A DNA stretch of 62,982 nt, filler included. It is 5 parts of 5 records of this genome, joined end to end, with 100 filler letters (N's around TTAATTAATTAA, not from the genome) between each part and the next. Parts side by side here need not be neighbours in the genome. Positions count along the whole stretch, not along the records: positions 15,514 to 27,451 come from SRR2962707_3162; 4 more parts are not named here. One strand, 5' to 3'. The notes under the pieces are model-generated. The model saw only the letters and a list, made by a program, of their open reading frames with translations, ran no database searches and was not told where the DNA came from. Position numbers and translations under genes: made by a program. Below, piece by piece: positions 1 through 62,982 of this stretch (within the stretch, counting starts at the first letter, position 1; every line of letters starts with the position of its first letter).

Positions 1-1
1 T

Positions 2-1195
2 TTCCGCGACGAAGACCCGCGCGCCGACCGGTCGCCGACAGATTTCTACCAGCTCGACCTCGAGATGTCCTTTGTTGAGCAGCAGGACGTGTTCGACACG
101 ATCCAGCCCGTGCTGACCGGTATTTTTGAGGAATTCGGCGGTGGTAAAGCCGTTGATCAGGAATGGCCGCAGATTTCCTATAAGGACGCGGCGCTTTGGT
201 ATGGATCGGACAAGCCCGACCTGCGCAACCCGATCAAGATGCAGGTTGTATCCGAACATTTCGCGGGCTCAGGCTTTGCGATCTTTGCCAAGCTGCTTGA
301 GCAAGAAGGCACGCAAATCCGCGCAATTCCTGCGCCGACCGGTGGCTCGCGCAAGTTCTGTGACCGCATGAACGCCTTTGCGCAAAAAGAAGGACTGCCC
401 GGCATGGGCTATATCTTCTGGCGCGAAAAGACCGCCGATAGCGTCGCACAAGAGCTGGGTATTCCGGTGAAAGAAGCCCAAGCCAAGCTGAAATCCGGCG
501 AAGTCGAAGGCGGTATGGAAGCGGCAGGCCCACTGGCCAAGAACATCGGGCCAGAGCGCACCGAAGCGATCCGCCAGCAGCTTGGCCTGTCGGTCGGGGA
601 TGCTGCGTTCTTCCTTGGTGGCAAGCCCAAGGCGTTCGAAGGCGTCGCAGGACGTGCGCGCAATGTCATCGGTTCCGAACTGGGGCTGACGGACGAAAAC
701 CGTTTTGCCTTTGCATGGATCGTCGATTTCCCGATCTACGAGAAAGACGCAGAATCCGGCAAAATCGACTTTGAACACAACCCGTTCTCCATGCCCCAAG
801 GTGGTATGGACGCGCTGATGGGCGATCCACTTGAAGTGCTTGGTTACCAATACGACTTGGCCTGTAACGGTTATGAGCTGGTGTCCGGTGCGATCCGGAA
901 CCACAAGCCAGAGATCATGTTCAAAGCGTTTGAAATCGCAGGCTACGGCAAGGAAGAAGTCGAAAAACGTTTCGGCGGCATGGTTAACGCCTTCCAATAC
1001 GGTGCTCCGCCCCACGGTGGTTGCGCCGCTGGTATCGACCGCATCGTGATGTTGCTGGCCGAGGAAGCGAACATTCGCGAAGTGATCTTGTTCCCGATGA
1101 ACCAGCGCGCCGAAGACCTGATGATGAACGCGCCGAATGATCCAATGCCCGACCAACTGATGGAACTTGGCCTGCGGGTTATCCCACAAGATTAA
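2..1195 (+). CDS. aspS: Aspartate--tRNA ligase, C-terminal part (5' end lies outside the window)
   Basis: Frame is open from nt 2 ([22 protein letters not shown], class II motif 2); YGSDKPDLR; motif 3 [14 protein letters not shown]. Confidence 0.97.
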
Positions 1196-1213
1196 GCAAG
1201 CAGAATAGACCTG

Positions 1214-1252
1214 AAAAAGCCCGCTATCGGTTGTCCGATAGCGGGCTTTTTT
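1214..1252. terminator. Bidirectional intrinsic terminator
   Basis: AAAAAGCCCGCTATCGG-TTGT-CCGATAGCGGGCTTTTTT perfect hairpin with A/T tails, just after the aspS stop. Confidence 0.9.
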
Positions 1253-1360
1253 ATGGCCGGTCCTAGTCAGATGTCAGCCGCACGCGTTTCGGTGTCAAAG
1301 GGAAAACCTGACATCATGGTGACATCGCCACGACGTTCGGGGCAAAATGCGAGGGATGGT

Positions 1361-1537
1361 TCAGAGCAGTGCAGTGGCAATCTGGAGTGTCGCCTCGGGC
1401 GCGGTGTCGGTGATACGTGCGTGGATAAACGCCAATCCGACAATCGCAACGCCCACCACATTCGCCATCAAAACGACCCAGTCCAGACGGGTTTCACTCC
1501 GGTATACCCTGCACGCCGTTTTGAAGTTGACCAGCAT
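1361..1537 (-). CDS. Small membrane protein resembling a degenerate Flp/Tad-type pilin
   Basis: AGGAG RBS before ATG at 1537; LDWVVLMANVVGVAIVG resembles the VDWVVLTAAIVGL segment of Rhodobacteraceae pilin-like proteins. Confidence 0.45.
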   Translation of the reverse strand: MLVNFKTACRVYRSETRLDWVVLMANVVGVAIVGLAFIHARITDTAPEATLQIATALL

Positions 1538-1690
1538 ATGTCGGGCTCCTTTGACGCCAAGCGGGCTCATTCGGGACAATGGTGCAGGCGCTTTGTGTCC
1601 AAACTTTGGTCAGATTATGTGCTGTCGTTGACAAGCCTCTTGAATTTTACAGGCTTGGCGTTCGGATCGGTTGGTCATAACGTGATGCTT

Positions 1691-2416
1691 ATGACTGATA
1701 ATGCATCCAACTCTCCGCCGCTTGGATTTCCTGTACCGGATTTCGTCGCCCCACCTTTGCCGCCGCGCGAGGGGATTGTGGGAAAATATGTAAAACTGGA
1801 ACCACTTACCGCGCATGCCCATGCGGCGGTCTTGTTCAGTGCATTCGAAGGGCAGGATCATCTGTGGCATTATATGTACGATGGTCCGTTTTCGTCTTCG
1901 GCGCAGTTTCATCGCTGGGTGCGTGAAACCGAGACACGGGATGACCCGTTCTTTTATGCGATCAAGAACCTTGAGACGGGACGTTGGGAAGGTGTCGCAA
2001 GTTACCTGCGCATTGCCCCGGCTGCCGGTTCGATCGAGGTCGGTTCAATTACCTTTAGCCCTGCATTGCAACGCACACGCGCCGCGACCGAGGCGATGTA
2101 TCTGATGATGGAATGGGCGTTTGATACAGGATATCGGCGCTATGAATGGAAGTGCAATGCGCTGAATATGCCGTCGCGGCGGGCTGCGCAACGTCTGGGC
2201 TTCAGCTACGAGGGCATCTTTCGCCAAGCAGCTGTCGTGAAAGGGCGCAACCGGGACACCGCTTGGTTTGCGGCTATTGATACAGAGTGGTCAGCCCTGA
2301 AAGAGGCGTTTGGCACATGGCTTGCGCCGGGCAATTTCGACGCCGATGGCCAGCAACGCGAGAGCCTGTCGGACCTGACCCGATTGGTGCGCGTGGCAAG
2401 CGACCCGGATGTCTAG
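1691..2416 (+). CDS. GNAT family (RimJ/RimL-like) N-acetyltransferase
   Basis: GSIEVG, GYRRYEWKC, SRRAAQRLGFSYEGIFRQ, GRNRDTAW motifs; likely start MTDNASN. Confidence 0.9.
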   Translation: MTDNASNSPPLGFPVPDFVAPPLPPREGIVGKYVKLEPLTAHAHAAVLFSAFEGQDHLWHYMYDGPFSSSAQFHRWVRETETRDDPFFYAIKNLETGRWEGVASYLRIAPAAGSIEVGSITFSPALQRTRAATEAMYLMMEWAFDTGYRRYEWKCNALNMPSRRAAQRLGFSYEGIFRQAAVVKGRNRDTAWFAAIDTEWSALKEAFGTWLAPGNFDADGQQRESLSDLTRLVRVASDPDV

Positions 2417-2427
2417 GACTGGTCGGT

Positions 2428-3147
2428 TTAAATAGCGATACGCTGCGACAGCCGGTTCTGGACCAACCCTGCAATGGCGGCCCTTTCGGTCTCTGCCGAT
2501 TGCCCCAATGCACGCTTTTCGGCCAAGGCAAGGGCGGCTTGTTCCAGCGCAGTGTCGCACGCGCTGCGCGCAACGCCGCCCAGAAACTGCGCAACATAAT
2601 CCAGCGTAACGGTGTCACCGATATCATCCAGTACATCCGCAATATGGGCCATGTCATCTTGATAAGCGATTTCGTCGGGCTCGACCGTTTCATCTGCCAA
2701 GGTGCGAACCCCCTTGGGTTGGCGATCAGCGGGCAGGACGGACAGAACGCTTTGTTGGAACTGCGCCAATGAATTCAAAGGTTTTTCAATAAACCCGTCG
2801 GCACCCGCAGCAATCGCATCAGCGGCCAGATGTGTATCACCTGAGATGGCCAGTATCGCATCAACACGTTGTTGCGCCCGCGACAGTTCCTGTATCAGGT
2901 CTATGCCATTTCCGTCCGGCAGGCCCAGATCGGTAATCACCACGGACGGGCGGTAGACCTGCAAATGCCGGCGCGCTGCACGGATGCAATCTGCCCGTCT
3001 GATCCGCGCGCCGGACCGCAGGCAAAGCAGGCGCATCGCCTCGCAGGCGTAACGGCTGTCTTCGATCACCAAGACCGTCAGCCCCAGCAAGGGCCGTTCG
3101 GCCGTAGGGCTAGGAAGGGTGTCTGTCTGTAGGCCCAGTTTGTCCAT
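2428..3147 (-). CDS. Response regulator (REC domain plus helical C-terminal domain)
   Basis: VLVIEDS, ITDLGLPDG, AISG, GADGFIEKP receiver motifs. Confidence 0.85.
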   Translation of the reverse strand: MDKLGLQTDTLPSPTAERPLLGLTVLVIEDSRYACEAMRLLCLRSGARIRRADCIRAARRHLQVYRPSVVITDLGLPDGNGIDLIQELSRAQQRVDAILAISGDTHLAADAIAAGADGFIEKPLNSLAQFQQSVLSVLPADRQPKGVRTLADETVEPDEIAYQDDMAHIADVLDDIGDTVTLDYVAQFLGGVARSACDTALEQAALALAEKRALGQSAETERAAIAGLVQNRLSQRIAI

Positions 3148-3290
3148 ATTCTCTTTCTCCTAACAGTCCCACGACCTTGATGGGACTATGGTTAGGCCTG
3201 CTTGGCTAATACGACGTTAACGTGACGCATTGCCCTTGGGCCAAACCCGGCCCATAAACTGGCAACATTTAGGAAAGCAGGAGAAGTAAG

Positions 3291-3695
3291 ATGATCGGCC
3301 GTCTCAACCACGTAGCAATTGCTGTGCCAGATTTGGAAGCCGCTGCAGACCAGTACCGGAATGCGCTTGGTGCCAATGTTGGCCCCGCGCAGGATGAACC
3401 CGATCATGGCGTAACCGTCATTTTCATTGAACTGCCGAACACCAAAATCGAACTGCTATACCCGTTGGGTGACGACAGCCCGATCAACGGGTTTCTGGAA
3501 AAGAACCCCGCCGGCGGGATTCATCACATCTGTTACGAAGTCGACGATATCATCGCGGCCCGTGATCACCTGAAAGCCACCGGCGCGCGTGTTCTTGGCA
3601 ACGGCGAACCCAAGATCGGTGCCCATGGAAAACCGGTGATTTTCTTGCACCCCAAAGACTTTAACGGTGCGCTGGTCGAGCTGGAGCAGGTGTAA
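3291..3695 (+). CDS. mce: Methylmalonyl-CoA epimerase
   Basis: LNHVAIAV, KIELL, GIHHICYEV, FLHPKD..G.LVELEQ; AGGAG RBS. Confidence 0.95.
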   Translation: MIGRLNHVAIAVPDLEAAADQYRNALGANVGPAQDEPDHGVTVIFIELPNTKIELLYPLGDDSPINGFLEKNPAGGIHHICYEVDDIIAARDHLKATGARVLGNGEPKIGAHGKPVIFLHPKDFNGALVELEQV

Positions 3696-3697
3696 CC

Positions 3698-3991
3698 ATG
3701 GGTGTCACATCAGCGTTTGTTCTGTTTGCCGTTATCTGGGCGATGATCTTTATGATCGCGCTGCCCATTCGGGTGAAAACCCAAGGGGATCTGGGCGAGA
3801 TCGTAGAAGGTACGCACGCGGGCGCGCCCGAGCAACATCACCTCAAGAAAAAGGCATGGTGGACCACGGGTATCACGCTGGTGCTGTGGGCGTTCACCGT
3901 CTGGTTCATCCTGTCGGGTATCGTCACCGTGGCGGATATTGAACATTGGCTGCATGGGGATCTGACACCAATTGGTGGAACAGATGGGTAA
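3698..3991 (+). CDS. DUF1467 family membrane protein
   Basis: Hydrophobic N-terminus, ALP...GT..GAP...KKKAWWTT pattern; typical position after mce. Confidence 0.8.
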   Translation: MGVTSAFVLFAVIWAMIFMIALPIRVKTQGDLGEIVEGTHAGAPEQHHLKKKAWWTTGITLVLWAFTVWFILSGIVTVADIEHWLHGDLTPIGGTDG

Positions 3992-4658
3992 ATGTCGCCG
4001 CCCCTAATATAGGGATAACAAGGTTCAGCAGGGGAACAGAAAGCGGCATCGCCATCAGTACCCCTGCAGCCCAGATCGTGGCCATATGCTTGCGTCTGAG
4101 CTGTTTTGCCCGGCTGCGCCCTACACGGCGGATGGCGGCAAGCGTGAAATATTCACGGCCCAGCAAAAACCCGTTCACCGCCCAAAAAATCAGCGGCGCA
4201 AGCGGGGCAAAGATGATGTAAAAAATCAGCGCGATCAGGTTCACCCCGATCAGCACGCCCATGAAATTGACGGTATCTCGCAGCGCATCACCAAATGATA
4301 CATGGTTTGCGGGGGGCAGGTGTGGGTAATGTTCGGCTTCGACCGCATCGGCCACGTCATCCAGAAACATCGACGTGATCGCCGATGCAACGGGTATCAT
4401 CAAGAACACCGACAGCCCCATCAGCAGCAGCCCGGCACCCCAGCTGAACAGATCATCCAGCCAGGTGACCTCGCCCAGCAGGGGGATCGAGGTCATGTCG
4501 CCCGTTAACCATCCGACAAACCAGACGAAGGCCGCGGCGATGCCGATCAGCAAAAGCAAGGCCAAGCCGATGCCTTTCGCCAGTACCCCGCGAAAACGCG
4601 GGTCGGTCAATTGGCCTAACGCAAGGCCAATCGCCTGAAATATCTGCGTTATAGCCAT
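3924..4658 (-). CDS. EI24/CysZ-like membrane protein
   Basis: FLDDVADAVEAEHYP, NGFLLGREYF, PLLNL..P motifs; several TM segments. Confidence 0.85.
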   Translation of the reverse strand: MAITQIFQAIGLALGQLTDPRFRGVLAKGIGLALLLLIGIAAAFVWFVGWLTGDMTSIPLLGEVTWLDDLFSWGAGLLLMGLSVFLMIPVASAITSMFLDDVADAVEAEHYPHLPPANHVSFGDALRDTVNFMGVLIGVNLIALIFYIIFAPLAPLIFWAVNGFLLGREYFTLAAIRRVGRSRAKQLRRKHMATIWAAGVLMAMPLSVPLLNLVIPILGAATFTHLFHQLVSDPHAANVQYPPR

Positions 4659-5221
4659 GTGGTTAATGCAGCAACGTCGGGACGTGGGCGTTCTGGCGGG
4701 GCAGCGGTTTCAGTTCCGATATGGATGATCCCGGCGATGCGTTCATGTTCGGCCAATCCAAAACCCTTTTCCATAAAGTCACGGTCGTGGCTGACCCAAC
4801 CGCTCAGCCAATTTGCGCCCCAGCCCGCAGCCAGTGCCGCGTTTGTCAGCGCAAGGCACACGGCACCGGCGGAATATGTCTGCTCGAGCGGGGGAACCTT
4901 TGGCGACGGTTTTTGCACCTCGACCACGACGACGGCCAGATGGCCCTGATCAAACTGGCCGCGGCCCTTTTGAACTTGCATGGGATCAAGGTTCAATGCC
5001 TCGCCACGGGCCTGTGCGATGTCTGCCAAACGGCCCATCGCGGGCTTGTCGATCACGATAAAGCGCCACGGCTCAAGCTTGCCATGGTCGGGGGTGCGTG
5101 CGGCAGCTGTCAGCAGGGGCAGCAGCGTGTCACGGTCCGGTACGGGGGTGGTCAGCGTCTTGGCCGGGCGGGACCGGCGGGTTTGCAAAAAATGCAGCGC
5201 GTCTGGGTTTGGTGTCGGCAT
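4649..5221 (-). CDS. Nitroreductase family protein (YdjA-like)
   Basis: TRRS, PDHGKLEPWRF, GWGANWLSGW. Confidence 0.92.
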   Translation of the reverse strand: MPTPNPDALHFLQTRRSRPAKTLTTPVPDRDTLLPLLTAAARTPDHGKLEPWRFIVIDKPAMGRLADIAQARGEALNLDPMQVQKGRGQFDQGHLAVVVVEVQKPSPKVPPLEQTYSAGAVCLALTNAALAAGWGANWLSGWVSHDRDFMEKGFGLAEHERIAGIIHIGTETAAPPERPRPDVAALTTWL

Positions 5222-5450
5222 GAGGTCTCTCTTGTAGGTTCAGATCTTGCGCCATTACATCAATGGCATCGCGCAGGACGGCGTCAAATTGAGGGCTGGG
5301 CTGGCGGATATGATGGTTCTCCGCATGCGGATCTGGCACGATGGTATCACTGTCTGCGAGGGCTGCAATGCTAGCGTGGCCACAGAACGGGACATAGATT
5401 TCTAGATAGGTATCTTCGTGGGCCAATACCAGCCCGCCGATACGCCTCAT
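5130..5450 (-). CDS. Possible small hypothetical protein
   Basis: ORF fills the gap between the VOC and nitroreductase genes, but overlaps the nitroreductase 5' end by about 90 nt; no recognised domain. Confidence 0.25.
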   Translation of the reverse strand: MRRIGGLVLAHEDTYLEIYVPFCGHASIAALADSDTIVPDPHAENHHIRQPSPQFDAVLRDAIDVMAQDLNLQERPHADTKPRRAAFFANPPVPPGQDADHPRTGP

Positions 5451-5529
5451 GCGGGCAAAGTTGCCGTCCGCCCCCAAGAATGGCGTCTGTCTGAAACCCG
5501 ATCAAGCTTTGCAGGAGAGTCAGCGATGC

Positions 5530-6003
5530 TTAGGCAGGCGCTTCGGCAAGCAATGCGTCAAGGTCCAGCGGTCGGTTTGACATCATAAGCGTGCCATCCG
5601 CGTCGCGTGGCCAGTCGCTTTGAGGCCGGTCACGATACAACTCGACCCCGTTGTTATCAGGGTCGCGCAGATATATCGCCTCGCTCACGCCATGGTCCGC
5701 AGCCCCGTCAAGCGCGATGCCCGCCTGCATGATACGTTTAAGTGCCGTCGCAAGAGCCGCGCGGTCAGGATAGAGGAACGCAGCGTGGTACAACCCGGTA
5801 TGTCCGGCAGGGGGTGGCGTGCCGCCCGCGCTTTCCCAGGTGTTTAGGCCGATATGGTGATGATACCCGCCAGCCCCCAAAAAGGCTGCTTGGTCGCCGT
5901 ATCTCTGGGTTAAATCAAAGCCCAGAATATCGCGGTAAAAAGAAATCGCGCGATCCAGATCGGCGACTTTTAGGTGAACGTGGCCAATCGTTGCGTGGGT
6001 CAT
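5530..6003 (-). CDS. VOC/glyoxalase family protein (CatE-like N-terminal domain)
   Basis: IGHVHLKV, GGYHHHIGLNTW, GLYHAA, DHGVSEAIYLRDPD.NGVELY. Confidence 0.9.
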   Translation of the reverse strand: MTHATIGHVHLKVADLDRAISFYRDILGFDLTQRYGDQAAFLGAGGYHHHIGLNTWESAGGTPPPAGHTGLYHAAFLYPDRAALATALKRIMQAGIALDGAADHGVSEAIYLRDPDNNGVELYRDRPQSDWPRDADGTLMMSNRPLDLDALLAEAPA

Positions 6004-6186
6004 ACGGTGTCCTTTCTTCGTCAGGTTTGGCCTGACTAGAATGTAACCTACCACCTTACTTTGCCACAGCCGTTACCGCGCACCGCCTGTGCGAATATGC
6101 ATCACACCATGCAAAGGCGATATTCTACGGACCCGCAAGATGCCCGTTCACGGAAAATGGGGTGTGCGCGTAAAAAGGTCCGCGCG

Positions 6187-7209
6187 TTACCCGACCATTC
6201 CGACGATCTCGTAGGTTTTCTTGAGGATCGGCGCGGTGATTTCGCGCGCCTGGGTCGCACCATGGGCAAGGATGCGGTCGATCTCGGCGGTGTCGGCCAT
6301 CAGTTCGGCCATGCGGGTGCTGATCGGCGACATCTTGGCCACGGCGAGATCAGCCAACAGGGGTTTGAAGCTGCCGAACTGCTGCCCGCCGACATCGGCA
6401 AGCACCTGTTCAACCGTTTGGTCATTCAACGCGGCATAGATGTTCACAAGGTTCCGCGCTTCGGGGCGATCCTTCAGGCCTTCGATCTCGGATGGCAGCG
6501 CGTCAGGGTCTGTTTTGGCTTTGCGGATTTTCTTGGCAATCGTATCGGCATCGTCAGTCAGATTGATCCGGCTGGCGTCGGACGGGTCAGACTTGGACAT
6601 CTTCTTTGATCCATCGCGCAAGGACATGACCCGCGTCGCGGCCCCTTCGATCACCGGTTCGGTCAACGGAAAGAAATCAACGCCGTAGTCATGGTTGAAC
6701 TTGGTGGCGATGTCGCGGGTCAGCTCCAGATGCTGCTTCTGGTCTTCGCCCACCGGCACATGGGTGGCGTGGTAAATCAGAATATCGGCTGCCATCAACG
6801 CAGGATAGGCGAACAGGCCCAGCGATGCGGCCTCGGCGTTTTTGCCGGCCTTGTCTTTCCACTGGGTCATGCGCCCCATCCAGCCCATGCGCGCCACGCA
6901 ATTGAATATCCACGCAAGCTGCGCGTGTTCGGGCACTTGGGATTGGTTGATCAGGATGGATTTCGCAGGATCAACGCCCGCAGCAATGAAACCGGCAGCG
7001 AGTTCGCGCGTGTTGTGGCGCAAGGTGGCCGGGTCTTGAAGCTTGGCGGTGATCGCATGCAGGTCAACCATGCAATAGACGGTCTGGTATGAGCCTTCGT
7101 CCTGCATGTCTACAAAACGCTTCATCGCGCCCAGATAATTGCCAAGCGTCAGGCCACCGGATGGCTGAATGCCCGAGAACACGCGCGGGGTGAATTGGGT
7201 GTCGGTCAT
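6187..7209 (-). CDS. trpS: Tryptophan--tRNA ligase
   Basis: [35 protein letters not shown]. Confidence 0.98.
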
Positions 7210-7285
7210 GGCAACGCTCCGATAAGGCTGGAAAAGACGGCACGATGGGCTTATCCATGCGCACCAACCCCGTCAAGGAGGCCCC

Positions 7286-7972
7286 ATGACTGATCCTGAT
7301 TTTCACCCGCCCGTCAACCCGATGCCCGCTGTCGTGACGCTGCTTTTTCTGGCCATCGCAGGCGTCGAGGCGGGTCTGTCCCTTGCCGAGGCTGGCATCA
7401 TCGGTGGCCCCGGTGCCGTTGGATGGCGGCTGGCATTGGTGCGCGATTACGGGTTCTCGAATGAGATTTTCGACTGGATGATCGCGAACTGGCGGTTTCC
7501 GCCCTCCGACGCTTTGCGCGCCGTGAGCTATTCGTTCGTCCATCTGGGGTTCACCCACGCGGTGTTCGCCGTGGTGCTTTTGCTGGCCCTTGGCAAAATG
7601 GTGGCAGAGGCGATGGGGCAAACCGCGTTTTTGCTGATCTTTTTTGCCTCGGGGATCATGGGGGCGGTTGTATATGCGCTGGTGCTGGATGATCCGGTGT
7701 GGCTGGTGGGGGCGTATCCCAATGTCTACGGGCTGATCGGGGCTTATTCTTTTGTGATGTGGCGCAAGCTGGCGAGCCGTGGAGAACAGCAATATCGCGC
7801 GTTTTCACTGATAGCTGTGTTGATGGGAATACAGCTGTTGTGGGGCGTGTTTTTCGAGTCCGGAACGCAATGGCTGGCGGAGTTGTTCGGTTTCTTTGTC
7901 GGCTTTGGACTGTGTTTCGTTCTGGCCCCCGGTGAATGGGCCAAGCTGCGCGGGCGTGTTCGGCATCGTTGA
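7286..7972 (+). CDS. Rhomboid family intramembrane protein
   Basis: Multi-TM, SYSFVH...HA; typical position between trpS and murJ; the catalytic GxSG is not evident (GAYP). Confidence 0.75.
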   Translation: MTDPDFHPPVNPMPAVVTLLFLAIAGVEAGLSLAEAGIIGGPGAVGWRLALVRDYGFSNEIFDWMIANWRFPPSDALRAVSYSFVHLGFTHAVFAVVLLLALGKMVAEAMGQTAFLLIFFASGIMGAVVYALVLDDPVWLVGAYPNVYGLIGAYSFVMWRKLASRGEQQYRAFSLIAVLMGIQLLWGVFFESGTQWLAELFGFFVGFGLCFVLAPGEWAKLRGRVRHR

Positions 7973-7986
7973 TTTTTGACGCAAGG

Positions 7987-8035
7987 CAGGGGGGCCAGCC
8001 CCCCTGACCCCCCGGGATTTTGTACCATTTGGAAA
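7987..8035. repeat. G/C hairpin, REP-like intergenic element
   Basis: CAGGGGGGC-CA-GCCCCCCTG followed by ACCCCCCGGGATTTT, between convergent genes; resembles a dispersed Rhodobacteraceae repeat (from recall). Confidence 0.45.
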
Positions 8036-8042
8036 ACGGGAC

Positions 8043-9635
8043 CTAGCCGCGTTTTAATGCGCCTTTGAATTCACGTAGTTTGAAGGCACCGATGAGCTGG
8101 CCCGTGCCGAAGTAGACAACATTGCCAAGCACGATCAGGATTACCAATCCGATGCCGCGCCACCATGATTGGCCAAGCAACGGCTGCAGCGCGACGTTTG
8201 CAAACCAAAGCGCAATACCCATCGCGGCTGATGCTGCCAGAATGCGCCAGATCCGTTTATGAAACCGGGCGTCGAATTTTGCGGCGAGGCCAAAGCCGCG
8301 TGCGCCAAAGGCGAGCAGACCGAACATGGCCCATCCGGCAAGCGTGGTGGCGATGGCCGGGGCGATCCATCCGATATAGGGGCTAAGGCCCACGGCCAGC
8401 ACCACATTCACGACCATCGCCACGACGGCAAAGTAGAACGGGCGTTTGGTGTCTTCGCGGGCGTAATACAGCGGTTGCAGGATTTTCTGCAGAACGAAAG
8501 CGGGCAGGCCCAGCCCGTATATGGCAACGGCCATTGCGATCGCAGCAGCATCGTCAACTGTTGTTGCGCCGCGTTGGAAAAGTACCGAGGCCAATGTGAA
8601 GGGGATGACCATCAAGGCCACCGCAGAGGGGATTGTAAGGGCAAGGGAAACTTCGGCAGCGCGGCTGATCTGGGTGTGAGAGCCCTGTTCATCCCCAGCC
8701 TTGAGGCGGCGGGACAGGTCGGGCAGCAAGACCACGCCAACGGCAATGCCCACCACGCCCAGCGGCAGTTGGTACAACCGATCAGCGTAGTTGAGCCATG
8801 CCACGGCACCATCGTAAAAGCTGGCCACTTGGCGGCCGACCAGCAGGTTGATCTGCATGACACCGCCAGCAAGGGCGGCCGGGGCCGCGATGATGGCCAG
8901 GCGTTTGAGTTCGGGCGTCATACGGGGGCGTCGGTCGAAGCCCAAAGTAAAGCCCGCGCGTTTGGCAGCCCACCAGACCAGTGCCAGTTGCGCGATGCCC
9001 GCGATGGGGACCGACAATGCCAAGGTATCGCCGATTTGCATGCCAAGGGCTTTGTCGATGCCAATGCCCAACGCCTCTGATCCATCGCGGCCAAGCGCGG
9101 CACCGACAAGAACCGCAATGATGAAGATGATGTTCAGCACAACCGGGGCAGCGGCTGCCGCCATAAAACGGCCCGTGGCGTTAAGCACGCCCGACACGAG
9201 TGCAGCGAGAGAGATGAACAGGATATAGGGAAAGGCAAGCCGCCCATATTCAACGGCCAGATCGAACCGTATGTCGCCCGCAAAGCCCGATGCCATCAAC
9301 AGCACCAGACCGGGCATCGCGATAATGCCAATGATGGTGAATATCGTCAGGATAAAGGCCATGCCGACGAACGCGTCTTGGGCAAATTCCTCGGGGCCTT
9401 CGCCGCTTTCGAGTTTCTTTGAGAACATCGGCACAAAGGCCATGTTGAACGCGCCCTCGGCAAAGAAACGGCGAAACATATTGGGCAGGGAAAAGGCGAC
9501 GAGAAAAGCCTCGGCTGCGGGGCCCGAGCCCAGATAGCCCGCAACCATCACGTCGCGAACGAAACCCATAATGCGGCTTAGAAAGGTCCAGATGCCGACC
9601 GTGAAAAAGCCAGACATCAGTCGGATTGGTTTCAT
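8043..9635 (-). CDS. murJ: Lipid II flippase MurJ
   Basis: SRIMGFVRD, LPNMFRRFFAEGAF, YADRLYQLPLG, YAREDTKRP. Confidence 0.97.
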   Translation of the reverse strand: MKPIRLMSGFFTVGIWTFLSRIMGFVRDVMVAGYLGSGPAAEAFLVAFSLPNMFRRFFAEGAFNMAFVPMFSKKLESGEGPEEFAQDAFVGMAFILTIFTIIGIIAMPGLVLLMASGFAGDIRFDLAVEYGRLAFPYILFISLAALVSGVLNATGRFMAAAAAPVVLNIIFIIAVLVGAALGRDGSEALGIGIDKALGMQIGDTLALSVPIAGIAQLALVWWAAKRAGFTLGFDRRPRMTPELKRLAIIAAPAALAGGVMQINLLVGRQVASFYDGAVAWLNYADRLYQLPLGVVGIAVGVVLLPDLSRRLKAGDEQGSHTQISRAAEVSLALTIPSAVALMVIPFTLASVLFQRGATTVDDAAAIAMAVAIYGLGLPAFVLQKILQPLYYAREDTKRPFYFAVVAMVVNVVLAVGLSPYIGWIAPAIATTLAGWAMFGLLAFGARGFGLAAKFDARFHKRIWRILAASAAMGIALWFANVALQPLLGQSWWRGIGLVILIVLGNVVYFGTGQLIGAFKLREFKGALKRG

Positions 9636-9771
9636 GAGAGTGCTTGCCCTGTGACTGCGATGCAAATGGCGTATCGTTTAGCATCGCATAGCGCAATTGT
9701 TGATATGAGCGCGCGCCCGGCCGCAAACGGAAAACCGCCGGTTCAGTTAGATCAACCTTGCCTGCCGGGTA

Positions 9772-12561
9772 TCACACGTTTTGCGCGCGTTCGATCCCTT
9801 CTGCAATGGCGAGCCGCAGGCGTTTCTCTAGGCTTTTTTGCTTGCTTTCAGAGTGGTATTTCAGCCCGAACATGTCTTTGACATAGAACGTATCGACCAC
9901 CTGTTCCCCGTAGGTCGCGATAACCGCATTGGCGATATATACGTTCGCCTCGGCCAGGCTGCGCGTCAGATCGTGGAGCAGGCCAGGGCGGTCCCGGGTG
10001 TCGACCTCGATGATCGTGTAGATTTCGGACCCGTCGTTATCAAAGGTGATGTGCGTTGGGACCCTGAACGCTCTTTCGCGCTTTTTGACTTTATCGCGGG
10101 ATTTCAGTTCCTCGCGGGCAAGGATTTCACCCTTGAGCGTTTTCGAAATCATCTGACGCAATCGGGGCAGGCGGGCCGCGTCATAAGGGTTTCCATCAGC
10201 ATCCTGAATCCAGAACGCATCGGTCACATAGCCGTCTTTGGTTGTGTAGCTGCGGGCATCAACCACATTTGCACCGACCAGCGCCAAGGCACCGGCAAGC
10301 CGCGCAAAGATACCGGGGTGATCCGCCATAACGAAACACGCACGGGTGGCATCGCGGTCTTCGTCAGGGTGAAGATCGATGCGGATTTCGCCATCCTCAA
10401 TATCACGCAGCAACTTCGCAAACACCACATGGGCGGTGATGTGCAACCCTTGCCAGTAAGGCGGATAGTGACGGGCGGTTTCGGTCTGCAAATCCTTGCG
10501 CGGCCAATCGGCAAGCGCTGCGCGCAAGGTCTTTTTGGCCTCGTCGCCGCGGTTCGCGCGGTTCAGATCCTCAAGACCGGTTTCCAGCGCTTTTCTGGTC
10601 TGGCGGTACAAGCCGCGGATCAACACGGCCTTCCAGTTGTTCCACGTGTTTGGCCCTACGCCGCGGATGTCACAAACGGTCAGCACACATAGCAGGTCAA
10701 GCCGTTTGACCGTTTGTACCGCTTTGGCGAAATCACGCACGGTACGGGGGTCGGCAATATCACGTTTTTGGGCCATGTCAGACATCAACAGGTGATAGCG
10801 GACCAACCACTCGACGGTGTCGACTTCGGCTTTGTTCAGGCCCAGCCGTGGCGCGATCTTACGGACCATTTGCGCACCAAGGATCGAATGGTCTTCGGGG
10901 CGGCCTTTTGCGATGTCATGCAGCAGCAACGCCACATAGATGACTTTGCGGTTTACGCCACGTTTGAGGATACTCGACGCAACGGGCAGGTCTTCCTCAA
11001 GCTCGCCCTTTTCGATCAGCGCAAGGTTGGTGATGCACTGGATCGTGTGTTCGTCCACGGTATAGCTGTGATACATGTTGAACTGCATCATCGCGACGAT
11101 GTTTTCAAATTCGGGGATAAAGGCGGATAGAACGCCCAGCTCGTTCATGCGGCGCAGCCCGCGTTCGGGGTTGCCGTGCTTGAGCATCAGATCAAGGAAA
11201 ATGCGCTGTGCTTCGGCGTCGTTGCGCATATCGTCGTCGATCAGATTCAAGTTGCGCTGTACCAGCCGCATGGCGTCAGGGTGGATCAACATGCCCGTCC
11301 GCAAAGCTTCCTCGAATATACGCAGCAGGTTCAACTTGTCGGCAATGAACGTAGCATCATCAACAATGGCCAGACGGCCACCGACGACTTTGTAGCCGTT
11401 TCGCATCTTGGGGCGACGGCGAAATATACGCTCCAGCAGGGGTTCTGCTTTAATGTGGATGCTTTCCAGCTTGGTCAGGAAAATGCGCGTCAGCTCGCCC
11501 ACCTGGGTGGCGTGGCGGAAATAGGCCTGCATGAACACTTCGACGCCGCGCCTGCCGCCTGTATCCGTGTATCCCATCGCCTCGGCAACGGCGACCTGCA
11601 TGTCAAAGGTCAGCTGCTCTGTCGCGCGGCCTGACAGCAAATGGAGATGCCCGCGTACCGCCCAAAGAAAGTTCTCGGCGGCGACAAAGGTTTTGAATTC
11701 CTCTTCGAGAAAGATGCCGCGATCCACCAGATCGGCAGCGGTTTCGACACCATAGATACGCTTGGCGATCCAGAACAGCGATTGCAGATCGCGCAGGCCA
11801 CCCTTTGCTTCTTTCACGTTCGGTTCAACCTGGTAGCGCAGCCCCTGTTTGCGGTGGCGCAGGGTACGCTCTTCCAGCTTCGCCTCGATAAAGTTGCGCC
11901 CCGACCCCGAGAAAAGATCGGTTTTCAACGTCTCGTCCAGCTCGGCTGCCAGCTCAAGATTGCCGGCGATAAACCGATGTTCCAGCAGGGCGGTCTGGAT
12001 TGTGAAATCTTCCGACCCAAGGCGTATGCAATCGCGGATGGTCCGGGTGGAATGGCCGACCTTCAGCTTTAGATCCCACAACATATAAAGCATGGATTCG
12101 ATCACGCTTTCGGTCCAGGCGGTCGCTTTGTAGGGGATCAAAAACAGCAGATCAACGTCCGAGAACGGGGCCATTTCGCCCCTGCCATAGCCGCCAACGC
12201 CAATCACGGCCAGCCGTTCACCCGACGTGGGGTTTGGTTTCGGGTGCAATCGCTGAACCGCAATCTGCAACGTGCTGCGCACCAGCTGATCGGTCAGGAA
12301 ACAATATGCGGATGTCATGGCGCGGGCGTCGAACGGGGTCGCGGCAAAGGCGCGCGCGATTTCGGCGCGGCCTGCTTTTTGCGCATCACCCAAGATGCGC
12401 ACAGCGGCAGCCCGCACTTCGCTGCTGTCTGTTACGCCCTCGAACGCGGCAGTCAGGGCGTCTGAAATCCCATCTTCATCGAATATCAACTCGGGCGCGC
12501 TGATCAGGTGAAGCGCGGTTGCTTCACCTGTCTCAGCTTGTGCAACTAATGGTTTGACCAC
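9772..12561 (-). CDS. glnD: [Protein-PII] uridylyltransferase
   Basis: VGGYGRGEMAPFSDVDL, GGLRD, HD domain (YTVDEHT..LLHDIAKG), two ACT domains. Confidence 0.98.
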   Translation of the reverse strand: MVKPLVAQAETGEATALHLISAPELIFDEDGISDALTAAFEGVTDSSEVRAAAVRILGDAQKAGRAEIARAFAATPFDARAMTSAYCFLTDQLVRSTLQIAVQRLHPKPNPTSGERLAVIGVGGYGRGEMAPFSDVDLLFLIPYKATAWTESVIESMLYMLWDLKLKVGHSTRTIRDCIRLGSEDFTIQTALLEHRFIAGNLELAAELDETLKTDLFSGSGRNFIEAKLEERTLRHRKQGLRYQVEPNVKEAKGGLRDLQSLFWIAKRIYGVETAADLVDRGIFLEEEFKTFVAAENFLWAVRGHLHLLSGRATEQLTFDMQVAVAEAMGYTDTGGRRGVEVFMQAYFRHATQVGELTRIFLTKLESIHIKAEPLLERIFRRRPKMRNGYKVVGGRLAIVDDATFIADKLNLLRIFEEALRTGMLIHPDAMRLVQRNLNLIDDDMRNDAEAQRIFLDLMLKHGNPERGLRRMNELGVLSAFIPEFENIVAMMQFNMYHSYTVDEHTIQCITNLALIEKGELEEDLPVASSILKRGVNRKVIYVALLLHDIAKGRPEDHSILGAQMVRKIAPRLGLNKAEVDTVEWLVRYHLLMSDMAQKRDIADPRTVRDFAKAVQTVKRLDLLCVLTVCDIRGVGPNTWNNWKAVLIRGLYRQTRKALETGLEDLNRANRGDEAKKTLRAALADWPRKDLQTETARHYPPYWQGLHITAHVVFAKLLRDIEDGEIRIDLHPDEDRDATRACFVMADHPGIFARLAGALALVGANVVDARSYTTKDGYVTDAFWIQDADGNPYDAARLPRLRQMISKTLKGEILAREELKSRDKVKKRERAFRVPTHITFDNDGSEIYTIIEVDTRDRPGLLHDLTRSLAEANVYIANAVIATYGEQVVDTFYVKDMFGLKYHSESKQKSLEKRLRLAIAEGIERAQNV

Positions 12562-12571
12562 TTAGTATCCT

Positions 12572-13756
12572 TTAAAAACCGGCACCGCCGAACCCTTTGG
12601 GTGCGGGATCAATGATCACAACGGCATTATTGCGAACCGTTGCAATTGCCAGACCATGTTCGGTTGTACCATCAGCATGGAAGCGGAACACACCACTGGC
12701 CCCGCGGAAGCCCGCGCCTTGGGTCAAGCGTGCAGCCGATAGCGCATCTGAGTGACCGGATTTGACCAAAGCGCCGACAGCCGCGATGCCATCAAATGCC
12801 AGACCTGCAATCGGGTTTGGCAGTGATCCATAGGCTGCACTGTAGCGCTGCGAGAATGCCGTCGATGCCGATGGGTCAGGCAGCGCAAACCAACCGCCCT
12901 GAACGCCGGGCAGTGCCAATGTCTGGGCCGGAATATCCCAGCGGGTCAGTCCGATGTATTGGGTTGTTGACACGGGCAGGCCTGCTTCGGGCAACAACTG
13001 CGTGAACAGCGGCAGCGCGCTGGACGAAGACGAGGTCAGAAAAACCGCATTGGCACCGTTTGCAGTCACCGCAGCCTTAACGCGGGGAACCGCTGCAATA
13101 ACGGCTTCTTGGCTCAGCGAATAATCGACAACGCCCGCTGACGTGGCACCGTTTGCGGCAATGGCCCGTTGGATCGCGTTGCGGCCCACTTGGCCTGCGA
13201 CGTCATCGCCATGCAAGATCAGAATTCTGTCTTTTCCGTTCGCCTTCGCAAAGCGCACCAGCCGGTCTGACGTGTCGCCGAACCCTTGGCCCATCACAAA
13301 GACGTTGCCGCCTGCGATGCTGGAGTTGTTCGAGAACGCAAGAACGTTGACACCTTTTGCGGCGACGGCTTTGCCCGCAGCATTCGCGGCTTCGCCATAA
13401 AGCGGCCCGATAATGATTTGCGCCCCTTCGTTGACGGCCTGTGCCGCAGCCTTAGCTGCCAGATCCGCGTTGCCGCCGGTGCCATAGACGCGCAGATCAA
13501 TCTGCACACCAGACAGGTCACGGATCGCAAGCAGCGCGGCATTTTCAAGGTCTTTCGCAAGCAGATCATCGCTGGCAGAGCCGCCACGCGGGATCAGCAG
13601 CGCAACCGGAACGGGTTTGCTGGCATCCACGCGGGGGCCATTGTTTGACCCCATATTTGTCATTCCTCCCGGCTCGCATGCTGCCAGAACAAATGCCACA
13701 ACGGGCAGGATCAAAAGCCGCAGTGGCTTGCGAAGGGTGTCGAAAACGGCGAACAT
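12572..13756 (-). CDS. Penicillin-binding protein activator-like (PBP1-fold) lipoprotein
   Basis: Lipobox LAAC; VALLIP, IIGPLY, GF.GASG.FRF; divergent from rsmI, as usual for this family. Confidence 0.8.
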   Translation of the reverse strand: MFAVFDTLRKPLRLLILPVVAFVLAACEPGGMTNMGSNNGPRVDASKPVPVALLIPRGGSASDDLLAKDLENAALLAIRDLSGVQIDLRVYGTGGNADLAAKAAAQAVNEGAQIIIGPLYGEAANAAGKAVAAKGVNVLAFSNNSSIAGGNVFVMGQGFGDTSDRLVRFAKANGKDRILILHGDDVAGQVGRNAIQRAIAANGATSAGVVDYSLSQEAVIAAVPRVKAAVTANGANAVFLTSSSSSALPLFTQLLPEAGLPVSTTQYIGLTRWDIPAQTLALPGVQGGWFALPDPSASTAFSQRYSAAYGSLPNPIAGLAFDGIAAVGALVKSGHSDALSAARLTQGAGFRGASGVFRFHADGTTEHGLAIATVRNNAVVIIDPAPKGFGGAGF

Positions 13757-13844
13757 GGCGGGGTCACTCCATTGGTGGCGGGGCGGCGGCAATAGCCCGT
13801 GAATAGATGTTTTAATCATAGTGCGTGCGAAAGGCGGGTCCAGC

Positions 13845-14708
13845 TTGAATTACCAGAAGGTACCGCTTTCAGCGGGGCTTTACTTTGTCGGCGTGCCAAT
13901 TGGAACAGCCCGCGACATTACTTTGCGTGCGCTTGACGTGTTGGCCTCGGCCGATGTTCTGGCGGCCGAAGATACCCGTAGCCTGCGCAGATTGATGGAA
14001 ATACACGGTGTTCCGTTGGACGGGCGCAAGGTGCTTGCGCTGCATGATCATTCAGGCGCAGGCGTGCAGGACAAGCTGTTGGCCGCCATTCGCGAAGGGA
14101 AATCCGTCGCTTACGCGTCCGAGGCGGGTATGCCCCTTATTGCCGATCCGGGGTTCGAGCTGTCCCGCGCTGTGTCGCAGGCTGGATTGATGGTGACCTG
14201 TGCACCGGGGCCGTCAGCGGTGTTGACGGCGCTGGCGTTGGCGGGGTTGCCGACCGACGCATTTTTCTTTGCCGGATTTATGCCAAATGCGAAATCAGCC
14301 CGCCTGACCGCGCTTCAAAAGCTTAAAGACGTCCAAGGGACGTTGGTATTTTACGAATCGCCCAAACGGGTCGGGGCCATGTTGCGTGATGCTGCAAAAG
14401 CGTTGGGCGATGACCGTCCCGCTGCAGTCTGCCGTGAGTTGACGAAAAAATTCGAGGAAATTCGCCGCGGGACATTGGCAGAGCTGCAAGACCATTATGC
14501 TGAAAAGGCACCCAAAGGCGAGATTGTGGTTCTCATCGACCGTGGTCGTTCACAATCTGTTAGCCAGAGTGACCTAACCTCTGATCTGGCATCTGCCTTG
14601 GCGACGATGTCGATGCGGGATGCTGTCGATATGGTGGCACAGGCGCATAACCTGCCGCGCAGGCAAGTATATCAGGCCGCATTGGAACAGGGTAAAGGGA
14701 ACAGTTAA
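13845..14708 (+). CDS. rsmI: 16S rRNA (C1402-2'-O)-methyltransferase
   Basis: GLY.V..PIG, AAEDTR, SEAGMP.IADPG, FYESP, RELTK.FEE; probable TTG start. Confidence 0.95.
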   Translation: MNYQKVPLSAGLYFVGVPIGTARDITLRALDVLASADVLAAEDTRSLRRLMEIHGVPLDGRKVLALHDHSGAGVQDKLLAAIREGKSVAYASEAGMPLIADPGFELSRAVSQAGLMVTCAPGPSAVLTALALAGLPTDAFFFAGFMPNAKSARLTALQKLKDVQGTLVFYESPKRVGAMLRDAAKALGDDRPAAVCRELTKKFEEIRRGTLAELQDHYAEKAPKGEIVVLIDRGRSQSVSQSDLTSDLASALATMSMRDAVDMVAQAHNLPRRQVYQAALEQGKGNS

Positions 14709-14710
14709 TC

Positions 14711-15085
14711 ATGTCTGCGGCAAAGAAAATTCAGGGGTCGGTCAGCTATTATGCGGGTCAGGCCGCTGAAAATGCGGTTGCGCAGGATTACGTGCGTCGC
14801 GGGTTCACCATTGCCCGCGAAAGGTGGCGGGGCAAGCGCGGTGAAATCGACCTGATCATTCGGCATGGCCCCGACCTGATTTTTGTCGAGGTCAAGAAAA
14901 GCAAAAGCTTTGAACGCGCTGCCTTGCGGATAACGCGCCGCCAGATGGACAGAATTTTCGGATCAGCCGAAGAATTCCTTGCCGGTGAGCCGAATGGCGC
15001 ATTGACCAATGTACGATTTGACGTCGCTTTGGTGGATCAAACAGGCGAGCTGCGCATCGTCGAAAACGCCTTTGGCCACGACTGA
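14711..15085 (+). CDS. yraN: YraN family (UPF0102) protein
   Basis: GEIDLI, FVEVK, RFDVA. Confidence 0.92.
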   Translation: MSAAKKIQGSVSYYAGQAAENAVAQDYVRRGFTIARERWRGKRGEIDLIIRHGPDLIFVEVKKSKSFERAALRITRRQMDRIFGSAEEFLAGEPNGALTNVRFDVALVDQTGELRIVENAFGHD

Positions 15086-15143
15086 ACCATTGCACCCCGC
15101 GCCGTGCTGCGTCATCTAATGTTGAACAGTACGGAGATCTGGT

Positions 15144-15413
15144 ATGAAAATCGCCTTTCAAATGGACCCGATCGGGGCCGTTAACATCAACGCTGACAGC
15201 AGCTTTCGCATCGCCGAAGAGGCGCAGGCGCGTGGGCATTCGCTCTTTTATTACGTGCCTGACAACCTTGCGTTTCAAGAGGGCCGGATCACGGCAAAGG
15301 GCCATGATCTGACGGTCCAGCGTGTTCAGGGCGATCACGCAACGCTAGGCCCGCTGCGCGAGGTCGATTTGGCAGATTTCGACGTTGTCTGGCTGCGCCA
15401 AGACCCGCCATTC
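15144..15413 (+). CDS. gshB: Glutathione synthetase, N-terminal fragment truncated by the contig end
   Basis: MKIAFQMDPI...DSS...EAQARGH...LRQDPPF. Confidence 0.95.
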
Positions 15414-15513
15414 NNNNNNNNNNNNNNNNNNNNNNNNNNNNNNNNNNNNNNNNNNNNTTAATTAATTAANNNNNNNNNNNNNNNNNNNNNNNNNNNNNNN
15501 NNNNNNNNNNNNN
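15414..15513. other. Artificial contig spacer
   Basis: 44 N + TTAATTAATTAA (stops in all six frames) + 44 N. Confidence 0.99.
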
Positions 15514-16011
15514 GCCGTAAAGAATCATGATGATGGACGGCGGCAGCAGGGCACCGACCGTCCCGGCGATGGAAACGGTGCTGGTCGCCAGCCCCGGATT
15601 GTACTTTTGGTCAATCATCTCCGGCACGGCAACGCGCCCCATGGCGGCGGAGCAGGCCACGGAGGAACCACACACCGCGGCGAAACCGGTGGTGCCGAAA
15701 ATCGAGGCCACCGCCAGCCCGCCCGGCACCGAGGATAACCAAAGGCGCGCAGCCCTGAACAATCCCTGAGTCAGTTGGGCATGGAAGCAAACGTAGCCAA
15801 GCAATAGAAACATCGGTACCGAACTGAGCACCCAGTTGGCGGAGAATTGGTAAGGGATGAGCCCCAACGATCCCCAGGCAATTCCCCAACCCATCAAATA
15901 CCACAGCCCGCCGAACGAGACTCCGATAAGCGCAATGCCCACCGGCATGCGCAAGGCAATCAGCGCAAACAGCACCACCAAACCACCGAGGCCGATCTGG
16001 ACTTCAGTCAT
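15514..16011 (-). CDS. dctM: TRAP transporter large permease DctM (3' truncated)
   Basis: PMFLL.G, PGGLAVA, FAAVCGSSVA, AGT.G.LLPPS..MILYG. Confidence 0.93.
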
Positions 16012-16583
16012 GCCGACTCTCCCGTGGCGCGAGTAGCATTCGGCCGCGGCACTTCACCAGTGCCCTGCTGTTGTCCGGACGAGACCAGCCCCGATTCGCC
16101 GCCCGTGAGATAGACAACGAACTTGTAGACCAGCATCAGAACCATAAGCCCCAGCCCAATGGGCAGCACAAAGTAGCCCGGCCAGATGATGATGGAGGTG
16201 CCGCCTTCCACCAGTGCGGCCCCCATCTCATAGCGGGTCACGGCTTCCAGCCAGGTTTTCACTGCCATGAAACCCAGGATGATCGCGGACAGCAGGATCA
16301 ACCAATGAGCCAGATGAAATTGGATCCGTTGTGGCAGACGTTCGGTAACCACCTCCACGCTGATGTGGGCGCCCAGCTTTTCCGCGTAAGCCAAAGGCAG
16401 AAAGGCGGCGATGATCATGTAGTAGTTGGACACGTAGGTGATGGTGCCGGGAATGGGTGTTGAAAACAGATAACGCAACAGCACGTCCAGGCTGATGTGG
16501 ATCATCATCAAGGCAATGGCGAGCCCGCCCACCAGCGTCGTCATATCCGTTACCCGGGAAAGGTAACGCCCCAACCGATACAT
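16008..16583 (-). CDS. dctQ: TRAP transporter small permease DctQ
   Basis: DVLLRY, GAHISVE, four TM segments; ATGA overlap with dctM. Confidence 0.9.
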   Translation of the reverse strand: MYRLGRYLSRVTDMTTLVGGLAIALMMIHISLDVLLRYLFSTPIPGTITYVSNYYMIIAAFLPLAYAEKLGAHISVEVVTERLPQRIQFHLAHWLILLSAIILGFMAVKTWLEAVTRYEMGAALVEGGTSIIIWPGYFVLPIGLGLMVLMLVYKFVVYLTGGESGLVSSGQQQGTGEVPRPNATRATGESA

Positions 16584-16632
16584 AGTTTTTCCTCGAGAAC
16601 CGGGAGTGCGAAGTGAAAATCGGCGATAACTT

Positions 16633-17043
16633 TTAATGGCCGGATTCGATGACCACGGTGGCATTGCCCACGGTGGTGGCTTCCCCACGCTGATTGGTGA
16701 TCCTGAGATCCAGGGTAACAGTGTCTCCATCAACGGCGGTCACTTCGCCCACGGTGCTCAGCACGTCACCTACATAGGCCGCACGACGATTGCTGTATCT
16801 GAATGCCGTCAGAGTCCCGTTTTCGCCCAACCATTCGTAGACCATCTGCGTCAACCAGTCACCTTGAAGTGGACCATCGATCAACAATTGCGGATGCCCT
16901 TCGGCTTCCTGGGTGTAGGGCAGATCATAGTGGATGCGGTGAGGATTCCAGATGGCGGCGTTGTACAAGAACAGCTGAACGGTATCCGCACGCCAGGTCC
17001 GCCCCGTAAGTTTCTCGCCGGCTTCAATACGTTTTGTCATCAT
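16633..17043 (-). CDS. MaoC-like hotdog-fold hydratase, catalytic half
   Basis: LFLYNAAIWNPHRIHYD...LLIDGPLQ, resembling the HTD2/itaconyl-CoA/mesaconyl-CoA hydratase motif. Confidence 0.8.
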   Translation of the reverse strand: MMTKRIEAGEKLTGRTWRADTVQLFLYNAAIWNPHRIHYDLPYTQEAEGHPQLLIDGPLQGDWLTQMVYEWLGENGTLTAFRYSNRRAAYVGDVLSTVGEVTAVDGDTVTLDLRITNQRGEATTVGNATVVIESGH

Positions 17044-17048
17044 CGCTG

Positions 17049-17504
17049 TTACCTCGCGATCCGGGTCAGACGTTCCGTGACCACTGGTTCGCCATCACGG
17101 GTTTCAAATCGGTTTTCGAATACCAGGAAAAGCAATGGCCCCTCGGCCCCGGTCTTCTCAAACACCTCGACGAATTTCTGCCGGCAAACCAGGGTATCCC
17201 CGGCGTAAATCTTGCGGTGGATCTGGTATTCACTACCGCCGGCCATGATGCGGTTGAGCGGCAATGGCGGCATCAGGCCGCTGTCCGGTTGGCGGCCGTC
17301 CGGCAGCAGGCGGTCCAGCGGTATCACCGGCATCATTGCCGCGAACAGGTAAAGCAACGGGGCCTCGTCACCATCGAGGTAACGTTCGATCCGCTGGCCG
17401 GTGGCCACGGCGTATTTCTTCAGGTCACCACGGGAGATTTCAAACTCAAAAGGCGGAAGCTCGGCACCGACATGGTTCTTGAGCTCCTCGGTAATCACAG
17501 TCAT
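17049..17504 (-). CDS. MaoC_dehydrat_N (FAS1-like) hotdog subunit
   Basis: EISRGDLKKYA.ATG, PPLPL.R.MAGG, EK.G..GPL.F. Confidence 0.8.
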   Translation of the reverse strand: MTVITEELKNHVGAELPPFEFEISRGDLKKYAVATGQRIERYLDGDEAPLLYLFAAMMPVIPLDRLLPDGRQPDSGLMPPLPLNRIMAGGSEYQIHRKIYAGDTLVCRQKFVEVFEKTGAEGPLLFLVFENRFETRDGEPVVTERLTRIAR

Positions 17505-17558
17505 GACGTACCCCGGTCAGGTTGGTGTAAACCGGGCGGCCAGGCCGCCCGCATCGGA

Positions 17559-18698
17559 TCAGAGGCCGTGCTTGGAGACGTCCACTTTGGAGAAGATCTC
17601 ATTCCAGTACAGGTCAACGAGCTGTTGCTCACTGTCCACGTCCTGGACCAGGCCGGCCCATTTCTCCAACAGTTCACGGAAATCCGCGATCATCTCCTGG
17701 CCTCGACTGACGTTGTACCGTTTTTGATAGTCCGTGGCGATGAAATCCATGTCCTTCTCGATAAAGGCGTTGGTTTTCGCCACCAGTTCCTGGTCGGCAT
17801 GATGAATCTTGACACCACGCTGCTCCGCTTCCGCCAGGATACGGTCTTCGTGCTGGTGGTAGATCCAGGGAATGCCGGCGGTGAACGCGCTGGCGGCACG
17901 CAGCATCAGCGTTCTCTGTTGCGGAGACAGCGACTTCCAGGTGTTGGCATTGATATTGGTACCCGCCACCGGCATGGGACCGCCCGGCACATCCATATTG
18001 ATGTCGGTCACCACATCCGCGAGCCCGAAATTGTGGATCTCCGGAGAAGCCAGAACGATGCAGCCCACGACACCCTGACTCAAGGCTTCGTACATTTCGT
18101 TGGCGGACATGGTCACCGGTGAGGCACCCACCGCCTCGGTCCAGCGGGACCAGTTGGCGGCACCGACCCTAAGACGCATGCCACTGAGATCCGCGGCAGT
18201 TTCCACTGGCCGGTTGCATACCAACCCATAGGAGGAACCACCGGTGCTGCCGGTATACACCTGATTTTGTTTGGCGAATTCCTGATTGCATTCCGGGCAG
18301 TGAAAGAACGTGAACTCGGAGAGTGCGCCCATGAAAACCATGCCTTCCTTGCCGCGCACCTTGTCACCCAGCAAGCTCAGCAACATCGATGATTCCACCG
18401 CCACATTGCTGTGCGGAAACTCGGCGGGGAAATAAGACGTCAGGACAAAACCGATATCCGCCATACCGTCCCGCAAACCGCCGGAGGTCTCCGCGAAATT
18501 CAGCAAGGACATGGGAAAGACCCGGACTTTCAAATCGCCATCGGACAGTTCACTGACGGATTCCGCATATTGTTTGGCCACATCCACGACGAAAGAACTG
18601 GGGGGATGGCCAATGGCATAACGCAACGTTCTCGCCTCGGCGGAGAGCACAGTCACCCCACTGAGTATGGCCAGAGCCATAATCATCAAGCGTTTCAT
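17559..18698 (-). CDS. dctP: TRAP substrate-binding protein DctP
   Basis: Signal peptide; G.ADIG, DLSGMRLR, EMYEALSQGVV. Confidence 0.88.
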   Translation of the reverse strand: MKRLMIMALAILSGVTVLSAEARTLRYAIGHPPSSFVVDVAKQYAESVSELSDGDLKVRVFPMSLLNFAETSGGLRDGMADIGFVLTSYFPAEFPHSNVAVESSMLLSLLGDKVRGKEGMVFMGALSEFTFFHCPECNQEFAKQNQVYTGSTGGSSYGLVCNRPVETAADLSGMRLRVGAANWSRWTEAVGASPVTMSANEMYEALSQGVVGCIVLASPEIHNFGLADVVTDINMDVPGGPMPVAGTNINANTWKSLSPQQRTLMLRAASAFTAGIPWIYHQHEDRILAEAEQRGVKIHHADQELVAKTNAFIEKDMDFIATDYQKRYNVSRGQEMIADFRELLEKWAGLVQDVDSEQQLVDLYWNEIFSKVDVSKHGL

Positions 18699-18740
18699 AG
18701 TGTGTTCACCTTTGTTATTTAATAGTTCATGGTAACGGTG

Positions 18741-19970
18741 TCAGATGACGCCGCTGTTTTTCAGGAACTCAAATTCTTCATCATCCTTGCCAAGCCATTC
18801 CCGATAAATCCGTTCGTTGTGTTCGCCCACTTCCGGAGCCGCCGCGTTCTTCTCGCGAGTGCCGCCGGAAAGCTTCACTGGATTACCGAACACTTGAAAA
18901 TCCACGCCCCGGTATTGCACCGGAATCACCATGTCGCGTAACCGTACATGAGGATCCGCCACCACTTCGTCGATGCTCTTGATGGGTGACAGCGGGAAGC
19001 GCGCACCGGTCATCTCTTCCAATTCCGCTTTGGTATGACGCCCGCACCACTGTTCCACCAGCGGTTTGACCCGGCGTTCATAAACTTCCGGATCAAAACG
19101 CCTGGCCATGGTGTTGATCTCAGGGTCATCGAGGAGGTGTTCATCACCGAAAACGATGCAGGCCTCACGCCAGAATTTGTCGGTATAGGCACCGAAGAAC
19201 ACGTAGCCGTCCTTGCAGGCGTAGCGGCCATAAGGTTTGACGAAAGGATGGCCGTTGCCTTCGGGAACCGTGACCTTGCCGGAGGCGGTGTAAGTCACCA
19301 ACGCGTTCTCGGTGAGCGAAATAATGGAGTCCTGTTGGGAAATATCCACGCATTGGCCTATGCCGGTTTGTTCCGCCTGGCGTAATGCCCCCAGGGTGCC
19401 AATGGCGCCGTACAGGGCCGCACTCAGATCGCCGAGCACGGTGCCCACCCGCATGGGTTCTTCCACCGTACCGTTCATGGACCACAGTCCGCCGGTGGCC
19501 TGGGCGCTGCTGTCGAACGCCGGCCGTGGCGAGTTTGGTCCGGTCTGTCCGAAGCCACTGATACAGGTGAGAATAATGGCGGGATTGGTCTCCGCCAGAA
19601 CGTCGTAGCCCAATCCCAGTTTATCCAGTGTGCCGGGACGGAAGTTCTCGATGACGATGTGGGCCCTGGCCACCATTTGCAGAAAGGTCTCACGGCCTTC
19701 CGCTTTCTTCAGATCCAGACTCACCGCCATTTTGTTTCGGTTGTACTGAGCGAAGAAACCGCTGATCGCCGCGCCATCCTGATCCATCAAAGGCGGGAAT
19801 TCCCTCGTCAGGTCCGGGTCCTGGGGGTGCTCGATCTTGATCACCGTCGCCCCCATGTCAGCCAGTAACATGGCGCAATAGGGACCGGCCACGACCCGGG
19901 TCAGATCGAGGATGACAATGCCCTTGAGCGGACCTTCTGATGCAACGGGAATATCGGTTTGATGGGTCAT
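18741..19970 (-). CDS. Family III CoA-transferase (CaiB/BaiF)
   Basis: LDLTRVVAGPY..MLLADMGA.VIKIE, NRNK, ENFRPG, GFGQTGP, catalytic D in AFD; GGAGG RBS. Confidence 0.95.
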   Translation of the reverse strand: MTHQTDIPVASEGPLKGIVILDLTRVVAGPYCAMLLADMGATVIKIEHPQDPDLTREFPPLMDQDGAAISGFFAQYNRNKMAVSLDLKKAEGRETFLQMVARAHIVIENFRPGTLDKLGLGYDVLAETNPAIILTCISGFGQTGPNSPRPAFDSSAQATGGLWSMNGTVEEPMRVGTVLGDLSAALYGAIGTLGALRQAEQTGIGQCVDISQQDSIISLTENALVTYTASGKVTVPEGNGHPFVKPYGRYACKDGYVFFGAYTDKFWREACIVFGDEHLLDDPEINTMARRFDPEVYERRVKPLVEQWCGRHTKAELEEMTGARFPLSPIKSIDEVVADPHVRLRDMVIPVQYRGVDFQVFGNPVKLSGGTREKNAAAPEVGEHNERIYREWLGKDDEEFEFLKNSGVI

Positions 19971-20056
19971 GGGACCTCCTCGTCTTGTTGTCATTCTGAT
20001 GCTCGCTGGTGGCGCCGCTCATCGGCGCCACCAGCGAGCTGATCATAGACGCTGCC

Positions 20057-21346
20057 TCACTCGCTTTGTCGCTTCTCTCTCAGCAAGGCTTCCGCGTGAT
20101 CGGCGCGCACATCCCGGGCGCTGACCATGCGCTCCACCACATAAGCAACCTCCTCGCCACGTGCGCCGGCCAACAGCGCTATATTGCGAGCGTGCAGGGC
20201 CATATGGCCGCGCTGAATGCCTTCCGTCGCCAGCGCGCGCAGCGCTCCCAGGTTCTGTGCCAGCCCCACCGCCACCGCCACTTCCGCCAACTCCTGGGCA
20301 CTGGATACGCCCAGAATCTTCAACGCCAGCCGTGCCAGCGGGTGCGTTTTGGTGGCGCCGCCCACCAACCCCACTGGCATTGGCATTTCAATGGTGCCCA
20401 CCAGGGCGCCCTCGCGGTCTTTTTCCCAGGTGGTGAGGGAGCCGTAATGGCCATCGCGGCAGGCATAGGCATGGGCGCCCGCTTCCACCGCGCGCCAGTC
20501 GTTACCGGTGGCGACGATCAAAGGGTCGATGCCATTCATGATGCCTTTGTTGTGGGTGGCCGCCCGGTACGGATCCACGGCGGCGAACGCGTAGGCATCG
20601 ATAATACGCTCGATTACGTCCTCACCTTTGTAGTCCGCGGTGTCCAGATGCTCCGGTGCAATGCGCACCTGGGCACGGGAGAGCCGCAGATCAGCGAGAT
20701 TGGAGAGAATCCGCAGCCGCACCGTGCCACCGGTGATCTCTTCCATCAGCGGCGCCACGGCCTCGGCCATGGTGTTCACGGTATTGGCCCCCATGGCGTC
20801 CCGCACATCGACCAACAGATGGGCCACCACCATCGGCCCGCGCGGACTGTCGGCGAAGGTATGGATGTCCAGATCACGGCAGCCGCCACCGAGCTGATTA
20901 AGGAGCTGATCCTTGCTGTTGGCCAGATCGAGGATGCGCTGCTTGTGACGCAGCAGGCTGAGACGGGCGTTGACCGGATCGGAAACACCGATGATCTGGA
21001 TCTGTGCGCGCATCAATGGGGTACTGGAGGATGTCAGAAAGCCGCCCGCCGGACGTGCCAGCTTTGCCATGAAGGACGCCGCCGCCACCACCGAGGGCTC
21101 TTCCACGGCCATGGGCACCAGCACCTCCTTGCCGTTAACGAGAAAGTTTCCGGCAATCGCCAAGGGCAGCTCGAACTTGGCGATGACGTTCTCAATCATG
21201 CCATCGGCGATTTCCAACGGCAGAGCTCCGACGTTGCGCAGCAGATCCAGCTCATCATCGGATAAGGCCAACTGGGATTGCAGATGATCCAATCGCTCGG
21301 CGGGGGAAAGATTACGAAAACCGGGAAGCAGGGAGCTGTAGCTCAC
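20057..21346 (-). CDS. mvaA: Class II (degradative, NAD-type) hydroxymethylglutaryl-CoA reductase
   Basis: [49 protein letters not shown]. Confidence 0.95.
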
Positions 21347-21436
21347 GGGTCACCTCTGTGACGTCGTTGTTGTTAGGTGGGCGGCGTTTGGTTGACGGAG
21401 TCGGATACGCCGGATTGACCGTTACGATAGCTTCAC

Positions 21437-21459
21437 CTGTACCCATCAAAAAGGTACAG
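21437..21459. promoter_or_regulatory. Putative MocR/GntR operator
   Basis: CTGTACC-N9-GGTACAG inverted repeat between the divergent mvaA and regulator genes. Confidence 0.55.
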
Positions 21460-21509
21460 TTACGGCAAACAGTCTCCCCCAGTCCCGTACAACAACAACG
21501 GAATTTCCC

Positions 21510-22901
21510 GTGGCCCTTCCCCTGCACCGCCAAACGCTGGCCCAGCGGGTCGCCGCCAGCATCGCCGAGCAGATCTCCGAGGGCGCGCTGCGCCAGGGCG
21601 ACAAGCTCCCCTCCCTGCGCGAGTACACTCGTCTGCATGGCCATTCCAAGAACACCGTGATCACCGCCTACGAGTACCTCGCCGCGGAAGGGCTTATCGA
21701 GGCCAGACATGGCAAGGGCTTTTTTGTCTGCGCGCCACCGGAGAACAGCGACGACACCGGCCCCGAACCACCGCCTTACGCACGCGCTCTGGACACCATC
21801 TGGATGATGCGTCAGCAGTTCGTGCGCGAGCCTGGACATTCCCATTTGGGCGAAGGGTTTCCGCCGGTGGAATGGCTGATGGATATGCGCCTGGACAAGT
21901 TCAGCCGCCAAGTGGTGCGCAGCGGCGTGGCCACACTGTTCCGTTACGGCGACCGACTGGGCAATATCAATTTGCGACAGCAACTGGTCAGAAAACTGGC
22001 CGGCTACGGCATCAGCACCACCATAGCGCAGATCGCCACGACCTTCGGCGCCAACCACGGCATGGACTTGGTGATCCGGCGGTTCGTCAAACCCGGAGAT
22101 GCGGTGCTGGTGGAAAGTCCGGGTTATTACCCGCTGTTCGGCAAGTTGCAGCTTCAGGGCGCGCGCATGCTGCCGGTTACCCGCCAGGTGGACGGGCCCG
22201 ACACCGAACAGCTGGCCCGGCTGCTGGCCAGAGAGAAGCCGCGCTTGTTCTTCATGCAGTCCGCCGGCCATAACCCCACCGGCACCGATCTTTCCACCGC
22301 CAAGGCGGAACGGATTCTGGCGCTGGCCAGACGCCATAATCTGATCGTGGTGGAAAACGATGCCATGGCGGATTTCAAACTCAGTTCCTGCACAAAACTG
22401 GCGGCCTTGGATCAACTCAAACGCACCCTTTATATCGGCAGCTTCTCCAAACCGGTTTCAGCGGCACTGCGGGTCGGTTTCATCGCCGGCGAGGAAGGGC
22501 TGATCAGTGAACTGGCGGACGTGAAAATGCTGTTGCACACCAGCGGTGCCGAGTATTCGGAGAGGCTGGTCAATATTATCTTGCGCGAAGGTCACTACCT
22601 GAGACATCTGGCGCGTCTGCAGAAGCGGCTCAGGGAAGCCACCGAACGGGGTCTGGCGGTGCTCGATGAGCTCGGCGCGGAAGTGTTTCACCGCCCGGAT
22701 CAGAGCCTCTATGTCTGGGCCCGCTTCCCCGGTATCGACGACGCCAATGAACTCACCCGGCACTGTCTGGACAAAGGGGTGATGCTGGCACCGGGCTCGA
22801 TCTTTTCCGTCGACAGAACAAAAATCGTGCCCTGGACCCGCCTCAACGTGGCTTACCTGGACGACCCGGCGTTCCGGGCCGCCCTGCTCGACGGCCTGTA
22901 G
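21510..22901 (+). CDS. MocR/GabR family regulator (GntR HTH plus PLP aminotransferase-like domain)
   Basis: KLPSLRE...SKNTV..AYE.L; ESPGY, HNPTG, GSFSK....ALRVG. Confidence 0.93.
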   Translation: MALPLHRQTLAQRVAASIAEQISEGALRQGDKLPSLREYTRLHGHSKNTVITAYEYLAAEGLIEARHGKGFFVCAPPENSDDTGPEPPPYARALDTIWMMRQQFVREPGHSHLGEGFPPVEWLMDMRLDKFSRQVVRSGVATLFRYGDRLGNINLRQQLVRKLAGYGISTTIAQIATTFGANHGMDLVIRRFVKPGDAVLVESPGYYPLFGKLQLQGARMLPVTRQVDGPDTEQLARLLAREKPRLFFMQSAGHNPTGTDLSTAKAERILALARRHNLIVVENDAMADFKLSSCTKLAALDQLKRTLYIGSFSKPVSAALRVGFIAGEEGLISELADVKMLLHTSGAEYSERLVNIILREGHYLRHLARLQKRLREATERGLAVLDELGAEVFHRPDQSLYVWARFPGIDDANELTRHCLDKGVMLAPGSIFSVDRTKIVPWTRLNVAYLDDPAFRAALLDGL

Positions 22902-22934
22902 TCGCTAAAACCGCACGACGTTCCTTCACGCCGG

Positions 22935-23951
22935 TCAATCGAAGTTCTTCAGCACCACCGCCAGCACCGCGAAGGTATCCCCCATGGCAACTCTGGCGGG
23001 GTGGCGGCGGCCGATCAGAATACCGCTCACTGGCGCCCGGTATTCCACCGGCGCCGCACCGGTGCGCTCCATACCGTAGATTCTGGCGATCAGGTCACCG
23101 GCGCGGATTTCGTCTCCGAGGCCGACGCAAAACTCCAGCAATCCGGCGTGTTCGCTTTGCAGATAGTGGTCGTTATCGGGGATCTCCAGCATTCTGCTGG
23201 CGGATACCGGCGGATGCGGTTCTCCAGCCAGGACACCGGCGTAGCGAAGGACGTTCTCGACACCCCGCTCCGCCAGCGCCACACTCTCCGGCGTGGACGT
23301 GCCGCCACCGCGCAGTTCGGTGCTGATAAAGACCTTGCCCTGATTCTCGACCACGGTGTCGAACAGCGCCGCGCCCTCCAGTTCCGACATCAACAGCGTG
23401 TTGGGCGCGCCAAAGGCAAGAGCGCCTTCCAGACAACGGCGGGCCAGATCCTGGTCCGGCAACCGGTGGGTGGCGGCGAACGGCAGCAAATCCAGGGTGC
23501 GGCCGCCGGAATGAATATCCAGCACCACGTCGCTCAAAGGCACCAGATAACGGGTGAAGTAATCGGCGATACGCTCGGTCAGCGTGCCGCACGGGTCACC
23601 GGGGAAGGCGCGATTGAGATTGTCTTTATCGATGGGTGAGGTCCGGGTGCCATTCAGCGCCGCCGGATGGTTCATCATCGGCACGATGATGACACGACCG
23701 GCGATGTCCCTGGCTCGCAGCCGGTTGGCCAGTTTGATCAGGGCGGTGATCCCCTCGTATTCGTCGCCGTGATTACCTCCGGTGAGCAGCACCGTCGGCC
23801 CAGCGCCATTGCGCACCACGGCGATGGGGATCATCAGGTTGCCCCAGGCGGAGTCATCGTGGGAGTGCGGCAGCTTGAGAAATCCATGCTGCACACCATC
23901 TCGGTGGTAGTCCACGGTAGCGCTGATCGGGCTGTCTGGCAGATGCGACAT
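22935..23951 (-). CDS. doeB: N-alpha-acetyl-L-2,4-diaminobutyrate deacetylase (AstE/AspA family)
   Basis: SPISATVD..DGVQHGFLKLP.S.D.SAWG, GGNHGDEYEG, NLNRAFPG, DIHSGG, TELRGGG. Confidence 0.85.
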   Translation of the reverse strand: MSHLPDSPISATVDYHRDGVQHGFLKLPHSHDDSAWGNLMIPIAVVRNGAGPTVLLTGGNHGDEYEGITALIKLANRLRARDIAGRVIIVPMMNHPAALNGTRTSPIDKDNLNRAFPGDPCGTLTERIADYFTRYLVPLSDVVLDIHSGGRTLDLLPFAATHRLPDQDLARRCLEGALAFGAPNTLLMSELEGAALFDTVVENQGKVFISTELRGGGTSTPESVALAERGVENVLRYAGVLAGEPHPPVSASRMLEIPDNDHYLQSEHAGLLEFCVGLGDEIRAGDLIARIYGMERTGAAPVEYRAPVSGILIGRRHPARVAMGDTFAVLAVVLKNFD

Positions 23952-24004
23952 AGGTTCTCCTCGTCCCGGGCGCCCATGACGGGCCACCGGCTTTGCTCCT
24001 ATAA

Positions 24005-24718
<714 letters not shown>

Positions 24719-24768
24719 AATCCCCGCCCTTATGTCTGGTCGATTGAGACCAACCGGAGGAGAACACC

Positions 24769-25032
24769 GTGGCCCGTGTAACCGTAGAAGATTGCCTGGA
24801 AAAGCTGGACAACCGCTTTGAGCTGGTACTGGTATCCAGCCGGCGCGCCCGTCAGCTGCAGACCGGCGGCAAAGAGCCGCGGGTGGCCTGGGAGAACGAC
24901 AAGCCCACCGTGGTGGCCCTGCGCGAAATCGCCGATGGTCACGTGACCGGCGAAAGCCTGGATGCCGCCGCCCTGGAACACGACAGCGAGGTCGATGACC
25001 TGGCGCTGCTGACCCGTTCCTTCGGCGAATAA
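24769..25032 (+). CDS. rpoZ: RNA polymerase omega subunit
   Basis: [16 protein letters not shown]...RARQL...[11 protein letters not shown]. Confidence 0.98.
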
Positions 25033-25284
25033 CGCCGCTGCTCCGGCCGGGCACAGCCCCGGCCGCGCCTTTCTCTTTGCCCCCGGTCTTTGCCCGCTTT
25101 TTCATAGTCTCCGCCTATCAAGGCAAAAAGCTTTGCCTTTTCAATGACTCACGGCAATAACGTAGACAAATTGTCGCGGCAAACCTTAAGCTAGGACTGT
25201 ATACCGCATACCGCGATGATCAGCGCGGATGCATGACGCGTCCTTTGCATACATGGATCCGCCCTGGCGGCGTGATGAGAGCCC

Positions 25285-27393
25285 TTGTCCACCATCCATA
25301 ACCTGGAAAAACGTTTGCGCAGCTACCTGACGGACGAGCAGATCGCCCCGGTGGTGCGCGCCTACTATTTCGCCGAGACCGCCCACGAGGGCCAGTATCG
25401 ACGGACCGGGGACCCGTACATCACGCATCCGCTGGCGGTGGCCAACATTCTCACCGATATGCACATGGACCACGCCTCTCTGATGGCGGCCATGCTGCAC
25501 GATGTGATCGAGGATACCGGCGTCTCCAAGGAACAGCTGGCGACGGAATTCAGCGAGGAGGTGGCGGAACTGGTCGACGGCGTCTCGAAAATCGCCCAGA
25601 TCAAGTTCGAGTCCAAAGCGGAGCAGCAGGCGGAAAATCTGCGCAAGATGATCCTGGCGATGACGCGGGACATCCGCGTGATCCTGGTGAAACTCGCCGA
25701 CCGTCTGCACAACATGCGCACGCTGCATGTGATGAACCCCGACAAACGCCGCCGTATCGCCACCGAAACCCTGGAGATCTACGCGCCAATCGCCTTCCGC
25801 CTGGGCATGTACAACATGCGCGTGGAGTACGAGGACCTGGCCTTCCACGCCATCCATCCGATGCGGGCCCGGCTGATCGGTCAGGCGGTGCGCTCCGCCC
25901 GGGGCAACCGCAAGGAGATCCTCTCGTCGATCAAGACCAGCATCGAACACTGCCTGCAGCAGGAAGGCATCGAGGCCCGGGTGCTGGGGCGCGAGAAGCA
26001 CCTTTACAGCATCTACAACAAGATGAAGGAGCAGCACAAACCGTTCTCGGAAATCATGGACGTGTTTGGCTTCCGCATCATCGTCGACCGCGTGGACACC
26101 TGCTACCGGGTGCTCGGCGCGGTGCACAACTACTTCATTCCCATCCCGGGCCGGTTCAAGGACTACGTGGCCATTCCCAAGGCCAACGGCTACCAGTCCC
26201 TGCATACCACTCTGAAGGCCCACTCCGGGATTCCGCTGGAAATCCAGATCCGCACCGAGGAAATGGAAGCGATGGCCAACAACGGCATCGCCGCCCACTG
26301 GCTGTACAAGACCGAGGAGAAACCCGGCTCGCCGACCCACACCCGGGCGCAATCCTGGATGCAGCGGCTGCTGGAGATGCAGCAGAAAGCCGGCAACTCG
26401 ATGGAGTTCATCGAGAACGTCAAAGTGGACCTGTTCCCCGACGAAGCCTACGTATTCACGCCCAAAGGCGACATCAAGGAGCTCCCCGCCGGCGCCACTC
26501 CGGTGGACTTCGCCTACGCCGTGCACACCAAGGTGGGCAACCGTTGCGTGGCGGCCCGGGTGGACGGCAAGCTGGCGGCGCTGTCCACGCCGCTGGAGTC
26601 CGGGCAAACGGTGAAGATCATCACCGCCCCCAACGCCACCCCCAATCCGGCCTGGCTCAACTTCGTCGTCACCGGCAAGGCCCGCTCCAACATTCGCCAC
26701 TTCCTCAAGCAGCAGCGGCGGGAAGACGCCCGGGAACTGGGACAACGCCTGTTGGACAAGGCCCTGGCGGGCTATGAGAGCAGCCTTGAGCATCTGCCGG
26801 AAACGGTGATCCGCGCCGAGTTGAACAGCAACGATCAGCACAGCCTGGACGAGCTGCTGGAAGACATCGGCATGGGCAACCGGCTGGCGCCGCTGGTGGC
26901 CCGCAAGATGATGGGCAACCACGGTGAGGCCCGGCAGGAAGAGGACGACCGGCGGCCGCTGGCGATTCGTGGCAGCGAAGGCCTGATGGTGACCTACGCC
27001 AAGTGCTGCTACCCGCTGCCCGGTGATACCATCCTCGGGCATCTCAGTGCCGGACGGGGCATCGTGGTGCATCGCGATACCTGCAAGAATCTGCTGGCGG
27101 AGATGCGCAACGCGCCGGAAAAATGCATCGCTCTGAGCTGGGAGCGGGAGGCGGAGCAGGAATTCACCGCTGGCCTGCGCATTGAACTGGTCAACAAGCG
27201 CGGCGTCCTCGCCACCCTGGCCAACAGCGTCACCGAGCAGGGCTCCAACATCGATACCATCGACATGTCCGACAAGGACCCCACGCTATCCCTTCTCAAT
27301 GTCACTCTCACGGTGAAGGACCGCATCCACCTGGCGCGCATTATTAAACGCCTGCGTGTGCTGGATAACATCGTTCGCATTCACCGTCTGTAA
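25285..27393 (+). CDS. spoT: Bifunctional (p)ppGpp synthetase/hydrolase SpoT
   Basis: HEGQYR.TGDPY..HP, LHDVIED, KDY...PK.NGYQSLHT, TGS and ACT domains; gmk-rpoZ-spoT order. Confidence 0.97.
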   Translation: MSTIHNLEKRLRSYLTDEQIAPVVRAYYFAETAHEGQYRRTGDPYITHPLAVANILTDMHMDHASLMAAMLHDVIEDTGVSKEQLATEFSEEVAELVDGVSKIAQIKFESKAEQQAENLRKMILAMTRDIRVILVKLADRLHNMRTLHVMNPDKRRRIATETLEIYAPIAFRLGMYNMRVEYEDLAFHAIHPMRARLIGQAVRSARGNRKEILSSIKTSIEHCLQQEGIEARVLGREKHLYSIYNKMKEQHKPFSEIMDVFGFRIIVDRVDTCYRVLGAVHNYFIPIPGRFKDYVAIPKANGYQSLHTTLKAHSGIPLEIQIRTEEMEAMANNGIAAHWLYKTEEKPGSPTHTRAQSWMQRLLEMQQKAGNSMEFIENVKVDLFPDEAYVFTPKGDIKELPAGATPVDFAYAVHTKVGNRCVAARVDGKLAALSTPLESGQTVKIITAPNATPNPAWLNFVVTGKARSNIRHFLKQQRREDARELGQRLLDKALAGYESSLEHLPETVIRAELNSNDQHSLDELLEDIGMGNRLAPLVARKMMGNHGEARQEEDDRRPLAIRGSEGLMVTYAKCCYPLPGDTILGHLSAGRGIVVHRDTCKNLLAEMRNAPEKCIALSWEREAEQEFTAGLRIELVNKRGVLATLANSVTEQGSNIDTIDMSDKDPTLSLLNVTLTVKDRIHLARIIKRLRVLDNIVRIHRL

Positions 27394-27451
27394 GGCTTTT
27401 CCCGCAGGCCCAACTACGCAACCGCTGTAATCGGATGGACTCGCCCTCGCC

Positions 27452-27551
27452 NNNNNNNNNNNNNNNNNNNNNNNNNNNNNNNNNNNNNNNNNNNNTTAAT
27501 TAATTAANNNNNNNNNNNNNNNNNNNNNNNNNNNNNNNNNNNNNNNNNNNN
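27452..27551. other. Artificial contig spacer
   Basis: 44 N + TTAATTAATTAA + 44 N. Confidence 0.99.
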
Positions 27552-27573
27552 GGGAAGCTGGCTTGCCAGCGAA
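27552..27573 (+). repeat. REP element (GTGG/GTAG class), truncated at the contig start
   Basis: GGGAA-GCTGGC-TT-GCCAGC-GAA palindrome. Confidence 0.7.
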
Positions 27574-27621
27574 TACAGCGCGAAATCATATCTCCTGGAC
27601 CAATAGGCTGGCCACGGACCC

Positions 27622-28377
27622 TCAGCGCGTGGTGTAGCCGCCGTTGGCGAAAATAGTTTGGCCGGTGATCCACCAGCCTTCGGTGGCGAGGAAGCGGACG
27701 ATGGGTTCGATGTCCTCGATTTTTGTCAGGTCCCCGTTCATTGCCTGGGATTTATGAAACTCTACTCGTTCAGGAGTTTCCTGGGGATAGAAGAAGGGCG
27801 TGTCCATGGGGCCCGGGGCGATGGCGGTGACGGAGATGCCACGGGAACCGAACTCCTTGGCGGCGGCCCTGGTGAAGTGGTCCACCGGCGCTTTACCGCC
27901 GGCATAGGTGGAATAGCCGTCGGTGAAGGCCCCCAGCAAGGCGGTGACGATGGTGATGATCTTGCCGTTGTCGTTGAGGGTCCGGCCCGCTTCCTTGATA
28001 AAGAAATAAGCCGCTTTGGAATTGATGTCGAACATCGAGTCGTACTCGTCTTCCGACGTTTCCAGGATCGGCTTGCGCAATACTTTGCCCACCGTGTTTA
28101 CGGCGATGTCCACGCCGCCGAAGTGGGATATGGCCTGATCGAACAAGGCGGTGACCTGATCCGGTTTGCTCAGGTCGCCCTGTACCGCCAGAGCCTCACC
28201 GCCGGCATTCTTGATCGCCTGTACCGTGGCTTCGGCGTCCGCCTTGGAGCCGTCGCTGTGATAGTGCACCACCACCTTGGCTCCGCCTTCCGCCATCTTG
28301 CGGCTGATCAGGCCACCCAGGTTTTTGGCGCCGGCGCCGATCACGGCCACTTTGTTTTGCAGAGTCTGCGCGGTCAT
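27622..28377 (-). CDS. SDR family oxidoreductase
   Basis: GAGAKNLG, VNTVG, YAGGK (YxxxK), PGPMDT, ITGQTIFANGG; AAGGAG RBS. Confidence 0.93.
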   Translation of the reverse strand: MTAQTLQNKVAVIGAGAKNLGGLISRKMAEGGAKVVVHYHSDGSKADAEATVQAIKNAGGEALAVQGDLSKPDQVTALFDQAISHFGGVDIAVNTVGKVLRKPILETSEDEYDSMFDINSKAAYFFIKEAGRTLNDNGKIITIVTALLGAFTDGYSTYAGGKAPVDHFTRAAAKEFGSRGISVTAIAPGPMDTPFFYPQETPERVEFHKSQAMNGDLTKIEDIEPIVRFLATEGWWITGQTIFANGGYTTR

Positions 28378-28514
28378 ATCCGTTATCTCCTTTACTGGAT
28401 TTTAGCTGCGTATGCGATGCGGCGAATCCTCGAATCAAAGGGAGGGGAGGTCACCGTCCTCGTTGAGGTTAACCACCCGCCTTCCCGGGATAATGCCTCC
28501 TTTTTCGACAGCAG

Positions 28515-28584
28515 TGTTCGAACTCAACGAACAATAAGTCCACCCGTCTTGTTTGCCGCAACGCGGATTGCGCTTAACGCAATC
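28515..28584. promoter_or_regulatory. Two LysR-type T-N11-A palindromes
   Basis: TGTTCG-N7-CGAACA (28515-28533) and GATTGCG-N5-CGCAATC (28566-28584). Confidence 0.5.
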
Positions 28585-28632
28585 GACCCGGGGAAATCGT
28601 GCCGCCTAGGATGAGCCTTCCAGAGGGAGAGC

Positions 28633-29733
28633 ATGATTATGAACAATAGTGACCTGGCCGATTTTCTTGTGCGGCGCGACGATCCGCGTACCTTCCGCTG
28701 GCAATGGGGTAAGCAATTACCCCCTTTGCCAAAGGGCGAAATAGAGGTGGCGGCGGAGAAATTCGCGCTCACCGCCAACAACATCACCTACGCGCGTTTG
28801 GGAGACAGCGGCCGTTACTGGGACTTCTTCCCGCAGGCGGATGGTTGGGGTTCGGTGCCGGTGTGGGGCTACGGGCGTGTCATTGCCTCCCGGCATGAGG
28901 AGATCGCAGAGGGAGAGCGGATTTACGGCTACTTCCCAATGAGCAGCCACCTGCGCCTGGCACCGGAAAAAGTGACCGCCCGGCGGTTTTTGGACGGCGC
29001 CGGACATCGCCGCGAGCTGCCATCCACCTATAACGAATACAGCCGTGTAACAGAGCCGGAAACGGATCGGGAAAACCCCCATCTGGTGTTGCGGCCCTTG
29101 TTCAGCCTGTCATTTTTCCTGGCTGACTGGTTACAGCAGCAGCGGGCCTTCGGCGCCGAACAGATCCTGATCTCCAGTGCCTCAAGCAAAACCGCCCTGG
29201 GATTGGGTTTCATGCTGACCGGAGCGGACCGCCCCGCCGGCGAGGTGATCGGGCTTACCGCGCCGGCCAATCGGTCCTTCGTGGAAAGCACCGGACTCTA
29301 CGACACGGTGCTGTGTTATTCCGATCTGGATACGGTCCGGCGTCGGCCGTCGGTGTATGTGGACATCTCCGGCAACCAGAGCAGCAGGGCGGCGGTGCAT
29401 CGCCATCTCGGTGATGCTCTTCGTCACAGTTGCCGGGTAGGCTTTACGCACTGGGACGCGGCTTCGACGAACCTGCGTGAACGGGAACCGGGGTTACCGG
29501 GCCCGCCGCCAACCTTGTTTTTCGCGCCGGACCATATTCTCGCCCGGCGGCGGGCCTGGGGAGCGGAACGTCTGGCCGAGACGGTGCGGGATCACTCCGC
29601 GCGCTTTTACCGGCACGCGGCACGATGGCTGGAAATCCAGTCGTCCCATGGGCCGGAAGCGGTGGAGCAGGTCTATCTTGAGGTACTGGAGGGCCGGGCA
29701 CGCGTCGATCAGGCAAACGTGCTTTACTGGTGA
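28633..29733 (+). CDS. DUF2855 family protein
   Basis: FALTANNITYA, YWDFFP, PVWG, GERIYGYFPM, SSASSKTA, VGFTHW, FFAP. Confidence 0.85.
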   Translation: MIMNNSDLADFLVRRDDPRTFRWQWGKQLPPLPKGEIEVAAEKFALTANNITYARLGDSGRYWDFFPQADGWGSVPVWGYGRVIASRHEEIAEGERIYGYFPMSSHLRLAPEKVTARRFLDGAGHRRELPSTYNEYSRVTEPETDRENPHLVLRPLFSLSFFLADWLQQQRAFGAEQILISSASSKTALGLGFMLTGADRPAGEVIGLTAPANRSFVESTGLYDTVLCYSDLDTVRRRPSVYVDISGNQSSRAAVHRHLGDALRHSCRVGFTHWDAASTNLREREPGLPGPPPTLFFAPDHILARRRAWGAERLAETVRDHSARFYRHAARWLEIQSSHGPEAVEQVYLEVLEGRARVDQANVLYW

Positions 29734-29757
29734 CCTCTGATCCGAGGAGATGCGAAT

Positions 29758-30657
29758 GTGAACCGGCGCTCGCCACCCTGGGGGGCAATCGAAGCGTTCA
29801 TCGTCGCCGCGCGCACCGGAGGGTTTCGCGACGCGGCGGAGAAGCTGGGGCTGAGCCCGTCGGCATTTTCACGCCGCATCCAGGCTCTGGAAGAACACAT
29901 CGGCGTGCAATTGTTTGATCGCTCCGGGCCCTCTCCGCAACTCACCGCCGCCGGCCGCCGTTATCTTCTGCGCCTGGAGCCCGGCTATCAGGCCCTGCGT
30001 GCCGCCACCGAATGGATGGCCCCGGATCCCGCGCACCGTCCGTTGCGGGTGGGGATTTCCCAGTCTCTTGCCATCAGTTGGCTGCTGCCCCGCCTGCATC
30101 GCTTCCAGACCCGTGAACCGGGCATCGAACTGATCCTGCAAACCCGTTCCGGTGACATTGATCTGCTGGGCGGTGCCGCGGATGTGGGGATTCTCTTCGG
30201 TGACGGGCAATGGCGCCATCTGGTCTCGGAGCCGTTGATGGCGGTCACCGCCGAGGTGGTCTGCGCCGAACGGCTGGCCTACGATCTGCCGCCGCCCGCA
30301 CGGATTGAGGATTTGCCTCGTCACCGCCTGCTTGAAGCGGTGTATCCCGCCAACCAGTGGCGAGACTGGTTCCACTGGGCGGGACAACCGTCCTGGTCCG
30401 GCCAGGAACGGCTTCGTTTCGACAGCTTGCAGGTTTTGTATGAAGCCGCCGCCCGTGGCCTCGGTGTCGCCCTTGGTGTTCGTCCCCTGGTGACCCCGTT
30501 TCTGGAAAGCGGGCGGCTCGCCGTGGCCTTTCCCGGCACCTGGGCGATTCCCGGCCATTATCACATCGCCACCGCGCCCGGGCGCCGGCATGACCGGGCC
30601 GTGCGAGTGTTCTGGCAGTGGCTGAAGGAGGAAGCCGGCTTGCCAGAAAATACCTGA
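29758..30657 (+). CDS. LysR family regulator (GcvA-like)
   Basis: AA.KLGLSPSA.SRRIQALEE.IGVQLF.R; WLLPRL..F; G.GVAL. Confidence 0.93.
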   Translation: MNRRSPPWGAIEAFIVAARTGGFRDAAEKLGLSPSAFSRRIQALEEHIGVQLFDRSGPSPQLTAAGRRYLLRLEPGYQALRAATEWMAPDPAHRPLRVGISQSLAISWLLPRLHRFQTREPGIELILQTRSGDIDLLGGAADVGILFGDGQWRHLVSEPLMAVTAEVVCAERLAYDLPPPARIEDLPRHRLLEAVYPANQWRDWFHWAGQPSWSGQERLRFDSLQVLYEAAARGLGVALGVRPLVTPFLESGRLAVAFPGTWAIPGHYHIATAPGRRHDRAVRVFWQWLKEEAGLPENT

Positions 30658-30753
30658 CCCGGGTGACGAAAAGTGTCAATATCATCTTGAGTTTTCCGCC
30701 GGTATCCGGTGTGCTGTGTTATTGGATGACATTCTCTTAAGAAGGTTAATAAA

Positions 30754-31689
30754 ATGAATTCAGGTGAAGCGAACAGAGCTTCCAATATAGCTGTACAGCG
30801 CGCCGACTTCGGTCGTGTTTCCGTCCTGTTTGGTGAAAAAAGTGGCAAGTATCCTGATGGTAATCAAGTGCTCATACGGGGTACGGATACACGCGCGGCG
30901 TTCGACACGCCGATTGTCTCGAACTATATCGGCGCGGAGTTCGACGCCACCGAACTGGTGGTGATGGGGCATGTGCATGAAGACCATATGGCGGGGCTGC
31001 ACCGTTTGCCCGAAGCCGAGGTTCATGTGCATGAGGCCGACTTACCATCGGCGCGCAGCTGGGAGGGCCTGGTGGCCGCCTTCGGCATGACATCGGAGGA
31101 GCGTATCGAGCAGACACTGAAGAAGTTCCAACGGGACTTTTTCTACGCGCCCCGGCCCGATGCACAGGGGTACCAGGACGGCGCGTGCTGGGAACTTGGC
31201 GGTTCCACGGTTCGGGCCTTCCACATGCCCGGGCATACCGCGGGCCACTGTGTGCTACTGGTGGAACCCGAGGGTGTGGCCTTTATCGGTGATATCGATC
31301 TGACCGGGTTCGGCCCTTACTACGGGGACGCTTGCTCGAACCTGGGTGACTTCCGCCGCACTCTGGCGCGGCTGCCGGATATTCCCGCCAAAGTTTGGGT
31401 TACCTCCCATCACCGGGGCGTCTACACCGACCGGGCGCATTTTCTCAATGACCTGGCTGCCTTCGCCGCCAAGATCGACCAGCGTGAGCAGCGGCTACTG
31501 GATCTGCTGAGCGAGTCTCCAAGGACACTGGAACAACTGGTGGAACAGCGACTTCTCTATCCTGCCGGGTTCAACGCCGCCTGGGTCACGGACGCCGAGA
31601 CCCGCACCATTTCCCAGCACCTGGCCGAACTCACGGCCAATGGACGGGTGATCATGGACCAACCGGGTATCTATCGGCTGGGGAATTGA
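30754..31689 (+). CDS. MBL-fold metallo-hydrolase
   Basis: GHVHEDH, PGHTAGH, GDIDL, TSHH. Confidence 0.9.
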   Translation: MNSGEANRASNIAVQRADFGRVSVLFGEKSGKYPDGNQVLIRGTDTRAAFDTPIVSNYIGAEFDATELVVMGHVHEDHMAGLHRLPEAEVHVHEADLPSARSWEGLVAAFGMTSEERIEQTLKKFQRDFFYAPRPDAQGYQDGACWELGGSTVRAFHMPGHTAGHCVLLVEPEGVAFIGDIDLTGFGPYYGDACSNLGDFRRTLARLPDIPAKVWVTSHHRGVYTDRAHFLNDLAAFAAKIDQREQRLLDLLSESPRTLEQLVEQRLLYPAGFNAAWVTDAETRTISQHLAELTANGRVIMDQPGIYRLGN

Positions 31690-31712
31690 GCGCCTTCGCA
31701 CCCTCTGAAAAA

Positions 31713-31738
31713 CGTCATGCCGGACTCGATCCGGCATC
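31713..31738 (+). repeat. CGTC-class REP-like palindrome
   Basis: CGTC-ATGCCGGA-CTCGA-TCCGGCAT-C. Confidence 0.6.
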
Positions 31739-32167
31739 TCCTGCCACGAAGCCATGCTCCCTGCGGAGGGCGATCCCCGGGGTGTTGTCCAAAGATTCCC
31801 CTATGCCCATTTTAAGAAAGAGCTGACTTCGCTTTTATCCTTATGAACGGAAGGGCGGTTTTGGCCCCGATCTTATTCCATTTCCTGTAATAAACATAAA
31901 AGAAAGGCAGTGAATTGGCGCTATCGCAAAAACCAGATCGAAGAGAATTGCGAAAAATGGAAGCGAAGAGCGAGAGCCTTGAAAAGACGCAGAGCGGCCC
32001 CGGAAGTGATCGACGCTAGGATAATTATTTGTTATAAATCGAATTGTATAAAAATAATACAAGAACGCAATTTCCTGTCAGCGCCATACCGGCATGAGGA
32101 AGTCAGCGCAGCCACCTGAAAACACAATGATTTCCGATAGGGCCAAAGGCGACTATGGAGCAGGGGC

Positions 32168-32857
32168 ATGTCAAGGAAGAAACGAACTCTGGTGGTGGGG
32201 GAAGCTCATCACGTCTTTGAGGAAAGTCATAACCGGGAACCGGTATTCATCGAGGACCAGGATTACCAGGAGTACCTGCGTCTTCTGCAAGTGGCCAAGG
32301 CCCGCTTCCAGGTGCGGGTGCATGGTTGGTGCCTGTTGCCCGGTGCCGCCCATTTGCTGCTGCGCCCCATGCGCAGGGCGGATGACCTCAGCTGCTGCGT
32401 TCAGTATGTGCAGCGCCGCTACAGTCAGGACTTCAACCACCGCCATGGCCGGGATGGCGCGCTTTGGCATGGACGCTTCCGCAGCGCCTTGGTGGAGCCC
32501 GGGCAGTGGCTGTTGGCGGACCTGCGTTACATGGAGCTGTTGCCGGTGATGGAGGGACTGAGCAGGTCGGCGGGGCGTTACCGCTGGAGCAGTCATGGGG
32601 CGAGGATGCGTGGCGACCATCCTGGATTGATCGATTTCAACGAAGGTTTCCTGCATCTGGGACCGGACATCAACAGCCGCCGGGACGCCTTCAGGGAACT
32701 GTTGTCGATGGGCTGCGAGGAGCGCGAACGGGAGCGTATCGAAACCGCGGTGAAGCGCAATCAATACATCGGTAGCCGGGCCTACGCCGACAAGCTGGAA
32801 AAGCTTACCGGGGAGCGTCTTCACTTCCGTGGGCGTGGCCGGCCCAGGAAGAAATAA
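32168..32857 (+). mobile_element. REP-associated tyrosine transposase (RAYT, Y1_Tnp)-like protein with a degenerate active site
   Basis: Full-length similarity to RAYT: N..H...G.LW.GRFRS, RY.EL.PV, Y.WSS, C-terminal GRGRPRKK; the HUH motif reads AAH. Confidence 0.82.
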
Positions 32858-32885
32858 CCGTGGCGGCGCCTTCAATTCGGGCCTT

Positions 32886-32912
32886 TAAAAAGAGCGTAAG
32901 TCGCTCTTTTTA
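32886..32912. terminator. Intrinsic terminator
   Basis: TAAAAAGAGCG-TAAGT-CGCTCTTTTTA after the RAYT-like gene. Confidence 0.75.
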
Positions 32913-33182
32913 TTGAGGTTTTTCATCGAAAAAGGTTGTCTGGCCAGGCTGGATAAGCGATAGTGATCCGTATCGATCGGGAGCCTTGTGTTTCCAATCG
33001 TGGATGAACTTGTTGGTTTTTGCTGTTGTTTATGCACGCTCAGCCAGGGCGCCCTGCCTTCTTCAATATTGGCCCCAAACCAATAAGCCTCTGGCTTGAG
33101 CGTTTTTTTCCCCTTTGGAGTACATCTTCGAGGCTCATGGAGCCGGTGTTCGACTAGCACCCACCCGAGATTTATTTCCCCT

Positions 33183-33205
33183 GTAGGAGCCTGCCTGCAG
33201 GCGAA
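33183..33205 (+). repeat. GTAG-class REP element at the contig end
   Basis: GTAGGA-GCCTGC-CT-GCAGGC-GAA. Confidence 0.8.
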
Positions 33206-33305
33206 NNNNNNNNNNNNNNNNNNNNNNNNNNNNNNNNNNNNNNNNNNNNTTAATTAATTAANNNNNNNNNNNNNNNNNNNNNNNNNNNNNNNNNNNNNNN
33301 NNNNN
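33206..33305. other. Artificial contig spacer
   Basis: 44 N + TTAATTAATTAA + 44 N. Confidence 0.99.
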
Positions 33306-33307
33306 AG

Positions 33308-34069
33308 AAGCCGGAAGCACTGAGAAATATTGATGAGATCATTGAGGTAACAGATGCCTTGATGGTGGCCCGTGGTGATCTTGGTGTTGAAATCCCGATG
33401 CATGAAGTACCTATCTGGCAGAAGAAATTGGTTGAGAAATGCAATATGGCAGCTAAGCCTGTGATCATCGCTACCCAGATGATGGAAAGTATGATTGAGA
33501 ATCCCAGACCAACTCGTGCGGAGACAAATGATGTTGCCAATGCGGTGTTGGATGGAGCTGATGCCCTGATGCTTTCTGCAGAATCTGCTGCTGGCAAGTT
33601 TCCGGTTGAGGCAGTTAAAAAAATGTCAGAAACGATCAAATCGGTAGAGAAAGAAGCTAACTCGATTTATAACCGATATTATGAAGGCCAGGAAGAGTCC
33701 TCAACTCGTTTGAATGATCGACTAATCCGGGCATCCTGCAGATTGGCGGAACATACCAATGCAAGGGCGATAGTCTGCATGACCAAATCAGGTTATACTG
33801 GCTTCCGAACCGCTATGCATCGATCTAAGTCAGAGATTTATTTGTTTACAAACAATAGGGAGCTGATGAATCAGATGTGCCTGGTATGGGGTGTAAAAAC
33901 CTACTACTACGATACCCGGGAGAACATCGATGTAACCCTTAAGGAAATTGAGAAGAAGCTAGTCGAGAATGGCAACCTGAAAAAGGGAGATGTGTTCGTT
34001 AATACCGCTTCCATGCCACAACACTGGCAGGGCCACACAAACATGATGAAGATAAGCGAGGTGGAGTAG
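33308..34069 (+). CDS. pyk: Pyruvate kinase (5' truncated)
   Basis: MVARGDLGVE, ATQMMESM, PTRAE..DVANAVLDGAD.LMLS.E. Confidence 0.96.
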   Translation, partial: KPEALRNIDEIIEVTDALMVARGDLGVEIPMHEVPIWQKKLVEKCNMAAKPVIIATQMMESMIENPRPTRAETNDVANAVLDGADALMLSAESAAGKFPVEAVKKMSETIKSVEKEANSIYNRYYEGQEESSTRLNDRLIRASCRLAEHTNARAIVCMTKSGYTGFRTAMHRSKSEIYLFTNNRELMNQMCLVWGVKTYYYDTRENIDVTLKEIEKKLVENGNLKKGDVFVNTASMPQHWQGHTNMMKISEVE

Positions 34070-34120
34070 ATTGAGTGGAACCCTTTGATAATCCGGGTGG
34101 TTTTAGTCTAAATTTTTAAC

Positions 34121-34477
34121 ATGCCTCACTTTCTTATCCATACAAGCCCTGGTGTCGTGGCACCTTCAGATGAGCAATCTGTGATGAAGTCCGTTCATGA
34201 TCAAGCCACCGCAAGTGGGTTATTTGATGAAGGTGACATTAAAGTGCGATTGGTGCCGTTTGAGAAATCGTTGGTTGGAGGAAATGCAGAAAATCAGTTT
34301 GTGCATGTATTTGCCTATGTAATGGGCGGAAGAACCACTGATCAAAAGCGGAAGCTATCAGAAGCTGTTGTTTCTAAACTTGCAGAGCTATTTCCTGACG
34401 TAAAGAACATCGCGATGAATGTTTATGATTTCGAGCCTGAGACCTACTTCAATCGAAGAATGATTGGAGGTACTTAA
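34121..34477 (+). CDS. 5-carboxymethyl-2-hydroxymuconate isomerase / tautomerase family protein
   Basis: N-terminal Pro (MPH), SGLF...DIKVR, FVHV, GRT.DQK..LS. Confidence 0.82.
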   Translation: MPHFLIHTSPGVVAPSDEQSVMKSVHDQATASGLFDEGDIKVRLVPFEKSLVGGNAENQFVHVFAYVMGGRTTDQKRKLSEAVVSKLAELFPDVKNIAMNVYDFEPETYFNRRMIGGT

Positions 34478-34479
34478 AT

Positions 34480-35565
34480 CTAGTTGAGGTCTACTGCAAC
34501 TACTTTGGTTGGTAAGGATTTCCCTTTTAAAACTATCTCCCCCAGATCATGGGTTTGGACTTCCTGAGGAAGCAGGTTTTTCAATTCTTCGCTTAAAATC
34601 AGGTCGGTATTGTGTTCGTTGCAAAGTGCCTGAATCCTTGCAGTGGTATTGAGCACATCTCCTGTGAAGATAATCTCTTTCTTTAATGCACCTATTTCCC
34701 CTGTGGTTACTTCTCCTAAATGCAGACCTGCTTTGAACTCAGGAACCATCCCAAACTTTTCCATGAATTGATCCTGCATTGCTTCAAGGCTTACCCCAAT
34801 GCCTTTGAAGCAATTGATGCAGTTATTTTTTCTTAGTCCCAGCTCTTTTTTCCACGAGATCACCACCTCATCACCGATGTATTGATACACCTCTCCCAGA
34901 TGGTCAATGATGGGATCTGTCATCGCATCATAGTACATCTGTAAAAAATCGAAGTATTTAATGTGGCCAAGTTTTTCCGCAGTTGGAGTGGAATTTTTCA
35001 TGTCGAGGAACATAAAGATTCGCTCTTCTACACGGGGGGTGTGGTATTTCCCTGTAAAGAAATTGAACATGACCTGGTGTCCAAGATTTTCACTAATGGC
35101 TGCATAGAGTAAGCTTAAAATCAAGTGAAAGGAAAGTTGGAACATGGTGTTTAGGAATACCATGCTTTGAAAGTATTGCCCCGTCTTCCTCCAAACCTGT
35201 GGATCTAGAAGTGATGTATTCAACTCAAGGGATGAGGCGATCGGAAAGAAAATGGCCTGAATGATCAGCATTAAAAACAGGTAGAAGAGCAATTTGTAGC
35301 CGACTTTTTTACCAAAACTGTAGTGACGAAATCGCTTTTCGAGAATAACCAGCTCTATTAATCCGACCAGAAGACCAACAGTAGTAATGGCCAGGCTTGC
35401 AAAAATGAATACAGGAAGCGTGACGGTGATAGCTGTGTCGGGATTCAGGTTTTGATTACCCGTGGCTACAATTTCTGCGAGTAGGAGTACCCAGCCGGTT
35501 ACTAACCAAATGATCCCAAAAGGAATGATTCGGTTGATGTTACGCTTTTGTTTGGGACTGAGCAA
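34480..35565 (-). CDS. Membrane-anchored class III adenylate/guanylate cyclase
   Basis: About 4 TM segments, then FLDMKNST, GDEV, GLH.G, GDVLNTTARIQ, LKGK. Confidence 0.9.
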   Translation of the reverse strand: MLSPKQKRNINRIIPFGIIWLVTGWVLLLAEIVATGNQNLNPDTAITVTLPVFIFASLAITTVGLLVGLIELVILEKRFRHYSFGKKVGYKLLFYLFLMLIIQAIFFPIASSLELNTSLLDPQVWRKTGQYFQSMVFLNTMFQLSFHLILSLLYAAISENLGHQVMFNFFTGKYHTPRVEERIFMFLDMKNSTPTAEKLGHIKYFDFLQMYYDAMTDPIIDHLGEVYQYIGDEVVISWKKELGLRKNNCINCFKGIGVSLEAMQDQFMEKFGMVPEFKAGLHLGEVTTGEIGALKKEIIFTGDVLNTTARIQALCNEHNTDLILSEELKNLLPQEVQTHDLGEIVLKGKSLPTKVVAVDLN

Positions 35566-35647
35566 GGTATGGATTGGCAGATTTTGAGTCAGCTAAATTA
35601 ACTTATTCAAGAATGAAATTGAGATAGGAAATACTTGAATCCCATCC

Positions 35648-35806
35648 TCAAAATAGGAGGTAATAAAGCATTACGATGATAAGCAGAATGGCAATCCACC
35701 TATAACCTACGCTCACTTCTGCGAATTCATATTGACAGATTGGGCAGATCTTTTCCTTTGCATCGATCTCCATGGCACAAGAGGGGCATTCTTTGATCTT
35801 ACTCAT
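35648..35806 (-). CDS. 52-aa zinc-ribbon membrane microprotein (not in the supplied ORF track)
   Basis: Translated by hand: MSKIKECPSCAMEIDAKEKICPICQYEFAEVSVGYRWIAILLIIVMLYYLLF; two CPxC motifs plus a TM helix; start overlaps the GNAT stop. Confidence 0.8.
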   Translation of the reverse strand: MSKIKECPSCAMEIDAKEKICPICQYEFAEVSVGYRWIAILLIIVMLYYLLF

Positions 35807-36335
35807 ATTGGTTTAGTTTTAGTCTAAATCCATAAACATCCAAACCTTTCTGGCTGAAATCAAGATCTTCAGAACGTTTAAAGCCAAGTCGCTCATACAT
35901 TCCCCACGCTGTTTGCATGGATTTGGTCGTATGAATGATCATCTGATGTTGCTTTTCTTCAAGTGCCAGGTCAATGCATTTTTGTGTCAGCAGCTTACCA
36001 ATGCTATTGCCTCTGAACTCTGGGCCTACAGCAAGCAATCTAAAGCCAGCGGCATGTTTTTCTTGAGTTGCTGTTCCTCCTGATCCATAATGCTGCATGT
36101 CACCAAAATACACCACTGCACCGGCTATTTCATCTTCCTCTGAAACTGCAACTAAAATCTTGACTTTTGGCTTTTCGGTGATCATACCAATGCTGGCCAG
36201 CAGCTTGTAGTAGCGCGGTTGTTCTTCCGGTGATGGAAATCCCTGTAGTTGGGAATACACCTTGATCATGAGTTGGCCGATGGTTTTGTATTCATCGCTT
36301 TTGGCAACTCTGATATGGAATTTCCCTGGATTCAT
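35799..36335 (-). CDS. GNAT family N-acetyltransferase
   Basis: RLLAV.PEFRG.SIGK.L, MYERLGF. Confidence 0.9.
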   Translation of the reverse strand: MNPGKFHIRVAKSDEYKTIGQLMIKVYSQLQGFPSPEEQPRYYKLLASIGMITEKPKVKILVAVSEEDEIAGAVVYFGDMQHYGSGGTATQEKHAAGFRLLAVGPEFRGNSIGKLLTQKCIDLALEEKQHQMIIHTTKSMQTAWGMYERLGFKRSEDLDFSQKGLDVYGFRLKLNQYE

Positions 36336-36709
36336 ATGGCCGATTTGAGAATGGCTACAAACAAGAACAACCACCCCGCAATAAATGCCAGCCCTCCAAG
36401 AGGAGTTATAGCTCCTAGCCATTTCATTCCTGTGAAGCAGAGAATATACAATGACCCTGAGAAAACAATAATTCCAACCATCATTCCTATGCCGGAATAG
36501 TTAATCCAGCGAGAGGGAAATTTCATGGCAAGCAATCCAATCGCAAGCAGTGCCAATGTGTGATAGAATTGATAAGAGACCGCCGTGTGATAGGTGTCAA
36601 GATAGCCAGACGTGCTAAGCTTATCTTTAAGTGCATGGGCGCCAAAAGCACCTAATCCGACCGCAAAAGCGCCTGATATTGCTGCAAATTGAAGAAAGAG
36701 TTTGTGCAT
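36332..36709 (-). CDS. DUF423 membrane protein
   Basis: GAFGAH, YQFYH, FSGSLY, TPLGG. Confidence 0.92.
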   Translation of the reverse strand: MHKLFLQFAAISGAFAVGLGAFGAHALKDKLSTSGYLDTYHTAVSYQFYHTLALLAIGLLAMKFPSRWINYSGIGMMVGIIVFSGSLYILCFTGMKWLGAITPLGGLAFIAGWLFLFVAILKSAI

Positions 36710-36713
36710 TGAA

Positions 36714-36959
36714 TTACGCTGGAATGGATTGTTCTTTCATGAGTTTCAGAAGGTATTCCGGTGCAAAATCAGCACCATTGACCCATTCTATGGTTCCATT
36801 GATCAAACCATATTGTTTGAAAAGATCTTTGTTCTTAAGCGGTTGATAATGTGAGCCATTCAATTCATCCACTAAATCAACAATACCAGATTCTTCAGCA
36901 TTGAACTTTAATTCCAATCTATAATCTGCCAAATACTCGACATCTACAATCAGTACCAT
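36714..36959 (-). CDS. DUF2442 protein (putative antitoxin)
   Basis: DYRLELKF....G.VDL, GTIEWVNGADFAPEYL. Confidence 0.88.
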   Translation of the reverse strand: MVLIVDVEYLADYRLELKFNAEESGIVDLVDELNGSHYQPLKNKDLFKQYGLINGTIEWVNGADFAPEYLLKLMKEQSIPA

Positions 36960-36963
36960 ACAT

Positions 36964-37220
36964 CTAAGTTAATGGGTCTATCTTGAATAACTCATCTCCG
37001 TTTTGAGATAGTTCCCAATCTTCTAACAATTCTTTCCTATGCAATTCAAGCCACTCAGAGTCTTTTTTATGACTTTTGATGGTGCCTTGCCCTCAACGAC
37101 ACCACTTTCAATGTACATTATACCCTTGAAGTCTCCGTAAGTAAAATGAAAGTGTGGTGGGTTATGATCATACCCATACATGTATATAATTATCCCAAAG
37201 AATCTGGATATTTCCGGCAT
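36964..37220 (-). pseudogene. DUF4160 protein (putative toxin) split by a -1 frameshift
   Basis: MPEISRFFGI..HNPPHFH in frame 0; the family C-terminus EWLELHRKELLEDWE...KIDPLT* lies in the -1 frame, ending at 36964. Confidence 0.82.
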
Positions 37221-37838
37221 TTATTTTTTTTCCTGAAGATAAGAAGGCATTGTAAAGGCTGAAGGTTCAGGGGCAAAACCAATTTCCACGTTAGTTGCTG
37301 TGGAATAGACGATTTTATCTCCCAGTTTGGTTTTTCTTTTTAGAACCAGGCCATCCCAGATCCATAATTCTTGTAAGGCCTTGTTTCCGTCGAATGTCCA
37401 TACCTGGCAGGTTTTGCCTAATAAGGTGGAATCCGAAATATGGGTTCCACCTAAAGAAAAAAGAATGGCTTCTGATGCCTGGTCTGGTGATTTGTAAGCA
37501 GCCTGCTGACTCCACTTATAGTCTTTTCTGCCCATATAGGTCGAATCGCCTTCGTTGAGTCGATAGACAAAATCACCATCACCAATCTCATGAATGGTTT
37601 GGACTGTTTTGATGCCATAAAGCTCAAATACCATGGATTGCTTCCGCATGTTTTTCCAACCAAAGAGATCGAATAGTAATACTTCTTCACCTGTAGCGTC
37701 ACCGGTTACCATATAGGTGATCCTACCTTTTTCATAAGTGTATTTTTTCAAATTCTGCGATCGGATCTCTTCAGCGGTTTTCGCCTGCGCGAATGCATAG
37801 ACGGGAACGAATAGGGCGATGGTAATTAGGACTCTCAT
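37221..37838 (-). CDS. Secreted hypothetical protein
   Basis: Signal peptide (AFAQ); LLGK.C.VW, W.W.G..LK, F..P pattern. Confidence 0.75.
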   Translation of the reverse strand: MRVLITIALFVPVYAFAQAKTAEEIRSQNLKKYTYEKGRITYMVTGDATGEEVLLFDLFGWKNMRKQSMVFELYGIKTVQTIHEIGDGDFVYRLNEGDSTYMGRKDYKWSQQAAYKSPDQASEAILFSLGGTHISDSTLLGKTCQVWTFDGNKALQELWIWDGLVLKRKTKLGDKIVYSTATNVEIGFAPEPSAFTMPSYLQEKK

Positions 37839-37950
37839 TTTGGGACTGTTGATATACCATCAAATATAAAAAATAAAAAACCCTGACTGCCTGTCCGGAT
37901 GGCAATCGGGACCAGGAGCCAGGGTGTCAACCAGCTATAGTCAAAGATCC

Positions 37951-38151
37951 CTAGTCAGGGGATATTCGTCGTTTTCCAAGTTGACATTTGTTCAACTCGG
38001 AAACGATTTTCATTAATGTTCTTTCTGAGGCATCCCTGAATTTTTCCAAGGCAAGAATTTCATTGGGCATTCCTGATATCTTGAGCTGGAACTCTTCATA
38101 GCTTCCAAACTGATACGATTGTACGGTGGTGTTATACCAAATCACTTTCAT
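37951..38151 (-). CDS. Small hypothetical protein (66 aa)
   Basis: Clean ORF with its own promoter-like repeat upstream and a terminator-like hairpin plus T-tract downstream. Confidence 0.65.
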   Translation of the reverse strand: MKVIWYNTTVQSYQFGSYEEFQLKISGMPNEILALEKFRDASERTLMKIVSELNKCQLGKRRISPD

Positions 38152-38205
38152 AGTTGTGACATTTAGGATTTGACACTTCGAAGGTGAAAAGGTTTAATTT
38201 AAAAT

Positions 38206-38235
38206 TCCTGCCAACCCGCTTTAGAATCCTGCCAA
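38206..38235 (-). promoter_or_regulatory. 21-bp-phased direct repeat, putative AraC-type operator
   Basis: TTGGCAGGA-N12-TTGGCAGGA on the minus strand; CACCTTCG -7-like box at 38186-38179. Confidence 0.6.
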
Positions 38236-38242
38236 TTTGAGA

Positions 38243-41113
38243 TTAGTCATTCAAAATGTCCTTAATGGACCTCCCGAAGCGTTTTTCGTATTGTGTAGTG
38301 AAGCTGCTGACATTGTGCATTCCGATAATAAGTGCTGCTTCGGTGGCCGTTTTCACCCGGTTGTTGTTGAGGTATTTTTCAAGGTATTGCCAACGTACTT
38401 CTTTGATTAGCTCGTAAGGTGTCAGTCCGGAAATTTTCTTGATCATGCGATAGACCTTCCGCTCGCTGGCTGCCATTTCATCCGCCAGGTCCAGTACCGA
38501 GAGGTGAGGATCGTTGATCCGCTTGATGATCAAACGTTCGAGTTTGCTCATCACATTTTTTTCGAATTCTTCCGCTGTTTCCCCGTAAAGCTTACCCAGT
38601 TTCTGTTCGCTATCCCATTCTCTTCCTAGGATGTTTTGAATCTTAGCTATCAACTCTTCCTTGTCAAAAGGTTTGCTGATTACATCTTCTGCTCCTTTTG
38701 CGATTAGATCTATTCGTTCGGATTTGTCGGTACGGGCACTCACTACCAATACTGGTATTTTTCGGAGCTCTTTGTCTTTCTTTAGATGATCTACCAATTC
38801 AAATCCATCCATGTATGGCATCATTAAATCTGTGATGATGAGATCGATGTGTTGGGATTGTAGCTGATCCAGGGCATTGCCCCCATTGGAAGCCAGATAT
38901 ATCCTGAAATTCGTATCCAGGATGCTTTTCAGATAAGATCTCAGCTCTTTATGATCCTCTACAATTAAGATGGTTTTAGCGACTTCACGATCATTGGAAA
39001 GAGATGGCACCTGAAGTCGCTCTTTTTCTTCTTGCAAATCCATCCACAGGGAATTTCTGGTCACAACATCAAGCGATCGCTCCGGCACAATGGCCTTGGA
39101 TATCCAGTCACTTCCCTTAAATGGAAAACTAATGGTGAAGACTGTACCCTCATTCGAACTTTCAACAGATACGGAACCATTGTGTAGTTCAACCAGCTCT
39201 TTGACCAAAGCCAATCCAATGCCTACACCTGCTTGCGAAGTTGTTTCTGTGGCGCTTTGATAATATCGATCAAATACCAGTTTCAGGCTTTCTTCAGGGA
39301 TACCCGGACCAGAATCAGAGATGGAGATATCAATTTTATCTGAGGAAGAGGTGAGACCCACTTTAACAATACCTTTTTCAGGTGTAAACTTGATGGCATT
39401 CGATAAGAGGTTGTAAATGATCTTCTCAAACTGGTGCGGATCCAATTGAAGAATGGTTTCCTCTTCACAAGTCGTATTGAAGCTAAGCGCTATGTATTTG
39501 ATGTCTGCGGCACTACTGAACATTTTGGTAAGAAGTCGCAAGTAGGGCACAATCTTGACGTACTGGAGATCAAGGCTAACTTTTCCTTCTTCCAATCTGG
39601 TCAGGTCCATGATTTCATCTGCAAGGTAGAGCAACCGTTTTCCATTTTTAACACCTGTATCCAACAAGTCGCGCGATTCCTTGTCAAGCACTTCAAAATC
39701 CCTTTCAGTGATTTTATCTAGTGACCCGAGGATTAGGGTTAGGGGAGATCGTAAGTCATGTGAAATATTTGAAAAGAAGCGAGTTTTGGCCTGATCCAAC
39801 TCTTTCAGCTTAGCTGATTGAGCTTCAATCTTGATGAGTAGTTTTTTGCGTTCATTTAATTGCCGACGAAGTAGTAATGAAAAAATCAGCAGAAGCAGTA
39901 GGATCAGAATTGTGGCTATAATAACTGTATTTTGAAACCTGATTTTTTGATCATTGATCAGCACTTCTTCTTTTAATAATTGGTTTTCCTTCTCTTTTAA
40001 TTCGTTTTGAAATCGGCCTTCAATTTCTTCTGTTAACCTAATTACATTCTCATCATGAATTGAATCATTCAATAAGCTATAGTCAAAAAACAGCTGTGCA
40101 GCCTCTTCGAAATTTCCAAGATTTGCTTCAATCTTTCCAAGTTGCCACATCGCTTCCGTTTGTCGATCCAGACTAGGTGAACCTTGAGCAATCTCATGAG
40201 CAATAAGTGCATATTTTTTAGCGAGTGTATACTTCTCTAGCTCGATGTAAATTTTGGCAAGGCTAATTGCCGCATACGTGAGTGAGATGTTCTTACCAAA
40301 TGGCTCCTTTAGATCATAGGATTTTTGTGCATAATACAAGGCTGAATCGTAGTTCCCTTGGTTATAATATGTTTCACCTATGTTGCCATAGGTCATGGCA
40401 AAATCCTTCCTATATTCTTTTTCTTCACGTCCATTGATGGCTTTTCTAAGGTAAAGTCTTGATGTTTCATAGTCACCAGCTTTCATATAGGAGATGCCCA
40501 TGTTGTTATAGATACCTTTTGATCGATCGCTATCTCTTCCAACAATATCAAGCGCACGTTCAAAATACTCAATGGATTTCTCCAGATTGCCTGTTTTGTG
40601 ATAGACTAGTCCAAGAGCACTCATTGAACCGGATGCAGAACGATCGTTCCCTAATGCCAATTTTAGTTCAATGGCTTTGGTTAGATAATGAACAGCAGAG
40701 TCATATAATCCCATGTTTTCGAATGCATTCCCTAGGTTGTTATAATTAGTGGAAATGCCTCTCTGGTCATCGTTGGTGGTATTGATGGCAAGGGATTTTC
40801 TAAGATTAGCTATCCCAAAATCATCGAGACCATTTTCAAGTTGGATGACACCCAGGGTTGAGTAACTTATCCCATCAAACTGAGATCCCAAGGATTGTGA
40901 CATGACCAGTGCCATCTGGCCATATTCCATTGCCGAGTCTGCGTGGATTCTACGGTAGGTCCAGGCAAGCTCGTCTAGTAATCGAAAACGTAAAGAGTCG
41001 TCGGTAACTGTTTCCAGATCATTTTTTAGACTATCGACAAAAACCCGCATTTGAGCATTAGAGATCGATATTGAAAGACAGGTCAGGAGTAAAAGGAGGC
41101 AGATCTTCTTCAT
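38243..41113 (-). CDS. TPR-sensor hybrid histidine kinase/response regulator with C-terminal AraC-like HTH
   Basis: Signal peptide, TPR repeats, TM, SHDLRSPL, NLLSNAIKFT, DSGPGI, G.GIGL, VEDH..TDLMMP.MDG..KPF, LADEMAASER. Confidence 0.93.
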   Translation of the reverse strand: MKKICLLLLLTCLSISISNAQMRVFVDSLKNDLETVTDDSLRFRLLDELAWTYRRIHADSAMEYGQMALVMSQSLGSQFDGISYSTLGVIQLENGLDDFGIANLRKSLAINTTNDDQRGISTNYNNLGNAFENMGLYDSAVHYLTKAIELKLALGNDRSASGSMSALGLVYHKTGNLEKSIEYFERALDIVGRDSDRSKGIYNNMGISYMKAGDYETSRLYLRKAINGREEKEYRKDFAMTYGNIGETYYNQGNYDSALYYAQKSYDLKEPFGKNISLTYAAISLAKIYIELEKYTLAKKYALIAHEIAQGSPSLDRQTEAMWQLGKIEANLGNFEEAAQLFFDYSLLNDSIHDENVIRLTEEIEGRFQNELKEKENQLLKEEVLINDQKIRFQNTVIIATILILLLLLIFSLLLRRQLNERKKLLIKIEAQSAKLKELDQAKTRFFSNISHDLRSPLTLILGSLDKITERDFEVLDKESRDLLDTGVKNGKRLLYLADEIMDLTRLEEGKVSLDLQYVKIVPYLRLLTKMFSSAADIKYIALSFNTTCEEETILQLDPHQFEKIIYNLLSNAIKFTPEKGIVKVGLTSSSDKIDISISDSGPGIPEESLKLVFDRYYQSATETTSQAGVGIGLALVKELVELHNGSVSVESSNEGTVFTISFPFKGSDWISKAIVPERSLDVVTRNSLWMDLQEEKERLQVPSLSNDREVAKTILIVEDHKELRSYLKSILDTNFRIYLASNGGNALDQLQSQHIDLIITDLMMPYMDGFELVDHLKKDKELRKIPVLVVSARTDKSERIDLIAKGAEDVISKPFDKEELIAKIQNILGREWDSEQKLGKLYGETAEEFEKNVMSKLERLIIKRINDPHLSVLDLADEMAASERKVYRMIKKISGLTPYELIKEVRWQYLEKYLNNNRVKTATEAALIIGMHNVSSFTTQYEKRFGRSIKDILND

Positions 41114-41139
41114 TGACTAGGTGGTAATTGACTAAAGAT

Positions 41140-41172
41140 AAAAAAAGCTCCCCTGATACGTATCAAAGGAGC
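41140..41172 (-). terminator. Minus-strand intrinsic terminator
   Basis: GCUCCUUUGAU-ACGU-AUCAGGGGAGC then U7; the G.U pairs form only on the minus strand. Confidence 0.8.
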
Positions 41173-41243
41173 CTGTTCTACCCACGGTGCTATGCGTGAT
41201 CAGGTGGATTTCACAACTAAGCTAGGGTAGGGCAAATTCATTA

Positions 41244-41273
41244 TTCTGTCAACTTACTTCAAAATCCTGCCAA
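41244..41273 (-). promoter_or_regulatory. Second 21-bp-phased direct repeat
   Basis: TTGGCAGGA-N12-TTGACAGAA on the minus strand; TAGCTTAG -7-like box at 41224-41217, same spacing as the first site. Confidence 0.6.
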
Positions 41274-41274
41274 C

Positions 41275-41955
41275 TTACTCGTAAAACACTGCCACCTCTT
41301 CCAAAGGCTTTCTGTGAAGGTCAGGAACATAGACTTCTTCTTTAGGATAACCGATAGGGAGAAGCAGATAAGGCCGTTCATTATCTGGTCGTTCCAGGAT
41401 CTTCGTAAGAAAATTCATGGGTGAAGGAGTATGTGTTAGTGTAACCAATCCGGCATTATGGATTGCAGAAATGATCATTCCACATGCAATCCCGACGGAT
41501 TCATTCACATAGTAGTTGTTTTGCTTCTCTCCGTCAATCATTTCATACACTCGCTTGAAAATGACGATCAGCCATGGAGCCTCTTCAAGAAATGGTTTAT
41601 TCCAATCAGTCCCGATGGGTTCCAGGTCTTTTAGCCAACGATCACTCATCCGACCATGATAGCTATCAAACTCCTCTTTTTCTGCTGCCTCCCGAATGGC
41701 TTTCTTCATTTCCGGATTGGAAATAGCGCAAAACGTCCAAGGCTGCTTATGTGCACCTGAAGGAGCCGTTGAGCCAGCCATGATCAAATGTTCAATCAGT
41801 TCTTTGGATACCGGTTTGTCAGATATATCTCTGACGGTTCTTCGTGTATCCAACCATTGGTAGTATTCTTCTGCTCTTTTCTCAGCCTCTGCCGGTTCAT
41901 AGATATCCCGCTCATAGCTGACATGCGGGTACCCGTTGATTTCTCTTTTATTCAT
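41275..41955 (-). CDS. Iodotyrosine deiodinase-like nitroreductase
   Basis: RRTVR, APSGAHKQPW, lid AAEKEEFDSY..M...W..DL...GTDW.KPFL (E/Y/K), TLTHTP. Confidence 0.85.
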   Translation of the reverse strand: MNKREINGYPHVSYERDIYEPAEAEKRAEEYYQWLDTRRTVRDISDKPVSKELIEHLIMAGSTAPSGAHKQPWTFCAISNPEMKKAIREAAEKEEFDSYHGRMSDRWLKDLEPIGTDWNKPFLEEAPWLIVIFKRVYEMIDGEKQNNYYVNESVGIACGMIISAIHNAGLVTLTHTPSPMNFLTKILERPDNERPYLLLPIGYPKEEVYVPDLHRKPLEEVAVFYE

Positions 41956-43589
41956 TATAATCCTAAAACGTCTACGCCTTGTTCAAATACGATATCCACA
42001 GGGATGTTTTGGTCAGCTAAGCGATCCAACTCAGCCTGAAGTGCTTCACCAATTTTACCTTTTTCTGCTACCAGTTGTGCCACACCTTCATAATCACCAT
42101 CTCCCTGCAAAGTGAGGATCAACTTGGACAAGGCATCCATGGCTTCCCTCATTTTATCATAATCCACTTTGTAAGTACCTGTTGCCTCGTCCTTCGCGAA
42201 TGCACCGTATTCATTGAAGAAATTGAAACGGATCATATTTGCTTTTCCATGTGAGCTAGCTGCACCAAACCGCACCGACCTAAAGATGCCTGCCATGAAG
42301 GTGGTGTAATAGTCTTTAAGGTCACCCTCAATCTCTCCTTTTTCATACAACTGGGTGATCATGTACAATCCCAGGATGTCTGCTTTTCCTTCCTCTAGTG
42401 CAGATGAATGTTCCTTCAAGGCAGCTCTTACAGTTCCCTTTCCATTGATGGTGTTTTTGATGCCTAAACCGTGCGCTACCTCATGAAACATGGTATTGCC
42501 AAAGAAGGCATCAAAGGTGATGTATTGACGCTGATCCGGGTGTATCAGCACATCCGCAATAGGCACAAGGATGTGATCAAATTTTGCCTGCATGGCATTT
42601 TTGAGTTGTAATCTGCGTGATCCCTTCGATAATTGTACTTCAGGATCATTAGGTAAGTTGATGGCGATGGTTTTTGAACCGGAGTTACAATCACCGGCAT
42701 AGTACACCACATCATATGCATTCAGGTCTGCATCCGTTCCGGGTGTTTCCTTTTTGTATTCGTCAGAGACTGGAATGCCTCTTTGAAGTTCGGGTAGAAA
42801 ATCGGCATACTTAGCTAACCGGTTACTCCAGCTTTTATCTTTCACGAGTACGTATGCTTCATGAGCAGCCTTGTAGTTGTAGAGCTGATCTTCGTAGTTT
42901 TCGATTGGTCCAACCACAAAATCCAATCCATTGGTTTTCATGTCCATCCAGGCCATGTCACTTGGCTGGTATTCGTCATTTAATAGTGCATCTGCTCTAA
43001 GGGTCAAATAGTTTTTCAAGCCTTCGTCCTCTGCCAATTCAGCGCACTGTCTCAGTAAGCTTGCAGCTCTTTGCACTTGTTCGCTAAACATCTTGTTATA
43101 GGGAACAGTGACAAGATTACCTGAATCATCCCTTCGAATGAATGTGTATAGGCTGGTTTTTCCTTCAAGATCAGCTGCCTCAAATTCTTCTTTGGTCATA
43201 TCAGCTGGATAGTAATTGGCACCTGCAGGCTTAGCACCTACTCCTTCGATGTATGGTTCGTTATTGCTCAATCGATCCCACGGACCATAATTGATCATCG
43301 CATATTTTCGGGTTGCTTCTTCTTCCAATGAGCCTAGGAAAGCCTCTTTGTCACCATAAGCCTCATACCAAAAAAGGTCATCCATGATTTTGGATGCTTC
43401 AATCATCAAGGGAATCATTTGCTTTTCGCTTTCGCTAAGCGTAGAAATGTCGGTGGTAAGTTTTACCTCCTTGTAAATGGATAACTTCTGTTCCATGGGA
43501 GACAATTCCACCACTTCCTCCTGTTGTTCCGGGGTTGTACATTGACTTAGAATCACTCCCATCAATGCTATAATCAGTGTTTTTTTCAT
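41955..43589 (-). CDS. M49-like (dipeptidyl peptidase III-like) zinc peptidase lipoprotein
   Basis: Lipobox-like LSQC; GPIENYED, AINLPND, HEVAHGLG, LEEGKAD. Confidence 0.85.
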   Translation of the reverse strand: MKKTLIIALMGVILSQCTTPEQQEEVVELSPMEQKLSIYKEVKLTTDISTLSESEKQMIPLMIEASKIMDDLFWYEAYGDKEAFLGSLEEEATRKYAMINYGPWDRLSNNEPYIEGVGAKPAGANYYPADMTKEEFEAADLEGKTSLYTFIRRDDSGNLVTVPYNKMFSEQVQRAASLLRQCAELAEDEGLKNYLTLRADALLNDEYQPSDMAWMDMKTNGLDFVVGPIENYEDQLYNYKAAHEAYVLVKDKSWSNRLAKYADFLPELQRGIPVSDEYKKETPGTDADLNAYDVVYYAGDCNSGSKTIAINLPNDPEVQLSKGSRRLQLKNAMQAKFDHILVPIADVLIHPDQRQYITFDAFFGNTMFHEVAHGLGIKNTINGKGTVRAALKEHSSALEEGKADILGLYMITQLYEKGEIEGDLKDYYTTFMAGIFRSVRFGAASSHGKANMIRFNFFNEYGAFAKDEATGTYKVDYDKMREAMDALSKLILTLQGDGDYEGVAQLVAEKGKIGEALQAELDRLADQNIPVDIVFEQGVDVLGL

Positions 43590-43709
43590 TGGGTTAAGAT
43601 TTGACTGGTTAAGAATGATCTAAGTTAAGAATATTTCGAAGGTTGGCTAGGGATACCTTCAACTAATCTTAATTCAGTTAAATTGGTGGCTTTAAATCAA
43701 TCCCAATCC

Positions 43710-45341
43710 ATGAAAAACATTAAAATCCTGTCTCTTTTATCAGTCATAATTATTTCCTGTTCGCCATCGGCTGAAAAGGAGCGTGTAAAGATTTCAGAAG
43801 AATCTTTGAAGAATCATTTGACCACTTTAGCGTCTGATGAATTTCAGGGCAGAAAACCTTTCACCGAGGGGGAAGCAAAGACAACAGCTTACCTCAAGGA
43901 ACAATTTGAAGCCTTTGGATTAGCGCCTGGAAATGGTGATTCATTTTTTCAGGAAGTGCCGATGGTGGAGCTAACCGCTATGCCTTCCCAAACCATGACA
44001 ATTGAGGGGAACGGCTCGAAAGTAGAACTGAACGTGCTGGATGAATTTGTAGCCTACACAGAGCAAGTGGTTGAGAAAGTAAGTTTGGATGCATCCGAGT
44101 TGGTATTTGCTGGGTATGGGGTGGTTGCTCCGGAATACGGCTGGAACGATTACGAAGGATTGGATGTGAAAGGCAAAACAGTAGTAGTGCTTGTAAATGA
44201 TCCGGGTTTTGGGTCTGAGGACTCCACGCTTTTCAAAGGAAAGACAATGACGTATTACGGCAGATGGACCTACAAATACGAAGAAGCCGCCAGACAAGGA
44301 GCGGCAGGATGTCTCATCATTCATGAAACGGTTCCTGCAGGATACGGATGGTCAGTGGTTAGAAATTCCTGGTCAGGGGCAAGTCTATATCTTGATCAAT
44401 CCGGAGGAGGATATCAGCCAAGTGTTTTGGGATGGATCACAAGAGATGCTGCCATTAAGATCTTCGAAGCATCGGACGTGGATATGCGGAACTATGCAGC
44501 AAAATCCCGAAGCGGTGACTTCAAACCTGTCAGTCTGGGACTCACCACATCAGTGACCGTAGAGAATAAGATAAAAAGAGACGTTTCCAAAAATGTTATC
44601 GCGAAGATCACAGGTAGTGAGCGGCCGGATGAATACATCATCTATTCTGCACATTGGGATCACCTTGGAATTGGTCAGGAAATAGATGGTGATAGCATTT
44701 ACAATGGAGCACATGACAATGCATCCGGCACCTCAACACTATTGGGTATTGCTGAGGCGATGGCAAAGGGCCCACAACCTAAGCGCAGTGTTGTCTTTCT
44801 AGCTGTCACTGCTGAAGAACAAGGACTGTTGGGGTCAAAATATTATGCTCAGAATCCAATCTATCCGCCAGCGAAAACGGTGGCTAACATCAACATGGAT
44901 GGAATCACAACCTGGGGACCTATGAAAGATTTAACGGTGGTTGGATATGGACAATCGGAGCTGGAAGACTTGGCTGAAGAGATTGCTCAAACTCAGGGTA
45001 GATACATCATTCCTGACCCGGATCCGGGAAAAGGGTATTTCTTCCGTTCGGATCATTTTCAATTTGCTAAAGTGGGCATCCCGGCATTGTATGCATCCGG
45101 ATCTTCTGAACATATGAGCATGGGCAAAGCCTACATAGACAGTTTAAACAAAGTTTATTTATCAACCCAGTACCACCGTCCTCAAGATGAATACCAACCA
45201 GGCTTCTGGACGTTTGATGGGATGGCTTTAGATGGGGAGTTAATGATGGAGGTTGGCTATCGATTAGCAAATTCTGATGAATGGCCAAACTGGAAGGAAG
45301 GTTCTGAGTTTAAATCCATAAGAGAAGCAAGTAATAAATAA
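43710..45341 (+). CDS. M28 family peptidase lipoprotein with PA domain
   Basis: IISC lipobox; AHWDH, NGAHDNASG, AEEQGLLGS, NMD, RSDH, YH. Confidence 0.93.
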   Translation: MKNIKILSLLSVIIISCSPSAEKERVKISEESLKNHLTTLASDEFQGRKPFTEGEAKTTAYLKEQFEAFGLAPGNGDSFFQEVPMVELTAMPSQTMTIEGNGSKVELNVLDEFVAYTEQVVEKVSLDASELVFAGYGVVAPEYGWNDYEGLDVKGKTVVVLVNDPGFGSEDSTLFKGKTMTYYGRWTYKYEEAARQGAAGCLIIHETVPAGYGWSVVRNSWSGASLYLDQSGGGYQPSVLGWITRDAAIKIFEASDVDMRNYAAKSRSGDFKPVSLGLTTSVTVENKIKRDVSKNVIAKITGSERPDEYIIYSAHWDHLGIGQEIDGDSIYNGAHDNASGTSTLLGIAEAMAKGPQPKRSVVFLAVTAEEQGLLGSKYYAQNPIYPPAKTVANINMDGITTWGPMKDLTVVGYGQSELEDLAEEIAQTQGRYIIPDPDPGKGYFFRSDHFQFAKVGIPALYASGSSEHMSMGKAYIDSLNKVYLSTQYHRPQDEYQPGFWTFDGMALDGELMMEVGYRLANSDEWPNWKEGSEFKSIREASNK

Positions 45342-45363
45342 TACCAAACCTAATTTATTCGCC

Positions 45364-45927
45364 ATGAGACATTTACTAGTTGTGCTGATGGGCATGTTTG
45401 CATTTGCCTGTACCCATAGTCATGAACACACACATGATACGCCAGAAGCTAATGAAGAGCTTTACGATTATGATGTTGAAGCAAGAATTGCAGAATTGGG
45501 GATTGAACTAACTGAAGCACCACCTCCGGTAGCCAATTATGTGAATACCGTTCGTACTGGAAATTTGGTTTTTATGGCGGGCAAAGGCCCCAACAAGCCT
45601 GAAGGAGGTTATGTAACCGGTAAAGTAGGAGTGGATTTGACGGTAGAGGAAGGATATGCCGCCGCACAGCTTGCAGCACGTGCACAGTTATCTGCCCTCA
45701 AGGCAGAGCTTGGAGACTTGAACCGTGTTGTCAGGATCGTGAAAGTATTGGGGATGGTGAATTGTGCACCTGATTTTGCTAATCAGCCCGAGGTAATCAA
45801 TGGGTTTTCTGACACCATGGTGGAGGTGTTCGGAGATAGGGGTAAGCATGCTCGCGCAGCTGTGGGAATGGCCTCATTGCCACGAAATATTGCAGTGGAA
45901 ATTGAAATGATTGTAGAAGTACAATAA
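45364..45927 (+). CDS. RidA/YjgF family protein with lipoprotein signal and His-rich linker
   Basis: FAFA-C-THSHEHTH; PVANYV, INGFSD, HARAAVG..SLP....VEIE. Confidence 0.88.
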   Translation: MRHLLVVLMGMFAFACTHSHEHTHDTPEANEELYDYDVEARIAELGIELTEAPPPVANYVNTVRTGNLVFMAGKGPNKPEGGYVTGKVGVDLTVEEGYAAAQLAARAQLSALKAELGDLNRVVRIVKVLGMVNCAPDFANQPEVINGFSDTMVEVFGDRGKHARAAVGMASLPRNIAVEIEMIVEVQ

Positions 45928-45930
45928 GCA

Positions 45931-46638
45931 ATGGGATTGAATTTTAAGAAAGTTGTTTTTGCGGGGTGTTTGTTGTTGAGCATGAGTCTGGTTCAGGCTC
46001 AGGATCGGGAAATAAGGAATGAATTGATCCTATGGATTCAATACAATGCGAAATTTAAGATCAGTGATAAATACAGCGGGAACGCTGCTATGCAATACAG
46101 GGCTTTTACAGATCGTGATAATGGGTATCATTTATTCTTTTCTACCGGTGTAACCAGAAAACTAGCTAATGGTGTTTCCGTTTCAGCAGGGTTTTCCAAT
46201 TTGAACATAAATCAGTTCGTGGATACAGATTTTGTGTTGGTTCCGGAAATAAGATCTTACCAAGGTATTCAGGTGACAAGTCCACTTAACAAATCCAAGT
46301 TGACCTGGCGTCTCATGGTTGAGCAGCGATTTTTCAGAAATGCCGCGAATGGAGAGCTCGCTTCAGGCTATCGGAACAATTGGAGGTTCCGCAATAAAAT
46401 TGGTTTGAGCCAATACATCTCGGACAAGTTTGACCTGATTTTGGCATCTGAAGTAATGATCAACGCTGGAAACATCAATGTCAATGTATTTGATCAGAAT
46501 AGGGCACAACTCCTGCTCAATTATAAAGTGGGAAAATTGGTGGTTAGTGGCGGATACATGCATTGGTTCTTCCAGACTTCTGGCAACAGACATGAAAACC
46601 GACATACCATATATACAGCATTCACACATACTTTTTGA
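45931..46638 (+). CDS. DUF2490-like outer-membrane beta-barrel protein
   Basis: Signal peptide; E.R.YQ, EQRF, RFR, FDQNR; C-terminal Phe. Confidence 0.75.
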   Translation: MGLNFKKVVFAGCLLLSMSLVQAQDREIRNELILWIQYNAKFKISDKYSGNAAMQYRAFTDRDNGYHLFFSTGVTRKLANGVSVSAGFSNLNINQFVDTDFVLVPEIRSYQGIQVTSPLNKSKLTWRLMVEQRFFRNAANGELASGYRNNWRFRNKIGLSQYISDKFDLILASEVMINAGNINVNVFDQNRAQLLLNYKVGKLVVSGGYMHWFFQTSGNRHENRHTIYTAFTHTF

Positions 46639-46679
46639 TAGTATTTCTTATTTTTAAACAACAATCAATACCTATTGCC

Positions 46680-47297
46680 ATGCCTCGAAAAGTTACCCTC
46701 GTCATTGTTCTTCTTTTTTCCGCTGTAACCGTTTTCTCTCAAGCGCACGAAGAGAAAAGTAAAAAATTCTATCACACCATGGGTACCTATACCGATCCAA
46801 GGGATGGAACGGTCTATAAGACGATCACTTTTGTGCGGGAGCATGCGGGAGCTAACATCAAACGAACCTGGTTTGCAGAGAACGTCAAGTTTAATGTTGA
46901 AGGCTCGAAGCTATACAACAACACTACTGAATACGGGAACATCTACGGAAGGCTATATAATTATCGCCAGGCTAATTTGGCTTGTCCTGAGGGATGGCAC
47001 GTACCAACCATTCATGAGTGGAAGCACCTCTTTCATTTCTTTGGTGGATGGCATCACTCAGGTCAATATTTGATTGATGGAAAAGAAAGTGACATGGACA
47101 TGTTGTTTGGAGGCTTTGGTCAACCGGACGGCACCTTCAAAGGCATTGGTGTTCATGGCAACTGGTGGGACAATGAGCTCAAGGACACCAATTCTGCCGG
47201 GATAATAACCTTGAAAAAGGGTGATGAGAATATCTATCATTCCAAAGTTGGCGATCAACACTACTTAAGCTGCAGATGTGTGCAGTTTCATAACTAG
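46680..47297 (+). CDS. FISUMP (Fibrobacter succinogenes major paralogous) domain protein
   Basis: TDPRDG.VYKT, W.AEN, YGRLY, ACPEGWHVPT..EW, S.RCV. Confidence 0.88.
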   Translation: MPRKVTLVIVLLFSAVTVFSQAHEEKSKKFYHTMGTYTDPRDGTVYKTITFVREHAGANIKRTWFAENVKFNVEGSKLYNNTTEYGNIYGRLYNYRQANLACPEGWHVPTIHEWKHLFHFFGGWHHSGQYLIDGKESDMDMLFGGFGQPDGTFKGIGVHGNWWDNELKDTNSAGIITLKKGDENIYHSKVGDQHYLSCRCVQFHN

Positions 47298-47881
47298 TTA
47301 AGCGATTTAGTCCGTCCGGCAAACTTGCCAATGTGGTGAAGTTCCAAATCTTCTCTCTTTAGCACTCTGATAGAATAGGTACGGCCTCTCAATTTTTTTA
47401 TCCGAATATTGATGAGCTTTTCTTCACCGAAATGCTCGGCTAAACCCTTGATAATACCAACAGCTAAGAAAGGAATGTTTCGAGTGGAACTGTAGCGAAT
47501 CTCTACCTCGTCTTTATCCCATCTTACGATATTGAGTTTTGGAGGACTGGCCTCTTTATTTCTCATTCGTACCGTTTTATGAATCTCTCTTTCTGTATGT
47601 TCGAGAAGATCCAGGGTTTTCCATTCATCTTTTGGTTCGTAGACTTTCAACAGGAAGGGAACCATGAATTTTCCAAAATCTTCTAGAGTTTCTCGTGGAT
47701 TTAGGTTGTGCTTGCGGATGGCGCCAAGCACCACTTTCAAAAACATTTTGTCCGGATAGCTTTCATTGATCTCGAAATGTGATTCTCCAACTGCTGCTGT
47801 TCTTGTGAGTCTTGCCCACTCACTTAATCCAAACTGACTGACATAGTACTTTTGAAATTCTCTGAAAACTAACCCGTGCAT
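47294..47881 (-). CDS. Heme NO-binding (H-NOX/HNOB) domain protein
   Basis: MHGLVF, YPD, LEDFG, proximal His (EIH), PP, YxSxR (YSSTR), G...G.A.HFG. Confidence 0.85.
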   Translation of the reverse strand: MHGLVFREFQKYYVSQFGLSEWARLTRTAAVGESHFEINESYPDKMFLKVVLGAIRKHNLNPRETLEDFGKFMVPFLLKVYEPKDEWKTLDLLEHTEREIHKTVRMRNKEASPPKLNIVRWDKDEVEIRYSSTRNIPFLAVGIIKGLAEHFGEEKLINIRIKKLRGRTYSIRVLKREDLELHHIGKFAGRTKSLN

Positions 47882-48057
47882 ATGCTTTGATTTTGATTGA
47901 ATTTCAAAGCTGGGAGATCACTCTAACCAGTCCTAGGAGCAGTGATCTACATGTTGTTTACATGTATCAAATTGAGGAGTTGGGAGATTGAAAAGTGGAT
48001 AATCTCATTTGGATTAATTTCGAGGCATAATTTCCATGAAGTTCGGTAATCATCGCC

Positions 48058-49149
48058 ATGCTTAACCAATTCAAACTTCGTATACTACTCAGCCTGGTTA
48101 TTGGGCCCATGTTGCTTTCTGCCCAAGAATCGGATAGCACAGAAAATGCCAGTTCTATTGCATTCTTTCCTGCCGTGAGCTATGCTCCCGAAACAAGTGT
48201 TTCAGTTGGCGCTGTAGCAATTTGGGTCATCAAATCGGATGATGATCCCGGTGGATTTCAGCGTCAATCCACACTGTCGCCTTACTTCTTGTACACATTT
48301 AAAAACCAGATCATTGCGGCTGCCAATCACAATTATTACACTGAGGATGGAGACAATTTGGTGGGGACCACACGTTTTCTAAAATATCCCGATTTCTATT
48401 TTGGTATTGGCAATGACAATGATCAGGATATCTCAGAAGCCTACACAAATCTATTCTTCAGGGCCGAGGGACAGATTCTGAAGCGCATGAATGAAAGGTC
48501 CTTTTTCGGGGTGGCCTATGATTTTCATTTCACTTCACTTCGAGATCTGACCCCTGGAGGATTGTTGGAAACAGGTCAACCGAAAGGTGTGGATGGGGGA
48601 AATCTCGTGGGATTCGGCCCTTCTTATCGTTACGATACGAGAAATAATGTACTGTATCCATCTGAAGGCCACCTGGTCACCTTGCAATCCATTGCCATAT
48701 ATCTTGGTGATTTTGGGTATGTGAATCACCTAGCTGATTTCAGGAAATACTTTCATATAGGGACTGAAAAACACATTGTAGCGATGCAGTTCAGAGCCAA
48801 CTTTACCTCAGGTTCAGATATTCCATTTTATAAACTCCCTCAGCTAAGTGGAGATGAGCGATTGAGAGGATTTGCCAATGCCAGCCTTTACCGGGACAGG
48901 CAGTTGATGTATACTCAGGTGGAATACAGACGCCCATTGTTCTGGCGATTTGGGATGGTCCTTTTTGCCGGAGTTGGGGATGTGGCCTACAATGTTGGTG
49001 ATTTCAATTTTTCAGACATGAAATATGCAGCCGGTTTAGGGGGACGATTAGCCCTGATTCCAGAGCGTAAGCTGAATGCAAGGGTTGATCTTGGTTTTGG
49101 TAAAGGAGGTCAAACCGGAATTTATATCGGCATTAGCGAAGCATTCTAG
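48058..49149 (+). CDS. BamA/TamA (Omp85)-like outer-membrane protein
   Basis: Signal peptide; YDTRNN..YP..G, LRG, EYR, C-terminal EAF. Confidence 0.8.
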   Translation: MLNQFKLRILLSLVIGPMLLSAQESDSTENASSIAFFPAVSYAPETSVSVGAVAIWVIKSDDDPGGFQRQSTLSPYFLYTFKNQIIAAANHNYYTEDGDNLVGTTRFLKYPDFYFGIGNDNDQDISEAYTNLFFRAEGQILKRMNERSFFGVAYDFHFTSLRDLTPGGLLETGQPKGVDGGNLVGFGPSYRYDTRNNVLYPSEGHLVTLQSIAIYLGDFGYVNHLADFRKYFHIGTEKHIVAMQFRANFTSGSDIPFYKLPQLSGDERLRGFANASLYRDRQLMYTQVEYRRPLFWRFGMVLFAGVGDVAYNVGDFNFSDMKYAAGLGGRLALIPERKLNARVDLGFGKGGQTGIYIGISEAF

Positions 49150-49211
49150 TCATAAAAAAGGAACGGGCCTTTCGGCCCGCCCCAATCATGGAAAAATGAA
49201 TTCCCACGATT

Positions 49212-51566
49212 TTACTCGGTTCTTAAACTTACCACGGGATTCTTAATTGCGGCGCGAATGGCTTGCCAGGAAATAGTTGCCAGGCCTAAAACCAGGGCAA
49301 TTCCACCACCAATCAGGAAGGGTAAAGCATCAATATCTATTCGATACGCATAATTGTCCAGCCAGTCATTGGCAACAAAGTAGGCAATAGGAGCCGCCAA
49401 CACGAAGGCAAACATTATGGGCTTGGCAAAGTTTTTAGATAAAAGCTGTGTGATGCTTGAGATGGATGCACCCAATACCCGTCGAATGCCAATCTCTTTG
49501 GTTCTGCGCTCGGCAGTAAAGATGGATAAACCATACAATCCAAGGCAGGAAATGAACATGGCCAAGATGGTGAAAACAACGATCGCTTTACTTAATACTT
49601 TTTCACTTTTAACCATCCTTGCAAAATTTTCATCCAGGAAATAATACCGCGGTGAGCCTTCCACACCAAATCCGGACCACAATTCATTGAGGTCAGCAAC
49701 AAGCTCGTCACTATGCTGACCATCAAATTTGATGGTTAAATTGAAGTTGTTCTTATAGCTCATTCGAAGCATGGCCGGAGCTACCTCTTTCTTAAGACTT
49801 TCGAAATTGAAGTCGCTAATCACACCGATTACCTTGTAATTCCCATTGTCAAAGGTCGCGCCAATAGGGTCCTTTAAGCCTAGTTCAGCGACTGATGCCT
49901 CATTGAGGATCAGAGCTGAAGTGTCTGTTCCAATTTCAGCTGAGAACTTACGTCCTTGCAGCAATTGGAATCCCATGCTTTCCATCAAATCCTCATCGCC
50001 AGCAAACTGCTGAATCCATACCTCCTTATCATCTTCAGATGTAAGCGATGTTACGGAAATCATACTTGAAGCAGGCATACGATCATTTACACTGGCAGTC
50101 TGAACGTATGATTTTTTGAGTAGCTCTTCTTTTAGAAATGCAGAGTGATCCGGAATTTTGTTTAAATCCTGCACCACCATCACATTTTCCATCTCAAATC
50201 CCATGTCTTTATTTTCAATGTATCTGATCTGGTTGAATACGAAGATGGAAACAATCATTAAGCTGATGGAAATAGCAAACTGAAAGAGAACAAGGCCATT
50301 TCGCATGGTGCCCTTCTCATTCGTTTCAATATTGCCTTTCAGCACACGGACAGGCTTGAAACGAGTGATGTATATGGCCGGATACACACCGGCGATGATG
50401 CCCAGAAGAATGGCGGCAAGGTAAATGACAACAAAGTCTGAACCTCTTTCAAAAAGTGAGGTAAGTAGCTCCAGATCAGTCAATTTCTCAAAAGAGTTGA
50501 GAAATAGTTCACCAACCAGAATAGCCAGGGTCATTGCGATGACACACACTAATACGGACTCAAATGTGAATTGCGTAATCAGTTCTGTGCGGGTGGTTCC
50601 AAGAGACTTTCGGATACCTACTTCTTTGGCTCTGGTTGTTGATCGGGCGGTAGAAATATTAATGAAATTGATACTTGCCAATGTCAATATAAGAATGGCA
50701 ATACCAGCGAAGACATCCACGGTTTGCTTATTTCCAGTTGGTGATGGCTCAAATCGTAAAGTTGACTTCAGGTGAATATCCTGAATATTCATTGGTAAAA
50801 ATTTGTACAAGCCTGAGGCTTTAAATTCTTCCATTGTTTGATCTGAAGCAAAGATGGATCGTACCTCTTCCACCTGCTCTTCAAGGATTTCAGCTAATCG
50901 GGAATCCGGATTATCACCATCCAATTTAGCATAGATGTAAGATGAGGCTGATGTCCAGTTTTGGGAAGGAGTGGTATTCGATTTTGAGATCCACAGTTCT
51001 GCCGGGATGTGTGTTTTGCCTGTTGGCTCTACAACTCCGGTGATGGTAAAGGTGCGTGGATCGTTCTTGAGCTGTATGGTTTCGTTGATCACGTCCGTTC
51101 TCCCAAAGATTTGGTTGGCGATTTTAGTCGTCACAACCATGCTCTCCGGATTTTGAAGGGAAGTTTCACCATTACCATGAACAAATGGATAGGAAAAGAC
51201 TTTGAAGAAGGATGCATCTGTTCTGAATAAGTTCGGAACCGGAATCTCTTTCTGATCAAGAATAAGGGTGACTTCTCCGTGATGATCCAATGAGGTCACA
51301 CTTCTTACATCTGTGTACTCAGGTAGTTTGGTCAGCAAGACGGCTGGCCCAATGGACATATCACCGATGTTGAAGAAATTGACTCCAATGCGATAGATGT
51401 TGTCAGCATTTTCGAAATGCTTGTCATAGCTATATTCCTGGTACACCCAAATACCAATGACAAGGGTGCAGGCAAGCCCAACGGTCAGACCGAAAATATT
51501 GACAAATGAATAAGTAAAATGTCTTCTTAAATTCCTAAGAGAGACCAGTAAGTAATTTTTGAGCAT
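49212..51566 (-). CDS. FtsX/MacB-like ABC transporter permease
   Basis: RAKEVGIRK.LG, QF.IS, RRTKEIGIRRVLGA, NPV.SLR.E. Confidence 0.93.
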   Translation of the reverse strand: MLKNYLLVSLRNLRRHFTYSFVNIFGLTVGLACTLVIGIWVYQEYSYDKHFENADNIYRIGVNFFNIGDMSIGPAVLLTKLPEYTDVRSVTSLDHHGEVTLILDQKEIPVPNLFRTDASFFKVFSYPFVHGNGETSLQNPESMVVTTKIANQIFGRTDVINETIQLKNDPRTFTITGVVEPTGKTHIPAELWISKSNTTPSQNWTSASSYIYAKLDGDNPDSRLAEILEEQVEEVRSIFASDQTMEEFKASGLYKFLPMNIQDIHLKSTLRFEPSPTGNKQTVDVFAGIAILILTLASINFINISTARSTTRAKEVGIRKSLGTTRTELITQFTFESVLVCVIAMTLAILVGELFLNSFEKLTDLELLTSLFERGSDFVVIYLAAILLGIIAGVYPAIYITRFKPVRVLKGNIETNEKGTMRNGLVLFQFAISISLMIVSIFVFNQIRYIENKDMGFEMENVMVVQDLNKIPDHSAFLKEELLKKSYVQTASVNDRMPASSMISVTSLTSEDDKEVWIQQFAGDEDLMESMGFQLLQGRKFSAEIGTDTSALILNEASVAELGLKDPIGATFDNGNYKVIGVISDFNFESLKKEVAPAMLRMSYKNNFNLTIKFDGQHSDELVADLNELWSGFGVEGSPRYYFLDENFARMVKSEKVLSKAIVVFTILAMFISCLGLYGLSIFTAERRTKEIGIRRVLGASISSITQLLSKNFAKPIMFAFVLAAPIAYFVANDWLDNYAYRIDIDALPFLIGGGIALVLGLATISWQAIRAAIKNPVVSLRTE

Positions 51567-51594
51567 GGTTTGAGGCTTTGGTCACCGGTTAGAA

Positions 51595-51610
51595 TGCCAA
51601 CTTTGTGCCA
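51595..51610 (-). promoter_or_regulatory. Putative sigma-54 promoter
   Basis: TGGCAC-N5-TGGCA with exact GG-N10-GC spacing; TGTAC-N6-GTACA palindrome about 45 nt further upstream. Confidence 0.55.
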
Positions 51611-51724
51611 TCATCCAATACGCTCTGAAATCGGCGTTTTAACAATTTTTAATGTACGATTTGGTACAATTTGTGTGTTCATTGATGGACTCTGGCACAG
51701 GAATTACCTCTAAATTTAAGCTTG

Positions 51725-51853
51725 CTAATACATGGTATTGGGATTGGCTGCTTTTTCCGGGATTTGCTGGATGGAATCCCAGTGCTCACAGATCTTTCCA
51801 TCGGCATCAAATCGGAAAAAATCCATGGTGACATATTGATCATTTCCCGGCCA
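51725..51853 (-). CDS. SnoaL/NTF2-like protein, C-terminal fragment
   Basis: Translated by hand: WPGNDQYVTMDFFRFDADGKICEHWDSIQQIPEKAANPNTMY*. Confidence 0.75.
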   Translation of the reverse strand, partial: WPGNDQYVTMDFFRFDADGKICEHWDSIQQIPEKAANPNTMY

Positions 51854-51854
51854 T

Positions 51855-51954
51855 NNNNNNNNNNNNNNNNNNNNNNNNNNNNNNNNNNNNNNNNNNNNTT
51901 AATTAATTAANNNNNNNNNNNNNNNNNNNNNNNNNNNNNNNNNNNNNNNNNNNN
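51855..51954. other. Artificial contig spacer
   Basis: 44 N + TTAATTAATTAA + 44 N. Confidence 0.99.
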
Positions 51955-52122
51955 CTTACTGCATATAGCTTAAAGCATAAAGCCTCCTGACTTCTTGTAT
52001 CTGTGACTTAATCTTAAAAAATCTTCACATAATTTTTTTTAACGCTATAAAACTTCGCTTTTAAGTACAATTACAATAAATTTGAGTTTCTTATTTAAAA
52101 CAGCTAATTATAATCTATTCAA

Positions 52123-53964
52123 ATGAAAAAACTCTTATTACTATTTTTATTAGTTTCCTACAGTTGCTTAAAAGCACAATCGGAATATAGTGTTGCCGAT
52201 AATTATAACAAACAAGAAGTTATGATTACTATGCGAGACGGCATTAAACTCCATACAACTATTTACAGTCCTAAAGACACTTCTAAAAAGTATCCTATTT
52301 TAATGCAGCGCACTCCATATAGTTGTCAGCCATACGGAGAAGACCAATTTCGTTCTAAAATAGGACCTAATGAAACCATGATGAAAGAAGGAAATATTAT
52401 TGTTTATCAGGATGTTCGTGGACGTTGGAACAGCGAAGGGATTTATGATAATATGCGTGCCTTTATTCCGAATAAAAAGAAAAAAGAAGTTGATGAAGCT
52501 TCCGATACCTACGATACTATAGATTGGTTGGTAAAGAATGTAAAAAACACAAATAAAAATGTGGGTGTATGGGGAATTTCTTACCCAGGATTTTATTCAA
52601 CATATTCTTTATTGAGTGAGCATCCAAACCTAAAAGCCGTTTCACCACAAGCCTGTATAGCTGATTTCTTTTTTGACGATTTTCACCATAATGGGGCTTA
52701 TTTATTAAGTTATTGGAGAGCTACTGCCCTCTTTGGATATGAAAAAGACAAACCAACAACCGAGTCTTGGTATAAATTTCCAGAATTAAATACAGAAGAT
52801 CAATATCAGTTTTTTTTAGATGCTGGTCCACTATCTAATTTAGATGAATATTATAAAGAAGATAATGTTTTTTGGCAGCAATTGAAAGATCATCCAAATT
52901 ATGATGAGTTTTGGAAGTCGAGAGGCATTATTCAACATCTAGAAGATATTAAACCAGCAACTATGGTTGTTGGAGGTTGGTTTGATGCAGAAGATTTATA
53001 TGGACCGCTTACTACTTATAAAACCATTGAAAAAACTAGCAATAACTATAACACTATTGTTATGGGGCCATGGAGTCATGGAGATTGGGCGCGAACAAAA
53101 GAACGCCAGACAATTGGAAATGTTTATTTTGGAGATAATATCTCTAAGTTTTTTCAAGAAGAAATAGAAACAAAATTCTTTAATCACTTTTTAAAAGAAG
53201 ATGGAAAAGGCTCTTCTGGACTTCCAGAAGCTTACGTTTATGATACAGGAAGAAATGAATGGGAAACCTATGATGTATGGCCACCAAAAAATATTGAAGA
53301 AAAAACATACAGCTTAGGACAACACCAATCTATGGGAGAGATAATGACAATGCAATACTCTTACGAAGAGTTTGTAAGCGATCCGAGCAAACCTGTAACG
53401 TATAGTGAAGATATTAAAATGGTCTTTACTCCTAGAAAATATATGACCGACGATCAGCGTTTTGCTGCTCGACGTCCAGATGTGTTAGTTTTTGAAACTC
53501 CCGTTTTAGAAGACGATATGACAGTTATTGGAGATATTATGGCAAAGTTAAAAGTGTCTACTTCTGGAACAGCTGCAGATTGGGTAGTTAAAATAATAGA
53601 TGTTTTCCCTCCAGATGCTGAAGATTATGAAGAAACACAAGATTATTTAAAAATGGATAATTACCACATGATGGTGCGTAGCGAAGTAATGCGTGGTCGT
53701 TTTAGAAATAGTTTTGAAAATCCTGAGCCTTTTGTTCCAAATGAAGAAACTGCTGTAAACATTAAGCTCCAAGATATATATCATACATTTAAAAAAGGAC
53801 ATAAAATGCAAGTGCAAATTCAAAGTACTTGGTTTCCTTTAATCGATATTAATCCGCAAACATATGTAGATAATATTTTTATGGCTAAGAAAGAAGATTT
53901 CCAAAAGCAAACACATAGAGTTTACAATTCCTCTAAAATCGAATTTAAAGTTTTAAATAAATAA
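52123..53964 (+). CDS. CocE/NonD family serine hydrolase (S15 / alpha-amino acid ester hydrolase-like)
   Basis: Signal peptide; MRDG.KL, RTPY, DVRGR..SEG, GISYPG, GWFDAED, GPWSHG. Confidence 0.92.
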   Translation: MKKLLLLFLLVSYSCLKAQSEYSVADNYNKQEVMITMRDGIKLHTTIYSPKDTSKKYPILMQRTPYSCQPYGEDQFRSKIGPNETMMKEGNIIVYQDVRGRWNSEGIYDNMRAFIPNKKKKEVDEASDTYDTIDWLVKNVKNTNKNVGVWGISYPGFYSTYSLLSEHPNLKAVSPQACIADFFFDDFHHNGAYLLSYWRATALFGYEKDKPTTESWYKFPELNTEDQYQFFLDAGPLSNLDEYYKEDNVFWQQLKDHPNYDEFWKSRGIIQHLEDIKPATMVVGGWFDAEDLYGPLTTYKTIEKTSNNYNTIVMGPWSHGDWARTKERQTIGNVYFGDNISKFFQEEIETKFFNHFLKEDGKGSSGLPEAYVYDTGRNEWETYDVWPPKNIEEKTYSLGQHQSMGEIMTMQYSYEEFVSDPSKPVTYSEDIKMVFTPRKYMTDDQRFAARRPDVLVFETPVLEDDMTVIGDIMAKLKVSTSGTAADWVVKIIDVFPPDAEDYEETQDYLKMDNYHMMVRSEVMRGRFRNSFENPEPFVPNEETAVNIKLQDIYHTFKKGHKMQVQIQSTWFPLIDINPQTYVDNIFMAKKEDFQKQTHRVYNSSKIEFKVLNK

Positions 53965-53986
53965 ACTTATAAAGTTTCAAAAAATA

Positions 53987-54025
53987 AAACAGCCCGCTTT
54001 AAACTAATTTTAAAGCGGGCTGTTT
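53987..54025. terminator. Intrinsic terminator hairpin
   Basis: AAACAGCCCGCTTTAAA...TTTAAAGCGGGCTGTTT. Confidence 0.8.
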
Positions 54026-54261
54026 GTTTGTAACTATAATGTAATTAAGTTTTAAAACTGAAAATTTGTTTGCCACGAATTCACTAATGCATTAATTAGT
54101 ATTTAGTACAAAGTACTAAGTATTAAGATTTTTTTTATCCGTGTATTTGTGCTTTTATTTTCTGGTTGCACTAGTTCAGTTTGGCAATGAAACGTATTTT
54201 TTTGGCAATAAGAAAAAAGTCCGCTTGTAACATTCTCGTTATCAAGGGACTTTCTCTCTTT

Positions 54262-54338
54262 TGGGTGGAAGACCGGTTTCGAACCGGCGACCTCTAGAAC
54301 CACAATCTAGCGCTCTAACCAGCTGAGCTACAACCACC
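54262..54338 (-). tRNA. tRNA-His (GUG)
   Basis: G-1, D arm GCTCAGCTGGTTAGAGC, anticodon arm CTAGA-TTGTGGT-TCTAG, GGTTCGAA T-loop, C discriminator, encoded CCA. Confidence 0.96.
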
Positions 54339-54400
54339 ATTTAATTGCGGATGCAAATGTAATTCATTTTATCACTTCTGCAAAGAAAAAATAAACTTTT

Positions 54401-55117
54401 TTACACTAAATTTCCTAACTCATTCACTCCCAGCAATCTTTCTACAGTAAAACCTTCAGCGTGCTCCACGCCTATTAATCTCCCTAAGTCTTTCGCTCGA
54501 TAATCTAGACTATCAAAAAAGTTTTTACTTGTAATTGGAGTCTCTGGTTCTTTACTATTTGGATCAAAAAACTGAGAGCTATACGCTTTAATAGCTTCAA
54601 TTTTAACATCAATATAACCTGTTACATTCACTACAAAATCTGGTTCTATATTTTTCCATTGAATATAATGATACACATATTTAGGTCGCCAAGCATCTTG
54701 ATTTTTACCATCCAAAGAAGTTTCAATCTTTTTTAATCCACTTAAAAAACAAGCATCGCTCACTAATTTACTTCCTTTACCATGATCTATATGTCTATCG
54801 TCAATAGAATTACAAATTACAATTTCAGGCTTGTATTTACGGATCATTTTAATTACTTCTAATTGATGCTCCTTATCGTTTACAAAAAAACCATCTGCAA
54901 AGCGTAAATTCTCTCTTACCTCTACTCCTAATATTTTTGCAGCAGCAGCAGCTTCTTCATCCCTAATTTCAGCAGTTCCTCTAGTCCCTAACTCTCCTCT
55001 AGTTAAATCTACTATCCCTACTGTTTTTCCTAATCTTATTTCTTTTGCTATGGTTGCACCACATCCTAACTCTACATCATCTGGATGCGCCCCAAATGCA
55101 AGTATATCTAATTTCAT
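54401..55117 (-). CDS. bshB1: Bacillithiol biosynthesis deacetylase (PIG-L family)
   Basis: AHPDDVE, GELGTRG, RHIDH, Y.SQF, AEGF. Confidence 0.88.
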   Translation of the reverse strand: MKLDILAFGAHPDDVELGCGATIAKEIRLGKTVGIVDLTRGELGTRGTAEIRDEEAAAAAKILGVEVRENLRFADGFFVNDKEHQLEVIKMIRKYKPEIVICNSIDDRHIDHGKGSKLVSDACFLSGLKKIETSLDGKNQDAWRPKYVYHYIQWKNIEPDFVVNVTGYIDVKIEAIKAYSSQFFDPNSKEPETPITSKNFFDSLDYRAKDLGRLIGVEHAEGFTVERLLGVNELGNLV

Positions 55118-55397
55118 GTATCTATTTTATTATTTTTAACGGTTACATGGAACACCCAAATAATCATTTCTCTGTGTCTAAATTCAGACATGGATGTTTC
55201 ATTTTATAACGTATCTTAATTATTTAGTCAAAAATACATCAATCCTTTTTAAATCCCTCATAGTGGATTTAATTCCCCTAAATCTGTCCTGAATTTGCCT
55301 AAGGTTTTACGTCAAAATGAAAAAAATATTTTATTCTGAACAACTCGTGGGATGGCACAACTAGCTTTACATTCATGGGCTTCAAGCTAATCAACTA

Positions 55398-55436
55398 AAA
55401 AAGCTGAACAAAATAGTTTTTATTGTTCAGCTTTTT
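55398..55436. terminator. Intrinsic terminator hairpin
   Basis: AAAAAGCTGAACAA...TTGTTCAGCTTTTT downstream of the ferredoxin gene. Confidence 0.75.
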
Positions 55437-55475
55437 ACAAATAATTGTTATTTATTAGAATAGTTTAGAATAAAA

Positions 55476-55826
55476 TTATTCAGGATGCATAAATTGTTGC
55501 TTCCCTAATAATTCTTCTTCACTTTCTACATGGTCATCATCTGGCACACAGCAATCCACTGGACATACTGCAGCACATTGAGGTTCTTCATGGAAACCTT
55601 TACATTCTGTACATTTATCTGGAACAATGTAATAAATTTCGTCACTTACTGGATCTTGTGCATCGTCAGCATTTACTGACTTTCCATCAGGAAGTACTAC
55701 GTCTCCATTTAATGATGTTCCATCACTATATCTCCAATCGTCTGCCCCTTCATATATTGCTGTATTTGGGCATTCTGGTTCGCATGCTCCACAATTTATA
55801 CATTCATCTGTTATAATAATAGCCAT
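55476..55826 (-). CDS. 2[4Fe-4S] ferredoxin (YfhL-like)
   Basis: CINCGACEPECP and CTEC.G....PQCAAVCPVDC. Confidence 0.95.
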   Translation of the reverse strand: MAIIITDECINCGACEPECPNTAIYEGADDWRYSDGTSLNGDVVLPDGKSVNADDAQDPVSDEIYYIVPDKCTECKGFHEEPQCAAVCPVDCCVPDDDHVESEEELLGKQQFMHPE

Positions 55827-56005
55827 AATTCTACTTTTTCATTTTTTATTGTACTTGCGACAAAAACAAGTATTTATTCTTCTATCGTCGGATTTAAACT
55901 TCTCTCCTTTCAAAATAATTTAATAAGAATAAAAGTACGCCTCGGTTCTATTGTGTAAATTTGCCATGTCAAAAATAAAGACAAACAAAATCTTAACCAA
56001 ATATA

Positions 56006-57064
56006 ATGAGTGACATTCACAACAGAATTGATGCTTTTGTTAAACTTGGTGCTTTTATAGCCCAATTTACCAGCAATAAGAAGCCTGAATTTAATAATGA
56101 TAAAGAAGCTGATTTTTATGATGGTTTTAAACATCAATTAAAATTAGCACAAGAACATAATACTTGGTTTACAAACAATAACATACAATTTGCCTTACAA
56201 AATTGGGCAGATGCTTTAACCGAATCCAATTTAAAAAAATGGTTGTCGGCATATTTAATTGACGAGGTAACGCCTAAAAAAGCGGCCATCATAATGGCTG
56301 GTAACATTCCATTAGTAGGCTTTCACGATTTTTTATCGGTATTAATTATAGGGCATGAAGTTCTTGTAAAACAATCGTCAAACGATAAACATTTACTCCC
56401 CTATCTAGCAAAATATTTAGAATCTATTGAGCCTAGCTTTAAAGGAAAAATAACTTTTACCGAAGAACGAATGGAAGGTTTTGAAGCTGTTATTGCTACT
56501 GGAAGCGATAATACTTCTCGTTATTTTGAATATTATTTTGGAAGCAAACCTAATATCATCAGAAAAAATAGAAATTCTGTTGCTGTTCTTACAGGAAAGG
56601 AAACTAAAGAACAATTAGAGGCTTTAGGAAAAGATATCTTTACTTATTACGGACTTGGATGCCGAAGTGTTTCTAAGTTATTTGTACCTAATGGTTATAA
56701 TTTTGACGACTTTTTTAAAGGAATGTTTCCTTATGGGGATATTATTCATCAAAATAAATATGCTAATAATTATGATTATAACAAGGCTGTTTATTTAATG
56801 AGTCTCTTTAAATTATTGGAAAATGGTTTTTTAATGCTGAAAGAAGACAAAAGTTATGCCTCTCCAATTGCAACCGTATTTTACGAAAAATATGATGATA
56901 TGGATTCCTTAAAAGAAAGACTCACTGCAGATGAAGATAAAATACAATGCATAGTGGCTGATAATCTTTTTGACAATGAAGTTAATTTCGGACAAACACA
57001 ACATCCTAATTTGTGGGATTATGCCGATGGAGTTGACACTATTAAATTTTTATTGAAATTATAA
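56006..57064 (+). CDS. LuxC-like acyl-CoA reductase
   Basis: MAGNIP.VG, IATGSDNT, Y.GLGCR. Confidence 0.85.
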   Translation: MSDIHNRIDAFVKLGAFIAQFTSNKKPEFNNDKEADFYDGFKHQLKLAQEHNTWFTNNNIQFALQNWADALTESNLKKWLSAYLIDEVTPKKAAIIMAGNIPLVGFHDFLSVLIIGHEVLVKQSSNDKHLLPYLAKYLESIEPSFKGKITFTEERMEGFEAVIATGSDNTSRYFEYYFGSKPNIIRKNRNSVAVLTGKETKEQLEALGKDIFTYYGLGCRSVSKLFVPNGYNFDDFFKGMFPYGDIIHQNKYANNYDYNKAVYLMSLFKLLENGFLMLKEDKSYASPIATVFYEKYDDMDSLKERLTADEDKIQCIVADNLFDNEVNFGQTQHPNLWDYADGVDTIKFLLKL

Positions 57065-57432
57065 GTTTTTTATTCCGAATTTATATTTATTTAACCTTAT
57101 TGATTAATCTCTCCTAGGAAGAAATAAGATAGCTAGGAATCTGGGTCATAATTAAAATCAATAAAGTGTAAATTTAATGGGTGTAATTTTCATAAAACCT
57201 ACTAAAAAGATAGGCTAATTGCTTAATTATCTAAAAATTAGCCTTCCCTACATCTCTTTATACAAATTAAGGAGGCTATAGCAACACTCTAAAGTTTTAA
57301 CATATCGAACATTAAGTATCTAACAACTCCTTTATTTTTGTTAGCAATCAAACAAAATTATTATACTTTTGATAACAGTTTTTCTTTCAGAAATTAGCAA
57401 CTTTGTAAACAGTAAACACAACTAACTATTGT

Positions 57433-58500
57433 ATGAAAAAGCATAATTTTAGTGCAGGACCCTGCATTTTACCGCAAGAGGTATTAAAAAAAGCTTCAGA
57501 AGCCGTTATCAATTTTAATGGTTTAGATTTATCACTTATAGAAATATCACACCGTAGCAAAGATTTTATTGCTGTAATGGATAAGGCTCAGGAATTAGCT
57601 TTAGAACATTTAGGGCTTCAAAATAAAGGCTATAAAGCGTTATTTTTACAAGGGGGAGCAAGTTCTCAATTTTTAAATGTTGCTTATAATTTACTTAATA
57701 AAAAAGCAGCTTATTTAAATACAGGAACTTGGTCGTCTAAAGCTATTAAAGAAGCAAAATTATTTGGAGAAGTTGTAGAAGTAGCTTCTTCTAAAGATGC
57801 CAACTTTAATTACATCCCAAAAGGTTACAGCATTCCTTCAGACATTGACTACTTTCACTGTACCTCAAACAATACTATTTTTGGAACACAGCTAAAAGAA
57901 TTTCCTGAGGTTTCCGCTCCGCTTGTTTGTGATATGAGTTCTGATATTTTTTCTAGAGTTTTAGATTTTTCAAAATTTGATATTATCTACGCTGGAGCTC
58001 AGAAAAATATGGGCCCTGCGGGAACAACACTTGTAGTTGTTAAAGAAGCTATTTTAGGAAAAGTAGAAAGAGCTATTCCTTCTATGTTAGATTATAGAGT
58101 ACATGCAGAAAAAGACAGTATGTTTAATACGCCTCCTGTTTTTGCAGTGTATGTTTCTATGCTTACCCTTCAATGGTTAAAAGACCTTGGTGGAGTTTCA
58201 GAAATTGAAAAAAGAAATAATGCTAAAGCAGCACTTATATATAATGAAATTGACAGAAATCCATTATTTAAAGGATTTGCTGCAAAAGAAGATCGTTCTA
58301 CAATGAATGCTACTTTTAACTTAGTAGATGAAGAAGCTCATAAAACAACTTTTGACGCTTTAGCTAAAGAAGCTGGATTAAGTGGAATTAACGGTCACCG
58401 TAGTGTAGGTGGATATAGAGCATCAATGTATAATGCTTTACCGATAGAAAGTGTTCAAGCATTGGTTGATGTAATGCAAGCACTTGAAAAACAAGCTTAA
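57433..58500 (+). CDS. serC: Phosphoserine aminotransferase
   Basis: NFSAGP, ISHRS, QGGAS, DMSS, AGAQKN.GPAG, GHRSVGG.RAS.YNA. Confidence 0.97.
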   Translation: MKKHNFSAGPCILPQEVLKKASEAVINFNGLDLSLIEISHRSKDFIAVMDKAQELALEHLGLQNKGYKALFLQGGASSQFLNVAYNLLNKKAAYLNTGTWSSKAIKEAKLFGEVVEVASSKDANFNYIPKGYSIPSDIDYFHCTSNNTIFGTQLKEFPEVSAPLVCDMSSDIFSRVLDFSKFDIIYAGAQKNMGPAGTTLVVVKEAILGKVERAIPSMLDYRVHAEKDSMFNTPPVFAVYVSMLTLQWLKDLGGVSEIEKRNNAKAALIYNEIDRNPLFKGFAAKEDRSTMNATFNLVDEEAHKTTFDALAKEAGLSGINGHRSVGGYRASMYNALPIESVQALVDVMQALEKQA

Positions 58501-58628
58501 AAATTAATCACAATACAAAAATTTACTTTGATTAAGGAAAAAAAGCTAGTGAGACATTAAAAGTGTTTAAAGTCTATTGTTAGCAATTAAATCTTGATTA
58601 TTAAGTAAATTCAATAAAAAATAAAAAA

Positions 58629-59579
58629 ATGAAAGTATTAGCAAACGATGGTATTTCTCAAAGTGGGATCGATGCTTTAAAAAGTAAAGGTTTTGAGATT
58701 ATTACTACAAAAGTAGCGCAAGAACAACTTGAAAGTTATATAAACGAAAATAATATAGATGCGCTTTTAGTGCGTAGTGCTACTAAAGTACGTAAAGAAT
58801 TAATAGATGCTTGTCCGTCTTTAAAACTTATTGGTCGTGGTGGTGTTGGTATGGATAATATTGATGTAGCCTATGCAAAAGAAAAAGGACTGCATGTAAT
58901 TAATACTCCTGCCGCTTCTTCTGCGTCTGTAGCCGAATTAGTTTTTGCACATTTATATGGAGGTGTTCGTTTTTTATATGATGCCAATAGAAATATGCCT
59001 TTAGAAGGTGAAAGTAAATTTGGTCAACTTAAAAAAGCATATGCTGGTGGCGTTGAACTTAGAGGTAAAACATTAGGAGTTATTGGTATTGGTAGAATTG
59101 GGCAAGAAACCGCTAAAATTGCATTAGGAGTTGGAATGAAAGTTGTTGCTTTTGATCCATTCATTGAAAATGTAACGATTCCTGTTGAATTCTTCGACGG
59201 ACAAAAAGTGGAATTCAATATTAAAACTATTTCTAAAGAAGACGTTTTAAAACAAGCCGATTTTATAACCTTACATGTTCCTGCACAAAAAGAATATGTA
59301 TTAGGTAAAAAGGAATTTGCTCTTTTAAAAGATGGTGTAGGAATAGTTAACGCCGCTCGTGGAGGTGTTATAGATGAAGTTGCTCTTGTTGATGCATTAG
59401 ATAATAAAAAAGTTGCTTTTGCAGGAATTGATGTATTTGAAAATGAACCAACGCCAGCTATTAAAGTATTGATGCATCCAAGCATTTCTTTAACTCCGCA
59501 TATTGGAGCTGCAACTGCGGAAGCTCAGGATAGAATTGGAGTTGAACTTGCAGATCAAATTGAAGCATTGCTGAAATAA
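58629..59579 (+). CDS. serA: D-3-phosphoglycerate dehydrogenase (short form, no ACT domain)
   Basis: VRSAT, GRGGVG.DN, G.GRIG, NAARGG, DVFENEP, TPHIGAAT.EAQ; follows serC. Confidence 0.9.
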   Translation: MKVLANDGISQSGIDALKSKGFEIITTKVAQEQLESYINENNIDALLVRSATKVRKELIDACPSLKLIGRGGVGMDNIDVAYAKEKGLHVINTPAASSASVAELVFAHLYGGVRFLYDANRNMPLEGESKFGQLKKAYAGGVELRGKTLGVIGIGRIGQETAKIALGVGMKVVAFDPFIENVTIPVEFFDGQKVEFNIKTISKEDVLKQADFITLHVPAQKEYVLGKKEFALLKDGVGIVNAARGGVIDEVALVDALDNKKVAFAGIDVFENEPTPAIKVLMHPSISLTPHIGAATAEAQDRIGVELADQIEALLK

Positions 59580-59678
59580 TCTATTACAAAATAAATTTAA
59601 AATTGATAAAAATCAGCTTATTATATAGGAAAATAAACAATACGCTATTTTGATAAAGCGTTAAATTTTCTATATTTT

Positions 59679-59712
59679 AAAAAAAGTCCTTCCATAACGA
59701 AGGACTTTTTTT
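59679..59712 (+). terminator. Intrinsic terminator
   Basis: AAAAAAAGTCCTTC...GAAGGACTTTTTTT. Confidence 0.75.
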
Positions 59713-59751
59713 GTAACTTGTTGGAGATTATAACCTTTAAAAATATTTCAA

Positions 59752-60384
59752 ATGTCAGGATTAGCATCTTTATTAGATAGCGATATAGGTCGCCAAATTA
59801 TTGGAGGCATAAGTAGCGAAACAGGAACTTCAGAAGATAAAACTTCTAACCTTTTAGGCATGGCACTACCTCTATTAACTGGGGCTATGAAAAAGAACGC
59901 AACAACTCCTCAAGGAGCAGAAGGACTTATGAATGCTATTAATAACAAACATGATGGTAGTATTCTGGATAATTTAGGAGGCTTCTTTGGAGGAGGAGTA
60001 GATCAATCTGCTATTAGTGATGGTGCTGGAATTTTAAGTCATGTACTTGGTGGAAATCAACCCAATGTTGAAAATGCTTTAAGTAGCAAAACAGGGATTG
60101 ATGCTGGTACAGTAAGTCAGATTCTAAAAATGGCTGCTCCCTTAATTTTAGGTTATTTAGGGAAACAAACAAAGCAAAGTAATGTTAGTGGTGCTAATGA
60201 TATGAGTAGTCTTTTAGGCAGTATGCTTGGCGGACAATCTCAAGAAAACCAAAGTCTAATAACCTCTCTTATTGACAGTGATGGCGACGGAAGTGTCTTA
60301 GATGATGTGGCAGATATGGTTATTGGATCTAATAAGAAAAAAGGCGGAATTGGCGGAATGCTAGGAAATTTTTTTAATAGCTAA
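59752..60384 (+). CDS. DUF937 family protein
   Basis: ALP.L.GAM..N, HDGSILD, G.GIL.H.LG, DSDGDGS..DD. Confidence 0.85.
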   Translation: MSGLASLLDSDIGRQIIGGISSETGTSEDKTSNLLGMALPLLTGAMKKNATTPQGAEGLMNAINNKHDGSILDNLGGFFGGGVDQSAISDGAGILSHVLGGNQPNVENALSSKTGIDAGTVSQILKMAAPLILGYLGKQTKQSNVSGANDMSSLLGSMLGGQSQENQSLITSLIDSDGDGSVLDDVADMVIGSNKKKGGIGGMLGNFFNS

Positions 60385-60408
60385 ACCCACAATTCAATAA
60401 AGACTTAG

Positions 60409-60440
60409 AAAGTCAGGTTTCAATAAATCTGACTTTTTTT
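60409..60440 (+). terminator. Intrinsic terminator
   Basis: AAAGTCAGGTTT...AAATCTGACTTTTTTT. Confidence 0.7.
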
Positions 60441-60540
60441 GTATCTTTAAAATAAAACCCCTCTCAAAAATCAACTTAATTCATTTCGACAGAGCGTCGG
60501 GGAATTAAACCTTTTAAAAGGGATTAAAACTTTATTTCTG

Positions 60541-61017
60541 ATGAGATATATTTTCACCTTTTTTGTTTTATTCTTCCTACTTTGGTCATGTTCTTCAACT
60601 AAAAAAGCAACAACAACTTCCGAAGAAAATATGGAATTAAATATTTCTGATGAAGAAAAACAAGCTTTTAATGCCAAAGGATCTCAAGATACAGTACGTA
60701 TTGCCGATGAAGAAACAGCATATGAAATCATAATAATAGACCCTGGTTTTAACAGTTGGCTCTATAGTATTGCGCAGCCCGAAGGCTATTATTCTCAAGA
60801 ATTCTTAGAAAGTAGAAATAATATTTATGTAATTAATTGGAATCAGCGCGTATTAAATCCACAACGCTACAATCCTAATTTATATGAAATGCAAATAGAT
60901 TACAGTCCAAATATTGATTATGGATATGAGGTAAACTATAAATTATATAATTACTTTTTATATTTTCAACGTAAATACAATCAGCGATTGGGTCCTTTTT
61001 ATCCAAGAATAAATTAA
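60541..61017 (+). CDS. Conserved Flavobacteriaceae lipoprotein (DUF6146-like)
   Basis: WSC lipobox; YEIIIIDPGF..W, DYGYEVNYKLYNYF. Confidence 0.75.
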   Translation: MRYIFTFFVLFFLLWSCSSTKKATTTSEENMELNISDEEKQAFNAKGSQDTVRIADEETAYEIIIIDPGFNSWLYSIAQPEGYYSQEFLESRNNIYVINWNQRVLNPQRYNPNLYEMQIDYSPNIDYGYEVNYKLYNYFLYFQRKYNQRLGPFYPRIN

Positions 61018-61172
61018 GAGGGCATTCGTTTTAGACTAAATTATTAGTATGTAGTACAGAGTATTGAGTATTAAAAAGTTTTTATCTGTGGCTAAATAAG
61101 ACATATAAAACCTAAAAAAGACCACTTTTTCAAGTAGTCTTTTCCTTTTTTCTTAAGCAATTAATTCCCAAC

Positions 61173-61727
61173 TTACGGTAATAAAACCGTATTGATAACA
61201 TGTATAACCCCGTTAGACTGGTATACATCTGCAATGGTTACTTTAGCTTTATTTCCTTTAGCATCCATAATCCATAACTTTTTTCCTTTTTGCATTACTG
61301 TTAACTCTTCTCCGTTTACTGTTTTAAGCATCGCTTTTCCCATTCCATTTTTTACAGCATCCATCAACGCTTTTGCATCCATTTTTCCAGCAATAACATG
61401 GTAAGTCAAAACTGCCTGTAGTTTTTCTTTATTTTCAGGCTTAAGAAGCATTTCTACAGTTCCTTCAGGTAAAGCTTCAAAAGCTTTATTTGTTGGAGCA
61501 AAAACAGTAAATGGTCCGTCAGACTGCAAAGTTTCTACTAAGTCCGCAGCTTTTACTGCTGCAACTAAAGTTGTATGATCTTTAGAGTTTACCGCATTCT
61601 CTACAATGTTTTTTGTAGGGTACATTTCTGCACCACCTACCATTTTAGTTTCTTGTGCTAAAACAACTGTAGATGCTAGAACAAATACTCCTAACAACAT
61701 TCCTTTTTTTAAGTTTTTAATTTTCAT
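61173..61727 (-). CDS. Fasciclin domain protein
   Basis: Signal peptide; FTVFAPTN.AF, LTYHV, NGVIHVI..VL.P. Confidence 0.93.
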   Translation of the reverse strand: MKIKNLKKGMLLGVFVLASTVVLAQETKMVGGAEMYPTKNIVENAVNSKDHTTLVAAVKAADLVETLQSDGPFTVFAPTNKAFEALPEGTVEMLLKPENKEKLQAVLTYHVIAGKMDAKALMDAVKNGMGKAMLKTVNGEELTVMQKGKKLWIMDAKGNKAKVTIADVYQSNGVIHVINTVLLP

Positions 61728-61911
61728 AGTGATTTTTTTGTTTGTATTTTCTTTCAATCTCACTTACGTAAGTTTATAGATTAAGGTTTTATGGCAATAC
61801 ATGATTTTCTAATTATTTAACAGTAACACCACTTAAATAGCTAGCTATAAGCACTCTATTAAAAAACATATTTATTAAATTTGAAAATAGTTGAACAATT
61901 GAAATTGAAGA

Positions 61912-62628
61912 ATGATGCTGAAAACAACCAATATAGAAGAGAAGCTTCAATCCTACAGAAACAAAACAAGCAATGAAGAGAATATCCTTTTGCAAGTACA
62001 TTCTATTTTACAAAAAGATGCTACCCATATAGCTCAAATAAAAAGTAACCTTGCAGCTACTACCAAAAAGAATAATGCCTTCAAAATTGATTTATTAGAT
62101 GCTAACAAAATTTATCACATAAGTCAAATTAAAAAAATATGCATTGATTATAGATTACGATTTTTAAGTTCCAAATATTTTAAAGGACAAATTCCACAAG
62201 AAGCAATTTCAGCTATAAAGGAATTAGAGAAATTACATCAAACTACTATAAACGGACATCAAATAATTGCGCCTTCTAAACTTTTTAAACTTGAAAATGC
62301 AGATGATCCCCTACTCTTTGCTCCCATAGGAAACGATTATTATTATTTAATATATAAATGGGGGAACGATCTGCATCCGCTAAGAAAATTAGCTGTAATG
62401 CCGTTTAAAAATCTTTTTAATCTTATCATTTTAATACTTGGACTAAGCTTTGTTGTTGCAAAGTTGATCCCAATGGAATTATTTACAAGAGAAAAAAGTA
62501 GCGTCTATTTTTTAGTGCTCTATTTTTTTATATTTAAAATGATAGCTAGTATTACATTGTTTTATGGAGTTGCATTGGGGAAAAATTTTAACAATGTGAT
62601 ATGGAAAAATAAATATTTTAATGCTTAG
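61912..62628 (+). CDS. Conserved hypothetical membrane protein
   Basis: CIDYRLRFL, APSKLF.L..ADDPLLF, WGND; two C-terminal TM segments. Confidence 0.75.
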   Translation: MMLKTTNIEEKLQSYRNKTSNEENILLQVHSILQKDATHIAQIKSNLAATTKKNNAFKIDLLDANKIYHISQIKKICIDYRLRFLSSKYFKGQIPQEAISAIKELEKLHQTTINGHQIIAPSKLFKLENADDPLLFAPIGNDYYYLIYKWGNDLHPLRKLAVMPFKNLFNLIILILGLSFVVAKLIPMELFTREKSSVYFLVLYFFIFKMIASITLFYGVALGKNFNNVIWKNKYFNA

Positions 62629-62637
62629 CTTTAAGTT

Positions 62638-62871
62638 ATGGAAAACAAAGATTACATAAGAATATTTACTGGGAGTGATATTCAAGGTACTTTTATAAAA
62701 AGTAAACTAGAAGAAGTTGGAATTAGTCCAATTATAAAAAATGAAACTGAATCTGCTAGATTAGCTGGTTTTGGTCCTTCCGTAGTAAATCAAGTACAGA
62801 TATTTGTTCATAAAGATGAGCATACTGCTGCATTAGAAATATTGGCCACTGTTGATGGTGGAGTTAATTAA
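62638..62871 (+). CDS. DUF2007 / putative signal-transducing protein
   Basis: LEE.GI...IKN..ESARLAGFG, V...D...A.EI. Confidence 0.75.
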   Translation: MENKDYIRIFTGSDIQGTFIKSKLEEVGISPIIKNETESARLAGFGPSVVNQVQIFVHKDEHTAALEILATVDGGVN

Positions 62872-62899
62872 TCGTCTTTTTAAAATATAAAAAACACTA

Positions 62900-62973
62900 G
62901 GCTGTGTAAAAAGTAATTAAACTCTAAATACCATCCTGATCTTGAAATATAATCCTGAGCTTGTCGAAGGATT
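62900..62973. repeat. Possible IS/MITE end plus Bacteroidetes REP-like palindrome
   Basis: GGCTGTGTAAAAAGT followed by AATCCT-GAGCTTGTCGA-AGGATT at the window edge. Confidence 0.35.
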
Positions 62974-62982
62974 CTTTTGAGT

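Follow-up and report, generated by a model that had tools for sequence, protein, structure and literature searches.

A family III CoA-transferase and an enoyl-CoA hydratase, accompanied here by a TRAP importer, form a recurrent addition to operons of the mevalonate-type HMG-CoA reductase. Close relatives of the transferase and hydratase adjoin the reductase gene mvaA in all 12 loci that could be assessed, while none stands with a lyase gene alone. The set is thus a co-conserved, apparently undescribed extension of such operons, which supports a first-pass annotation of the same DNA that had inferred an uncharacterised pathway. The 12 loci fall in no fewer than four parts of the MvaA tree, and five gene orders occur among them.

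The operon belongs to a marine bacterium that degrades oil. The window, i.e., the whole stretch of 62,982 nucleotides that was analysed, consists of five contigs joined by N spacers, of which the operon contig covers 15514-27451 (SRR2962707_3162). The operon is tentatively read as a derivative of the classical mvaAB operon to which a second route of entry and a TRAP importer of its own have been added, making a funnel into HMG-CoA. This extension of the classic mevalonate pathway, though conserved across several groups of bacteria, is unstudied; no published description of such an extended mevalonate operon was found in the literature searched.

The operon and its surroundings

The features of the locus are the following.

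15514-16011, minus strand: dctM, TRAP large permease, first 166 codons only (PF06808, profile positions 1-156 of 413)
16008-16583, minus strand: dctQ, TRAP small permease (PF04290, 73 bits), with a 4-nt overlap with dctM
16633-17043, minus strand: C half of the split MaoC/hot-dog enoyl-CoA hydratase, with an NPHRIHYD motif
17049-17504, minus strand: MaoC N half of the split hydratase (PF13452, 70 bits), 5 nt upstream of the C half
17559-18698, minus strand: dctP, TRAP solute-binding protein (PF03480, 93 bits), between the transferase and hydratase genes
18741-19994, minus strand: family III (CaiB/BaiF) CoA-transferase (PF02515, 383 bits)
20001-20039, no strand: perfect inverted repeat of 17 bp, an RNA hairpin, between mvaA and the transferase gene
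20057-21346, minus strand: mvaA, predicted NAD-dependent class II HMG-CoA reductase (mevalonate-oxidising, CoA-acylating; PF00368, TIGR00532, 1qax)
21437-21459, no strand: palindrome CTGTACC-N9-GGTACAG in the MocR-mvaA spacer, candidate MocR operator
21510-22901, plus strand: MocR-type regulator, divergent from mvaA (PF00392, GntR helix-turn-helix, and PF00155, aminotransferase-like)
22935-24041, minus strand: DoeB-type N-acyl-amino-acid deacylase (AstE/AspA family; TIGR02994, 453.5 bits, cut-off 402.7)

All seven genes of the operon lie in one direction on the minus strand, in the order mvaA, CoA-transferase, dctP, MaoC N half, MaoC C half, dctQ and dctM, as first annotated, with successive spacings of 62, 42, 54, 5, 49 and -4 nt, and relatives retain this order. 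Terminator-like sites between the genes are weak consensus matches alone. The true start of the transferase is likely the second ATG, at 19970, judging from the GAGGAGG that precedes it. The contig does end inside dctM, which is truncated by the N spacer at 15414-15513. The annotation had also supposed that a lyase might follow past this end; this is contradicted by the Alloalcanivorax balearicus locus (L007), which is 98% identical to that of the window. There, dctM is complete (435 aa, L007:15366-16673) and is the final gene of the operon, as it also is in L102 and L103, and it is followed by unrelated genes, namely an HTH-IrrE/DUF4411 pair and yicC. Contigs from four of four RNA libraries (two studies) span the entire operon and one bridges 15782-20583, which is a weak hint of expression, with DNA carry-over possible.

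The operon forms part of an island inserted between gmk and yicC. Its TRAP genes are interspersed among the enzyme genes, indicating that the locus was rearranged; dctP is found between transferase and hydratase genes in L007 and L102-L105 as well. The DoeB-type deacylase is located within the same island, flanked by the housekeeping genes gmk and spoT, and a homologue adjoins the operon in L007, L102-L105 and L107. No DoeA above the cut-off was found in A. balearicus. A functional tie between the deacylase and the operon is possible.

A homologue of the MocR gene adjoins mvaA in 23 of the 27 loci whose MvaA is at least 61% identical. MocR-type regulators usually sense amines, and the protein contains an SFSK stretch, which we take to be the PLP-lysine motif. 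The palindrome occurs once in the window, against 0.00 matches expected, and a slightly relaxed form is present in 18 of 183 loci, always 55-190 nt upstream of mvaA. The hairpin at 20001-20039 folds as RNA at -48 kcal/mol (z = -7.1) and is not followed by a U tract. It is confined to the lineage of the window (L007, L102, L103), where it occupies the site at which sister operons have a lyase gene.

The reductase and its lyase

The sequence of MvaA identifies it as a canonical NAD-dependent HMG-CoA reductase. It scores 378 bits on PF00368 and 428 bits on TIGR00532, 'HMG-CoA reductase, degradative' (cut-off 260), and it aligns with the Pseudomonas mevalonii enzyme (1qax) at 729 bits without gaps across residues 1-426, so that the P. 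mevalonii numbering applies directly. The catalytic residues and KDQLL motif noted at first annotation are indeed retained, as Glu83, Lys267, Asp283 and His381, with numbers that we presume from the P. mevalonii enzyme, and KDQLL at 145-149. Ser85, Arg261 and Asn271, which we take to be ligand-binding positions, are unchanged as well.

In agreement with the annotation, a tblastn search found no HMG-CoA lyase anywhere in the window. In six of the nine gamma-type loci whose DNA reaches mvaA (L005, L099, L100, L104, L105 and L106, from Pseudomonas and related metagenome contigs), a lyase gene is present between mvaA and the transferase gene, and the encoded proteins score 410-435 bits on NF004283 (cut-off 246). 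The lineage of the window is nested within these lyase-bearing loci in a quick MvaA tree, which makes it parsimonious that mvaB was lost here and that the operon derives from the mvaAB type instead of being a lyase-free design. A. balearicus, the closest sequenced relative of this lineage, has a solitary lyase-family gene (311 bits) on the same contig as the operon, about 80 kb off and outside any liu cluster.

Transferase, hydratase and possible routes to HMG-CoA

The transferase stays under the cut-off on the models for mesaconate (296 bits) and succinate-glutarate (250 bits, cut-off 750) CoA-transferases, and scores 143 bits on the CaiB model and 61 bits on that of mesaconyl-CoA isomerase. 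Its relatives in the PDB include succinate--hydroxymethylglutarate CoA-transferase (9br6, 190 bits). The models and solved structures closest to it are those of enzymes for C2-C6 dicarboxylates, among them the mesaconate, glutarate and human succinate--hydroxymethylglutarate enzymes.

For each hydratase half, itaconyl-CoA hydratase is the best solved relative, which upholds the itaconate-type assignment made before. The N half aligns with its residues 19-138 and the C half with residues 168-212 of the fused enzyme (8khg/8huc). The C half gave no family match in the copy of Pfam that was used; it has 1633 homologues of half length, many of which carry PF27832. The split is genuine and not caused by a frameshift, since two distinct ORFs recur in all relatives and these half-length homologues exist. 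The nearest relatives away from mvaA (57-58% identity, L111) have a beta-oxidation-like neighbourhood, with genes for a ligase, an acyl-CoA dehydrogenase, a thiolase and an SDR, indicating that the split family is not confined to dicarboxylyl-CoAs.

Transferase orthologues with 52-58% identity adjoin mvaA in Brucella intermedia, Rhizobium, Rhodococcus, Xanthobacter and Peristeroidobacter. In these clusters (Alphaproteobacteria, Rhodococcus, Peristeroidobacter) a crotonase stands in for the MaoC pair, so the conserved element is hydration of the transferase's product. These crotonases score highest on the EchA19 and DpgD models; a methylglutaconyl-CoA hydratase model is not among their top families, in a library that may be without such a model. 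In Pseudomonas loci, the association with mvaA comes with another transporter (TctA and OprD). On a Rhodococcus plasmid, the lyase gene and mvaA run in one direction, which is not that of the transferase-hydratase pair. The module is adjoined by M20D amidohydrolase and ABC genes in Brucella intermedia and by proteins with an esterase domain in Peristeroidobacter, while in Variovorax the genes next to MocR and mvaA encode a crotonase from another family and an acyl-CoA ligase. Itaconate transferase-hydratase-lyase modules are carried by annotated plasmids and are also in print (excerpt of PMC12290011).

In the preferred reading, the TRAP system would bring in branched C6 carboxylates, and MvaA would convert (R)-mevalonate, CoA and 2 NAD+ into (S)-HMG-CoA. 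In the second branch, the family III transferase would activate an unsaturated C6 acid, with succinyl-CoA or another acyl-CoA as donor. Its most economical substrate would be 3-methylglutaconate, a 3-methyl-2-enoic C6 acid, and HMG itself could be a direct substrate. The two hydratase halves would form a heterodimeric double hot-dog enzyme converting 3-methylglutaconyl-CoA into HMG-CoA. The product of itaconyl-CoA hydratase is the C5 homologue of HMG-CoA, and the branch would be the counterpart, for C6 acids, of the itaconate route of transferase, hydratase and lyase. HMG-CoA from both branches would yield acetoacetate and acetyl-CoA through a lyase that, in the lineage of the window, is encoded outside the operon. 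The divergent MocR would govern the operon via the palindrome at 21437-21459. Several observations count against the funnel: the 3-methylglutaconate branch requires a lyase and not MvaA, yet mvaA is the constant neighbour in 12 of 12 loci; a PLP-type MocR is unexplained in a nitrogen-free pathway; and the lyase direction in Rhodococcus, the EchA19/DpgD scores of the crotonases and the context of L111 point the same way. As regards the interpretation given at first annotation, the transferase/hydratase addition and the substrate class hold, with a branched C6 acid (mevalonate, HMG or 3-methylglutaconate) still the most economical; the lyase past the contig end, a non-HMG reductase and the use of both enantiomers are not supported.

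A close rival of this funnel, in itself somewhat doubtful, places the transferase and hydratase upstream of MvaA. The transferase would pass CoA from mevalonyl-CoA to free anhydromevalonate (5-hydroxy-3-methylpent-2-enoate), the hydratase would turn anhydromevalonyl-CoA into mevalonyl-CoA, and the mevalonate set free would be oxidised by MvaA to HMG-CoA for cleavage by the lyase. All four enzymes would work for one substrate, for which the hydroxamate siderophores of fungi, with their anhydromevalonyl side chains, might be the natural source, and the presence of mvaA in all 12 loci would be accounted for, with the lyase dispensable there. CaiB/CaiD of carnitine metabolism bring about net hydration of a free acid by CoA recycling. 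A family III transferase and an Ich-type hydratase of P. aeruginosa likewise convert itaconate into free citramalate by recycling CoA, and fungal SidI and SidH interconvert mevalonyl-CoA and anhydromevalonyl-CoA (excerpts of PMC12290011 and PMC3709128, respectively). The Brucella-cluster crotonase scores 120 bits with solved SidH and 110 with hydratases named for 3-hydroxybutyryl-CoA (5jbw/5jbx), a difference that is not significant. The amide/ester hydrolases and peptide-type importers near the module in Brucella intermedia and Peristeroidobacter, the DoeB-type deacylase of the window, and the aminotransferase-like domain and SFSK stretch of MocR also suit this route. However, the nearest characterised relatives of the transferase use dicarboxylates and not hydroxy-monocarboxylates (CaiB 143 against mesaconate 296 bits), an acyl-CoA donor is required to prime the cycle, and a marine hydrocarbon degrader has no evident source of anhydromevalonate. 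The Variovorax ligase and crotonase, if linked to mvaA, fit one-way activation better than CoA recycling, and bacterial anhydromevalonate catabolism was absent among the literature matches listed.

Three further explanations are very improbable. Transferase and hydratase might rescue the 'wrong' HMG-CoA, so that both mevalonate enantiomers, as the first annotation had imagined, or unselectively activated HMG become usable, either by shifting CoA between the arms of prochiral HMG or by epimerising (R)-HMG-CoA via 3-methylglutaconyl-CoA. The stereochemistry of water addition is opposite in hydratases of the MaoC and crotonase types. Epimerisation, however, takes two hydratases of opposite specificity, and each cluster has one type, the MaoC pair or the crotonase. 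To our knowledge, (S)-mevalonate does not occur as a natural product, and the analysis yielded no support for the use of both enantiomers. Family III transferases can shift CoA within one dicarboxylate (excerpt of PMC9813914), but the present one reaches just 61 bits on the mesaconyl-CoA isomerase model. It is hardly more credible that the assembly of the island placed the transferase, hydratase and TRAP genes beside mvaA and that their substrate is an unrelated acid, itaconate or mesaconate for example. The insertion between gmk and yicC and the interleaved gene order would agree with this; against it are the 5-62 nt gaps with weak terminator-like matches alone, the recurrence of the association with TctA and OprD in Pseudomonas and with another hydratase family in Alphaproteobacteria and Rhodococcus, and the absence of a citramalyl-CoA-type lyase. 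Least probable of all is the earlier idea that MvaA makes an acyl-CoA other than HMG-CoA by oxidising a different hydroxy acid, with hydratase and transferase acting on this product: it would explain the lyase-free operon, but the 729-bit gapless match to the enzyme of mevalonate-grown P. mevalonii, the unchanged Ser85, Arg261 and Asn271, and the HMG-CoA lyase encoded next to MvaA's closest relatives in the tree all oppose it.

Comparison with known systems

The mvaAB operon of P. mevalonii, which was compared by description and not by genome, shares with the window operon a close MvaA homologue in which the catalytic residues and the NAD determinants are identical, and sister operons have mvaB right after mvaA. 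The window operon differs in the lack of mvaB and in its additional CoA-transferase, split hydratase and TRAP genes. Its regulator is a divergent MocR, whereas MvaT is described for P. mevalonii.

The itaconate system Ict-Ich-Ccl of P. aeruginosa (PA0882, PA0878, PA0883) likewise combines a family III CoA-transferase, a MaoC-type hydratase and a C-C lyase, and a TRAP importer is known for itaconate too (excerpt of PMC12599236). Ich makes a 3-hydroxy-3-methyl dicarboxylyl-CoA and is the best solved relative of each window half, but the scores are low, at 26 and 42 bits, and in the C half the alignment extends over 45 residues. Moreover, the window hydratase is encoded by two genes, a reductase is always attached to window-type modules, and the sister operons encode an HMGL-type lyase and not a citramalyl-CoA lyase of the CitE/HpcH type. 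Human SUGCT, whose name states the HMG activity, belongs to the family of the window transferase and matches it over nearly its full length (190 bits), but it is distant, the window transferase scoring 250 bits on the succinate-glutarate NCBIfam model (cut-off 750), and the likeness is no sign of a common substrate specificity.

In CaiB/CaiD and SidI/SidH, an activating enzyme and a hydratase also interconvert a free 2-enoic acid and a 3-hydroxy acid via CoA esters, and SidH acts on mevalonyl-CoA itself (excerpt of PMC3709128). CaiB, however, is more distant from the window transferase (143 bits), and SidI is a ligase and SidH a biosynthetic crotonase, whereas the window has a transferase and a hot-dog hydratase. 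Lastly, LiuC (3-methylglutaconyl-CoA hydratase) and LiuE (HMG-CoA lyase) catalyse the same two steps as proposed for the funnel into HMG-CoA. LiuC is a crotonase, in contrast to the split MaoC type of the window, and, unlike in the leucine/isovalerate pathway, no carboxylase or isovaleryl-CoA dehydrogenase genes adjoin the window operon.

Gene content and borders of the operon

Seven co-directional genes and a divergent regulatory gene make up the locus, as listed below in transcription order. All are situated on contig 15514-27451, one of the five joined in the window.

Genes of the mvaA operon and the divergent regulatory gene
20057-21346, minus strand: mvaA, first gene
18741-19994, minus strand: family III CoA-transferase, second gene
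17559-18698, minus strand: dctP, third gene
17049-17504, minus strand: MaoC-type hydratase, N half, fourth gene
16633-17043, minus strand: MaoC-type hydratase, C half, fifth gene
16008-16583, minus strand: dctQ, sixth gene
15514-16011, minus strand: dctM, first 166 codons, cut by the spacer at 15414-15513
21510-22901, plus strand: MocR-type regulator, divergent from mvaA

The gene set, order and co-direction described in the first-pass annotation were borne out in all particulars, including the catalytic residues and the KDQLL motif of MvaA. From mvaA through dctM, the intergenic gaps are 62, 42, 54, 5, 49 and -4 nt. The true start of the CoA-transferase gene is likely the second ATG, predicted at 19970 behind a GAGGAGG stretch. 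The TRAP components P, Q and M (PF03480, PF04290 and PF06808) are encoded together, in an unusual order with the hydratase genes between P and Q. Solved relatives of DctP reach at most 70 bits, which is too distant for a hint of the ligand.

The contig junctions (15458-15469 and the other three) read 44 N, TTAATTAATTAA, 44 N. These linkers are artificial and contain stop codons in all frames, so that no gene is to be read across a junction. The same seven genes, in unchanged order, are present in Alloalcanivorax balearicus MACL04, found in an MvaA scan of reference genomes (98% identity), and here dctM is complete (435 aa). At the edge of this island (17664-19303 of the A. balearicus locus, L007), dctM is immediately followed by genes for an HTH-IrrE protein (M78 peptidase) and a DUF4411 protein, and then by yicC. 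On the opposite side of the operon, a DoeB-type deacylase gene is followed by gmk and spoT. With yicC on one flank and gmk/spoT on the other, the unit is thus an island between housekeeping genes. Two minus-strand ORFs, at 24263-25105 and 25186-27072, were rejected as antisense artefacts of gmk and spoT; gene calls in GC-rich loci were based on codon-position GC, as greedy longest-ORF calling yields antisense artefacts there.

The DoeB-type deacylase (22935-24041, minus strand) scores 453.5 bits against a cut-off of 402.7 for the N-acetyl-diaminobutyrate deacetylase equivalog. In A. balearicus, the sole DoeB-type gene above cut-off is the one beside the mvaA island, and no ectoine hydrolase DoeA is found above cut-off in this genome (best 28 bits against 613). 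The deacylase gene stays next to the island in two different arrangements.

Contigs of four RNA libraries from two studies cover the whole operon, one of them spanning 15782-20583. This is only a hint of transcription, as DNA carry-over is possible; the contigs hold no information on transcript ends, levels or strand, and differences in per-contig depth between the operon and DoeB/gmk were not used.

By its sequence, MvaA is a canonical predicted NAD-dependent class II HMG-CoA reductase (mevalonate:NAD+ oxidoreductase, CoA-acylating). It scores 428.4 bits on TIGR00532, the equivalog model of the degradative reductase (cut-off 259.95), and 729 bits against the P. mevalonii enzyme 1qax. Since the latter alignment is gapless over 1-426, the P. 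mevalonii residue numbering can be transferred. The catalytic residues Glu83, Lys267, Asp283 and His381 are all present, as is the NAD determinant Asp146, within the KDQLL stretch at 145-149. The ligand contacts Ser85, Arg261 and Asn271 are unchanged. At the 3′ end of mvaA, after 20075, A. balearicus and contigs of four RNA-library runs have 30 extra bases. A TTGAGAGA-type repeat is expanded in frame there, which lengthens the C-terminal tail of MvaA by 10 residues in these relatives; being in-frame repeat variation, the difference was rejected as a scar of the lyase gene.

HMG-CoA lyase and the conserved gene set

No HMG-CoA lyase gene is present anywhere in the window, and the transferase gene is the direct neighbor of mvaA. 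The expectation that a lyase might follow just past the contig break did not hold, as none occurs 3′ of dctM in A. balearicus. In the sister loci, the lyase gene lies directly 3′ of mvaA. The loci from Pseudomonas nabeulensis (L005), two further Pseudomonas (L099, L100) and a metagenome contig (L106) have a divergent MocR gene and the order mvaA - HMG-CoA lyase - transferase - hydratase N half - hydratase C half - tctB-like - tctA - oprD. Two other metagenome contigs (L104, L105; approximately 80% MvaA identity) likewise have a divergent MocR gene, with the order mvaA - lyase - transferase - dctP - hydratase N half - hydratase C half - dctQ - dctM. A quick maximum-likelihood tree (46 MvaA sequences) joins the sister loci and the window in one clade (100% SH-aLRT), with the window lineage nested inside. 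The parsimonious reading is that mvaB was lost in this lineage, i.e., in the window, L007 and the metagenome contigs L102 and L103. The spot of the lyase gene is occupied in the window by a perfect 17-bp hairpin in the mvaA-transferase spacer (20001-20039; -48 kcal/mol, z = -7.1), which is confined to the window lineage and is not followed by a U tract.

Judged by proxy from A. balearicus, the window strain may have a lyase elsewhere in its genome. A. balearicus possesses a solitary gene of the HMG-CoA lyase family (311 bits, cut-off 246) approximately 80 kb away on the same contig. This gene does not belong to a liu cluster, and no palindrome resembling the MocR box was found near it. Its surroundings (L101, G001:C56:7471-12402) include a lipase-like hydrolase gene, an OsmC-like gene and a tandem pair of orphan DctP genes. 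The two DctP paralogues are 46-49% identical to the operon DctP and have no adjoining DctQ or DctM.

Co-conservation of the gene set, on which the first-pass proposal of a common pathway depended, is indeed seen. Searches seeded with the hydratase C half yielded matches in 3 of 301 Pseudomonas genomes and in 80 metagenome loci. At an identity of at least 60%, a cut chosen post hoc (the N half splits the same two groups, at least 60% versus at most 58%), there are ten loci, L005 and L007 included, nine of which contain mvaA and the transferase; the tenth (L107) starts inside the transferase gene. No mvaA was found in the other 74 metagenome loci (C half 49-59% identity), many of which are too short to judge. 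In one long locus of this group (L111), the hydratase pair sits among genes for acyl-CoA ligases, an acyl-CoA dehydrogenase, a thiolase-like protein and an SDR, a set resembling beta-oxidation. Split pairs at 49-59% identity lacking mvaA are common in marine and soil metagenome contigs (L108-L181), several coming after a distant family III CoA-transferase (24-33% identity); they make up a broader family of hot-dog hydratases encoded by two genes, so far unstudied. Random sampling added no orthologues: among 400 genomes of the class, the C half matched at least one, the centre genome, and the transferase (E ≤ 1e-110) matched at least this one genome in both of its class-level samples (about 400 genomes each). 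These counts, as well as the 3 of 301, are lower bounds, since four candidates per genome were scored.

In the plasmid collection, the transferase seed matched 238 records, only three of them above 50% identity: Brucella intermedia, Rhizobium sp. CC-CFT758 (whose transferase gene is split in two) and Rhodococcus pseudokoreensis. In each, mvaA is no more than 10 kb away. The collection holds no close hydratase relative (best match 38% identity). Beside the transferase, a crotonase-family hydratase replaces the MaoC pair in these three plasmids, as well as in Peristeroidobacter soli and Xanthobacter tagetidis, whose loci were found through MvaA, and such loci branch at three distinct positions of the MvaA tree. 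Coupling of mvaA to an activating enzyme plus a hydratase, of one fold or the other, is thus a recurrent arrangement. Among 14 loci with this combination, nine include the lyase.

Three further arrangements were observed. On the Rhodococcus plasmid (L182, 4716-10991), the orthologous transferase and the crotonase are encoded in the same direction as caprolactamase-like HyuA and HyuB, and this set faces an mvaA-lyase pair across a GAF-domain regulator gene, an arrangement suggesting that the module is fed by the opening of a lactam or a related ring. In two Variovorax loci (L008, L009; 5797-8473), the genes converging on the MocR gene beside mvaA encode an acyl-CoA synthetase and a crotonase from another family (PRK08259); this may be a third variant of activation plus hydratase, or unrelated. 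In the actinobacterium Gordonia sp. (L006), MvaA (78% identity) and MocR (66%) belong to the gammaproteobacterial clade; TctB/TctA-like transporter genes come next, transferase and hydratase are absent, and horizontal transfer across phyla is the probable origin.

The MocR-type regulator and its candidate operator

The regulator belongs, by its predicted domains, to the MocR subfamily of GntR, with an N-terminal helix-turn-helix (PF00392, residues 10-73) and a fold-type I aminotransferase-like domain (PF00155, 142-453). It falls below the cut-offs of the PdxR, EhuR, GabR and MocR subtype models. Among loci whose MvaA is at least 61% identical, 23 of 27 have a MocR homologue next to mvaA. The spacers between both genes share a palindrome, CTGTACC-N9-12-GGTACAG, often with a direct ACTGT before it, which is a candidate MocR operator. 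The window contains a single match (21437-21459; 0.00 expected). In slightly relaxed form, the palindrome occurs in 18 of 183 loci (L005, L007, L010-L015, L017, L021, L025, L099, L100 and L102-L106), from Gamma-, Beta- and Alphaproteobacteria and always 55-190 nt upstream of mvaA. As it is also present in Burkholderiales and Alphaproteobacteria lacking the transferase, regulator and candidate operator belong to mvaA itself. A second exact match lies in A. balearicus at G001:C23:76481-76504.

Possible routes and comparison with known systems

While the reductase, the build of the operon and its relation to mvaAB operons are shown by the data, the routes considered here are inferred. The simplest reading, favored tentatively and at less than even chances, is that of a C6 copy of the itaconate route beside mvaA. 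The nearest models and solved relatives of the transferase act on small dicarboxylates and include the human enzyme named for hydroxymethylglutarate. For each hydratase half, itaconyl-CoA hydratase alone among solved relatives gives an E-value below 0.001. Citramalyl-CoA, the product of this enzyme, is the C5 homologue of HMG-CoA. On this reading, the transferase would convert 3-methylglutaconate to its CoA ester, the hydratase would turn this into HMG-CoA, and a lyase would follow; HMG could join straight at the transferase step, and mevalonate would come in through MvaA. The weakness of this reading is that the 3-methylglutaconate branch could work without MvaA, yet is never seen apart from mvaA.

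This obligatory mvaA is explained by a linear alternative, which is only somewhat less likely: transferase and hydratase would act upstream of MvaA, hydrating anhydromevalonate to mevalonate with recycling of CoA. CaiB and CaiD perform the same kind of CoA-recycling hydration in carnitine metabolism. A transferase and hydratase of P. aeruginosa are likewise reported to convert itaconate to free citramalate (PMC12290011), and SidI and SidH of fungi illustrate a natural interconversion of mevalonyl-CoA and anhydromevalonyl-CoA (PMC3709128). The hydrolases beside the module in different lineages fit loosely as well: Brucella intermedia has an M20D amidohydrolase together with peptide-type ABC genes, Rhodococcus the caprolactamase-like HyuAB, Peristeroidobacter esterase-domain proteins, and the window the DoeB-type deacylase. 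However, the family resemblance of the transferase and the ecology of a marine hydrocarbon degrader fit this linear order more poorly.

Slightly less likely again is a specific proposal in which transferase and hydratase form a CoA-recycling anhydromevalonate hydratase system feeding MvaA. Here, a hydrolase-transferase-hydratase-reductase-lyase module would be a bacterial pathway using up the anhydromevalonyl and perhaps also the methylglutaconyl acyl groups that fungal hydroxamate siderophores, or N-acyl conjugates like them, carry, and the PLP-type MocR would sense the amino part. If true, this would provide the first physiological context for the orphan NAD-dependent HMG-CoA reductases of bacteria lacking the mevalonate pathway. 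Very improbable, finally, are a correction of isomers, mere adjacency of the genes, and a new reductase substrate, such as the non-HMG acyl-CoA suggested at first, given that MvaA is canonical by score, alignment and unchanged ligand contacts.

As enzymes, the NAD-dependent class II reductases that Proteobacteria possess have received much study (P. mevalonii, Burkholderia cenocepacia, Delftia, Ruegeria pomeroyi). Recent work on them is, in the parts of the articles available, silent on their physiological role (PMC12292504; PMC13370337). Literature searches, supplements aside, yielded no account of this gene set, its regulator, or bacterial catabolism of anhydromevalonate or 3-methylglutaconate by such genes. 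The reductase is part of a conserved regulon comprising a MocR regulator, a palindromic candidate operator and carboxylate importers. In several unrelated lineages, it is paired with an activating enzyme and with a hydratase whose fold differs between loci, which points to a possible natural substrate other than mevalonate itself. The enzymes could find use in interconverting mevalonate, anhydromevalonate, 3-methylglutaconate and HMG, all of them precursors for bio-based monomers.

Compared to ectoine catabolism (DoeA-DoeB), the deacylase of the window agrees with the DoeB model, whereas the DoeA partner is missing in the related A. balearicus. With the Ict-Ich-Ccl set of itaconate catabolism, the locus compares as follows. 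The transferase has the family III fold, and the nearest of the models available, those of mesaconate and glutarate enzymes, stay below their cut-offs. Ich, a fused double hot-dog, is the best solved relative of both hydratase halves, with scores of just 26 and 42 bits, and the hydratase here is encoded by two genes. There is no CitE/HpcH-type (S)-citramalyl-CoA lyase among the operon genes, while the sister operons have an HMGL-type lyase. From the mvaAB operon, the window departs in the defining adjacency of mvaB. The locus thus resembles an mvaAB operon fused to an itaconate-type module, being a full member of neither.
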